Shown here in pieces: positions 1 through 45,536 of a DNA stretch of 45,536 nt; position 1 is the stretch's first letter, and every line of letters starts with the position of its first letter. The DNA is taken from IMG/VR virus record IMGVR_UViG_3300043394_000603, positions 1-45,536 of that record; one strand, given 5' to 3'. Position numbers and translations under genes: made by a program. A model generated the notes under the pieces. It saw nothing but the letters and a program-made list of their open reading frames with translations, was not told the DNA's origin and did not search any database. This stretch comes from a virus. Its lineage: Duplodnaviria > Caudoviricetes.

Positions 1-2
1 AC

Positions 3-143
3 TACCACTTGGTCGATCTCACCGAAAACTCCTGCACTTGTTCTGGCTTTCAATTCCGCAAAGAGTGCTTCCACATCCGCTACCTCTGTAAACTCTTGGG
101 CGTCGAAACGCCGAAACCGAACAACCAACCAATAGCAGCATAG
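3..143 (+). CDS. 3' end of a SWIM-type zinc finger protein (partial)
   Basis: Frame 3 reads YHLVDLTENSCTCSGFQFRKECFHIRYL...AA* with a CxC-x8-CxH SWIM pattern; not in the ORF track. Confidence 0.65.
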   Translation, partial: YHLVDLTENSCTCSGFQFRKECFHIRYLCKLLGVETPKPNNQPIAA

Positions 144-180
144 GGGCTTTTTCTTTTTCGGGGTTTGTCCATAACTTTTT

Positions 181-208
181 TTGAACGCCGCGCCCACATC
201 GTGGTCAA
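181..208 (+). promoter_or_regulatory. ECF-sigma-like promoter TTGAAC-N17-GTCAA
   Basis: GAAC 183-186, GTC 204-206, ATG at 216; same spacing as nine other copies. Confidence 0.7.
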
Positions 209-215
209 AACATAT

Positions 216-530
216 ATGAATAGCACACCAGAAACAGACGCCATGCTGCACGATTGCGGCGATGCGCGGCGCGAGCTTCAACTGCTGCTTGAAAGCACGA
301 AAGTCGAAACATGCTCCGAGCCACTTCCAGAAAGGGACGGCGAACCTGCTGATTTTTCTGGAGCAATAAGGCGCATGAGGTTGGCAGAAGCAGAGCGCGA
401 CCAATGGCGCGAGTGTGCGGAGCGTATAAGCAAGGCCTTAAGGTGTCCGTGCAACTTTGATGAGCGCACTTGTGATCGGTGCGAGGAACTTAAAGAAGAA
501 TTTAATCGGCTGAAAGGAGAAACAAAATGA
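216..530 (+). CDS. hypothetical phage protein; C-terminus paralogous to 527..820
   Basis: ATG follows the promoter motif; ends ERDQWRECAE...EFNRLKGETK. Confidence 0.7.
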   Translation: MNSTPETDAMLHDCGDARRELQLLLESTKVETCSEPLPERDGEPADFSGAIRRMRLAEAERDQWRECAERISKALRCPCNFDERTCDRCEELKEEFNRLKGETK

Positions 531-820
531 GCGAGATACTAGCACGCAAATTCCATGAGTCCTACGAGCGTCTTGCTCCTGCGTTTGGTTACGACACAAG
601 AAATGAGACGCGCACGTTCGATCCGCATTCTGCAAATGGGCGTTTAATGATTGCCGTGTGCGCGGAGGTTGTCGGGTGCGTGGAGGGCTTGGAGCGCGAG
701 CGAGATAAATGGCGTGAATGCGCGGAGCTATTTGTGAACAGCTTATGTCGCCCCAAGGGCGATAGCCCAACAGCGAAAGCGTTTGCCGAGTTTGAGCGGC
801 TAAAAGGAGAAACGAAATGA
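527..820 (+). CDS. hypothetical phage protein
   Basis: AAGGAG SD, ATGA overlap; ends ERDKWRECAE...EFERLKGETK. Confidence 0.75.
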   Translation: MSEILARKFHESYERLAPAFGYDTRNETRTFDPHSANGRLMIAVCAEVVGCVEGLERERDKWRECAELFVNSLCRPKGDSPTAKAFAEFERLKGETK

Positions 821-1029
821 GCGACACCTGTCCAAAATGCGGATCAGTAATGGTCGAAAAGCCGCCAGAGCAAATCTATTGCAGCTATCCTCCGCAGTGG
901 GACTCCATCATGTGGTGCGGATGTGGCCACACCGAAGATCGCGGAAGGGTCTACGGTAAAACCCCGCAAGAATACCTCCGCGAGACATGGGAAAATATTA
1001 ACAAGCTGAATAAAGTCTATGGGCAATAA
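817..1029 (+). CDS. small zinc-ribbon protein
   Basis: CPKC...CGCG motifs, SD, ATGA overlap. Confidence 0.7.
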   Translation: MSDTCPKCGSVMVEKPPEQIYCSYPPQWDSIMWCGCGHTEDRGRVYGKTPQEYLRETWENINKLNKVYGQ

Positions 1030-1130
1030 ATCAGAATATTTTGAACTAGAGATAGTATTCACTATGCTGTTTTGGCTCATTGTGCTTCTCTTGTTGAAGC
1101 AGCTTCCGACTCCAGAAAACCAACAAAATC

Positions 1131-1994
1131 ATGTTGATCACCAATACATTCAATCTCCCCCAGCCGTTCGTTGACTTGGTTAGCGAGTCTCCGTATTCGG
1201 CGGGGGAGGCTGATATCACTACTACTAGTCTATTTCAACCCCCGAAAATTCGGGAGTTGATGCGGCGTCATGGGGATACAATCACTGAAGACGCTTCGGA
1301 TCGGGTGTGGACGATGATGGGGACTGCAAACCACTATGTTCTAGAGCAGATTGCCAAGAGAAATCCCGAAAGATATGTCTGCGAGGAACGATTCTATTTA
1401 ACAGTGGATGGCGTGAAACTCGGAGGCCAGATCGACCTCTATGACAAGCAGGAACAAATCCTCTATGACTACAAGGTGAGTAGCGTCTACAAGGCCATGA
1501 GTGATGACCGATTTGAGTGGACGGCACAGGCGGCGGTGAATCGTCTGCTGCTGGAACACAATGGTTACCCAGTTAAACGCGCAGCTATCATCTTGGTAAT
1601 GAAAGATTGGCGGTTGCGGGATTCCAAGATTAAGGCCGACTACCCGAAGTGTCCTGTGGTGGAAATCAAGCTGGATGCATGGAAGCCCGAAGAAACATTT
1701 GCATATATCAAAAGTCGGATTACACTCCATCAGCAAGCCAAAGACCTTCCCGATGACAAGATCCCGATCTGCACCGAAGCCGAACGCTGGAGCAAGCCAA
1801 CCACCTACGCCGTCCTCCCGAAAAAGGGAGCGAAACGTGCCGTTAATGGAGGGATCTTTGAATCTCGGTCTGAGGCTGAAGAGCTTTCAAGAAGAATCAA
1901 CGGTGTTGTTGAAGAACGGGCGGGATCGCATCCGCGCTGTGAGGACTTTTGTCGCGTTAAACAATACTGTCAGTTCGGAAGAAGTTTAAAGTGA
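1131..1994 (+). CDS. PD-(D/E)XK (Cas4/RecB-like) exonuclease
   Basis: GTANH, E...GQIDL...DYK motif, Q...Y-type motif region, C-terminal C...CEDFC...C cluster. Confidence 0.85.
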   Translation: MLITNTFNLPQPFVDLVSESPYSAGEADITTTSLFQPPKIRELMRRHGDTITEDASDRVWTMMGTANHYVLEQIAKRNPERYVCEERFYLTVDGVKLGGQIDLYDKQEQILYDYKVSSVYKAMSDDRFEWTAQAAVNRLLLEHNGYPVKRAAIILVMKDWRLRDSKIKADYPKCPVVEIKLDAWKPEETFAYIKSRITLHQQAKDLPDDKIPICTEAERWSKPTTYAVLPKKGAKRAVNGGIFESRSEAEELSRRINGVVEERAGSHPRCEDFCRVKQYCQFGRSLK

Positions 1995-2149
1995 CGCCAG
2001 AACAATTAGAGCTATTGCTCAAATACATTGATCTTCGGACGAGTCGAGCAGCGGATCTTCCCGAAGGAATAGGATTTGCATATACGGACGAAGAAGCAGA
2101 TATTAGGCAAGATCTAAGAGACACATTTAACCCTATACAAAACCTATGA
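1991..2149 (+). CDS. small hypothetical protein (52 aa)
   Basis: GTG start overlapping the previous stop, and its own stop overlaps the next ATG; fills the gap exactly. Confidence 0.55.
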   Translation: MTPEQLELLLKYIDLRTSRAADLPEGIGFAYTDEEADIRQDLRDTFNPIQNL

Positions 2150-2382
2150 AAAAGAAATTCAGCAAAACAGTAACCAACCCCGATACGGGGAGGAAGAAAA
2201 CCGTGAAATACGGAGAGAAGGGGAGTAAGATCGGCCCTATCGGTAGCCCCCGCGCCGATGCCTACTGCGCCCGTAGTAACAAAATCAAAGGTGATTGGCG
2301 GTCTGACCCTAATTCACCGAATAAACTTTCCCGCAAAAAATGGGGTTGCAGTGGAAGTAAATCAATTAAGAAAGGAAAATAA
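2146..2382 (+). CDS. small basic conserved phage protein
   Basis: Lys-rich; YCARS...WGC motif typical of aquatic phage hypotheticals. Confidence 0.75.
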   Translation: MKKKFSKTVTNPDTGRKKTVKYGEKGSKIGPIGSPRADAYCARSNKIKGDWRSDPNSPNKLSRKKWGCSGSKSIKKGK

Positions 2383-2386
2383 TACT

Positions 2387-2524
2387 ATGAAGAAAAAAGG
2401 ACTATACGACAATATCAACAAACGCAAAAAGACTGGCACTAGCCGACCGAAAAGCAAGTCAACAATCGACCCTAAAACCTACGCCAAAATGAAAGCAAAA
2501 AAAGGAGGATTTAAACAAAAATGA
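2387..2524 (+). CDS. small Lys-rich phage protein
   Basis: MKKKGLYDNINKRKK...; start reassigned to ATG 2387. Confidence 0.65.
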   Translation: MKKKGLYDNINKRKKTGTSRPKSKSTIDPKTYAKMKAKKGGFKQK

Positions 2525-2736
2525 AAAGACACCCAGAAGATAGAATCTATGAAACAAAAAAATTCATCAATGAACTTTCAAAAGTTCAAGACCGCAAGTT
2601 TAATAAGCTTGTTAAAAAGCTTGGGCTTACAGAGAGAAACGCTGATTTTCTTTTTGATTACATCTATAACGAAACGAGAGACATCAGCTTTGGTGAGTAT
2701 CTTGATGCATCGTATCAATTGAACGATGTTGACTAA
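2521..2736 (+). CDS. hypothetical protein
   Basis: ATGA-coupled ORF in a gene run. Confidence 0.65.
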   Translation: MKRHPEDRIYETKKFINELSKVQDRKFNKLVKKLGLTERNADFLFDYIYNETRDISFGEYLDASYQLNDVD

Positions 2737-2771
2737 CGGCGACATTCATAAATGTTGTCGAACGCCGACAA

Positions 2772-3557
2772 ATGAAGCTTAACATTTTCACTATAGTCCT
2801 TGATGGTTCTCCTTGGATTGGAGCACAATTTGCGGAGCTATCAAGACTGCGTGAATTTGATTGGCACTGGTCAATAGTTGAGGGTGCAACAAAGCCAGTA
2901 AACGATACGGCTTGGATGGGAAACCAGATGGGAAGAGTGAGTCACGATGGAACGCATCAGTTCATACAATCATTAAAACACCATCCAAGAATCACGGTAA
3001 ACAGCAAGTCAGAGTGGGGCGGAAAGACAGAGATGATTAACGCCGCACTAACAGTTTTCAAAGAGGATGGGATATTGCTCCAGATGGATAGCGATGAGAT
3101 TTGGACAGCCTATCAGATGGCCCATTTACGCCGAATATTTATGCACAATCCAGAATGCAATACTGTTAAAGTAAAAATGGACTACATGCTTGGGCCAAAT
3201 GTAATATCAACATCGAAAGACGGTTATGGAAACAGAGCAAATGAGTGGGTCAGGGCTTGGCGTTATAACGTTGGAGAGTGGATGGAATGCCACGAACCCC
3301 CAGTATTCAATGGCAACAGAGAGCGAATACTTGCACGAGACGAATCAGAACAACTCCTTGGACGCATCCTCCACATGGCATGGGTGGCTCCACAGCAAGT
3401 TTCCCAGAAGCAACGTATATACAAAGGTGGATACGAAAACGCCATAGATTGTTGGGATAAGTTACAGAACAACGAAAAATGGCCAGTAAAAAACCTTAAA
3501 ATCCTTCTGCCTTGGGTTGGCAATAATGCCAGCGCAGATTTGTTGTTTGACTCATAG
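2772..3557 (+). CDS. GT-A fold (GT2-like) glycosyltransferase
   Basis: IVEGA, SHDGT, LLQMDSDEIW (DxD) and HEPP motifs. Confidence 0.75.
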   Translation: MKLNIFTIVLDGSPWIGAQFAELSRLREFDWHWSIVEGATKPVNDTAWMGNQMGRVSHDGTHQFIQSLKHHPRITVNSKSEWGGKTEMINAALTVFKEDGILLQMDSDEIWTAYQMAHLRRIFMHNPECNTVKVKMDYMLGPNVISTSKDGYGNRANEWVRAWRYNVGEWMECHEPPVFNGNRERILARDESEQLLGRILHMAWVAPQQVSQKQRIYKGGYENAIDCWDKLQNNEKWPVKNLKILLPWVGNNASADLLFDS

Positions 3558-3575
3558 GTAGAAGTGAGCTAATAT
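3547..3575 (+). promoter_or_regulatory. sigma70-like promoter of the structural block
   Basis: TTGACT-N17-TAATAT ending 10 nt before ATG 3586. Confidence 0.55.
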
Positions 3576-3585
3576 TCTAGGGAAA

Positions 3586-4560
3586 ATGTCAGCCCTTACC
3601 CTTGGTCTTTGCGTAGAGAGGCTTCCGTCCTCTGTAATTCCCCAGCCAGATCCTCCCGATTTGGAAGGGTTTGACGCGCAGGGTGAACTCCGTAATAACA
3701 TTAACCGTTTTTTGGAACGTGTCCTGAGCGAAGGCAAATGGGAAGGAACGGTTGTCCAAGCCCTCATTACCGCTTACGAAGATTCGATTGGAAATAAATT
3801 TATTACATTGCCGCGCCATCTTGAAACCTGTTTGCGTGGCGGTAGGCTGGGATACAAAACCATTGCGACACAGAGTGAGTGGTATCAATATCTTCCGCAG
3901 GGGCGCGGGATTAGACGGGCCGATCAAGCCTACTTTGGCCCAATTCAAGACATGGGCGGCGGGTTTGTAACGTTTCGGGACATTTTAACACCATCCCAAT
4001 TGACACTTTCTTCTTCTCAGACCGAAGCGTCTGGTGCGTTTATCGTTATTCGCGGCAAGGACGCCAACGGAGACAAGATTTATTCCACTGTTGAAGGCGC
4101 GGTTATTGAAGGAATCCGATTGGACATGGCTTCTGGGACACAGACAACCAGCCAAACCTTTTCTGAAATTTACGCTGTCGAGAAAGAAGTAACCAAGGGG
4201 CTTATCTCTGTTAGTGCGGGAGCGACAACGATTGCTGTTTATGAACAAGGAGAGCGGGTTGTCAGCTATCGTCGTTACATGGTGGATAAAAACTGGGATA
4301 GCGTTCAGGGTGTTTTCAAACGCCGTCATTGTTGGGCCATCAGCGAAAACGATCCTCTTTATCCAGACAACCTTGAAGCAATCAAGCTTGGATTAATGGC
4401 CTTGAACGCCGAAGACAAATCTGATATTGAACGCAGTCAATACTATATGGATCGCGCCATTTTACTTCTCAATGCAGACCTTAAAGAATATAACGCAGGG
4501 CAAGAGGGGACAATGCAGATTGCGCCTTGGCTAACCCGACGAATTATAAACATTACTTGA
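3586..4560 (+). CDS. putative virion structural protein (adaptor/tail-tube-like)
   Basis: 324 aa, helical termini with a beta-rich middle; first gene of the block preceding ejection-type proteins. Confidence 0.5.
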   Translation: MSALTLGLCVERLPSSVIPQPDPPDLEGFDAQGELRNNINRFLERVLSEGKWEGTVVQALITAYEDSIGNKFITLPRHLETCLRGGRLGYKTIATQSEWYQYLPQGRGIRRADQAYFGPIQDMGGGFVTFRDILTPSQLTLSSSQTEASGAFIVIRGKDANGDKIYSTVEGAVIEGIRLDMASGTQTTSQTFSEIYAVEKEVTKGLISVSAGATTIAVYEQGERVVSYRRYMVDKNWDSVQGVFKRRHCWAISENDPLYPDNLEAIKLGLMALNAEDKSDIERSQYYMDRAILLLNADLKEYNAGQEGTMQIAPWLTRRIINIT

Positions 4561-4561
4561 T

Positions 4562-5542
4562 ATGACTGAAGAAGAGCGCAGACAAACGGCATCACGGGCA
4601 ACTTCTACTCTTGGTAGGAATTTGGCTGTTAGTGGATTTGGGAATCCCACGGGATATACACCCCCGCCGCCTCGCTCAATTTTTGGAGAATCCGCCCAGC
4701 AGTCTTTTCAAGATTTTTCTAGACTGCAAATGCCTCCTATCCAGAATATTCCTCTTGGAAACACTGTTCCAGTTTTTCCAGATAATTACAATCAGGCAAT
4801 GACCGATAGATATAGAGCCCCGTCTGCTATGGTTTCTGGGATTCGTGATACAACTTCTGATTTCGGGATTTATGGTAGTGCGGCACAATTAGGATCGGGA
4901 CAAACATCACCGATGGCTCCAGTTACAAATGCTATTTCCTCTTTTGGAAGTCCATTAGCACCCCGAATCGAAAGAATTGAAAGCCAATACGGAACGGCTT
5001 CCACAACACTTACTCCTGAACAACAGGTTATGAGGGCACAAGCCCGCCAACAGGCAGAACAAACTGGCACGATACCTCGCACACCAGAAGAGCAACAGGC
5101 ATTGCTTGCCCAGATAAGACAAAATACGATGGGACTAAACGCGGAAAGAACCAGAAATGTAGTGCAATCAATCCAAGACCGAAAAGAGAACACCCCTAAA
5201 TACACCACTCCAAGCGGTTCTAAAATTGTTGCTCCGACAAACAGGTTTGGCGAACCCATTCAGTCTTGGGCTAATACTTACGAAAAGAGTTCAGCCGTCA
5301 ACGAAAAGACTTTAGCGGATATTGCTGAAAAAATGAGGGGCGGAAGATCTTCAGGTCGCGCCCCATCAGCAAGCACGGCCTCAGCAAATGCAAATAATGG
5401 AGGAGTGGGTGATTTTAATTTGTTTAACCCATTTAGTGCTTTTGGTAATACAACGTTTGGCCTTCCTGCATCGGGATACGCCCCGCTAACAACTGCCAGT
5501 TTTGGTAACTCAAGTCTAAACCCAACAGATTTAACTTTTTAA
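4562..5542 (+). CDS. putative internal virion (ejection) protein
   Basis: Low-complexity S/T/A/G/Q-rich 326 aa, 1-nt spacing, position in block. Confidence 0.55.
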   Translation: MTEEERRQTASRATSTLGRNLAVSGFGNPTGYTPPPPRSIFGESAQQSFQDFSRLQMPPIQNIPLGNTVPVFPDNYNQAMTDRYRAPSAMVSGIRDTTSDFGIYGSAAQLGSGQTSPMAPVTNAISSFGSPLAPRIERIESQYGTASTTLTPEQQVMRAQARQQAEQTGTIPRTPEEQQALLAQIRQNTMGLNAERTRNVVQSIQDRKENTPKYTTPSGSKIVAPTNRFGEPIQSWANTYEKSSAVNEKTLADIAEKMRGGRSSGRAPSASTASANANNGGVGDFNLFNPFSAFGNTTFGLPASGYAPLTTASFGNSSLNPTDLTF

Positions 5543-5543
5543 T

Positions 5544-6689
5544 ATGGCTGAACCACTTACATCTTCAGACATTCAGCGTGAACGCATGGGGTTTGGAATA
5601 TCCCCAATGGCCTCGCCTGAAACCCGTAGAGCCTATGCTGCTGCGGGGCTTCAACCTTTGACAACACAAGACCGCGAACGTTTTGAGTCTGGCGGAGGAA
5701 TTTCCCCAATGGCAGGAACAGCCGAAAAAGAGGCTTGGAAAATGTCGGAATACATGGCGGGTGATCGCGAACAGGCCCCCATTGAATACGGAGGAATTGG
5801 AGATCGCCCAACGGGAAGTTCGCGCAGAGCACTTCGTATGCAAGCTCAATGGGATGAGCAGCAAAAACAAATGCTAGAACGAGAGCGACTGCAACAGCAA
5901 ATGGACATCAACATGAAACAATATGAAATCCAAGCAAGGGAGGCTGGATTAAGGCGTGATGATTTCTTTTATAAGCGCGGGTTGTCAGAGGCGGAACAAA
6001 AAATCAAAGCCGAAATTACGGCAGACGGCAGGGGCTTTATAGAAGGATTGAATGAGCTTAATCCAAAATCGGCGGATTTTCCCGAAAAATTCATAGAGCT
6101 AAGAAGCAAGTATCCGCTTTCTGCAAGAAATGAAGCCGCAAACAAGGTTGGCGAAGACTATTTTGATATTCATAAAACTTCCATGGAGGGACAGGCCAAG
6201 GCCAGCGAACTTCAAGACAAGGAAAAAGAAGAACAAGCAAGGCTTAGGGCTGAATTCGTTGAATTTGGGGTAAGTGAAGAAGATCAGCGCAATCTGCTAG
6301 ATCCCAATGCACCTGTCGGCACAGTTCGTTTTGACAGAAACGCCGCACTACCAGTTATCGCAGCCGCAAAACAGGAAAAAGAACAGGCGAGCAAGGCTGA
6401 AACCAAAACAGAAAAACAGGATCAGGACTTTACCGCCAGACTTCGCGACTACCAAAAAACGTCTGCCGCCCTTGATTCACTGGTAGATTCAATGACTGCT
6501 GGCATGAACAAACAACAAAAAAGAAACAGGATGAGAGATCCTGAGATCGTAAAAGCCATAGCCGCCGCAAGAGCAACGGCAGCGGTTTTAGATCTTCCAC
6601 AAATAGAAGCAGAGGAGGATTTGAAAAATTACAAAAAGGGCGATAGAGTTCTTGCGCCAGACGGAATAACTGTTATAACTATTCAGTAA
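5544..6689 (+). CDS. putative internal virion (ejection) protein
   Basis: Helical/coiled-coil E/Q/K/A-rich 381 aa directly before the giant protein; internal repeat PLT(S/T)xDxxR...GISPMA. Confidence 0.55.
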   Translation: MAEPLTSSDIQRERMGFGISPMASPETRRAYAAAGLQPLTTQDRERFESGGGISPMAGTAEKEAWKMSEYMAGDREQAPIEYGGIGDRPTGSSRRALRMQAQWDEQQKQMLERERLQQQMDINMKQYEIQAREAGLRRDDFFYKRGLSEAEQKIKAEITADGRGFIEGLNELNPKSADFPEKFIELRSKYPLSARNEAANKVGEDYFDIHKTSMEGQAKASELQDKEKEEQARLRAEFVEFGVSEEDQRNLLDPNAPVGTVRFDRNAALPVIAAAKQEKEQASKAETKTEKQDQDFTARLRDYQKTSAALDSLVDSMTAGMNKQQKRNRMRDPEIVKAIAAARATAAVLDLPQIEAEEDLKNYKKGDRVLAPDGITVITIQ

Positions 6690-6691
6690 TC

Positions 6692-9600
6692 ATGGCAAAT
6701 GGCAACTGGTGGGACAAATATAAAACGGTAGGCTCTTCTGCCCCTTCAGAAGAAGTTGAACCCGAAGCGAAGATTGCTGAAGCTCAAGAAACTGAAGCTG
6801 TAGCAACCGAAGGTAATTGGTGGGATAAATACAAAACAAAACCCACCCAAGATGTTTCCACAGAAGTTCAAGAGACTTCAGCGTTGCCACAGGCTGAAGC
6901 AGGAAATTGGTGGGATAAGTATAAATCCAAGGGCGCGGTTCAGCCATCGCGAGAGGACGAAGACAAAGAACTTATATTGAGTTGGGAGAATGCAAGCAAC
7001 GAGTTTAATGGCCTTCAATCTCGTTACGGGCAACTTGGCTCAAGGTTTCAAGAATTGAATCAAATTGAGGGCAGAACCCCCGAACAAGAAGAAGAATACA
7101 AAAAGACATGGAATCAGATCGTTGATACTGGTCTTTCAATACAGTCCTCGATTAAAAAGGCTCAAAAACTTCAACCACAAGTTGAAGACTATTATAATCG
7201 TCAAAAACAAAACCGCATAAACTATATTGAATCCCAAAGGGGCAGCGGCCTTTTTGGCGATGAGGTTGCGGACTCCCTTTATGATATTGATAAAAGGTCA
7301 GAAGAGGAAATAACAGCGGCTCGCCAAATAGAAGATGGCGATCAGAGGAAAAAGGCCATTGCTGATATTCAGTCAAAATATCAAGAAGAAGAAAGAAATC
7401 TTTTACAGTCCAAAATTGATGCGTTTAAAGAGCGCGAAACAAAAATTAACAATGCGGCAGAAGTTATTGGCAACGCGCTTAGCTCTGGAAAAAGGGTTGA
7501 TCAAGTGCTCTTGGAGGACATGGCCGAAATTCCTGAATATAATGAGCTTCGTGAATCGTTGATAAATCAAGAAGACCCAGAAAAAGGCAAACTTTTTCGT
7601 GAAGCGGCACTCATGTATCGCCTTGCCGAAGGCAGCACGAAGGCTGCTGTCGTTAATGGGGAAGTTAGAATTTCTCCGCTGGCCGTATGGGACGCAGATG
7701 CTATCACGAACGAAATAAACAACCTAGATGTTACCAACGCACAAAAGGCCAAGGCAATTCAGGGTATTCCTAAAATGCAAGAAGAGGCGGCGAAGGTTGA
7801 GCTTCCGTTCCTTCAAAAGGTCAGCGAGTTTAATGATTTCGTAAAAGAAAACAATCTTCAGGGCGCATCCCCCAAAGATCAAATTGCTGAATGGAAAACG
7901 CGCAACACCAATTGGACTGAATATATTACCAAAGCTCCAGCACAAGTAGGATTGGGGCTAAGGTCTGGATCACTGGGCCTTTTGGAAGCTGGGCAAACTA
8001 TTGTTGGCGCAACCGCTTCAATTATGGGGGCGCAAGATTTTGCCGATCCATTTCTTGATTCAGCATCTCAAACAAGTGAAAAAATTCAAGAGCTTAACAG
8101 GATTTCCCAAGAAATCGGTGGGCCAACCATTCTTAATGAGCTTGCCGCAGTTGCTCCGCAAATTTTATTTCAAATTGGTGTTGGTGGCGCAGTTGGCTAT
8201 GGCGGCTCCAAGCTTGGATTAAAACCCAAAACCGTCAGCAATCTTGGATTCGGATCTTCTATTGGCGCGGCATTGGGTCAGTCCTATGGGGGCGTTTTGT
8301 CTTCCGCTATCCAGCAACTTGAAAAAGAAAAAATTGACAACGGAATGGATCCAACACAGGCCAGAGCAGAAGCCGTTAAAGAGGCACAGCTTCCAGCCGC
8401 GCTTTCTGGATTGTCAACCGCCATTGTTACTATTATTGGCGGAAAACGAGGTGTTGAGGCCCCATTCCGTGGCGGCATTGACGATATAAAGGCCAAGCTA
8501 AACACTGCTGCATTTAGGGCAGAGCTTCCAAAACTTGCCCCAAATATCTTTCGCGGTATGCGAAATGAAGGGTATGAGGAATTTTTTGACCAGTTGGCTC
8601 AGGGCGTTATAGAGCAATTTAGTTTTAATCCAGATTTGTCAACCAGCGACATTGTTAATAACGCATTTAAGGCCCTTCTTATTGGCGGAATAACTGGCGG
8701 CGGGGTTGAGGGCATCAAATACGGATTTGACTTCATGAAGGCCCCGAAAGAAATGGCCCGACGCAAGGAATCCATGGCGTCAATTAGGGACAGCATTTCA
8801 AGCATTGAGGAAGAAATTTCCATGGCTGGAACAAGCTCTCCTGTTGGTTCGGAATTTCAGCGCGAATACGACATTACAACCCCCAGCGAAAAGGCGTCAG
8901 AGCTTGGTGGTGTGGCAATTAACCGCACCCGCATGACATCACTTCAATCAGAGAGGCAACAATTGCAGGAACTTCTTGAAGATCCAGCTATTAGCCGCGT
9001 TGCTCGCAATGAGCTTGAGTCAAAACTTGCTGTCGCTGATTACAATTATTACAACGACATACTTCTCAATGGTCGCGCAAATGTGCTGACAGAGCAAATT
9101 GTTGATGAGTTGGATTCTCGTCCAATTTCAGCGTCTTCACGCGATGCAATTACGGCTATAACAAAAATAGCAAACAACCTTGGGCTTGATTCGTTGACTG
9201 GTCGCGAGCGAGTTGCTGTTGGAATCACAAAAGTTGGTGAAAATCGTTATCTTCCAAGCAAGGAAAATCCGATGGTTGCCACTGACGAGCAGGGCAATGT
9301 GAACATAACCAACACTGGCAAACGGGTGGCCGAGGCGACTGGCATTGTTCCATTGACCCGCATGATTGGTCTTTCTGATCAAATGATGGCGAAACGAGAA
9401 GAACTTGCAAGGGTTGCGGAAACCCTCCGTGAAGAAGCATCAAGGCAAGAGGCAAAGGAACTAGCCGAATCAGAAGAAGCCAAACGCTATGGCCCAACAA
9501 GCGCGGAAGCACTGAAGAATCAAGTAAACTCGCTTCCAGTTTCCCCTGATGCTGAAAAGATTGACGAAAGGGTTGCACAACTTTTGAAAGAGGAGCGCGA

Positions 9601-12600
9601 AGAGGCTGCTCGTGCCGAGCAAATTTTCACTGAAGAGGCGGCGACCGAGGAGCGGCCAGAACTGGATGGACTACGCCGCGTTATTAAATCAGAACAAACA
9701 CCAGAAGATGTAACTGCTTTGGTTGATGCTGGCCTTGTTGAAATTTATAAAGATCAGCCGATTTTCACTCAGTCTGGAATAGAAGCTTTTCCAGAAGCCG
9801 AGCGTCCGCGCCTAACCACCGAAGCAAGAAAGATACAAATTGACACTGGTACAAGTGACGTTGTTGCTGAAGCTATTTCAAAAAATCTACGAATCGGCGT
9901 TGATCAGGTTCCACCGAATGTTAGGATGCCCGAAGGTTGGACGTTAGAAGGTGATATTTATGTTCCGCCAGCCCCACAGCAAGTCACCCAAGCTCCAGAA
10001 GTAACCCCAACCCCCGAAGTTTCCCCCGAAGTTATCCCCGAAACTCCAACGGCGGAGCCAGAGCTTACAACAGAACAAGCCAACAAGATTGTTCAGTCGG
10101 CGCAAAGTGCCAGAGCCAAGGCGTCACAGGCGGATGTAACAGTTAATCGAAAATATTCACCACCCCCAGTTCTTTCGTTAAGGCCCAAAGATACAATCGG
10201 AAAGAGCGTTCGTGATGCGCTGCGCTTTGCCTCTCGCATAAACATTTCAAGTGTGGCAGAGAAATTCCCAAATGAAGCCTTGTTGCAGGATGCGGCGGCA
10301 ATTCTTGCCGAGCTAAAAATCCCAGCACTCGATAATGAAAAAATTGTAACCCTTTCGTCCAAAGGACTGCGAGGTCGTGCCAGAAGGTTTTGGGGAGGGG
10401 ATATTGGTCTTCCTTCGGCAACAAAATCTTCCATTAGTACCTTGGTTCACGAAGCTGGCCACACGTTGACCGCAGACCAAATTAAAAAATATGCACCAAG
10501 AAAAGGAGTCAGCGGAAAAGCGTATTTAGATAGAATTCGCAATGTTGTTTCTGACAGCAACACCCCGCAACCTATTTCCAGACTTTTTAGTCTTTATATT
10601 TCAACACTAGATCAGCTTGGCGTTTCCGAACAATACGGTGGAGTTGGCGGTATTGCTGGTGGAAGCACCGCCGACGCCTCGCGCACAAAAGCAAGAAGGC
10701 TACAAGCCAAGGGAGGTCTTCGCAGTGATCTTGACTGGAATCAACTTTATGCCTTGGCAAACATTGAAGAGTTTGTTTCTCAAGCATTTTCTTCGGAGTC
10801 TTTTCGCAATCTATTAAAGACGATTAAAGACCCAACGAATCCAACCCGTAGTGCTTGGAGCGCGTTCGTTGACGCAATCAAAAGAATTTTAAGTCTGCCA
10901 GACGGAACAATGGCGGCGGCAGTTATTGAGGCGTCAGTGGATATTGCCATGGAAGTCCCAACCCCACGCACAATCAAGGAGCGGGGAGCAACGCCGTCTC
11001 CTGATCAAGAGCCTTCTATTTTGGCGGAAGAGAGCCAAGAGTATCGCGATGCCGATGGGAACATTATACCGTTAGAAGAAAGGTTCGATATAACCAGAGA
11101 GGAAATTGACTACAGCCCAGAGGACAAGACCGTTGAAATGTCTCTTGAGATGGACAAGGATCGCGTTTTTCAACTATTGGGCGAAAGGCTTTACACCGCA
11201 GACTTGGCAAAAGTTGTTGTTAAAGAAACCACGCAAAACGCCTTTGACGCCATTAAGGATGCAGAAGAGTCTGGAGAAATAGCGAGGGGCAGCGGTGTAA
11301 TAAGTTACTCGCGCAAAAACATAACCGTTGACGGCGAAGAAAAGGTCAGGATGGTGTTTATTGACAATGGTTCTGGTATGACCCCAGACATTTTGCAAAA
11401 AGCGTTCTTTACGGTTGGAGGAACGTTCAAGCGTTCTGGAAAAGGATCTGGCGGGTTTGGGTTGGCGAAGCTTGGTATGTTTATGAGCGCGGACAACATC
11501 ATGGTTGAAACCGTTAGAAATGGCGTTGTTGCAAAAGCGGATCTTTCCAGACAACAACTTAGCGACAAGAAGTTTGACGTAAGTGTTTCTCAAGACCCAA
11601 ACAGGGCTAACGGAACAATGGTTGCGCTGGATTTCAAGGCTCAAATCACGAAGTCAGATGGCAAGGTTGTTAATTTTGAAAACCCTTATCCAAGATTTGA
11701 CACCATGATTCGCCACAATCTTGATATCATTACGGATTCTTTTGGCGTTTATCAGGAAGATATTATTAAGAATTTCAGGGGTGAAGAGGGCTCGCTTTCC
11801 CTTGAGCAAATAAAAAACGCTGGTTACACAAAGGCTCATACATTTGAAGATTTTGCCAAAAATCTTCCTAATGTAAAAACGTTTGAAAAAGAGTTCCCAG
11901 TCGAAGGCGCGTCCAAGCCAATTAAGGTTAAAATTGTTGCGTCAAGGCTTGGGATGAAAAACAACAACGGTAAAACAAAATACAACGATATTATCAATAT
12001 TGATGGCATTGAACGTCTAATAATCAATTCGGAATACAATGTTTATAGCAACGGACTTTTCCAGTTTTCAGAAGAAAATTTAAAATTAAAACCCAGAGAC
12101 GGGTGGTCTAGTCCGATACTTCCGTATAATCTAATCATTGATATTGATGCTGGCGGCATTGATGCGGCATCTACCGTTTATCCATTTAATAACAATCGGG
12201 AGGGCCTTCAAAATGGGCCAGTAAAAGAATACATTGATGGCATCATTTCTGAGATTCGCGCAGAAGAAAACAGAAGGCAATTTGATCAAGAGTTTAACCT
12301 TTTGACGGACATTAACGGTGGAAAACCAAACAAAAATTCCCCAACTCTTTATAACAATACTAACATTGTCCCGCAGCCCACTGAACAAAAATTTCTGCAA
12401 GATCTTTCTCAGGCCGTGTTTGATGTTGCCGACGATATTGTTGTCTCGCTAAGAAAGGGCTGGGAAGACAGAATTCTTGAGGATTCTTGGTATCTTGTTA
12501 AAAGCCAGAAGGGTAACGCCCCATCATTAGGCAAAACCGATGAGGACAGTTTGGATTATTTTTATGGGGTTGGCATATCTAAAAACTGGGGAGGTGTCAA

Positions 12601-15600
12601 CACTTCGCGAGACCCAGTTTCGGCACTTGTAAATCCCATTTATGAAGATCGAGTTGATGAATATGCTAGGACAGAATTTGGTCGCAGATTTCTAGCTAGA
12701 ACCATAGTCAAAACCCTAATACACGAAATCAATCACCACCTTCACAGAAACGAGGGTTCTGATTTTACATTCTTCCTTTTGCAGAATGAATCATACTTGG
12801 GGGAAACTGGCGCAATTCAAAGTGCCGTAGATAAAATTTTACCCATTGTCAACCAGCATCAAGATGCTATCATTAGCCTAAAGGAAAAATTCAGAACAGC
12901 AGAAACAAAGGACAACGATAATGAACTCACTGGAGAACAATACGAAAGATCTTCTAAGGAAGCAGATGGAGAGCCCAGAACAGCTATTGTCGGAGGTAGT
13001 CGTGTTATACAACAGCCTTCTACAGAAGTTTCCCCTCGACCCACAAGCGAAGAAGATGGCGAAAAAATTGGAGCCTATTTACCAAGCAGCCTCACGGCTA
13101 GAGACAGACAAGACTCAGGCGTTGGTGACGGAATTCCTTTCGGAGAAGTAGTTGCTGGGCAACTAAATCGCGGAGAAATATCAACCACAGGAGAGCTTTT
13201 GTCTCCCAAGGTTGACATGACAACTGATGAGGAATTTGTTATTCGTCCAGAAGAGGTTGTTCCCCAAGTTGAAGGAACCCCAGAATTTTCCGCAGTTAAG
13301 GTCATGTCCAAGTCCATGCAATTGGGTGACACTCAAAGCACAAAACTTGGAACGGCGGAAGGAACCCTGCCGCTTGAAACCATTGTTAATGCTTGGCTAA
13401 ACGCTGGCCTTGATCAAGACGCTCTTGAGGGCGCAGTCATTCGTTACACCAATCTTTCTGACCAAAGTGCGGCAAACTTTGCTGAAGCTTTTGTTAAACA
13501 ATATCAAATACAGCGTTCTCTTTCGGATCTTTCCAGTGCAAGAAAAAGCGAACCTAAAGAACGTGCTGGGGCTTATAGCTTTGCGAAGAGGGTTGCAGAA
13601 TCTGGAGAATTGCCAGAAGAGGTTTCTGACAAGATTAATAAGGCTTATCAGGTTTTGCGGAACGAGGTTAGCGCAGAGGAGGCAGAAAACGCGCTTCGCA
13701 ACCTTTCGCTTGATGAGTCCATTAATGCCGTCAAGGATTTAACCAATGGCATTTCCTTCCCAGTAAGATCAATGATGGCCCAGATTGTGGAGCGCAGAAT
13801 ATTGGACTATCGCAGAAACACAAAAAACAAAGGAAAGACCAATGATTACAATGCGGCAGTTGATGCCCACGTTGACTTTTTTAACTGGATTAGCGAATAC
13901 AGCAAAGAGATGGGTCAGGGCATACAGGCTTTTGCTCAATGGATCAACCTTGGCCCTGACGGAATTGTTCGCAAGCTTCGTCGCGACACGGCTAAAATTG
14001 TTGATCAAAACATAAAGAAGCGCAAAAAGAAGCTAGACAAAATTAAAAACGAAATTGAAGAGGGTGATCAAAAGTCTTTCAATGAAGCTACAATTCGCGC
14101 CAAGAAGTCCATAGAAGACCTTGGAAACAAAGCGGGAGAAGAAGAGGCCAAAAGGGTTACAATTGAGGACGAGGCTCAAAAAATTGCCCAACGTTTGGCA
14201 CGGCGTGTTTCTGGCGAAACCACCAAAGCCAAAACAAACCCACTTTCGGAGCTTGTAAATTCCCACCTTAACAAAATCAATCAAAACTTTATTCAAGAGG
14301 CAATTAATCTTGGAATTTCACCAGAAACAGCAAACAAGATTGACGAATCTGCTAAAAAACTAGACGAACAGCGCAGGGCGGCGCGAGATCAACGCGAGGC
14401 TTTCCGTAGTGCCCAAGAGGCTAGAGCAAAAATAAGTAGAGATCTTGCGCGTGAAAACAAATACATCTATGGAGAACGTCCAACAATATGGGAAGACTAT
14501 CAAAATACATTTGCGGAACGTTTTGCCCGTGCGCTTTTGCGTGACCCCAAAAAATCCGTCCCTCCATCTTTGATGCTTTTTACCAACAGGCTCACTCAAA
14601 ACCTGATTGGATTTATTCCAGAAACACAAAAACAGGTGGCTACCCAACAGTCTTTCCAAGCATTCATTGAAGACGCTTTAAACAATAAAGATAGATACAT
14701 GGAGGCGTTTAATGCAGCCATGGAAGAAATATCTCTTCGTGTTGAAGAGATTGAGGCTCGCATGGGTGGCGGGGAAATGTTGGGTAATGAAGCGAAAGCC
14801 GTCATTGCCGCAAACGACTTTATGGAAAAGCTTGCTCCAGTAATTCAAGATTTCCCAGTGAGCCCGAAGACTGTTAATCGTTTTGTAAACCAAAAAACTA
14901 AGGCCCTGAACATATCGCTCGCTGGGGCTTACAACAATTGGTATAGGTCTGATCGTCGCACGCGCAAAAATATCGAAGAGGCTCTTGCGCTCAAGCTGTT
15001 GGAAGATGTAAACATTACCACAAAAGACGCAGACAAGCTTTCCAAGTCTATTGTGTCCGAGTTTAAACAACGCGCAGAAGAGCGGCGTAAAAAAGCCCTA
15101 GAACGATTTAAGGCACCGAAAAAGAAAATTAAATCAGACAGGGCAGCAAGAACAGACAAGCTTCAGCGGTTCTTTGAACTTGTCAACATGGGTGCGCTTA
15201 GTGACAGGGACGCTTACGAAATATTTGCCGAGCGTTACCAGCTTCCTGTTTACGATGAAGATTTTGTAGCATACGTTGAAGAGACCGCACAGCGCATTCA
15301 GGAAATGGAAGACGAGCTTGCTCGCCGTCTAAAAACTCAAGAGTTAATGAGCGAGATTACCAGAAATCGCGGTTTTGATCCATCGGATATAGGGGCGGGT
15401 TTTGTTTATGCAAACATTCTTTCTAGCCCAGACACTCACATGGTCAACATTCTGGACACAGCCATAAACAACTTTGCAAATGGTCTTGCCGATGCATTTG
15501 CCACTGGCGATCTTTCACGTTTGCGCGGAATTGTTAACGGTTACAGGAAGGGAATTTTTGAGGCGGCAGAAGTTATGAAGACGGGCAAGCGGATTAACGT

Positions 15601-17236
15601 TCCCGGCTTTGAAGAGAAGGCCCCCCTAATTCTTGAACTGCTTAGATTTGGGGAAATAGACGGCGTTAAACTTTCTTCTCTTGAAGGCGCAAATGCCATT
15701 ATTAAGTTCCTTCTTGAATCAAAGCCAGCCACGGTTTTAAACTCCATGAAATATGTTGGTAGGCTTCTTGAGGCACAAGACGCCTTAAACTTTTCTGCAT
15801 CCGCCGAAGGAGAGCGTTACGCCCAAGCCTCGCGACTAGCCGCAGAAGAGGGATTGACTGGCGATGAGGCGCGTAAACGAATGAACCAGATTTTAAATCT
15901 GTCTGACGAAGCTTATCAAAACGCTCTAAGACAGGCAGAATCCGAAGGTTATTCTGGCGCGGAGGCAAAATTCCGAGCGATGGAGATTCAGGATAAAAAG
16001 ATTCCCAAAGAAATCAAGGAAGCTGGATTTGAGCGTGGTCTTCGCGATGTTTACCGAAACATGCCAGTCGGCGTTGCGGGATTTCTTTCCGACAAGCTTA
16101 CAAACACCTTAATGTCTATAAGCAATCCGTTGGCTCGAAACGTGTCCCGCTTAACCGTTTCTCCATTTATTATTACCCCGATTAACCTTTTCAACAAATG
16201 GCTAGACTGGTCACCGTGGGGTTATAAACGCATGTTCTTCGGAACTGGAAATTTCGTTAATGAAAAATATTATGTTGAAGCTTTTGAAAAGGGTAGCCCT
16301 GAACGCAGGGCACAAATGCTCAAAGCTAGTTCTGGCATTTTGTTAATGACAGTAATGTGGGCTTTGGTTCGTGCTGGCGTTGCAACAATCCATGGAAGAG
16401 GGCCTTCTGACGAAGAAGAAAGAAAGCAGTGGTTGGATGATGGTAACAAACCTTATTCAATTCAATTTGGTGACGGCCCGTTGTTGAGTTTTGCCTATAC
16501 TCCTTGGGCTCTTATGCTTTCTTGGATGGCTAACGTTGAGAACTACTACAAATACAACGCCAAAGAAGAGCCCGATGATCAGTCTGCTCTTTGGAGAATG
16601 GCAGCAGCAGCCTCTTTCGTTCCAACAATTTTTGAAGAATTGCCATTTTATCAAGGAATTAATGACATAATTAAAACGGCTTCGGCGGCTCGTCAGGGCG
16701 ATCTTGACAAGGCTTATACCGATTTTCTTGAACCAAAGGTTGCTATGTTGTTCCCGAACTTCTTGCGTTATGTTGATCGCTTGTTTGACCCCAAGGTTTA
16801 CAATAGTGATGGGGCTAAGGCACTTTTAATTGATCAAATACCATTTGTTCGTCGTCTCGGTGGGCCTCGTCTAAATATGTTTGGCGAGCCAATCGGAGAG
16901 GGCAAAAAGTTTTACGAGCAACTGGCAACCCGATTTGTCAATTTCCCAAGCCCATCTCGCGAGTCCCGAATACTTGCCATGTATGATGCCTATCCGTTTA
17001 TTCCTAGCCCCAAAAGAGCACAAGCTTTGGTAAACGGCGAAAAGGCTCAAATGACGCCAGAGCAATATGAAAAATATATTGTTGGAGTCGGTCAAGAATT
17101 CAAGGATTACATTCTAAACAGATTTGACCCAGATGTTGAGATAAGCCCCGAAGAAAAAGAAATTGGGAAAAAAGAAATATCCGACAAGATGGAAAAGATT
17201 CGCGCAAAATGGGTTAGAGACGTTTCTACCTACTAA
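6692..17236 (+). CDS. giant polyvalent internal virion protein (3514 aa): GNWWDKYK repeats, hydrophobic Gly-rich segment, zincin (HEAGH), GHKL ATPase, second HExxH, helical C-terminal region
   Basis: HEAGH at 10448-10462 followed by EEFVSQAF; KETTQNAFDA, DNGSGM, GGFGLAK and NGT GHKL boxes at about 11220-11620; TLIHEINH at about 12713-12736. Confidence 0.85.
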   Translation: MANGNWWDKYKTVGSSAPSEEVEPEAKIAEAQETEAVATEGNWWDKYKTKPTQDVSTEVQETSALPQAEAGNWWDKYKSKGAVQPSREDEDKELILSWENASNEFNGLQSRYGQLGSRFQELNQIEGRTPEQEEEYKKTWNQIVDTGLSIQSSIKKAQKLQPQVEDYYNRQKQNRINYIESQRGSGLFGDEVADSLYDIDKRSEEEITAARQIEDGDQRKKAIADIQSKYQEEERNLLQSKIDAFKERETKINNAAEVIGNALSSGKRVDQVLLEDMAEIPEYNELRESLINQEDPEKGKLFREAALMYRLAEGSTKAAVVNGEVRISPLAVWDADAITNEINNLDVTNAQKAKAIQGIPKMQEEAAKVELPFLQKVSEFNDFVKENNLQGASPKDQIAEWKTRNTNWTEYITKAPAQVGLGLRSGSLGLLEAGQTIVGATASIMGAQDFADPFLDSASQTSEKIQELNRISQEIGGPTILNELAAVAPQILFQIGVGGAVGYGGSKLGLKPKTVSNLGFGSSIGAALGQSYGGVLSSAIQQLEKEKIDNGMDPTQARAEAVKEAQLPAALSGLSTAIVTIIGGKRGVEAPFRGGIDDIKAKLNTAAFRAELPKLAPNIFRGMRNEGYEEFFDQLAQGVIEQFSFNPDLSTSDIVNNAFKALLIGGITGGGVEGIKYGFDFMKAPKEMARRKESMASIRDSISSIEEEISMAGTSSPVGSEFQREYDITTPSEKASELGGVAINRTRMTSLQSERQQLQELLEDPAISRVARNELESKLAVADYNYYNDILLNGRANVLTEQIVDELDSRPISASSRDAITAITKIANNLGLDSLTGRERVAVGITKVGENRYLPSKENPMVATDEQGNVNITNTGKRVAEATGIVPLTRMIGLSDQMMAKREELARVAETLREEASRQEAKELAESEEAKRYGPTSAEALKNQVNSLPVSPDAEKIDERVAQLLKEEREEAARAEQIFTEEAATEERPELDGLRRVIKSEQTPEDVTALVDAGLVEIYKDQPIFTQSGIEAFPEAERPRLTTEARKIQIDTGTSDVVAEAISKNLRIGVDQVPPNVRMPEGWTLEGDIYVPPAPQQVTQAPEVTPTPEVSPEVIPETPTAEPELTTEQANKIVQSAQSARAKASQADVTVNRKYSPPPVLSLRPKDTIGKSVRDALRFASRINISSVAEKFPNEALLQDAAAILAELKIPALDNEKIVTLSSKGLRGRARRFWGGDIGLPSATKSSISTLVHEAGHTLTADQIKKYAPRKGVSGKAYLDRIRNVVSDSNTPQPISRLFSLYISTLDQLGVSEQYGGVGGIAGGSTADASRTKARRLQAKGGLRSDLDWNQLYALANIEEFVSQAFSSESFRNLLKTIKDPTNPTRSAWSAFVDAIKRILSLPDGTMAAAVIEASVDIAMEVPTPRTIKERGATPSPDQEPSILAEESQEYRDADGNIIPLEERFDITREEIDYSPEDKTVEMSLEMDKDRVFQLLGERLYTADLAKVVVKETTQNAFDAIKDAEESGEIARGSGVISYSRKNITVDGEEKVRMVFIDNGSGMTPDILQKAFFTVGGTFKRSGKGSGGFGLAKLGMFMSADNIMVETVRNGVVAKADLSRQQLSDKKFDVSVSQDPNRANGTMVALDFKAQITKSDGKVVNFENPYPRFDTMIRHNLDIITDSFGVYQEDIIKNFRGEEGSLSLEQIKNAGYTKAHTFEDFAKNLPNVKTFEKEFPVEGASKPIKVKIVASRLGMKNNNGKTKYNDIINIDGIERLIINSEYNVYSNGLFQFSEENLKLKPRDGWSSPILPYNLIIDIDAGGIDAASTVYPFNNNREGLQNGPVKEYIDGIISEIRAEENRRQFDQEFNLLTDINGGKPNKNSPTLYNNTNIVPQPTEQKFLQDLSQAVFDVADDIVVSLRKGWEDRILEDSWYLVKSQKGNAPSLGKTDEDSLDYFYGVGISKNWGGVNTSRDPVSALVNPIYEDRVDEYARTEFGRRFLARTIVKTLIHEINHHLHRNEGSDFTFFLLQNESYLGETGAIQSAVDKILPIVNQHQDAIISLKEKFRTAETKDNDNELTGEQYERSSKEADGEPRTAIVGGSRVIQQPSTEVSPRPTSEEDGEKIGAYLPSSLTARDRQDSGVGDGIPFGEVVAGQLNRGEISTTGELLSPKVDMTTDEEFVIRPEEVVPQVEGTPEFSAVKVMSKSMQLGDTQSTKLGTAEGTLPLETIVNAWLNAGLDQDALEGAVIRYTNLSDQSAANFAEAFVKQYQIQRSLSDLSSARKSEPKERAGAYSFAKRVAESGELPEEVSDKINKAYQVLRNEVSAEEAENALRNLSLDESINAVKDLTNGISFPVRSMMAQIVERRILDYRRNTKNKGKTNDYNAAVDAHVDFFNWISEYSKEMGQGIQAFAQWINLGPDGIVRKLRRDTAKIVDQNIKKRKKKLDKIKNEIEEGDQKSFNEATIRAKKSIEDLGNKAGEEEAKRVTIEDEAQKIAQRLARRVSGETTKAKTNPLSELVNSHLNKINQNFIQEAINLGISPETANKIDESAKKLDEQRRAARDQREAFRSAQEARAKISRDLARENKYIYGERPTIWEDYQNTFAERFARALLRDPKKSVPPSLMLFTNRLTQNLIGFIPETQKQVATQQSFQAFIEDALNNKDRYMEAFNAAMEEISLRVEEIEARMGGGEMLGNEAKAVIAANDFMEKLAPVIQDFPVSPKTVNRFVNQKTKALNISLAGAYNNWYRSDRRTRKNIEEALALKLLEDVNITTKDADKLSKSIVSEFKQRAEERRKKALERFKAPKKKIKSDRAARTDKLQRFFELVNMGALSDRDAYEIFAERYQLPVYDEDFVAYVEETAQRIQEMEDELARRLKTQELMSEITRNRGFDPSDIGAGFVYANILSSPDTHMVNILDTAINNFANGLADAFATGDLSRLRGIVNGYRKGIFEAAEVMKTGKRINVPGFEEKAPLILELLRFGEIDGVKLSSLEGANAIIKFLLESKPATVLNSMKYVGRLLEAQDALNFSASAEGERYAQASRLAAEEGLTGDEARKRMNQILNLSDEAYQNALRQAESEGYSGAEAKFRAMEIQDKKIPKEIKEAGFERGLRDVYRNMPVGVAGFLSDKLTNTLMSISNPLARNVSRLTVSPFIITPINLFNKWLDWSPWGYKRMFFGTGNFVNEKYYVEAFEKGSPERRAQMLKASSGILLMTVMWALVRAGVATIHGRGPSDEEERKQWLDDGNKPYSIQFGDGPLLSFAYTPWALMLSWMANVENYYKYNAKEEPDDQSALWRMAAAASFVPTIFEELPFYQGINDIIKTASAARQGDLDKAYTDFLEPKVAMLFPNFLRYVDRLFDPKVYNSDGAKALLIDQIPFVRRLGGPRLNMFGEPIGEGKKFYEQLATRFVNFPSPSRESRILAMYDAYPFIPSPKRAQALVNGEKAQMTPEQYEKYIVGVGQEFKDYILNRFDPDVEISPEEKEIGKKEISDKMEKIRAKWVRDVSTY
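6701..6927 (+). repeat. three GNWWDKYK peptide repeats
   Basis: ggcaactggtgggacaaatataaa / ggtaattggtgggataaatacaaa / ggaaattggtgggataagtataaa separated by acidic linkers. Confidence 0.85.
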
Positions 17237-17877
17237 ATCAAACCCCGTGATTGGGCTTCTTTAATTTCCTCTTCGCTCCATTGTTGGGCATACCAAACTT
17301 CGCTATCCCAAGGTAGCGGCCTCATGCGGTCAACCCCGAAAGAAAGTCTCCTATAGTTGTCTGGAGTATTCTCTTCCAGCTTCACAAACTTGTCCTCTGG
17401 CAGCATGTCCTTATCGTCTGGGAGTGCCAAGTAGCTTCGCACAAACTCAAGAATGAACCAATGCTTGATCAGGAATGTTGACTGAGCGCAAGCCATCCAA
17501 GGTGAGGTGTCCATCTTAGCCCCGAATACCATGCCTTTATCTCCGCAATCTTGGTACATTTTTCCGATAATATCTCCGAACCACAGGCAGTCCGCCTCTT
17601 TATAGATAAAGTCTCTTCCGCAATTGTAAGCAATTAGTGCCAGCGCAACAACCGAGGCAGACCAACCGCATAATCCAGAGCGGTTTTCTTTGATTAGATC
17701 GCCAACATGACCAAGGTTGTATCCGCAATGAATATGGACAGGCGCGGGTGCTCCCATTTCGGTAGAAAGAACAAAAATATGGGGACTGTATTTTGAAGTG
17801 TTCTCATACCATATCTGATATAGTTTGTAATCCCATTCAGACCTGTAGTGATAACCCGAACCTATGATGCAGTTCAT
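17233..17877 (-). CDS. putative glycosyltransferase (GT-A-like)
   Basis: FIYKEADCLWFG resembles the DxD strand; located in the glycan operon. Confidence 0.55.
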   Translation of the reverse strand: MNCIIGSGYHYRSEWDYKLYQIWYENTSKYSPHIFVLSTEMGAPAPVHIHCGYNLGHVGDLIKENRSGLCGWSASVVALALIAYNCGRDFIYKEADCLWFGDIIGKMYQDCGDKGMVFGAKMDTSPWMACAQSTFLIKHWFILEFVRSYLALPDDKDMLPEDKFVKLEENTPDNYRRLSFGVDRMRPLPWDSEVWYAQQWSEEEIKEAQSRGLI

Positions 17878-18437
17878 TTCTTTCTATAAATAGACAAGGT
17901 TGGCTTTACCCAACGGGCAGTAGCCACAGACCGAAGTCGCATTGAATATTCCTCCATCCATTGATAGCCCCAAAATTCAAAGATGTCATTCCAATAGGAT
18001 TGTGGTTGGCAATTAACATGGTGGTGTCCACCGTCGCTCCATTGTGGTTCCGAGTAAGTCATTGCCACAATCTTGGCCGAATTAAATGTTGCCATGTAGT
18101 TGTTGGCGTATTGCGGTTCAACGTGTTCGACAAACTCGCAAGACCAAGCCATATCAAAATTTGATTCAACCCTGAACGGGCCTTTAGTGTAGTCGTGGAG
18201 GATTATGCGGTCTTTGACGGGACTATTTTCCAACGCGATGGGCGAACCCTCAATGCCAACGGCATCAACGCCGTGGTCTGCAAACCACTTAACGGAATGC
18301 CCTTCCCCGCATCCAATATCAATTATATTCTTTGGATTAAATGTTTTAATCAGGTAGTCCCATACTTTGGGGTCGCATGTATCTGGGTCTCCACCGCGAA
18401 CAAATCCCCCCAAGTGTCCATCCATTACCAGTTCCAT
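17874..18437 (-). CDS. class I SAM-dependent methyltransferase
   Basis: IIDIGCGEG, FDMAWSCEFVEHV, GGHHHVNCQ. Confidence 0.9.
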   Translation of the reverse strand: MELVMDGHLGGFVRGGDPDTCDPKVWDYLIKTFNPKNIIDIGCGEGHSVKWFADHGVDAVGIEGSPIALENSPVKDRIILHDYTKGPFRVESNFDMAWSCEFVEHVEPQYANNYMATFNSAKIVAMTYSEPQWSDGGHHHVNCQPQSYWNDIFEFWGYQWMEEYSMRLRSVATARWVKPTLSIYRKK

Positions 18438-18970
18438 TATTTTACAGCCTCCGCTACGATGGTTTCTATTTTATTATTGTGTTCGCCAATTACTTTTCCG
18501 TGACCATCAATGCCGCTGAGAACTTCGTCTGGAGATTCGCCAACGTTGCACGGGTAAATTGTTTCAAGACTAAATCCTGATGCATGAAGACAGGCTTCCA
18601 AGGTTGGATAGTTCCAAGCCGAAAGGTGGCCGTGATTCAAAAGAATGGACTGTATTGCAGAGCGTTTGGTTGGTTGCCCAAATCCAGATTTTCCAAACCA
18701 TTTGAGATATTCTTCATCGGCCTCTTTTAGAATCCTGTCTGCACTTGGAACTGCAACTCTCAATGCCCCATCCTGAGCAAGAATTCTGTAACATTCTGTA
18801 AAGAACCTAACGGCTTCGGGAGTTGTGGTGTGCTCCACGCAGTGCTCAATGAATATATATCTAACTGAATTGTTCTCGTATGGGAGCGGCTTTGTAATAT
18901 CAACATCGAAATCATGGTTCTCCCAGCCGTCCAGAATGTTTCCACCGCAACCCAAGTTTAGTTTTCTCAT
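18437..18970 (-). CDS. SAM-dependent methyltransferase (type 11-like)
   Basis: KLNLGCG, EHCVEH, ECYRILAQDGALRVAVP; start at ATG 18970 (ATGA overlap). Confidence 0.85.
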   Translation of the reverse strand: MRKLNLGCGGNILDGWENHDFDVDITKPLPYENNSVRYIFIEHCVEHTTTPEAVRFFTECYRILAQDGALRVAVPSADRILKEADEEYLKWFGKSGFGQPTKRSAIQSILLNHGHLSAWNYPTLEACLHASGFSLETIYPCNVGESPDEVLSGIDGHGKVIGEHNNKIETIVAEAVK

Positions 18971-20316
18971 TGCAATAATTGTTTGAATATTCTTTCGTTC
19001 CACTTGGCCGCTGGCATGTCCATTTTGTCTGTCCAGCTTGATTCGTGGTCTGGGTGGATAAATAGACCATCGTTGGCTATTTCACAAGGGTATAAATCCC
19101 ATTCCAGATTTTGCATTGTGCTGTTCCATCCGAATTGTTTGCGAATCCAAGCCGCAATAGCCAAGTCAAACCAAGGGCAAGCCACGGCAACGTCTGGGAA
19201 ATCCCTTAGCCTGTCTGCCAACCAGTCCCAACGGAAGGCGAACATTTCCCTACCAATGTGGGCGGGGTCGCGCCGAACACTTGCCGCACCAAAGATTCGT
19301 GCGTGATTAACAATTGGAAACAAGTCTAAAGCCTGAACATCGTCGTTTGTCCAAATGATAATATCCCTACCAGATGTAAACATTACTGCCCTGCTCAACA
19401 TTTCTTTTAGCATTGGCAGCGGTCTTGGATCTCCAATCTCTTGTGCTGTTCTATTTATTCCCTTGGCTCCGAACTCAAGGCCAAATGCCCCTTGTTGGCT
19501 TTTAAACGCCTCTCTGTGACGCTTTTCCTTGCCGAACCTATCCACGACCCCGACAACCGAGCCATGAGGAAATAGGCAGGATTCCACGCCATCGCATACC
19601 TGATCTATTTGGAAGTCCTTATATCTGAACGAGGCCACACTTGTAACTGGGGGAGGACTGCCACGCCACCCATCGTTAATCAACGTCACTACGGGGCATT
19701 TAGTGACATTGGACAACCACAGATGGGCGGTATCAATCGTAACCAGACAGCTTGCCGCATCCAGAATCCCGCAAAGATCGTGAAATCTTTCCGCCCTGAT
19801 CGTAGAAAGGTCAACAATTTTCCAGTCATTAAACCTTTCCCGCAAACCAGACAGCAGTTGTTCGCTATTCGCAAACGGCGAACTTACCCCGTTTATCGCA
19901 ACGGCAATGAAGGGTTCAACATCATAGACCTTGGAGAATATCTGGTTGAATAATTTTTGTTCCCGTTCGGGATTACGCTGATCAAATACATAGGGAAACT
20001 TTCTCCAAATGTCGCCAAATCTTCCCAAGCGGTAACTTTCTTGAGCAAAGCTTGGCTCAAGGTGTCTTTGATCTTCATTCATAAACACCTGTGCTGTCCG
20101 CAAATCGGGCAACCCGCCGCACAGTCCTTTGGCGTATTGAAGCTCTATCGGGTCGCCGCTGTATTTTTTAATTTCGCAATATGTGACACCGTCAAACATC
20201 TCGCTGTATTTGTGCGCCGTTACAAATGTCGATTTCCTGCCAGCCAAGTGTTCGGCGTAAGCCACTGGCAACAAGTTGATGTTGTCTCCTAATCTTCCGA
20301 GATTTAATATGGTCAT
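18967..20316 (-). CDS. GT9 (heptosyltransferase-like, GT-B) domain fused to a C-terminal GT-A-like domain
   Basis: N-terminal RLGDNINLLP and VTIDTAHLWL GT9 motifs; C-terminal IIIWTNDDV...WFD motif. Confidence 0.7.
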   Translation of the reverse strand: MTILNLGRLGDNINLLPVAYAEHLAGRKSTFVTAHKYSEMFDGVTYCEIKKYSGDPIELQYAKGLCGGLPDLRTAQVFMNEDQRHLEPSFAQESYRLGRFGDIWRKFPYVFDQRNPEREQKLFNQIFSKVYDVEPFIAVAINGVSSPFANSEQLLSGLRERFNDWKIVDLSTIRAERFHDLCGILDAASCLVTIDTAHLWLSNVTKCPVVTLINDGWRGSPPPVTSVASFRYKDFQIDQVCDGVESCLFPHGSVVGVVDRFGKEKRHREAFKSQQGAFGLEFGAKGINRTAQEIGDPRPLPMLKEMLSRAVMFTSGRDIIIWTNDDVQALDLFPIVNHARIFGAASVRRDPAHIGREMFAFRWDWLADRLRDFPDVAVACPWFDLAIAAWIRKQFGWNSTMQNLEWDLYPCEIANDGLFIHPDHESSWTDKMDMPAAKWNERIFKQLLQ

Positions 20317-20350
20317 AACAAAAGGGGGAGAGAGCTTCCGCCCCCTCCCC
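20317..20350 (-). terminator. intrinsic terminator-like hairpin
   Basis: GGGGAGGGGGC-GGAA-GCTCTCTCCCC followed by CTTTTGTT on the minus strand. Confidence 0.7.
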
Positions 20351-20369
20351 ATGATCTAATCACTTGTGG

Positions 20370-20531
20370 CTAAAATTGCAAGGGGTTTGCCACCCTTGGC
20401 ATGTCTTCAACAAGCGGAAGAACGTAGGCCTTTTCCTCGCTCTTTGGCTTGCGTGGCAATTCAATTGCTGTAATTGCTGATACAAACCCAACAACTACAA
20501 TGGCTAGTGCTATCGTGGCTTTTGTTTTCAT
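20370..20531 (-). CDS. small membrane-anchored protein
   Basis: MKTKATIALAIVVVGFVSAITAIE hydrophobic N-terminus. Confidence 0.6.
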   Translation of the reverse strand: MKTKATIALAIVVVGFVSAITAIELPRKPKSEEKAYVLPLVEDMPRVANPLQF

Positions 20532-20809
20532 TATTTTATTCTCCAAATACAATATGTTTTTTTTAGTTTAATATAAACCGTTCTGAATTTAAACTTCTTT
20601 CCTGTTGCTTTTTCATGAACCCTTGTTACCGACTGCAAGCTATTGGGGTTCGCCTTTAGCTCCATGGGCCAAGCAAAAGACTCTCCAACCTCAAGTTGTT
20701 TTAACATGTCGTGCAATGGATGTTTCATTGCTGGAAAGCAACAAACCTTTTTTGGAAGAGGAAGATCGTTTCTAATCCAAATTTTAACCAGACGTTTTTT
20801 CGTAAACAT
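20531..20809 (-). CDS. small basic protein, possibly DNA-binding
   Basis: LKQLEVGESF...KKFKFRTV...IWRIK pattern. Confidence 0.6.
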   Translation of the reverse strand: MFTKKRLVKIWIRNDLPLPKKVCCFPAMKHPLHDMLKQLEVGESFAWPMELKANPNSLQSVTRVHEKATGKKFKFRTVYIKLKKTYCIWRIK

Positions 20810-20815
20810 ATTTTT

Positions 20816-21157
20816 TTATTCTTCACGCATGGATTCAAGGTCATCCTCAACTTCCATGCATATATCGCGGTAGTTGTTTTCCGAGTATGCGTTAATCTCG
20901 TCCCACAGGGCATTTTCTATCACTTCTGTAAGCTCCGCATTACCCTCGATGTTGATTTTTTCAATGCGTCTTCCGCTGATTGACCAACCAATCGGCGTCC
21001 CGCATTCCGACTCAATGGAGCACTCAACAACTTCGACCCCCTGTGCTTCTGCCTCGTTGTCAAACTCGACCGAAGCTTCGATAGATACATAATACACCTT
21101 TCCAGAAACTTCGATTTCTTTTTCAACTCCGATCTCATAACTGCATGTGTGTTTCAT
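20816..21157 (-). CDS. highly acidic small early protein
   Basis: 113 aa, very Glu-rich. Confidence 0.7.
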   Translation of the reverse strand: MKHTCSYEIGVEKEIEVSGKVYYVSIEASVEFDNEAEAQGVEVVECSIESECGTPIGWSISGRRIEKINIEGNAELTEVIENALWDEINAYSENNYRDICMEVEDDLESMREE

Positions 21158-21161
21158 GATT

Positions 21162-21293
21162 TTAATATATTTTAAAGAATTGAACTTTGTGGTTTTCGGT
21201 TCGACCGATTTTCCACCCCTGACAGATCAAAAATTCAGCAATTCTTGCTCCGTCTTTGGTGGTAATATCAATGTATTTTATTCGTGTTTTCAT
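21162..21293 (-). CDS. small hypothetical protein (43 aa)
   Basis: MKTRIKYIDITTKDGARIAEFLICQGWKIGR...; coupled to the upstream stop. Confidence 0.5.
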   Translation of the reverse strand: MKTRIKYIDITTKDGARIAEFLICQGWKIGRTENHKVQFFKIY

Positions 21294-21463
21294 TGTTGTG
21301 TTTTTATTTTGCAGATTTCAACAAGTGCTTTTTGTGTGATCTTTTTTCCGCATCGCGAAACAAATTCCATTTCAATATCGGGAAAGTCTGGGCTCGTTAC
21401 CCTCTTTCCATCAAACAGAATAGGAACAATTTCACCCGCAATATTGAGTTTCATTTTATTCAT
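21290..21463 (-). CDS. small hypothetical protein (57 aa)
   Basis: MNKMKLNIAGEIVPILFDGKRVTSPDFP...; fills a gap in the gene run. Confidence 0.55.
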   Translation of the reverse strand: MNKMKLNIAGEIVPILFDGKRVTSPDFPDIEMEFVSRCGKKITQKALVEICKIKTQQ

Positions 21464-21734
21464 TAATGTATTCTCTTTCTAGCATTCCTTCTTCCAGTAA
21501 GAATGTTAACATTTTGCCGAACGTCTCGTCTGGTATTGATGCCATTTCCCCAATGGCTCCAACCCTTCCAAGCTCGCCAAGCTCGTAGCCTTGCAGTGTC
21601 TCTTGTGTTGTTGTTAGGCGCATCTGCCCTGACTCCGAGGTCAGAGTAAAGACGCTGACAGGAAGCGGTGAGCGGCAACATTTTGTGGTATGTGTGAATG
21701 TTTTTTTCATGGTTTTTAATTGTTGTAAGTCCAT
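21456..21734 (-). CDS. hypothetical protein
   Basis: ORF in the co-directional early run. Confidence 0.55.
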   Translation of the reverse strand: MDLQQLKTMKKTFTHTTKCCRSPLPVSVFTLTSESGQMRLTTTQETLQGYELGELGRVGAIGEMASIPDETFGKMLTFLLEEGMLEREYINE

Positions 21735-21875
21735 TCATCCAACTGCTTGTAAGCAATAAGGCGTTCAATCCAAGTTGCGTTGTTTGTCCACGTTATGCCA
21801 ATCGCCAAAAGCGACGGCTGTTTTTCTTTGATTCCTAGCATTAGCTTTATATCGTGAATAATATCTTTCATTGTT

Positions 21876-22181
21876 TTAGTTATTTGCTTGTTCTAATTTT
21901 AGTGCTGGATGGAAGGGATGGGCTACATGCACATAAAATTGAGCCTCTTTGGGTGGTGGTGAATATTTTCTAAGGTCAACTATTGAAATGTTTGCCATTT
22001 CGGGCCTCGATTCAAGCCAGTCAAATATCTTTGACGCATCATCGTAGCATTTGCAAGCCCAAGCAACTCGACTTGGCCCACCGCTTGCGTTTCCCCAAAA
22101 GCTTGCGATTTTGTCTTTGGCAACCACTCCAAAAATATGGGTTGATTTTTGTTCTTCCGTTCTTTCGTCTTGGATTTCCAT
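21876..22181 (-). CDS. hypothetical early protein
   Basis: 101-aa ORF, typical leader aaccATG. Confidence 0.7.
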   Translation of the reverse strand: MEIQDERTEEQKSTHIFGVVAKDKIASFWGNASGGPSRVAWACKCYDDASKIFDWLESRPEMANISIVDLRKYSPPPKEAQFYVHVAHPFHPALKLEQANN

Positions 22182-22187
22182 GGTTAC

Positions 22188-22406
22188 TTAAACGTAAAGG
22201 TTTTCAATTCTTTTGCATTCTTCTTTAATTGCTTGCATATCAGGAACATACGGCAAGCATCCTATGTTCATGCACGCTTCAACTACTTGTGCGTCTCCGA
22301 ATTCTTGGCACAGATTAAACAGTGGAAGCGAATCAAATGTCTTTCCATTGATTTTAATTCCTTGCCAAAAATCATAATGAATGTTACCGAGTGCGTCTTT
22401 AAACAT
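22188..22406 (-). CDS. hypothetical protein
   Basis: ORF in the co-directional run. Confidence 0.6.
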   Translation of the reverse strand: MFKDALGNIHYDFWQGIKINGKTFDSLPLFNLCQEFGDAQVVEACMNIGCLPYVPDMQAIKEECKRIENLYV

Positions 22407-22626
22407 GATTATATGAGGTCATCTTGGTCTATTCACGATTTCCCCCCAGAAGACGGAGAGCAATTAGCTCCCGCGCTCCCAACTGAACCCCCTCCACAGA
22501 AGAGGCCAACCGCAGCGGAAAGATTTGAAACAATCCGCCACAGAAAAGATCGAAAGGGAAGGGGCTCACGCATGAGAAGTGGAGAATTGAGGTGGGCAAC
22601 CAAAGGTAAATAGGTTTTTGTTTTTT

Positions 22627-22923
22627 TTATTTTTCTATATAGTGGGACACCCCAGCGACATAGCCAAGGTCATAACAGCTTGCCTGATCTTCGGCTGTAT
22701 ATGGGTTGTTGGATTCTCCGATGTCCAGTCCGTCCAAAAATCCCCGCATATAGGCGGGATTGTCTTTGTGCAAAAATACTCTTTCTCCACATGTTGGACA
22801 TTGGTTCGCCAATGGCCCAACTAATCCGCCAATATTGCAAACGCTTTGACATGCAGAACAAAGTGCCTCGTTATCTAGTAGTTCAATTTTCATGTTTTTC
22901 ATATGTTTAGGATTTAAATGCAA
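22627..22923 (-). CDS. small zinc-ribbon protein
   Basis: CSAC...CPTC; true start probably a few codons downstream. Confidence 0.6.
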   Translation of the reverse strand: MHLNPKHMKNMKIELLDNEALCSACQSVCNIGGLVGPLANQCPTCGERVFLHKDNPAYMRGFLDGLDIGESNNPYTAEDQASCYDLGYVAGVSHYIEK

Positions 22924-23356
22924 TTGGTTTTTTGCCAGTAAAAATACTGTAATGCTTTAATGCGTCTAACCAGTCGTCCTCGTTGCCATCCGAGAAAAAG
23001 ACAAACTCTTTTTTGAATGCCTGTTTCAGTGCAAGCAAAGAAAAGCACACGATTAGATCGTATGGTTGCCGTCTCGTCTTGCAGAAGCCAGATTTATCGC
23101 TGAGAAAATCTGACCATTGGATGGAAAAGGTTTCGCAGTCTTCACCGCTCTCTTCGTCACCATTCAGCCAGATTTCGCTCTCGTTAATAATCGGCTTACC
23201 CTTGCCGAAGCCGCCCTTAACCTTGAAAAGGTCTTGAACCTCAACGAACTTCGCAAACTTTTTAATTGTCGAAGCCGCAGAACGGAAACGATAACGAACG
23301 ACTTCCGCGTCTAATGCTTCGTCTGCTTTGATTTCCCAGTAGTGAGTATATCCCAT
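22907..23356 (-). CDS. conserved hypothetical protein (MGYTHYW family)
   Basis: MGYTHYW...ETF...FCKTRRQPYD...SDG motif. Confidence 0.75.
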   Translation of the reverse strand: MGYTHYWEIKADEALDAEVVRYRFRSAASTIKKFAKFVEVQDLFKVKGGFGKGKPIINESEIWLNGDEESGEDCETFSIQWSDFLSDKSGFCKTRRQPYDLIVCFSLLALKQAFKKEFVFFSDGNEDDWLDALKHYSIFTGKKPIAFKS

Positions 23357-23376
23357 ATGTTTTGTGTGGTTTGTTG

Positions 23377-23718
23377 TTATTTTTGTTTTTCTATCTCGTC
23401 TAAACAGTTACCAATCATAGCTATATAATATCCGCCCCTTTTAAAGTCTTCTGCGTTCTCGTAAGTGCAAGCCCCCAGATAGTCGGAAGCTTCCCTGCCT
23501 TGGCGGTCTTTTACAACTACCTTTGCAGTGAACCATGCCCAGACATCTCCGTCTTCAAGTCGTTTAATGATCGCTTCTTCGTAAGCCCTATCCTCTTTTT
23601 CGTTTCCAGAGTCTAATGCGTTCCCTCTGACTCTTATGGTTTCAGGAATGGCTTCAAGAGTAACGGTATAGCAACTCTCGTATATTTTGATAATGTCTTC
23701 TTCTGTTGTTGGTTTCAT
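23377..23718 (-). CDS. hypothetical early protein
   Basis: 113 aa, WAWF...YLGAC motif. Confidence 0.7.
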   Translation of the reverse strand: MKPTTEEDIIKIYESCYTVTLEAIPETIRVRGNALDSGNEKEDRAYEEAIIKRLEDGDVWAWFTAKVVVKDRQGREASDYLGACTYENAEDFKRGGYYIAMIGNCLDEIEKQK

Positions 23719-23729
23719 GGTGGTTATTT

Positions 23730-23894
23730 TTAATATATTGCAAAGCCTAGTTCTTTATTTATTTCATTCCATTTTGTTTCTGTGTTTTCTGGCTCGTTGT
23801 CTGCATCCATAATTTCAATATCTACCATTTCGGTGTTAGATATCACGCTTTGCACAACTCCGCCCGATACATATATGGCTATTTTTGTTTTCAT
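23730..23894 (-). CDS. small hypothetical protein (54 aa)
   Basis: MKTKIAIYVSGGVVQSVISN...; leader aaaaacATG. Confidence 0.6.
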   Translation of the reverse strand: MKTKIAIYVSGGVVQSVISNTEMVDIEIMDADNEPENTETKWNEINKELGFAIY

Positions 23895-23899
23895 GTTTT

Positions 23900-24124
23900 T
23901 TATTTTCCTGATTGTTTTTCTTCCATTGCATAAGCAGAATCTAACAGTGCGCCGTGCAGAGAATGCAAGGCCAGCCAGACTTTTTCTGTTTCCTGCCTAT
24001 CGAAAGCCGAAAGCCCTTCCATTGCAATTTGACTTGAAAGCAAATCTGCCGCCGCCCCAGCTATCATGGCTGCTTGGCGCGTTTCTTTGATAATAGCCGC
24101 TTCTGTTGTTGGTTCTGTTTTCAT
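23900..24124 (-). CDS. hypothetical protein
   Basis: ORF in the co-directional run. Confidence 0.65.
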   Translation of the reverse strand: MKTEPTTEAAIIKETRQAAMIAGAAADLLSSQIAMEGLSAFDRQETEKVWLALHSLHGALLDSAYAMEEKQSGK

Positions 24125-24191
24125 GTTTTTAAACGTTGCTTAACTTGTTGCAGTTTCCTGGATACGTTGCAAGTTATTTTTTTTATTTTTT

Positions 24192-24416
24192 TTAATCTAT
24201 TGCTGCCTGAGCGTGCAGGAACGTTTCAACTTCTTCTTCTGAGCAAAGCTGAATATCGTCCTGAAACTTTTCGATGGAATGGCGCACACCGTAAAAGTCA
24301 AAGGCTTCCACTTTGCTATATTGATACTTTTTCCGAAAATTGATCAGCTTGCCGTTGCAATTTTCTGACCATTCGATTTTAAAAAAATCGCCTTCTTTCA
24401 ACTCTGATGTTTTCAT
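24192..24416 (-). CDS. hypothetical protein
   Basis: Start reassigned to MKTSELKEGDFF. Confidence 0.6.
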   Translation of the reverse strand: MKTSELKEGDFFKIEWSENCNGKLINFRKKYQYSKVEAFDFYGVRHSIEKFQDDIQLCSEEEVETFLHAQAAID

Positions 24417-24420
24417 TTTT

Positions 24421-24690
24421 TTATTCTTCTGAATCTTCCGTGATGTTTCCTGATGCAATCCAGATAATGCGCCTTTCGTTCGCATGGCGGTCTTGAAGCT
24501 CCTTGTCTTCCCACGCGCCATATTCTGACAACTCTGCGATTAAGTCCGCGTCGGAAACGTGGGACAAGTCAACTTTGTCGTGCCAATAATCGACACAGTC
24601 GGAAACGTCTCCACTTTGCGAACAGTCGATTGCACACTGCTCTGGGACTTGAACTGTGAATCTGTTGAACATTGCTGTTTTCATGGTCAT
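24421..24690 (-). CDS. acidic hypothetical early protein
   Basis: EYGAW...RIIWIA motif. Confidence 0.7.
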   Translation of the reverse strand: MTMKTAMFNRFTVQVPEQCAIDCSQSGDVSDCVDYWHDKVDLSHVSDADLIAELSEYGAWEDKELQDRHANERRIIWIASGNITEDSEE

Positions 24691-24692
24691 GA

Positions 24693-24941
24693 TTATTTAA
24701 CAAGTTGTTTTAGTTCTGCCTTGATACGCTTTGCCGTCTCGCCCCGCCAAGTGCTGGCATTGCAAAGGAAACGCAAAATGATTTCCTTGCCACTATCCCA
24801 GCCATAGCTATCTTCAGGCGATGAAAGGCCAGCCATTGCTTGCAAGTATGGCCTTGCCGCAAAGTTGACCTTGCTTCCCCAGTCTTTTCTGATTTCAGCG
24901 GCGATTGCTGCCACGCTTCTGTTTTCTGTTATTGTAGTCAT
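24693..24941 (-). CDS. conserved hypothetical early protein
   Basis: ARPYL...FLCNASTWRGETAKRIK motif. Confidence 0.7.
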   Translation of the reverse strand: MTTITENRSVAAIAAEIRKDWGSKVNFAARPYLQAMAGLSSPEDSYGWDSGKEIILRFLCNASTWRGETAKRIKAELKQLVK

Positions 24942-24960
24942 GTTATTTTTGGTTTTTGGG

Positions 24961-25665
24961 TTAATTAGAGCCCTCTGAAGATGCTATTGCCTTTTGTTTT
25001 TGGTAGCCGTGAGCCGTAATAAATATATGAGGCAGCGGTTTATTACGCAAAATGGTGCGCCTATTACCGTCACAGAGTCCGCATTCCTTGCATGTTATCC
25101 CCTTTGCGTCCGCTAGGCATTCAATACCAGCTTCAGGCATAGGCGACGGAACCACGGAAAAAGTCCGCAAACCTAAGGCTTGCGCCTTTTTAAAGTTGCT
25201 TGCCTCACATGATGCCATGAAGAAACGGCCATAACTCTTTGCGTCGTCTTCTTTCATCATGTGCCAGTCATGAAAGTAGCCAGTGATTTTCCTTGCCCTT
25301 TTGGCAATATCTTCGACCATGGGAAGGGGAAGCAAAGACGGATTGCCATATGCTCCAAAGCGAACAAAATCAGTCGCGAAAAACTCTTCCCATTGCTCGC
25401 TTCCCATTGCCAGCGGTTTATAGCTTCCCCTTTTCCACGCGTTAAAAATGGAAATCAGAGGGTTGTTATAAACGTAACAACCGCTACCAGAAGCAAAGAC
25501 ACATCCAGCGCACTGATTCTTGGCGTCATGTCCGCTTTTTCGAGACTCTACAGGATGCATGGTCGAATCAAGAATCCAAACTTGCACGCTTTTGCCAGTT
25601 TTTCTGTTGCCTTTCGATTTTGTAGCAATTGCAACAATTTTGTCAGTTTGATGGATTATATACAT
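24961..25665 (-). CDS. Cys-rich early protein, GP88-like / radical-SAM-like fold
   Basis: NRKTG, CAGC...GCYV, VRFGAYGNP, TGYFHDW, C...CKECGLC. Confidence 0.6.
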   Translation of the reverse strand: MYIIHQTDKIVAIATKSKGNRKTGKSVQVWILDSTMHPVESRKSGHDAKNQCAGCVFASGSGCYVYNNPLISIFNAWKRGSYKPLAMGSEQWEEFFATDFVRFGAYGNPSLLPLPMVEDIAKRARKITGYFHDWHMMKEDDAKSYGRFFMASCEASNFKKAQALGLRTFSVVPSPMPEAGIECLADAKGITCKECGLCDGNRRTILRNKPLPHIFITAHGYQKQKAIASSEGSN

Positions 25666-25671
25666 GGGATA

Positions 25672-25863
25672 TTATTTTGTCAGTTTGTCCACAGCAATAA
25701 TAAAGAGAGACAAAGCAATGCCGCAAACTATGGCAGACTCCAAAAATGAAAGGTTAACAAGCTCCCTAAGAATGCCAGAGAGATAGAATCTCCCATTGCT
25801 TGGCTTGCGTAATATGCATTTAACATGCAATGCAACTCTGTTAATAGGCTGTGATGATTTCAT
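25672..25863 (-). CDS. small membrane protein
   Basis: C-terminal hydrophobic helix. Confidence 0.5.
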   Translation of the reverse strand: MKSSQPINRVALHVKCILRKPSNGRFYLSGILRELVNLSFLESAIVCGIALSLFIIAVDKLTK

Positions 25864-25867
25864 GATA

Positions 25868-26410
25868 TTAATAAAGGACGATCAGATTCCCGTTAACCTT
25901 AATACCCGCTATGTTATCGGCAGATAGAATAAACTGAGCAAAGCGCGTGCGTTTAAATCCGCATAGCTTTTCAATTCTATTTTTCGCAATGGTCAAAGGT
26001 TTGCTGTTAACAGGTTTGCGAGGATTGATAGGCTCTGCTATCTGTTCCTTTTGTTGAACAAAGCCATAGATGTAAATCTCTCCCGTTTCCTTATGTTGCT
26101 TTATGCCTTTGCCGATATTCTCGAAAGAATCCTTCTGAGTGTAGCTTTTGCTCACACCCTCCGTTAGCGTTTCCCTAAGTGATGCAACGATCTTTTCCTT
26201 TGCTTCTGTTTCGATACTATCCTTAGGCGTATATGATTCAATTGCCAAAAGATCATGCTCGCACGCCGAACGATAGTCAATCCCCAGATTGATAGTATAA
26301 CGTGACGTTTCTCCAGTTGTCCTAGAGCAATACAGAAAAGACGTGAAACGACAGCCCTTTGCAGTTGAATTCCTTAGCTCTTCTAGCGTTTTAATGTTTA
26401 TGTTTTTCAT
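25868..26410 (-). CDS. first gene of the early cluster, hypothetical
   Basis: 180-aa ORF directly after a sigma70-like promoter. Confidence 0.75.
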   Translation of the reverse strand: MKNINIKTLEELRNSTAKGCRFTSFLYCSRTTGETSRYTINLGIDYRSACEHDLLAIESYTPKDSIETEAKEKIVASLRETLTEGVSKSYTQKDSFENIGKGIKQHKETGEIYIYGFVQQKEQIAEPINPRKPVNSKPLTIAKNRIEKLCGFKRTRFAQFILSADNIAGIKVNGNLIVLY

Positions 26411-26419
26411 GACAGGTGA

Positions 26420-26448
26420 AATATCGCAGCAAAGATAAAACAGTGCAA
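26420..26448 (-). promoter_or_regulatory. sigma70-like early promoter
   Basis: TTGCAC-N17-GATATT ending 9 nt before ATG 26410, with an AT-rich upstream tract. Confidence 0.5.
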
Positions 26449-26589
26449 GTGATTTTTTTAAATAAAATAAAATATTTCCAGTCTTTAATTATAACAATTA
26501 TAAATAAGGATTGGCCTAGTGCGGGAAAGGGAAAACATGCAAGCAATATTATCCGCGCTTTGTCATAATATTCCGTGTCATAAAGAAGA

Positions 26590-26910
26590 TGGGAACAGAG
26601 GGCAGGAGCAGTGGGAGCGTGGCGGACGAACAGGAGAGGCGAGATGCCGCCAAGGGAACGGGGCGAGCAGGGCGGACGGAGCCCAGCCATGAGAGCCAGC
26701 TATCACATAGGAGGGGGAAGGGAGGGTGGGGCGAAGCCCGCAGCATAGGAGGGGAGGGAAGACAGAGGGAGAGAGAGGGAGGGAGGGCGCAGCACCAAGA
26801 GCGTGAGAGGAGAGCAGGGGCGGTCTCACCCTTCGGTCGCCAGCGCAACGCGCCACAGCGCAACGTAGAGCAATTGCACCCCCACCCCACGGGTCTCACC
26901 CCCCACCTTC
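26590..26910 (+). other. non-coding purine-skewed region with G-quadruplex motifs; candidate genome end or origin
   Basis: GGGGGAAGGGAGGGTGGGG (26713-26731), further G3 runs 26751-26787, C runs 26879-26907; overlapping ORFs are low-complexity. Confidence 0.55.
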
Positions 26911-27250
26911 GGCTGGTGCTATGTTGTTAGCTATAGATACCCCCTCTCAAAAATTTTTTACCAAAAACAAAATGGGATAACTCGCTATCAATCCCCTCTA
27001 TGCTTAATGCAATAGGTTGAAAGACGTTTAGTCTGGCCTCGACAGATGGGGCTATGCTTGGTTTTTGTGCGTTAGTTCAAACGTGGCTTGAACTACGTTA
27101 CATATTGTAGGACAATGTCGATAAGTTACTATCCTTTGTAAATGGGAGGTGGAGTCGCTGTTCGTTGACAATGGGGAATGTTGCCTAACGTTGCCATAGT
27201 AAACTGGCGCGGCTTACTAAACTTGCTTGGTATAGTGAAGTGGGGGGAGT

Positions 27251-27421
27251 TTATTGTGTGGCCTTATGAGTCTTCTTTAGCCAATTTTCTGCCTCTTTCT
27301 CTGTGAAGAAGAAGATTTCTCCGTTGCGGTCTATGTAATTCTTCCACGTTCTTCCCTGTTTGGACTGGGGGAAGTAGGTGGCCAGTTTTCTATTAACGGT
27401 CTTTTTTATGCGGGTTGCCAT
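27251..27421 (-). CDS. small protein (56 aa), paralog of 28080..28343 and 28834..29067
   Basis: MATRIKK...YFPQSKQGRTWKNY...FFTEKEAENWL; coupled to the upstream stop; not in the ORF track. Confidence 0.6.
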   Translation of the reverse strand: MATRIKKTVNRKLATYFPQSKQGRTWKNYIDRNGEIFFFTEKEAENWLKKTHKATQ

Positions 27422-27978
27422 TATTGGGAAGAGGCTAGGGTTGGGTTATCTAGCTTCTGGAAGCCTACTACGCTTACTCCGTCTTTTTCGTGGGGTTTGT
27501 CTCCATAGGGGTGGTGGAGGTCGAAGCGTCCTTTGAGGGGTTTGCCGTATTTCTTGATGGCCTGTTTGTCCTGCATGGTTCGGTTATCCCAGACTCTTTC
27601 GAGTTGGGTTCCGTCTGACAGGGTGATCATTACCTTATCTTTGGGTTTGATGCCAGCTTCTCTGAATTGTTTTTCGATGTCGGGGCTTACAGCCATGCCG
27701 ATTTCGTTTATTTTGCCCCATGAGCCTATCCAGTTGCGGCTATTGGTGTCGGTGTAGGGGTCGCCTTTCCAGTTATAGCTGGTTATCTTACCCATAGGAG
27801 AAGATGATTCGGGGTTGGAGGGGGAGTTAGACCTGTCCTTACGAATGGTGATTGTTGCCACAGAATCGTCGCTAGGGGCGTTTTCGGGGAATGGAAGGGA
27901 CGGAGAGGCGGGTTGGGTTGGAAAAAGCCCTCCTAGAGCGTTTTGGAGCATGTTTATAGCGTTGTCGATTCTTCCCAT
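27421..27978 (-). CDS. 3D/RlpA-like double-psi beta-barrel protein (possible cell-wall glycosidase)
   Basis: ITSY...D...MAVSPD...VWDNRT...RFDL pattern after a disordered N-terminus. Confidence 0.55.
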   Translation of the reverse strand: MGRIDNAINMLQNALGGLFPTQPASPSLPFPENAPSDDSVATITIRKDRSNSPSNPESSSPMGKITSYNWKGDPYTDTNSRNWIGSWGKINEIGMAVSPDIEKQFREAGIKPKDKVMITLSDGTQLERVWDNRTMQDKQAIKKYGKPLKGRFDLHHPYGDKPHEKDGVSVVGFQKLDNPTLASSQ

Positions 27979-28079
27979 AGATTTTTAATATACAGATTAT
28001 TGGTTATTTTATTCAAGAACTATTGCGTAATTGCAGGATATTTGCCATCTTATGTTGCAAATTGCAACAGGTTTTACGT

Positions 28080-28343
28080 TTAAAAGGCTTCTGCCGCTTC
28101 TGTCAGGTTTTCATAATAAACCACAATCGCTTCTCTTGCCCATTGTTGGTCTAGGAACTCTATAGCGTCTGACTTGCTATTGAAGGAGATGGTGTTTTGT
28201 CCTCCCGCCCTGCCCTTTGTTCGGGTGGTGAAGTCATTCCAGTCCCCGCTTCCCTCTTCTTGGTATTGCGGGATAAAGAGGGGGTCTTTGTTCTCTTGGT
28301 ATTTCTTTACCACCCTATATGCTGTTCTGATTGATGTGTTCAT
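28080..28343 (-). CDS. hypothetical protein (paralog family)
   Basis: IRTAYRVVK...FIPQY...W..F. Confidence 0.7.
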   Translation of the reverse strand: MNTSIRTAYRVVKKYQENKDPLFIPQYQEEGSGDWNDFTTRTKGRAGGQNTISFNSKSDAIEFLDQQWAREAIVVYYENLTEAAEAF

Positions 28344-28355
28344 AATGATATACGC

Positions 28356-28628
28356 TTATCCAATTATAGAAGAAACCACGTCTTTTATGCGGGATAGAAG
28401 TGATTGGGGTTTTCTCTCATACCATTGCGGCCCCCTGTTGGTATATTCCATCGTCCCAATAAGCTTTAAAACGTGGATTTTCTTTTTTTCGATATATGCC
28501 AGTCGGTCTGCCTCCATTAAGGCACTTCCAAGGGTTTTGTGGCGTTTCTGTATCTTGCCGCTTTCGGCGTAAGGGTTAAAGCATACATACCAAAACTTCC
28601 TGTATTTAGATTTAATTATTGTTTTCAT
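28356..28628 (-). CDS. hypothetical protein
   Basis: KRHKTLGSALMEADRLA motif; preceded by TTGACA. Confidence 0.7.
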   Translation of the reverse strand: MKTIIKSKYRKFWYVCFNPYAESGKIQKRHKTLGSALMEADRLAYIEKKKIHVLKLIGTMEYTNRGPQWYERKPQSLLSRIKDVVSSIIG

Positions 28629-28675
28629 AATGTAATATTAGCTTTACGTTAAGCGGGGTTAGTGTCAATTAAACC

Positions 28676-28831
28676 TTACGTTTCCCATCCCTTGTATTTT
28701 TTGTATGTTGGTTGTGCTTCGGGGTTTTTCTTGGCTTTTCGGCGTTCTAGGCGGTTTTTCAGCTTCTTGAGTAGCTGATGATACCCACCCTTGCGCCTGC
28801 TGCTTCCGTCTGCCTGTTCTCCTAGTCCCAT
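28676..28831 (-). CDS. small basic protein (51 aa)
   Basis: MGLGEQADGSSRRKGGYHQLLKK...YKGWET*. Confidence 0.55.
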   Translation of the reverse strand: MGLGEQADGSSRRKGGYHQLLKKLKNRLERRKAKKNPEAQPTYKKYKGWET

Positions 28832-28833
28832 AA

Positions 28834-29067
28834 TTAAACCTCAGCCACTATTTCATCTTCGTGGGCCTCTTGATAGCGAATGAATGCAATGGCCCCGTCC
28901 ATGGTTGAATAAGAGGCCGCGACATATTCATTGGGTTTTCCCTTAACTGGAGCCTCAAAGCAGTGCCACTTCTGGGAGTCCTCGTCCCGATACTGGGGGA
29001 AGAAATGGTCGATTTTGTCTCTGGTTGCTTTCACAACTCTGTATCCTGTTCTGATTGTAGGTTTCAT
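28834..29067 (-). CDS. hypothetical protein (paralog family)
   Basis: IRTGYRVVK...FFPQY...W..F. Confidence 0.7.
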   Translation of the reverse strand: MKPTIRTGYRVVKATRDKIDHFFPQYRDEDSQKWHCFEAPVKGKPNEYVAASYSTMDGAIAFIRYQEAHEDEIVAEV

Positions 29068-29079
29068 AGCTTTATTAAA

Positions 29080-29283
29080 TCAGTCCATCCACGCATCGTC
29101 AACGTCTTCCCAATAACCAATTGCTCCGTCCTCATTCCAGTAAATGGTGTAAACTTTTTTCCAAGTCGCCACTTCCAACCAACGCCATTCTCCCCCAATA
29201 AGCTTAGGGATAAAGAGGAACCCTCTGACGATTCTTGTGTCACCACAACGGGGGTCATCTCCTTTTTGTTGTTTCCATCTCAT
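29080..29283 (-). CDS. Trp-rich hypothetical protein
   Basis: FLFIPK..GGEWRWLE motif. Confidence 0.65.
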   Translation of the reverse strand: MRWKQQKGDDPRCGDTRIVRGFLFIPKLIGGEWRWLEVATWKKVYTIYWNEDGAIGYWEDVDDAWMD

Positions 29284-29394
29284 TGTTATTTATCCTTAAT
29301 GAATTTTTGAGCCTCGTCTAGTGTGGTGTATTTTTCTTGGCTGTCGGAACCACATGGTTGCCGCGTGCTAAGTTGTCTGTTTCAGGTGTGTTGT

Positions 29395-29664
29395 TCATAG
29401 CTCAATACAGTTCGCCAGCCTCTTAGCTGTCTTAGCCGCTGATTCAACGCGAAACCTCAGAGATTGAAGTTCGTTTCCTAGTTTAGTGCCGCATTCAGCT
29501 TCGTCTTCGGGAAGTTCTTCTGTCTGTCCATCGACAATTACGGAATGCAAGCGATCAGACACTTTGTTCATTAAACAGCACAAGTCGTCGATAGCCCCCG
29601 ACAATAGTTTCATCTGTTCTGGAATTTCAGTAGCGCGTGTTGGTGTTAGTGTGTCTGTATTCAT
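29395..29664 (-). CDS. hypothetical helical protein
   Basis: 89-aa ORF with AC-rich leader. Confidence 0.65.
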   Translation of the reverse strand: MNTDTLTPTRATEIPEQMKLLSGAIDDLCCLMNKVSDRLHSVIVDGQTEELPEDEAECGTKLGNELQSLRFRVESAAKTAKRLANCIEL

Positions 29665-29770
29665 TATGTGTTGTTGTGGTTGGAGTTGATGTTAGAAAAT
29701 TTCAATACAAAGCGTTTGTTCAATTCTGTTAGTTACCTTTTTAGCTGGTTGTCCATCTCTGGTGTGTTGT

Positions 29771-30043
29771 TCATTTATCCCATCCTTTCTTTAAGTGGCC
29801 AAAATCCCGTGGCTCGGTAACTTCGGTCGTTTTCCCGCATATTCCACACTCATTTATGTGATAAGTTGCGCCATAGGGATTGCCCTCTGGACGATTGCCA
29901 TAGTTTTTGCCACAGGTGTTGCATATCCAATCTGGATATTTATTCCATTGGATAATGTCGTAATTTTTACGATATTTATGCCCATCAACTTTTCTGGGCC
30001 TATCGCCTTTTCCTGCTGGTGCTGATTTTCCGATTGTTGACAT
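29771..30043 (-). CDS. small zinc-finger protein
   Basis: AGKGDRPR N-terminus; CNTC...CGIC...EPRDFGHL; start at ATG 30043. Confidence 0.65.
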   Translation of the reverse strand: MSTIGKSAPAGKGDRPRKVDGHKYRKNYDIIQWNKYPDWICNTCGKNYGNRPEGNPYGATYHINECGICGKTTEVTEPRDFGHLKKGWDK

Positions 30044-30149
30044 AATAAAGTTGCGGCTGGGCAAGAAGTATAAACAAAACAGCGCAAAGGAACCACCCAA
30101 TTGACCTATTTTATTTTGCCCTCCTGTTTGTCCCAACCGCTAAAAGTAT

Positions 30150-30434
30150 TCATTGTTTTTTTTGTTCTTCAACTTCTTCTCTGATAAATTTTTCAAGCAT
30201 GGAAATTAGACCAAAACATGCAGAGCGGTAACTTGGATAGGATTGCTCAATGTGGTCAAGAATGTATCCGTGGTGTTCGATAACAAACGCTGGTTCATCT
30301 CCGTAAGACCACCTGACAGAAATGTTCCAGTGGCAATCCCTGTCTTTGTGATGGTCTGTTTTGATAATATCATACCATTCACATGTAAGCTTTGTGATCT
30401 GCTCTTGAAGCTCTTTGGTTGATGGTTCGTTCAT
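30150..30434 (-). CDS. hypothetical protein
   Basis: DHHKDRDCHW motif; follows an ECF-like promoter. Confidence 0.7.
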   Translation of the reverse strand: MNEPSTKELQEQITKLTCEWYDIIKTDHHKDRDCHWNISVRWSYGDEPAFVIEHHGYILDHIEQSYPSYRSACFGLISMLEKFIREEVEEQKKQ

Positions 30435-30440
30435 GTATGC

Positions 30441-30469
30441 TTAGACCAAGATGGCTGCGCCTCGTTCAA
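30441..30469 (-). promoter_or_regulatory. ECF-sigma-like promoter TTGAAC-N17-GTCTAA
   Basis: Exact spacing; ATG 30434 follows. Confidence 0.75.
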
Positions 30470-30476
30470 AAAAAGT

Positions 30477-30547
30477 TTGGCTCGGAGGGATTTGAACCCT
30501 CGCTGACGGAATCACAGTCCATTGTGCTGCCATTACACCACGAGCCA
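30477..30547 (-). tRNA. tRNA with GUG (His) anticodon and Gln-like body
   Basis: Acceptor TGGCTCG/CGAGCCA, D arm GTGT-AATGGCA-GCAC, anticodon arm ATGGA-CTGTGAT-TCCGT, T arm GAGGG-TTCAAAT-CCCTC; genomic G at -1; CCA not encoded. Confidence 0.9.
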
Positions 30548-30550
30548 CGT

Positions 30551-30811
30551 TTATTCAATGTTCCAAGTTGTGGTTGACACCGCATCTCCGCATTGTCCGC
30601 ACGGTTTGGAATAGCTGTAGTCATCTGCGGGGATTAAGTCAACAATCTGATCTATGTAAAATTCTCCGCGCCTGACTCCACCTTTAATTCTGTCCAAGAC
30701 ATGATCAAGAAATTCGTTTCGTGATGATTCGGGCATTTCCCAATATTCCACACCGTTAATAGTAAAGTTATTAAGAGTGCATCCCACGCTTTGAACGACT
30801 TTGTATTTCAT
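30551..30811 (-). CDS. hypothetical protein
   Basis: 86 aa, C-terminal CGQCG. Confidence 0.65.
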   Translation of the reverse strand: MKYKVVQSVGCTLNNFTINGVEYWEMPESSRNEFLDHVLDRIKGGVRRGEFYIDQIVDLIPADDYSYSKPCGQCGDAVSTTTWNIE

Positions 30812-31026
30812 TTTTTTATACCAAAAATTTCTTCAAAAATCGAAGTTGATGATGAACTGTATGTTGATTTTTGCATTTCTGACGCTGCGACATACCCGTC
30901 ATCGTGGCCCTTGCTATAAACGATGTCAAAGAACTTTTTAATGCTGGCTGTGGTAAAGTGGGGGTCTTCCAATAGCCTTGGATTTTTTTGCAGGAGATAA
31001 TTCCAGAAGTATTCTTTTTTGCTCAT
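30808..31026 (-). CDS. hypothetical protein
   Basis: Coupled ORF. Confidence 0.65.
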   Translation of the reverse strand: MSKKEYFWNYLLQKNPRLLEDPHFTTASIKKFFDIVYSKGHDDGYVAASEMQKSTYSSSSTSIFEEIFGIKK

Positions 31027-31029
31027 TTT

Positions 31030-31800
31030 TTATGCGGCTTTAAGTGTGTTTCTTTTGGGATAGGGCTTAATTAAGTGGGCTATAGCTTTTATGTGGCGTT
31101 TCTTTGCAAGCTTTCCACCCCTAAAGGCAAAGTAACGATGTTTTGAATATTGTTTTACCTTTTGTACATTGGGATAGCGAGCTTTAAGAACGTCAAAGCG
31201 AGTGCATCCAACTTTGCTACGCAGAGTTCGTGAGCCGTAAAGCTTGCCATCAATTAGCCATGCGTCTCGATGGGGGGCTTTTCTCATGGCTCCGACATAA
31301 TGAAAGCCACAAGCCTGATAGATTGTTCCGATTTCTCCAGCCGCAAAATCAGTAGTGGCCGTAACAACCTCGTACTTACTTGGCAACAAGTCCATAGACC
31401 TGCGAATAAGCTTGCTCCCTGCATGAGGATGAGCCCAGTGGACGCAAGCCCCGCGAGACAAAAGTATCATCTTGCCCTCAAAGCCGTAGCGAGACCAGTC
31501 GGCCCCACCCTTTAGTTTGCCGCTCCTAACTAAGTTTCCTGAGTTTTCTGAGTATTCGGGGCCATAGCAAACCACCCCACCACAATAACCATCAAAAAAT
31601 ATTCCATACATGTGCCACACTACCGCTGGCATACATCCAAGCCACTCGTATTCAAGAATAACGGACTCGCATGTTTTGCGGTCTATCTCTCGGACAACGG
31701 CTTTTTCAATAGAAAGGTCGATGGCTTCCCACCACTTGCCCAAAAGATCCCCTTCTTCATGGGCTTTTCTTTCACGAATAAGTCTTTGGTGAGCTTTCAT
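31030..31800 (-). CDS. Mom-like GNAT-fold DNA-modification (adenine acyl-transferase-like) protein
   Basis: LSRGAC...AGSKLI...TD...GEIGTIYQACGFHYVG...KHRY...PYPK motifs of the Mu Mom family. Confidence 0.75.
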   Translation of the reverse strand: MKAHQRLIRERKAHEEGDLLGKWWEAIDLSIEKAVVREIDRKTCESVILEYEWLGCMPAVVWHMYGIFFDGYCGGVVCYGPEYSENSGNLVRSGKLKGGADWSRYGFEGKMILLSRGACVHWAHPHAGSKLIRRSMDLLPSKYEVVTATTDFAAGEIGTIYQACGFHYVGAMRKAPHRDAWLIDGKLYGSRTLRSKVGCTRFDVLKARYPNVQKVKQYSKHRYFAFRGGKLAKKRHIKAIAHLIKPYPKRNTLKAA

Positions 31801-32255
31801 TTATTAACAACCTTGGTTGCCAGCGACAAAAGATCAACGGTGGGAACGATGGTCATTAGGTCTTGGCGTCCATCCCTTTGATAAAGTTTGTATGGTTGCG
31901 GGGCTTCGGTTGTTTCTCCCCATACCGCACCCTCAATAAATTTCACAAGATCATTCCTTTTTACCACCAGCCACCACTGTCTGGTTTCAAAAACGATAAA
32001 ATCCGCTTGTCCATAAAGCCATCCATTTTTGCCGAGAACGTTGCGTAGCTCTACATAGTGAAGACGGTCTGTTGGCGCGGGGTCGCTGCGACGATATCGC
32101 TTCATTATCTTTACGTCATAACGATTGCCGTCAGCGTCCATTACGTCCCAATGCTCGTTAATGTCCTGATCCTTGGTTGCAAAGACGGGGTTTGCCAGAA
32201 TTGACGCAAACCGCTGCTCGCCACTTTTGCCGTCTGCCATTGATTTTTCCCACAT
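31797..32255 (-). CDS. PD-(D/E)XK nuclease-like protein
   Basis: G..GE..F, HWDV...DVK, VELRNV.G..GWLYG.AD. Confidence 0.7.
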   Translation of the reverse strand: MWEKSMADGKSGEQRFASILANPVFATKDQDINEHWDVMDADGNRYDVKIMKRYRRSDPAPTDRLHYVELRNVLGKNGWLYGQADFIVFETRQWWLVVKRNDLVKFIEGAVWGETTEAPQPYKLYQRDGRQDLMTIVPTVDLLSLATKVVNK

Positions 32256-32263
32256 ATGGAGCG

Positions 32264-32292
32264 TTAGACAGCGATGATTTAAATTTGTTCAA
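32264..32292 (-). promoter_or_regulatory. ECF-sigma-like promoter TTGAAC-N17-GTCTAA
   Basis: Exact spacing; ATG 32255 follows. Confidence 0.75.
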
Positions 32293-32472
32293 TCAAAGAT
32301 CATTAAGAAGCCCTGCGTTAACAGCAAGCCACCGAATGGCTTTCAGGTCGTTACCGCAGTCTTTAGCGTGAATACAATTGTCGCTAACAATACCGAATTC
32401 CTGAAGAAGGTTCATTACGCCAGTTTCTTCATTTTCGCTGTTTTTAATCCACTCCTCAAGCTTGTTCGCCAT
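32293..32472 (-). CDS. hypothetical protein
   Basis: MANKLEEW...MNLLQEFGIVSDNC. Confidence 0.6.
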   Translation of the reverse strand: MANKLEEWIKNSENEETGVMNLLQEFGIVSDNCIHAKDCGNDLKAIRWLAVNAGLLNDL

Positions 32473-32674
32473 TGGGTCTTTGCTGTGTTGGGAAAAGTTC
32501 TGGCAATTCTTCTTTTTGGGCGTAGTCAATAAGCTTGTCCGCCACTTTTAATGATAAAATCGTAAGCGTGTCCAAGTTCCATCCCTTTTCTGGGTCTTGA
32601 GAAGAAAGAAGCCCACTTGCAATTTGTGATGCCAAAAAAAGCCTATTTTCTAATTCAGTGTTTTTTTTATTCAT
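32456..32674 (-). CDS. hypothetical protein
   Basis: ASQIASGLLS...ADKLI motif. Confidence 0.6.
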   Translation of the reverse strand: MNKKNTELENRLFLASQIASGLLSSQDPEKGWNLDTLTILSLKVADKLIDYAQKEELPELFPTQQRPNGEQA

Positions 32675-32782
32675 AATTTGTCGTTGGTTGTTTTTTTTAT
32701 TGTAAAAGTGATTTTATGCTAAAAATAATAATAAGCCAAACAAGGCAGGAAAATATTATAGCCGAAAAAATGCTTAATGCTC

Positions 32783-32932
32783 TCATTGTTTGTATGCAAT
32801 TATCAAAAATCCAATATTTGCTATACTGTAGCCTCCAAAGGCAATAGCCATGGGCGAGTTGCCCTTGATATAAAAATCAACTGCCGTGGCGATATAACAC
32901 GCTGTGCAGATGGCTATGCCGATGAAGCCCAT
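32783..32932 (-). CDS. small two-TM membrane protein (49 aa)
   Basis: MGFIGIAICTACYIATAVDF...MAIAFGGYSIANIGFLII. Confidence 0.6.
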   Translation of the reverse strand: MGFIGIAICTACYIATAVDFYIKGNSPMAIAFGGYSIANIGFLIIAYKQ

Positions 32933-32938
32933 CAGTTA

Positions 32939-33166
32939 CTACCAATCAGGATCTTCGTTGGTCTCCTGTTTTTTGTTCTTGGCAACATACGGAGGGCCAA
33001 ACTTCAGGCTCAGGTATTTTTGCCCCTTCTGGCTGGTTTGTGGCCAGATGGACACTTCATAATCCTTGCCGTCAATAGTAACGGGGCCGCTATATTTAGG
33101 GGCTTTAGGATTGTCGCTTTGGCGCGGAAATGCCGCTCCACTATTGTCTTTCTTTCCTTGGTTCAT
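32939..33166 (-). CDS. DUF736-like small putative ssDNA-binding protein
   Basis: NSGAAF...KAPKYSG...VSIW...KYLSL with acidic EDPDW tail. Confidence 0.7.
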   Translation of the reverse strand: MNQGKKDNSGAAFPRQSDNPKAPKYSGPVTIDGKDYEVSIWPQTSQKGQKYLSLKFGPPYVAKNKKQETNEDPDW

Positions 33167-33286
33167 TTATTTTTGTTCTTATTGAAGGCCGCTTTGTTAT
33201 TCTTACCGTTTCCAGCCTTCTTGAAAACGGCAAGGGTTTTCTTCTTGGGAGCAAACTCCTGAGTCGAAATTGTGTGGCAAATATTA

Positions 33287-33568
33287 TTACTGGCTTTTGT
33301 TTTCCTCAATTTGAGTCTTCAGCCAATTAACCATTTCCTCTACAGCTTTAAGCGTTATCAAAACATCCACAGATGCACCAACATCACCATCTGTAAAACC
33401 CTCGATTTTTGCATTAATCATAATAACGTTATCGGGGCCACTGTTTAGCAACACAAAACCATTTGCCAAAAAAGCACTGGCAACGCGCTCGGTTAAGTCA
33501 TTGTTAACCAGTTGTGTGGTTTCTTCTTTTTCCTTACTGGGCGTAAGATTAATTTCTGGGTATTCCAT
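33287..33568 (-). CDS. hypothetical protein
   Basis: 93-aa ORF in run. Confidence 0.65.
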   Translation of the reverse strand: MEYPEINLTPSKEKEETTQLVNNDLTERVASAFLANGFVLLNSGPDNVIMINAKIEGFTDGDVGASVDVLITLKAVEEMVNWLKTQIEENKSQ

Positions 33569-33590
33569 TGGTTTTATTCTTTTTTTTGTT

Positions 33591-33797
33591 TTAATGTGAA
33601 ATTTTTACAAATGTTTCTCCGCCAATGAACATGTGATCAAGAAGAATTGGCTCCTCTTCGTGACGCCAAAGAAACATGGCTATTCTGTCGTTATTGATCT
33701 TTTCTTTTGTTATGTACCCTTCGTGCTTGTCTTGAAAGTTTTTATACTCTGTCCATCCGCTGACGCGCTCAAAAAGTCTGTTAAAGCTATTGCTCAT
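33591..33797 (-). CDS. hypothetical protein
   Basis: Follows an ECF-like promoter. Confidence 0.65.
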   Translation of the reverse strand: MSNSFNRLFERVSGWTEYKNFQDKHEGYITKEKINNDRIAMFLWRHEEEPILLDHMFIGGETFVKISH

Positions 33798-33803
33798 GTA
33801 GGG

Positions 33804-33832
33804 TTAGACAGGTAATCTGCAAATTCGTTCAA
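33804..33832 (-). promoter_or_regulatory. ECF-sigma-like promoter TTGAAC-N17-GTCTAA
   Basis: Exact spacing; ATG 33797 follows. Confidence 0.75.
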
Positions 33833-33834
33833 TA

Positions 33835-34272
33835 TCAAGAAAAAATAATTTCCACGCCAGCCTCGTCAAGCATTTCTTTTGCGTTTTTGAAAGATTCTTT
33901 CCATCGCTCGCTTCCTTCGATATGGGCGTTTGCTGGGCAATAAATCTTGGCTATGCCAGACTGAATAATAGCGGCAGCGCATTGCGAACATGGTTGAAAG
34001 GGCCAAACAAAAAGAGAGTGACCAACAAGAGGTTCCTTTGCAGAAAGAATGGCATTGAGTTCGGCGTGGATTGTACGAAGCAGCTTCGTATCGCGATTGG
34101 CAATAAGATGCTGATCGTCATTAACCCCCCTTGGAAAACCATTGAATCCAACGCTTGAAATTGTACGATCTGAGCGCACAATTACAGCCCCAACTTTTGA
34201 TGTTGGGTCTTTGCTCCAACTCGCCACTTCTTTTGCGAGGCTAAGAAATCTCGCCGCCCACTTGGAATCCAT
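33835..34272 (-). CDS. dCMP deaminase (ComEB-like)
   Basis: SKDP..KVGA, GFNGFP, HAELNA, PCSQC. Confidence 0.92.
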   Translation of the reverse strand: MDSKWAARFLSLAKEVASWSKDPTSKVGAVIVRSDRTISSVGFNGFPRGVNDDQHLIANRDTKLLRTIHAELNAILSAKEPLVGHSLFVWPFQPCSQCAAAIIQSGIAKIYCPANAHIEGSERWKESFKNAKEMLDEAGVEIIFS

Positions 34273-34513
34273 TTTTTATTTTTTGCTCAACCATTGCCGC
34301 AATGGCGGCTTTGGTTTTCTTTTCGTAATCATCTTTCGCCCTCCACATTTTAAGTTCTGCAACTAAAATTTGCAAAACGTCTAGAGAAGACTGCCCATCG
34401 TAAATGGCCGCTTCTGTTAAACATTCTTTTATAACACTATATTCGGCGCAAAATGGACAGGGAATATGGCTGTCGTGATTTCCGTTGCTTCCGTTTAAAA
34501 GGTTATCAATCAT
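34241..34513 (-). CDS. hypothetical protein
   Basis: Overlapping ORF in run; CPFC. Confidence 0.55.
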   Translation of the reverse strand: MIDNLLNGSNGNHDSHIPCPFCAEYSVIKECLTEAAIYDGQSSLDVLQILVAELKMWRAKDDYEKKTKAAIAAMVEQKIKNGFQVGGEIS

Positions 34514-35099
34514 AAAAATGGTCTGTTAGTTTTTCAGGTGGAAAAAGCGCATCCGAAAGACTGATAAGCTTTGTTGGCATTGCCTTCCACACGTTGGGGT
34601 TTTTATAGCTTTTCTTGCACCATTTGCGGTTTTCAAGAGTCCAGTGGTATCCCAAGATATATGCGTTAGCCATCTGTGCATACTCTTTAATGTTAACGGG
34701 AAGTTTGTGTTTTTTGATCTTGGAGATGGATCGGCGTTCGCAATCCCACTCCAACTCAATAACAGAGTTAATAGCCTGAACCACTTTGCTTTTGTTGTAG
34801 TTTTTTCCCCCAAGCCAGAAATCCACGACGCCCACCCCTCTTTCGCACTCTTCCATCCATTCGGGCCTTTCAATCTCCTGATCAACGTGACAAGTTTCGT
34901 GAACAAAAACTCCAAGCCAAACATTAACGTCTCCTGCCGTAGCTATACGAAGCTCTTTATTGTCGGCCCATCCCGTGGACTCAACCTTTCCCTGAACCAG
35001 TTTTTCCAAGGGGTGGAAAGAGATTTTAATCTTTTTGTGATACTTTAGTATCGAGCGGCCAAGAAAGCTGGCGAATTTGTTTTTTTCTTCTTGGTTCAT
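34506..35099 (-). CDS. zincin-like metallopeptidase domain protein
   Basis: FVHETCHVDQ...LEWDCE (HExxH...E). Confidence 0.7.
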   Translation of the reverse strand: MNQEEKNKFASFLGRSILKYHKKIKISFHPLEKLVQGKVESTGWADNKELRIATAGDVNVWLGVFVHETCHVDQEIERPEWMEECERGVGVVDFWLGGKNYNKSKVVQAINSVIELEWDCERRSISKIKKHKLPVNIKEYAQMANAYILGYHWTLENRKWCKKSYKNPNVWKAMPTKLISLSDALFPPEKLTDHFYD

Positions 35100-35111
35100 G
35101 GTGTGTTTGGT

Positions 35112-35140
35112 TTAGACCAAGACTACGGCAATTCGTTCAA
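35112..35140 (-). promoter_or_regulatory. ECF-sigma-like promoter TTGAAC-N17-GTCTAA
   Basis: Exact spacing; ATG 35099 follows. Confidence 0.75.
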
Positions 35141-35283
35141 TCTTCTTCGGGCTCTTCGTCACCCTCAAAAATTCGACGGATAGGATTGTCTTGATAGCCA
35201 GCGGAGTCCTCTGGAAATTTCATCCGAAATCCAGTGTCATCGAATTTTGTATTCAGATCTTGATCGAACTCTATTTGATTCAC
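35137..35283 (-). CDS. small acidic protein (48 aa)
   Basis: GTG start, MNQIEFDQDL...FEGDEEPEED*. Confidence 0.5.
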   Translation of the reverse strand: MNQIEFDQDLNTKFDDTGFRMKFPEDSAGYQDNPIRRIFEGDEEPEED

Positions 35284-35292
35284 TCGTTTATA

Positions 35293-35697
35293 CTACCGCT
35301 CTCGCTTCCAAACTTCAATTATTGTTTTTTCTTTTTCGTTTTTTAAGGTTGTTCTTTGAGTTACCCTAAGGTCAATTTTTGCTTCCGTGTCTTCTTCAAT
35401 GGCCCCACAGTAGCGTAAAAAATCGACAAAAAATTTTGCACCTCCGTAGAGGTTGTCGGTGTCGAGCAGCTTTTTCCGCACGCTTTCAATGCTGACAAGC
35501 AAGCGGCCTGTATGGATTTTTTCTCCCGAAGCCTTTGAAAGTGGTTCATCCCAAAGAGGCGGTTTAGGCTTGGCAGTTTGTGTTCTACCTCCAGTCTTAG
35601 AACCAGTTTTTTTTCGCATGAACTTTTGCTGAATTGTGGTGATTCGTTCATAAACTCCTTTTCTTACCTCAACATAACCCTTGGGAATAGAATTCAT
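35293..35697 (-). CDS. RusA-like Holliday junction resolvase
   Basis: LLDTDNLYGGAKFFVDFL...IEED motif. Confidence 0.7.
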   Translation of the reverse strand: MNSIPKGYVEVRKGVYERITTIQQKFMRKKTGSKTGGRTQTAKPKPPLWDEPLSKASGEKIHTGRLLVSIESVRKKLLDTDNLYGGAKFFVDFLRYCGAIEEDTEAKIDLRVTQRTTLKNEKEKTIIEVWKRER

Positions 35698-36206
35698 TAA
35701 TATTCTTGTTTTTTATATCCACTGACAATTCCCTCAAGCTGCACAACAAATTCGCTCGCGTCAAGACGAAGATCAATTAAATCCTGAATTCGGCTTGATA
35801 TATAAAGAACCGCATCCCTGTTTTTTCGGGCGTCTTCAAGTATGGCGTAATAATATTCAAGAACAGCGTTGCCTCCTCCAGTGTATTGCAAAAATCGTGA
35901 AGGGTCGCCGCCAGCATTTTCCAACTCCTTCCGCAATTCAAGCTCGGCGCGAACCGTCATAATATCAATCGGCACACCTTTTTGGGCCAAGCTTAATGCT
36001 GCCAAAAATATTAATTTGTGATCCCTAAAGAAAAAATGAGCCTCGGTAAGAGGAACCACCGTTGGGCTTGCGCCTGTTAAAAGACAGGCTATCACAGCCT
36101 TCTCAGCCGTTTCGTTTTTTGGTACAGACGGATTGAAACTCGGAGGAGGGGGTTCCCAGTTTTTCCGCATGGCCAAATTTTCCGTTTTGTTTAATTTTTT
36201 AACCAT
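35697..36206 (-). CDS. stand-alone DnaB helicase N-terminal domain protein
   Basis: P.NETAEKAVIACLL...L...HF...H..IF...G.PID..TV..EL...L...GG; no ATPase domain follows. Confidence 0.8.
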   Translation of the reverse strand: MVKKLNKTENLAMRKNWEPPPPSFNPSVPKNETAEKAVIACLLTGASPTVVPLTEAHFFFRDHKLIFLAALSLAQKGVPIDIMTVRAELELRKELENAGGDPSRFLQYTGGGNAVLEYYYAILEDARKNRDAVLYISSRIQDLIDLRLDASEFVVQLEGIVSGYKKQEY

Positions 36207-36439
36207 TACTGTTTTTTCAAGCTTTTGTCGGCCCAAACCTTGATGGCGCGAATAAATTCCACGGACGGCTCTTGAATCAACGAATCAAGCCAATCTTGCG
36301 TAGAAGAAGATATTTCCTCTAACGCCTGTTTGTAGTGGTCTCTTTCTTTTTCTGCTTTTTGCAAAAGCATTTCGTTGAGTGCTGAAGCCACTTCACCCTG
36401 ACTGTTGGGATAAACCCTGCCAACGGCAATATCGCTCAT
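36206..36439 (-). CDS. hypothetical protein
   Basis: Coupled ORF. Confidence 0.6.
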   Translation of the reverse strand: MSDIAVGRVYPNSQGEVASALNEMLLQKAEKERDHYKQALEEISSSTQDWLDSLIQEPSVEFIRAIKVWADKSLKKQ

Positions 36440-36915
36440 TTGATGATTCCCTCCTTGCGAGCCATTGCTTCAACCTGACTGACGTATTCGCGGGTGCAAT
36501 TTAACATTTTTCCAATAGCCTCAAGCTCCAAGTCTGGTGTGGCCAGTATTTGTGCTAACACCTTGAAAGATCGGGTTCCTTCTAAGACTCGCGAGCGCGT
36601 GTTGGGCTTGCGGCCAACAAGAATCCCGTGGGTTTTTAGCGATCTTTTAACCTTGGCATAACTGCAATTGCAAATTTTAGCTAGTTCATTTGAGCTAACC
36701 CAACCATTGGTAAGGAGCGATTCCAATTTTTCTTTAGGGATAAGAAGCCTTGCTGGGTCGGGTTTTGCTGGGGAAATTTTGTTTCGGCGCAAAATCGCCC
36801 TAATCGTCCCCTCCTTGACTCCATATTTTTGATTAAGTTGTTTTACATCAAGTGCGTGCGAATCTTGAAGGATTGCCGCAATAACGTTGGATTCTGTGTG
36901 TTTTTTAGCTGTCAT
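36436..36915 (-). CDS. multi-HTH DNA-binding protein
   Basis: Three HTH-like segments (KYGVKEGTIRAILR, ELAKICNCSYAKVKR, IGKMLNCTREYVSQV). Confidence 0.7.
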   Translation of the reverse strand: MTAKKHTESNVIAAILQDSHALDVKQLNQKYGVKEGTIRAILRRNKISPAKPDPARLLIPKEKLESLLTNGWVSSNELAKICNCSYAKVKRSLKTHGILVGRKPNTRSRVLEGTRSFKVLAQILATPDLELEAIGKMLNCTREYVSQVEAMARKEGIIK

Positions 36916-36923
36916 AGGCAAGA

Positions 36924-36952
36924 TTAGACACGATTAGGCCGCTGGCGTTCAA
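36924..36952 (-). promoter_or_regulatory. ECF-sigma-like promoter TTGAAC-N17-GTCTAA
   Basis: Exact spacing; ATG 36915 follows. Confidence 0.75.
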
Positions 36953-36993
36953 TTCAAATAAGCAGTTTTTTTTCATAACGAAATATTTTTTGT

Positions 36994-37022
36994 TTGAACG
37001 TTTTGCGCGATCATGGTGTCTT
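36994..37022 (+). promoter_or_regulatory. variant ECF-like promoter TTGAAC-N18-GTCTT upstream of the structured RNA
   Basis: Back-to-back with the 36924-36952 copy; 18-nt spacer. Confidence 0.5.
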
Positions 37023-37024
37023 TA

Positions 37025-37420
37025 GCTAACTGCCAATGGTGGGGCTTTCATATGCCACCAGAACCCAAGTCGTAGGTATGCAAGGATAAAACCGCCGACC
37101 GCTTGGCAAATCCGCCCCAAGAAACGATTGAGATAGCCACCTTGGGAATTCATCAGGTGATGATAAAGTGCCAGACTTGTTCTGGGAGATGCGTTCACTA
37201 GCCATCGGTCATAGATTGGCAACCTCGGAGCCGTAGTGAACAAGGCACAACTAACCATGCGCGAAAACGTCAGGGATAGGTTGTTCAGCCATATCTTTAG
37301 CCCCTTCGCAGGGGCGAGATGTGGGCAAACTCCCATCGCTCTTCCGTAGGGATAGCGTTGATCACATATCGACTTATAGCCATTTATAAACTAAATCCAT
37401 TAGAAACAGCTATAATTTTC
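37025..37420 (+). ncRNA. putative roughly 400-nt structured non-coding RNA
   Basis: No credible ORF; helices TGGTGG/CCACCA, GTGCC/GGCAC enclosing GTTCACTA/TAGTGAAC, CCATATCT/AGATGTGG enclosing GCCCCT/AGGGGC, TTATAGC/GCTATAA. Confidence 0.55.
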
Positions 37421-37441
37421 CGAAATAAATAAAAAAATAAT

Positions 37442-37469
37442 TTGAACATTTCTTAAAAATGTGAGTCTA
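37442..37469 (+). promoter_or_regulatory. ECF-sigma-like promoter TTGAAC-N17-GTCTA driving the tRNA/ncRNA cluster
   Basis: Exact spacing; about 37 nt upstream of the tRNA. Confidence 0.7.
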
Positions 37470-37506
37470 TACATACATAGCAGTTTAGGTTCTTTTACAA
37501 TTTTAT

Positions 37507-37579
37507 TGCGGGATAGAATTCTGGTGAATTCAAATGTCTCATAAGCATTTCTAGGCGAGTTCGATTCTCGCTCCCGCTA
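37507..37579 (+). tRNA. tRNA-Met(CAU), initiator-like
   Basis: TGCGGGA/TCCCGCT acceptor (U1:U72 mismatch), CTCATAA loop, GCGAG-TTCGATT-CTCGC T arm, A73. Confidence 0.88.
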
Positions 37580-37640
37580 TTTTTACCCCGCACGTTTCGA
37601 TGCGCGTCTTCATGACGCGGGAATAAACGACAAGGGGTTT

Positions 37641-37722
37641 GCTACGGTCATTGAGGGGTCTGTAATTGAGGTTGGACATTACGCTTCACCGAAGGCAGAC
37701 AGCGACCTGAGCCGTAGCACCA
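37641..37722 (+). ncRNA. 82-nt tRNA-like RNA with 7-bp acceptor stem and ACCA end
   Basis: GCTACGG...CCGTAGC-A-CCA followed by a T run; no canonical T loop. Confidence 0.5.
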
Positions 37723-37724
37723 TT

Positions 37725-38150
37725 TTTTTCACGTTCCTGTGTCGGACGAAGTATTCGCAGAACGCAGATTGGGAACTCCCGACGAGCAAGTATCCGTAGA
37801 AAAGTGCGAAAGGACATCAACACGGATAGCCGCGCCAGCAACCAACTTGTTTGGAAAAAAGCGGACTTTCGCAGCGTGAAAGAAGTTTTTGGCTGGGCGC
37901 AGGGTTTCGCAAAAACCCACCCGCGCCGATGCGATGATGCTCTGTGTGGCCACACAACATCTAGCTCGGAAGAAAGTCCCCAAGGACATCCAGCCATAAT
38001 TTTGTTGGGCAGCGTGACAACTTCACGGCCAGTTTCAGCCCTCTACATCCTCGTGATGAATGGCGTCTGGCGGGATGGGCGGTGTATGATCACCCTAGAC
38101 TCCCGAAAGCCCCGCGTTGAAAAGGAGAGGCGCACTCCGTCCCCAACAAA
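37725..38150 (+). ncRNA. putative structured non-coding RNA(s)
   Basis: GC-rich; helices TTTCACGT/GCGTGAAA, GTCGG/CCGAC, TATCCGT/ACGGATA, GGCGC-GGG/CCC-GCGCC, GGGATGG/CCGTCCC; ends before a T run. Confidence 0.5.
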
Positions 38151-38162
38151 TTTTTTTAAATA

Positions 38163-38190
38163 TTGAACGATTCTTACTGAATGGTGTCTA
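38163..38190 (+). promoter_or_regulatory. ECF-sigma-like promoter TTGAAC-N17-GTCTA
   Basis: Exact spacing; ATG 38200 follows. Confidence 0.75.
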
Positions 38191-38199
38191 TTTTACTCT

Positions 38200-38505
38200 A
38201 TGGTAAAAATATCTTTAATGGCAAAAATTGTTCCAATAATCTTAATTTTCTCTGTCGGACACGCTGAAGAAATTAGTTTTACGGGATACGCGTTTGACAC
38301 CCAAAACGGAAACGTAAGCGTAATAAACGGAAGTTTCACGCAAGATACAATAAAAAAACAAGAAAAAATAAGCTCCGACTATCGCAAAATGAACGATGAG
38401 GTTGAAGCATCAATTAAAGAAACGCGCCGTCAAATTGAAGCGGCAAACCAACTTTTTGAGTTGCAAAAACAAACGGAGCTTTTGGAAAAAATTTTTCAAA
38501 AATGA
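38200..38505 (+). CDS. putative exported protein with C-terminal coiled coil
   Basis: Signal-peptide-like N-terminus (IVPIILIFSVGHA-EE). Confidence 0.65.
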   Translation: MVKISLMAKIVPIILIFSVGHAEEISFTGYAFDTQNGNVSVINGSFTQDTIKKQEKISSDYRKMNDEVEASIKETRRQIEAANQLFELQKQTELLEKIFQK

Positions 38506-39149
38506 GCAACTATCTTAATGTGAATATTCCGTTTTTCTTTGCATTCTTGGACACGGGATTCTTTTATGACCTTGAGCCAAATGTGACAAGAGAAAGAGTT
38601 GTTGTAGAGGTTTTCGCCTACACATCAATACCCCAAAGGTGCGGAATGTTTAGCGTTATGACCGAATACGGCTCTCAGCACGCCAGAGTTCCAATCCAGT
38701 ATCTCCACACAGACGAAACGGGTGGTAGCAACTACCCCTTGGACTGGATTCAGCTATGGGACTCTATGAGTTATTACTGCTCGGTTAACATTTTGGATTA
38801 CTGCAAAAACCGCGCAGCCAACATTATGTTGAAGAACAAGTCCTTTGAAAAAGCCCAATACATGTTTACCTTGGATTGGTGCTTGGGGCCACATTATACC
38901 TCTGGCTATGGAGAAATGGCAGCAGGACACAAGTGCGGTCATGTGTTTGCTGGAGACGGGCAATACTTTATCCAGCCAAACAATCGCGTGTTGTGGATGG
39001 ACGGCGGCTCATTTATTGCCAAGAAATTTGACGCCAAGCCAGACTGGAAAGTGTTTAGCCAAGAGTTTAGCTGTGAACACACTGGCAGCAAATGGGTAAG
39101 CGAAAGCGAGGAGGAGCTATGGTTTTACGACTTCAAAGAGCAGGGATAG
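38502..39149 (+). CDS. conserved aquatic-phage hypothetical protein
   Basis: YLNVNIP...ARVPI...QLWD...YMFTLDW...HKCGH...QPNNR motifs. Confidence 0.8.
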   Translation: MSNYLNVNIPFFFAFLDTGFFYDLEPNVTRERVVVEVFAYTSIPQRCGMFSVMTEYGSQHARVPIQYLHTDETGGSNYPLDWIQLWDSMSYYCSVNILDYCKNRAANIMLKNKSFEKAQYMFTLDWCLGPHYTSGYGEMAAGHKCGHVFAGDGQYFIQPNNRVLWMDGGSFIAKKFDAKPDWKVFSQEFSCEHTGSKWVSESEEELWFYDFKEQG

Positions 39150-39406
39150 GACTAGCAATACTTATTGCTAATGGTTGCGTTTCTTATCCGCGACCCTATC
39201 CTTGGAACTTTCCCCCAGCCCATGAATGGAACGCGCCACTTGAAACCAGTTGGGTCAATCTTGTTGACAACTGGCGAAAGGTAACAACTCCAAGCAAAAA
39301 GGTCTATTGCGAAATCACCAAGTCTTACCAGCCCGATTTTGGCTACGAGATAGAAAAACTCAAGGCTCTTGATCGGGATTTGGAAGAGCATGAACTATAT
39401 CAATAA
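39119..39406 (+). CDS. putative lipoprotein
   Basis: MVLRLQRAGIGLAILIANG-C lipobox-like N-terminus, Pro-rich after Cys. Confidence 0.55.
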   Translation: MVLRLQRAGIGLAILIANGCVSYPRPYPWNFPPAHEWNAPLETSWVNLVDNWRKVTTPSKKVYCEITKSYQPDFGYEIEKLKALDRDLEEHELYQ

Positions 39407-39698
39407 TCCAACCCAACCTCCTAGCATCCCTACCATTAGCATGAACCCAATCATGGCACTCACGACACAAAGCAGCAAAATATTCGTATTTACACAACCA
39501 TTGACCCACCCTGCCAGCCTTATGGTGTATGTCAGTGGATTTTTTGTTTTTGCAACGCTCGCATTGTGGATGGAGAGCAAGATACGCACCCTTTACCTTA
39601 TCATACTCACGATATTGCTTTGCGCGTTTTGGGGATGCTCCCCGCAACCTACCGCTGCGTTTAAGGGAAGTAAATCTGTTGAGACGGGTCTTTTTCAT
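39360..39698 (-). CDS. HNH endonuclease-like protein
   Basis: CERC...DIHH...LCRECHDWVH. Confidence 0.75.
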   Translation of the reverse strand: MKKTRLNRFTSLKRSGRLRGASPKRAKQYREYDKVKGAYLALHPQCERCKNKKSTDIHHKAGRVGQWLCKYEYFAALCRECHDWVHANGRDARRLGWIIDIVHALPNPDQEP

Positions 39699-39725
39699 TG
39701 AACGAAATTTGTGTTTGTGTGTCTA
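39698..39725 (+). promoter_or_regulatory. ECF-sigma-like promoter TTGAAC-N17-GTCTA
   Basis: Exact spacing; ATG 39734 follows. Confidence 0.75.
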
Positions 39726-39733
39726 TATAATAT

Positions 39734-39931
39734 ATGAATCCTTGGAAGAATTACAAAGAAGAAAAACCTTCTAAAGAGGGAATTTATCTCATATGCTGCA
39801 CAACTTCAAATCCTCCATATCAAGATGCGGCATATTACCACCCTCATTTTGGATGGAGCAGAACAGCACACATGCTTGAAACAATTATTGAATTCTGGAC
39901 AGAATATCCACCATGCCCAAATTCAAAGTAG
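39734..39931 (+). CDS. DUF551-like small phage protein
   Basis: W...EEKP..G.YL...W...I.FW..YP.P pattern. Confidence 0.65.
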   Translation: MNPWKNYKEEKPSKEGIYLICCTTSNPPYQDAAYYHPHFGWSRTAHMLETIIEFWTEYPPCPNSK

Positions 39932-40143
39932 TTCTTACGGTCATTAATGAAGATAGCGTTTCACCATTTGTTGTTGGGCCAAGATTTCGTCGTGGGTCTC
40001 CGTTGCCAATGGAAGACCTTGCGGCAAAAAGACAAGGATATTGGTTTGATCCAGAAACAGAATTGGAACTTGCGCGTGAGTGCGCTGACAGGTTTACAAA
40101 GTATCTAGATCAAGCAGAAAAAAGAAAAGGAAGAAACAAATGA
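39913..40143 (+). CDS. hypothetical protein
   Basis: ORF in run. Confidence 0.6.
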   Translation: MPKFKVVLTVINEDSVSPFVVGPRFRRGSPLPMEDLAAKRQGYWFDPETELELARECADRFTKYLDQAEKRKGRNK

Positions 40144-40322
40144 CGTTTATAGTTTGTTACGGAGAAAAAGTTGTCGAGCTTCACAAAGCGGGTCTTGACA
40201 AAGAAGAAGCAACACAAGAGGCAAAGTCCCTTATGGTTAAGGGATTTAAAAATGTGAGGGTTAGAGCAGAAGACCCCATCCACCCAACTTGGCCACTAAG
40301 CTTTGACATAAAGGATAAATGA
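40140..40322 (+). CDS. hypothetical protein
   Basis: ATGA-coupled on both sides. Confidence 0.6.
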   Translation: MTFIVCYGEKVVELHKAGLDKEEATQEAKSLMVKGFKNVRVRAEDPIHPTWPLSFDIKDK

Positions 40323-41293
40323 ACATTGTTTTCTCCTACCACGAAGGCGATTCCTTGCTCGCCCTAGAGTCAGCCAAGGCCATTGGTGCGTGTGGCATGA
40401 ATATGCGCCACAAGGCTACAATTTGTTGTGAGGAAAACACCCCGCTTATTCCCGAAATTACGAACGAGCTTAAACGGGTTTTTCCAGAAGTTAAAAGAAT
40501 TGTAGCTCAAGACGGGTTTAACGGCTGGCCTCTCGGCCCCAATCAAATGTTTGCCGAAGCTTCCACTTATTGCTATTCGTTTGATGAGCCTTGGATGTTT
40601 TGGGAACCAGATTGTGTTCCCATGATTCGGGGCTGGATTGACGAGCTAGAAAAAGAATTCAACAAGGACAAGGGCAAGATTATGGGCTGTCTGCTTGAGG
40701 GCGGGGTTGCCCCAAGTGGCAAAAATGTTTACCGTCTGATTGTTGGCAGTGCTGTCTATCCTTCAAAGTTTCTCAACGGATGCACCATTGCCGCAAATCT
40801 TTACAACTACAACCTTCGCTACCGTGACGCGGGTTCTAACCCAGAGCCTTGGGACGTGCGTTGCCGCTGGGAGTTTCTTCGCTTTGGCCGCAATACTGAC
40901 TTAATAAAAGCTTACTGGAAAAGCTGCAATTATCAGCGAAAAAATGGAGAAATTGTATTTTTTGCAGAAAGTCCAGACGCCCAAGACATTCAGGCTGTTA
41001 CCTGTCCAAGCAAAACCGTTGACCCGCGCGCTGTTGTTGTCCATGGATGCAAGGACGGCTCGCTCCATAAAATGATTCAGGAGGTACTTGCGATAACTTC
41101 GGGTTCCGAAAATTTAAAAAGGTTCCCGAAGCCAGTTTCGGCAACCCTTAAAACATCCAAATCCGATTTGAAACCCCAAAAAGAAAAAAAGAAACGCCGC
41201 GTCATTTCAGATGAGGAGCGTGAACGCCGCAGAAACCACATGAGAGAAATTTCCGCAAAAAGGCGTGAACGGATTGCAAAATCTGGTGTCTAA
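40319..41293 (+). CDS. putative GT-A glycosyltransferase-like protein with basic C-terminal tail
   Basis: GWPLGPNQMF, WMFWEPDCVP, GSAVYP, PWDV, VHGCKDGS. Confidence 0.6.
   Translation: MNIVFSYHEGDSLLALESAKAIGACGMNMRHKATICCEENTPLIPEITNELKRVFPEVKRIVAQDGFNGWPLGPNQMFAEASTYCYSFDEPWMFWEPDCVPMIRGWIDELEKEFNKDKGKIMGCLLEGGVAPSGKNVYRLIVGSAVYPSKFLNGCTIAANLYNYNLRYRDAGSNPEPWDVRCRWEFLRFGRNTDLIKAYWKSCNYQRKNGEIVFFAESPDAQDIQAVTCPSKTVDPRAVVVHGCKDGSLHKMIQEVLAITSGSENLKRFPKPVSATLKTSKSDLKPQKEKKKRRVISDEERERRRNHMREISAKRRERIAKSGV
41265..41293 (+). promoter_or_regulatory. ECF-sigma-like promoter GTGAAC-N17-GTCTAA
   Basis: Exact spacing; the -10 element includes the stop codon of the upstream gene; ATG 41302 follows. 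Confidence 0.7.
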
Positions 41294-41301
41294 CGCCACC
41301 T

Positions 41302-42642
41302 ATGCAAAATCAAGCGGTTTACGAACAGTCATCTGAAACAGCCATCCTCTCCTGCTTTCTTCATGCTCAGTTAAACGAGCAAAGGGAAATGCTGTCCTCT
41401 ATTAGAGAGGATCACTTTTACGTTTACGAGCACAGGCTTGTCTATCAAGCCATCGTTAAAACTGTTGGGCGCGGACTTCATGCGGATTACATCAACGTAA
41501 AAAGCGATCTTGAGGCCACTAATCGTCTTGAAGAAATTGGTGGTGATTCTGTACTTTTGGAGATTGCTGCATTTTGCCAATCTTCTCATAGCTGGCAGAG
41601 ATATTTTCCACCCCTTGAAGAGGCGCGTTATCGTCGCAGCTTGGAAAGCTTGGCATCCGACATGATCCATAAGGCAAGAGATCGCGACATGAAGTTGGAA
41701 GAGTTGAAGAACTGGTCGGAAACTTCTGTTATGAAGGCGGACTACATGATTGACGATTCAGAAAAGCTTTCTGTCAAAAGTGTTGTTGATCGAGCCTTGG
41801 ACAACATTGAATCAACAATGCGTGGTGAACCTAAAATTGGTTTGCGGACAGGAATGATACCGCTTGACGATCTGTTGATTTTTGGATTGCGCGGAGGAGA
41901 TATGGCGGTTATGGCCGCTCGCCCTGCTGTTGGTAAAACTAGCGCGGCAATGCAGATTGCAGAACATGTTGCTCTAGACCTTCAAAAGCGCGTGTTGATG
42001 TTTTCCTTGGAAATGACAAGCGTTAGCCTCATGGAGCGCATGATTCGTAGCCGCGCACGAGTCAGGGCAGCGGACATTCTTGCCCAGTCTATTACTAAGT
42101 ATCAGAGGGATGCTTTGGCGAATGCTTATGCCGAAGTCAGGGATTCACAAATTTTATGCGACGATTCCTCTGGAAAATCCATCGGCTACATCAAGGCCAT
42201 TGCCCGTCGAGCCCACCAAAAAGAACCGCTAGACCTTATCATTATTGACTACTTGCAGTTGGTTCGCGGAGACAGCAAAAGGGCCAAGGACAACCGCGTT
42301 AATGAAGTTGAAGAGATTAGTGGTGGGATCAAAGAGCTTGCCAAGACTCTTCGTGTTCCCGTTTTGGTTCTTGCTCAACTTAATCGAGATCCAGACAAGC
42401 GGGGCGGACGCCCAAGTCTTTCAGACCTAAAGGGTTCTGGAGCTATTGAACAAGATGCCGACATGGTGGTTATCCTCCACTGTGATGAAGAAGATGCAAA
42501 GAATCATACCCAACATCCCTCTGTGGAGTTTATTGTTGCCAAGCACAGGGAAGGCCCGACAGGAATTGCCCCAATGAGCTTCAACAAAGCTATTACCCGC
42601 TTTGAGCTTTCTTCCAGCAATAATCAGGAAAATTTAGATTAG
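41302..42642 (+). CDS. dnaB: replicative DNA helicase DnaB
   Basis: AARPAVGKT Walker A, FSLEM, IIIDYLQL, LAQLNR, SDLKGSGAIEQDAD, AKHREGP. Confidence 0.95.
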   Translation: MQNQAVYEQSSETAILSCFLHAQLNEQREMLSSIREDHFYVYEHRLVYQAIVKTVGRGLHADYINVKSDLEATNRLEEIGGDSVLLEIAAFCQSSHSWQRYFPPLEEARYRRSLESLASDMIHKARDRDMKLEELKNWSETSVMKADYMIDDSEKLSVKSVVDRALDNIESTMRGEPKIGLRTGMIPLDDLLIFGLRGGDMAVMAARPAVGKTSAAMQIAEHVALDLQKRVLMFSLEMTSVSLMERMIRSRARVRAADILAQSITKYQRDALANAYAEVRDSQILCDDSSGKSIGYIKAIARRAHQKEPLDLIIIDYLQLVRGDSKRAKDNRVNEVEEISGGIKELAKTLRVPVLVLAQLNRDPDKRGGRPSLSDLKGSGAIEQDADMVVILHCDEEDAKNHTQHPSVEFIVAKHREGPTGIAPMSFNKAITRFELSSSNNQENLD

Positions 42643-43186
42643 AGTCTTGTTGAACGGAAAGCGGCAAATGAACGCTAACTGCGTTAAAGCAGCCGCAAAT
42701 CCCACAAGCTTTAAGCTGGGGGTCGTAAGCGGTTTTTCTTGCGCCAGCAATAGCTGGAAGCATTCCAGCAATACCCTTACATCCCCAACAGCCTGAAGTA
42801 GAAACCTGAAGTGGACATTTCGCGCAAGTCTCGGCCCTTTTTTCGGCCTCTTCTTGTGTGACTAACTCAAATTTGTTGTGGGCGGCAAACTGGTACATCG
42901 CCTTAACCCAACGAACAATCTCGGAAAACCCAAGCCTTTGCTGGTTGCTTTTACTGCAAGGAGCGCAATTGGGATGGCCAGCCATCCGCTTGCACAGCAA
43001 GTCTTCAATTTGTCTGCTTAGATCGGGCGGTGGAACCTTTCCAAGGGCAATGGTTATTTTGTTGCAGTTGTTAACTAAGTCCCCCCAGTCTCCACCTTCA
43101 ACGCGTTGACCCTCCCACATAATCCACCAGCCCCCAGCAGGAACTCTGGTTTTGTGCTCGTAACAAAATTTTAATTCCTCACTCAT
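42593..43186 (-). CDS. Cys-rich putative zinc-binding protein
   Basis: CAKCP...CWGC...CGICGC...CW; start MSEELK overlapping the upstream gene end. Confidence 0.7.
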   Translation of the reverse strand: MSEELKFCYEHKTRVPAGGWWIMWEGQRVEGGDWGDLVNNCNKITIALGKVPPPDLSRQIEDLLCKRMAGHPNCAPCSKSNQQRLGFSEIVRWVKAMYQFAAHNKFELVTQEEAEKRAETCAKCPLQVSTSGCWGCKGIAGMLPAIAGARKTAYDPQLKACGICGCFNAVSVHLPLSVQQDSNLNFPDYCWKKAQSG

Positions 43187-43946
43187 TGATAACCAACTCC
43201 GCTTCGTAAGTATTGTTTTCAGGAATTTTAACCGATTCAAGTTTTGTGGCAATATTGATTTGAACCGCATTTTGCTGGTTTTTTCCGTCACTAAAATTAA
43301 TCGCGGCGGCTTCCGCCAGTTGTTTAATGTTTCTCATCATGCCCAAGGCTTCCATGCCATCAAGATCTTGTGCCGCGTCTGCCGCCTTTACCAATACTTT
43401 TCCAGTAAGAAACTTGATGGATTTTTTCATTGTTTCGATTGATGCTGTTATGTCAGAAAGAAGTGTTGGAACATCGTCATTTTCCCAAGGCGCGGGAGAG
43501 TTTTCATTGGCCAGTCTTTCTCGGCATATTTTCCAGCGTTGAGTTTCTGACCAAAGCTTAATAGTTGAATAGCCGACCCCTAATTCATCGGAAATGTCTG
43601 CCATGGTTTTTCCAGAACAAAACATTGAAAATGCTTTTATACACTGCAACCTTTTCTCCTTGGCCATTGCTTCCATTTTTGGAGGGACGGGAACCAGCTT
43701 GCTTGGTCTTTCAATTTCCCAAGGATAATGGTTTTCCTGATCGGGATTTTCTTGCCATGTTTTGGCGTGGTCTTCCCATTTTTCGCTGTGAATAAAACGA
43801 GAAAGAATGGGATAAGATGTAATACCCATTGCTTTCATTATTTCTTTAGTACCCCTTCCAGCGGCATAAAGTCGAAATGCGTTTTGTTTTTTTATTTTGT
43901 TTTCTGGTAAATCCCAGTCGATCTTCTTCTTGCTCTGTTTAGCCAT
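43179..43946 (-). CDS. tandem-HTH protein, probable terminase small subunit
   Basis: Two AF.(L/M)(Y/F)..G....I...(M/L)G....I......W HTH repeats, helical middle, QINI tail; adjacent to terL. Confidence 0.55.
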   Translation of the reverse strand: MAKQSKKKIDWDLPENKIKKQNAFRLYAAGRGTKEIMKAMGITSYPILSRFIHSEKWEDHAKTWQENPDQENHYPWEIERPSKLVPVPPKMEAMAKEKRLQCIKAFSMFCSGKTMADISDELGVGYSTIKLWSETQRWKICRERLANENSPAPWENDDVPTLLSDITASIETMKKSIKFLTGKVLVKAADAAQDLDGMEALGMMRNIKQLAEAAAINFSDGKNQQNAVQINIATKLESVKIPENNTYEAELVINE

Positions 43947-43974
43947 TCAGATTAGTGTAATATAAATTTAAAAG

Positions 43975-45536
43975 ATGGCAATAGAAGATCAAGGAATCGA
44001 AAAATACGGAAGGCTGTGGAAATCCAAGGACGGGCAACCCATTACGCCGCTCCGAATTGAGATGGACGCTTTTCTCATGGGTCTGACCCCAGAAGATGGG
44101 GGGCTAGGCAAGGCGCAGCATTATCGAAATATCGTGTCCGCAATTTGGCCTACGTTCCAATGGCACAAGTGGGCAGAATTGTCTGCTCAAGCTTTTTGTA
44201 CAAATACCTACGAGGTTGACGAAGCCAGCGGCAATAGATTTGTCCGCAGCGTTACTGGTCTTGCTGGCGGAACCGATTCTGGCAAATCCTATGGCATGGC
44301 CGCATTCGCTTTGGTCAATTGGTTTTGCGATCCCATCAACACCATGTGCATTGTGGTTTCAACATCTAAAATTGACGCAAAACAACGTATCTGGGCGGCA
44401 TTGGTTAAGATGTATCGCGAAGCTCGAAACGTGGGAATTGCCGCTGGTCGGCTAATTGAATCAATGGATATCATCAAGCTGTCCGACGAAGAGGGGGCAG
44501 TTATAGATCCGAAAACTGGCGTTAGCGATGCTTCTTCCATCATGCTTTTGGCGGCTGGTGACGAATATAAAGATGATGCGCAGAAACGCCTTCAAGGCAA
44601 AAAAAACCGCCGCATTGTTTTGATCATCGATGAGCTTCAAGACTGTCAGCCAGAAGGAACAAAAGTTTTAACGCCAGATCGCGGTGAGATAAATATCGAA
44701 GAATTAAAAGATGGCGACTATGTTGTGACGCACCACAAATCGCATATTTTTGGTAGTGGCCGAAGAATAAATGGGGTGTGTAGTAAGCACTTTGATGGGA
44801 ACCTTATAAAAGTTTCTACCTCTACTGGACTCACAACCCGATATACGCCAGATCATATTTGTATTGCTAGGATTGGCCCAGCATTGGATGGAAAAACAAT
44901 TTTGTATTTAATGAAACGCGGAAATTCATTTCGTGTTGGAACAACATCTAAAAGGCACGGACATGACACTAATGGAGTATTTGGTGTTTCTGGAAGACTG
45001 TTTGAAGAAGGCGGAGATTGCTCTTGGATTCTTGATGTATTTGATAACAAGCAGGACGCACTAATGGCCGAAGCTTTTACTTCAGTAAAATTTGGAATCC
45101 CAGAAGTGATGTATGTTGATCGTGGGCATCCTAATAGTGCTGGACAGGAGAGAATTGATAACTTTTGGAAAAAAATTGGTGATTTAACGGAAAACGCCAA
45201 GAGATGCTTAGAGTTTTACGGAAGAAAAATTGAATATCCGTTAATTGATAGGACTGATCCATTAAAGAAAAAGAGTCGAGTTCAACAGTTTCCGATGAGT
45301 CGATTGGTTCAAATCAGGGCCTGTAATCTAATGAATGGAATGCATGTCATTGATTCATCCATTGCGCTTAACGGAAAGAACAGCGGAAAGGTTAATAGGC
45401 ATGGGCCGTGGTGGACGCCTATAAGTGTCGAGAAACAGCCGTATTGCGGGAAAATATGGTCAATGAACGTAGAGGATCATCATACTTATATTGGCGATGG
45501 GATCGTTACACACAACTGTTCTGCTTCCGTGATTAA
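43975..45536 (+). CDS. terL: terminase large subunit ATPase domain with intein (partial, runs off the window)
   Basis: Open frame from ATG 43975 to the window end; Walker A GGTDSGKS, Walker B IVLIIDE; absent from the ORF track, probably because no stop lies in the window. Confidence 0.85.
   Translation, partial: MAIEDQGIEKYGRLWKSKDGQPITPLRIEMDAFLMGLTPEDGGLGKAQHYRNIVSAIWPTFQWHKWAELSAQAFCTNTYEVDEASGNRFVRSVTGLAGGTDSGKSYGMAAFALVNWFCDPINTMCIVVSTSKIDAKQRIWAALVKMYREARNVGIAAGRLIESMDIIKLSDEEGAVIDPKTGVSDASSIMLLAAGDEYKDDAQKRLQGKKNRRIVLIIDELQDCQPEGTKVLTPDRGEINIEELKDGDYVVTHHKSHIFGSGRRINGVCSKHFDGNLIKVSTSTGLTTRYTPDHICIARIGPALDGKTILYLMKRGNSFRVGTTSKRHGHDTNGVFGVSGRLFEEGGDCSWILDVFDNKQDALMAEAFTSVKFGIPEVMYVDRGHPNSAGQERIDNFWKKIGDLTENAKRCLEFYGRKIEYPLIDRTDPLKKKSRVQQFPMSRLVQIRACNLMNGMHVIDSSIALNGKNSGKVNRHGPWWTPISVEKQPYCGKIWSMNVEDHHTYIGDGIVTHNCSASVI
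44644..45516 (+). mobile_element. 291-aa intein in terL with an internal non-LAGLIDADG domain
   Basis: Starts CQPEGTKV (block A), TPDH (block B), ends NVEDHHTYIGDGIVTHN followed by Cys+1. Confidence 0.92.

Follow-up and report, generated by a model that had tools for sequence, protein, structure and literature searches.

A tRNA-sized element in a phage tRNA cluster belongs to a structured RNA family outside Rfam

The tRNA cluster of phage T4 encodes two stable RNAs with no known function that end in CCA and are not tRNAs (species 1 and 2; rnaC and rnaD). The role of such CCA-ended non-tRNA RNAs in phage tRNA clusters is an old question, for which the element analyzed here offers a handle. It is located in an uncultured virus record of 45.5 kb (linear, estimated to be 63% complete) that was analyzed over its full length and is here referred to as the window. 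A sequence-only reading had described the element as a tRNA-like RNA with a stem, a CCA end and no T loop, and had proposed that it mimics a tRNA. We therefore asked whether this stretch is a discrete RNA, which part of it is conserved and what it may do. Related loci and genomes are named below by L and G numbers, respectively.

Setting and anatomy of the element

The genes of the window are of phage type and include a DnaB helicase, a dCMP deaminase, an exonuclease and a Mom-like protein (PHROG matches). A single ORF from 6692 to 17236 comprises 3514 aa. The element lies within a region of roughly 1.3 kb (36922-38199) that contains few ORFs, none of them with a match in PHROG, and starts 60 nt after the end of the tRNA-Met gene (Table 1).

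Table 1. Features of the RNA cluster around the element (window coordinates)
Feature	Position	Strand	Basis or remark
Promoter-like motif TTGAAC-N18-TCTAT, putative function	37442..37470	+	ahead of the RNA cluster
tRNA-Met(CAT), no encoded CCA, upstream unit of the cluster	37506..37580	+	ARAGORN; Rfam 45.7 bits
Separate conserved hairpin module	37585..37638	+	fold z -3.6
P1 5' strand, 8 bp including a U.G pair	37641..37648	+	sequence free, pairing conserved
Core 5' strand CAUUGAGGG (family CAHUGAGGR); predicted long strand of a C-loop	37649..37657	+	family comparison
Variable interior closed by GUCUG/CAGAC (P2)	37658..37700	+	20-50 nt among the members found
Core 3' strand AGCGACCUGA (family AGYGACCUGA)	37701..37710	+	family comparison
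P1 3' strand	37711..37718	+	covariation
ACCA tail and T-run	37719..37729	+	likely tRNA-type 3' processing signal, not invariant

The promoter-like motif is repeated in the window as TTGAAC-N18/19-TCT(A/T)T (36994, 37442, 38163 and 39698), and none of these sites was called by a sigma-70 scan of the window. Within 700 nt upstream of the element a promoter-like pattern was present in 25 of 97 phage copies, 19 of which were 23-26 nt away from it. The hairpin module 37585-37638 precedes the element in the window and follows it in L040 and L058; it has an 8-letter word in common with the 16S 960-970 region. Behind the motif at 36994 lies a conserved stretch (37040-37370), which is likely a larger non-coding RNA and had no Rfam match above the cut-off; the word at 37050-37097 was strongly kept in many relatives. 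Additional conserved segments between 37730 and 38170 are common to L025-L029, with an extra ORF inserted there in L025.

The 3' half of the element is overlapped by an ORF on the minus strand (37686-37997), and ATG ORFs of at least 100 aa overlap the core in 34 of 71 phage loci, counted per locus and not gene by gene. A coding explanation was rejected, as the overlapping ORF of the window has no PHROG match and the interior varies freely in length.

The features listed in the sequence-only reading were all found in the sequence: the 7-bp stem GCTACGG (37641-37647)/CCGTAGC (37712-37718), A37719, the CCA at 37720-37722 and the seven T that follow. The stem grows to 8 bp by U37648.G37711. It was also correct that neither tRNA of the window encodes a CCA, according to the checked ARAGORN calls, and that the element has no T loop. 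ARAGORN, which had been suggested as a check, made no tRNA call at the element, and Rfam gave nothing there at gathering or E-value thresholds. The two folds proposed for the interior did not hold. The listed inner stems use bases twice (TCA/TGA and AGG/CCT share T37708; GTCTG/CAGAC and GTAAT/ATTAC share G37662), and the three-way junction made from them has a free energy of +1.4 kcal/mol compared to -10.3 kcal/mol for the MFE rod. A degenerate cloverleaf is contradicted by homologues in which the interior is cut to 20-22 nt.

Stem and CCA by themselves are at chance level. Stems of 7 bp with NCCA and a length of 60-100 nt occurred at 5 sites in the window; in 12 Markov-1 random windows the average was 4.8. 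An exact search for the stem plus ACCA in viral DNA gave 22 matches, namely 5 real tRNAs and 17 without ARAGORN tRNA call, and no homologue of the element was among them. The fold itself reached a z of -2.0, with 10 of 200 shuffles equally stable. That the element is real is thus shown by its homologues and their covariation, not by the stem and CCA that had been listed first.

A covarying RNA family with a near-invariant core

The element belongs to a conserved family of structured RNAs of 60-90 nt that is outside Rfam. The members have a common layout, in which a near-invariant core of 19 nt (CAHUGAGGR / AGYGACCUGA) is placed between two strongly covarying helices, P1 and P2, with a free interior of 20-50 nt. 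The first homologues were obtained from 80 loci fetched via the downstream protein; CAYUGAGGG and AGCGACCUGA are constant in them, whereas the interior and the two flanking stems differ. Among 37 close syntenic relatives with at least 1.9 kb of upstream sequence the element was present in 28 and missing in 9, and it was found in none of the 15 distant ones.

A pattern search with the core only identified at least 119 viral loci, out of an estimated total of about 180, and 120 loci in GTDB. The flanking stems were not part of this pattern, and they were present in 77 of 83 distinct viral core matches versus 16 of 117 GTDB matches; the stemless GTDB matches look like chance. A scan of metagenomes added 24 structured matches among 117. 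In an alignment of 33 short members 96% of the cells were paired and 11 of 12 pairs carried double changes, a level that none of 500 shuffles and no slid register came close to. A model-fitted alignment of 60 sequences agreed with this covariation. Within the core, C37703 covaries with G37657, and rare variants suggest that A37710 pairs with U37652; a pseudoknot was not seen in the covariation. The sequence-only reading was right in taking the element for a discrete, structured RNA whose end resembles that of a tRNA, rather than for a terminator hairpin; N-CC(A) and a U-run tend to close the phage copies. The conserved part, however, is the internal core, which that reading had not singled out, and not the end.

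The flanks of 71 phage loci were clustered into 15 groups, and three copies were free-standing between genes on contigs without protein match to the window (those of L655 and L656 between protein genes). Both observations fit a mobile stand-alone gene. Two copies close together were found in L116, L299 and L322. A blastn search of INPHARED matched only tRNA-Met or short chance words, and a search with the neighbour protein 36436-36921 was uninformative (1 locus). The exact pattern was present in 4 of 301 Verrucomicrobiota; among 150 genomes each, the phylum of G484 gave one carrier, namely the seed itself, and the order of G483 gave two. Two phage-type copies were located on contigs that had been binned into MAGs from a different order of Verrucomicrobiota, which is a weak hint to the phage host. 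No ribozyme, riboswitch or other family of Rfam matched the members. A description of the family was not found in the literature covered, which did not extend to the alignments of Fremin 2023 (PMC10690425) or the supplement of Weinberg 2017 (PMC5737381). The family could be listed among the 8,495 unnamed IMG/VR candidates of Fremin 2023 (PMC10690425), although the readable tables of that study gave no motif match and one file contained none of six contig ids.

The ends of the RNA are far less conserved than its core. Of the 82 phage copies in register, 41 have NCC after the stem and 19 have NCCA, versus 0 of 19 genome copies for either, with all counts taken from related, non-independent copies. 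The discriminator of the 82 phage copies is A in 40, U in 21, C in 18 and G in 3. A TTT just downstream was present in 58 of 71 phage loci compared to 14 of 71 in a control window. The conservation of stem plus CCA, which had been named as a check, was thus not observed: CCA, discriminator and stem sequence all vary. Judged by what RNase P cutting at the 5' end and CCA addition leave behind, the ends suggest an RNA that would be processed and stabilised like a tRNA, yet would not be charged by one synthetase.

The standard core was found in 130 of 151 distinct members. A first relaxed core scan gave nine variant matches, all without stems, whereas stems were present in 2 of 12 variant matches of a second scan. 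Core position 3 is U, C or A, and no more than 9 of 151 copies have neither U nor C there. The pair G9-C3' was replaced by A-U in 7 distinct copies and by G.U in 2, and never by A.C (151 members); the divergent copy of L475 is a further A-U case. U4-A10' was changed to U.G in three copies (L485 and the second copies of L299 and L322) and to C-G in two (L532 and L534). Single changes were C7' to U and A6 to C, each once. A single inherited change may account for the A-U variant; the copies with C-G or U.G, all bacterial, may be decaying ones. Since the core changes are compensated within the same molecule, an antisense action is disfavoured.

These rare compensatory changes are suggestive of a C-loop module resembling 16S helix 15 (p ~0.06). 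In the predicted fold, P1 would be followed by the C-loop U0-C-A-H-U4 / A10'-G11', with C-A-H opposite no base and U4 paired to A10'. A bulged G9', the pair G5.U8', a bulged A6 and two G-C pairs would come next, and a GA bulge, a single R-Y pair and an AG bulge would lead into P2. The C-loop signature pair-C-A-N-U / A-(0-2 nt)-pair is present as UCAUU*AG and variants; described C-loop instances read N-CAH-U / A-N with 0-2 inserted bases (JAR3D group IL_73276.5; PMC4551918). Folding of single sequences favours the register U0-A10', C1-G9', A2-U8' over the C-loop register.

Helix 15 in the 16S of the carrier genome G182 has the same strands as the family core (CAH-U / A, G.U, bulged G, GG/CC). 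However, the core has an extra A6, a U.G closing pair and U or C at the third loop base, which is A in the commonest helix 15 variants described (PMC4551918). Helix 15 is capped by a GNRA loop, whereas the family has the GA and AG bulges and the variable helix instead. A helix-15 pattern that was made after seeing the match also matched 167 of 3000 random rRNA-like sequences, and the covariance model R2, the version used for genome scans, gave no match to the 16S and 23S loci of G182. The helix-15 link may thus serve as a lead rather than a result.

Other likenesses were disfavoured or rejected. A K-turn reading (GA-GGG / CCU-GA) is less likely given the joint replacement of A10' by G and of U4 by C. 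In the 23S of G182 a look-alike of the 5' strand at 2643 lacks a 3' strand even when 2 mismatches are allowed, and a likeness to 16S helix 41 was unsupported. The element differs from SRP RNA domain IV in having GAGG/AGYG in place of the symmetric CAGG/AGCA loop and a variable interior in place of the GNRA hairpin cap; in three carrier genomes a normal SRP RNA was found at another site.

Bacterial carriers and comparison with known systems

The structured GTDB matches were mostly located in Opitutaceae, Rariglobus, Oleiharenicola or Akkermansia. A scan with R2 of 150 genomes of one Verrucomicrobiota family (that of G001, probably the Opitutaceae) matched 26 genomes, of which 24 were kept. G351, G416 and the second match of G319 were left out, as these lacked the full core and lay inside long ORFs. 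Divergent copies in G426 and G239, which belong to five hand-picked RtcB-positive genomes missed by the scan, are outside the 24.

In these bacteria the element takes the place of one gene within a tRNA array, in many cases flanked by tRNA-Lys and tRNA-Cys. The array operons are divergent from a LysR regulator and continue to HNH, a sigma-70-family factor, TROVE/Ro60 and RtcB. RtcB was present in 20 of 24 carriers versus 12 of 126 other genomes, the sigma factor in 20 of 24 versus 23 of 126 and TROVE in 10 of 24 versus 6 of 126 (none with this query in the remaining 14 carriers), counts that are non-independent because they come from kin and from within one operon. The simplest case is G182 (4.7 Mb contig), where only the element, tRNA-Cys and the sigma factor were found; RtcB and TROVE were without match in this genome with these queries. 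Upstream of the arrays of L482, L485, L471, L483 and L475 a leader ORF of 49-52 aa ends in GSGxT or GSGTS. It is followed, still upstream of the arrays, by a conserved terminator-like site, a combination that is a candidate translation-sensing attenuator.

The T4 species 1 and 2 RNAs are like the element in being CCA-ended non-tRNA RNAs of a phage tRNA cluster. No sequence link to them appeared in the INPHARED searches, however, and the family is also found on bacterial chromosomes. Allo-tRNAs and irregular tRNA polycistrons (PMC5389517) likewise show an 8-bp terminal stem and unusual tRNA clusters, whereas the family lacks the 8/4 or 9/3 acceptor branch described there as well as D, anticodon and T arms. 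In Anabaena, translational stress induces long tRNA arrays with HNH and rtcB, and such arrays were noted in Verrucomicrobia as well (PMC8421152). The host copies lie in such arrays, but these have been described as consisting of tRNAs and pseudogenes, with no mention in that description of a non-tRNA RNA of this kind (PMC8421152).

The YrlA and YrlB Y RNAs (RF02553) are also small structured RNAs of RNA-repair operons and phages whose ends close a hairpin, and one YrlA member is cut by RNase P and receives a CCA (PMC4201824). YrlA is marked by the motif GNCGAAN0-1G near its 5' end (PMC4201824, PMC12135203). The family has neither this motif nor a T or D arm nor an obligatory Ro60 neighbour. 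In L470, L472, L484 and L485 the element is less than 4 kb from a Ro60 gene on the same strand; RF02553 matched other places in the TROVE operons and not the element. The element is not YrlA, because those operons carry a YrlA-like gene of their own. With scores of 35-52 bits, under the Rfam cut-off, divergent YrlA-like genes were seen at L470:3822-3920, L472:7702-7811, L473:12813-12876 and L475:9672-9732, directly upstream of divergent TROVE proteins in Verrucomicrobia.

Possible roles of the family and its neighbours

We consider the best explanation, with a probability of roughly 0.45, to be a stable RNA that presents a fixed surface, as decoy or ligand, to a core host protein of the translation-stress response. 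The element would be transcribed and then cut from a longer transcript like a tRNA, with RNase P cutting the 5' end and with 3' trimming and CCA completion giving stability. The RNA would act in trans, and its fixed core would be the protein-binding surface. That the same 19-nt core is kept by uncultured phages and bacteria points to a shared host target. Co-occurrence suggests a housekeeping factor as partner, since no tested operon protein accompanies every copy, the five phage records tested lack Ro60 and the same core is found in phages. The likeliest class may be a reader of the 30S helix-15 face (e.g. bS16), or else a stress nuclease or a factor of rRNA quality control. bS16 binds at h15/h17 (PMC5591316), and if the helix-15 likeness is real, bS16 or an rRNA-directed nuclease would be the first candidate. 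The S16 leader candidate of Flavobacteria is presented in the available descriptions without rRNA likeness (PMC7247131, PMC10931766). During infection the phage copy would titrate the host factor. The decoy idea of the sequence-only reading thus survives in a general form, for the core, but not by way of a tRNA shape.

A cis-acting transcript element (antiterminator, processing site or stabiliser) in place of a free RNA appears unlikely. It would be in line with the 19 phage copies that are the first unit 23-26 nt after the promoter-like motif, and with the bacterial copies that are often among the first array units or, in minimal operons, directly ahead of the sigma factor or RtcB gene. The position nevertheless varies, from the third unit in the window and a place after 13 called tRNAs in L483 to one between protein genes in L655 and L656; furthermore, the element fills a tRNA-sized slot with tRNA-type ends, and the paired nearby copies of L116, L299 and L322 speak against a role in cis. 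We regard as rather improbable a second, YrlB-like type of Y RNA that binds divergent Ro60/Rsr, with phage copies titrating the host Rsr. Known Rsr loci do hold a second hairpin Y RNA (PMC4201824), the element is on the same strand about 0.8-1.3 kb from the TROVE gene in L470 and L472, and TROVE is enriched among the carriers (10/24 vs 6/126). Yet 14 of 24 carriers had no TROVE match with this query and none of five phage records had one, the GNCGAAN0-1G motif was absent from all 122 copies, and each of the four TROVE operons scanned has its own YrlA-like match beside the gene (35-52 bits; cut-off 69).

A nearly invariant internal core of 19 nt between free helices is a signature typical of small ribozymes and of small-molecule aptamers alike. 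RtcB, which joins 2',3'-cyclic-phosphate ends, is in the neighbourhood. Theta ribozymes, moreover, adjoin phage tRNAs (10.1101/2023.06.13.544163). Against both, which are hardly favoured overall, stand the lack of any Rfam ribozyme or riboswitch match, the lack of a pseudoknot in the covariation and the lack of a fixed place relative to a tRNA end or start codon. The originally proposed aminoacylated tRNA mimic, whether as an aminoacyl carrier for non-ribosomal chemistry or as a decoy that would draw RelA or anticodon nucleases, has become very unlikely. It accounts for the terminal stem of 7-8 bp, for the enrichment of the NCC(A) tail in phage copies and for the place among tRNAs. Stem, discriminator and first pairs vary, however, as does the CCA, with NCCA in 19 of 82 phage copies and NCC in none of the 19 genome copies; there is no T or D arm and no conserved anticodon loop, the T-loop word GTTCRA occurs in 3 of 122 copies and the interior goes down to 20 nt. 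An ordinary terminator-like hairpin or a chance stem would agree with the chance level of stem and CCA and with the T-run, but can practically be dismissed given the covarying family with its invariant core in phages and bacteria. The terminator scan of the window did not call the element either, whose interior of 62 nt and ACCA spacer are unlike a short GC hairpin with a loop of 3-8 nt that abuts the U-run.

The family adds a non-Rfam RNA to the toolkit of RNA repair and translation stress (tRNA arrays, RtcB, Ro60/YrlA). Its natural compensatory variants are ready-made controls, and carrier genomes on single contigs are at hand (G182, G194 and G369).

Further RNA modules were noticed in related clusters. 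In the slot of the window's tRNA-Met, L025 (2195-2260) and L074 (3091-3157) carry an RNA of 66-67 nt that resembles the tRNA-like domain of tmRNA alone, with G3.U70, A73, a stemless D loop and a T arm and without mRNA part. This mini-tmRNA is a candidate decoy for SmpB or for alanine. tmRNAs were called upstream of the anchor gene in 8 distant loci (L086, L088-L090, L096, L098, L102 and L103). A bolder version of the preferred reading, unlikely as a whole, is that phages and bacterial RNA-repair operons share rRNA decoys packaged as tRNAs, short RNAs that would rely on tRNA processing to present a single rRNA module in trans. By exposing the C-loop of 16S helix 15, the present one would titrate bS16, an anti-phage ribotoxin or a factor of 30S quality control, and neighbouring modules such as the alanine-identity mini-tmRNA domain of L025 and L074 would be further decoys of the translation machinery. 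A second module, of 75-85 nt, is conserved in the same clusters as the element (L052:3324-3398, L058:3634-3716 and L035:3596-3702). It combines two inner hairpins with a stem of 7 bp, some copies end in UCCA, and its L058 copy had no Rfam match. Finally, a module of about 160 nt that is closed by GCUGGG/CCCAGC and contains several conserved internal words was found at L058:3378-3540 and L040:3393-3572.
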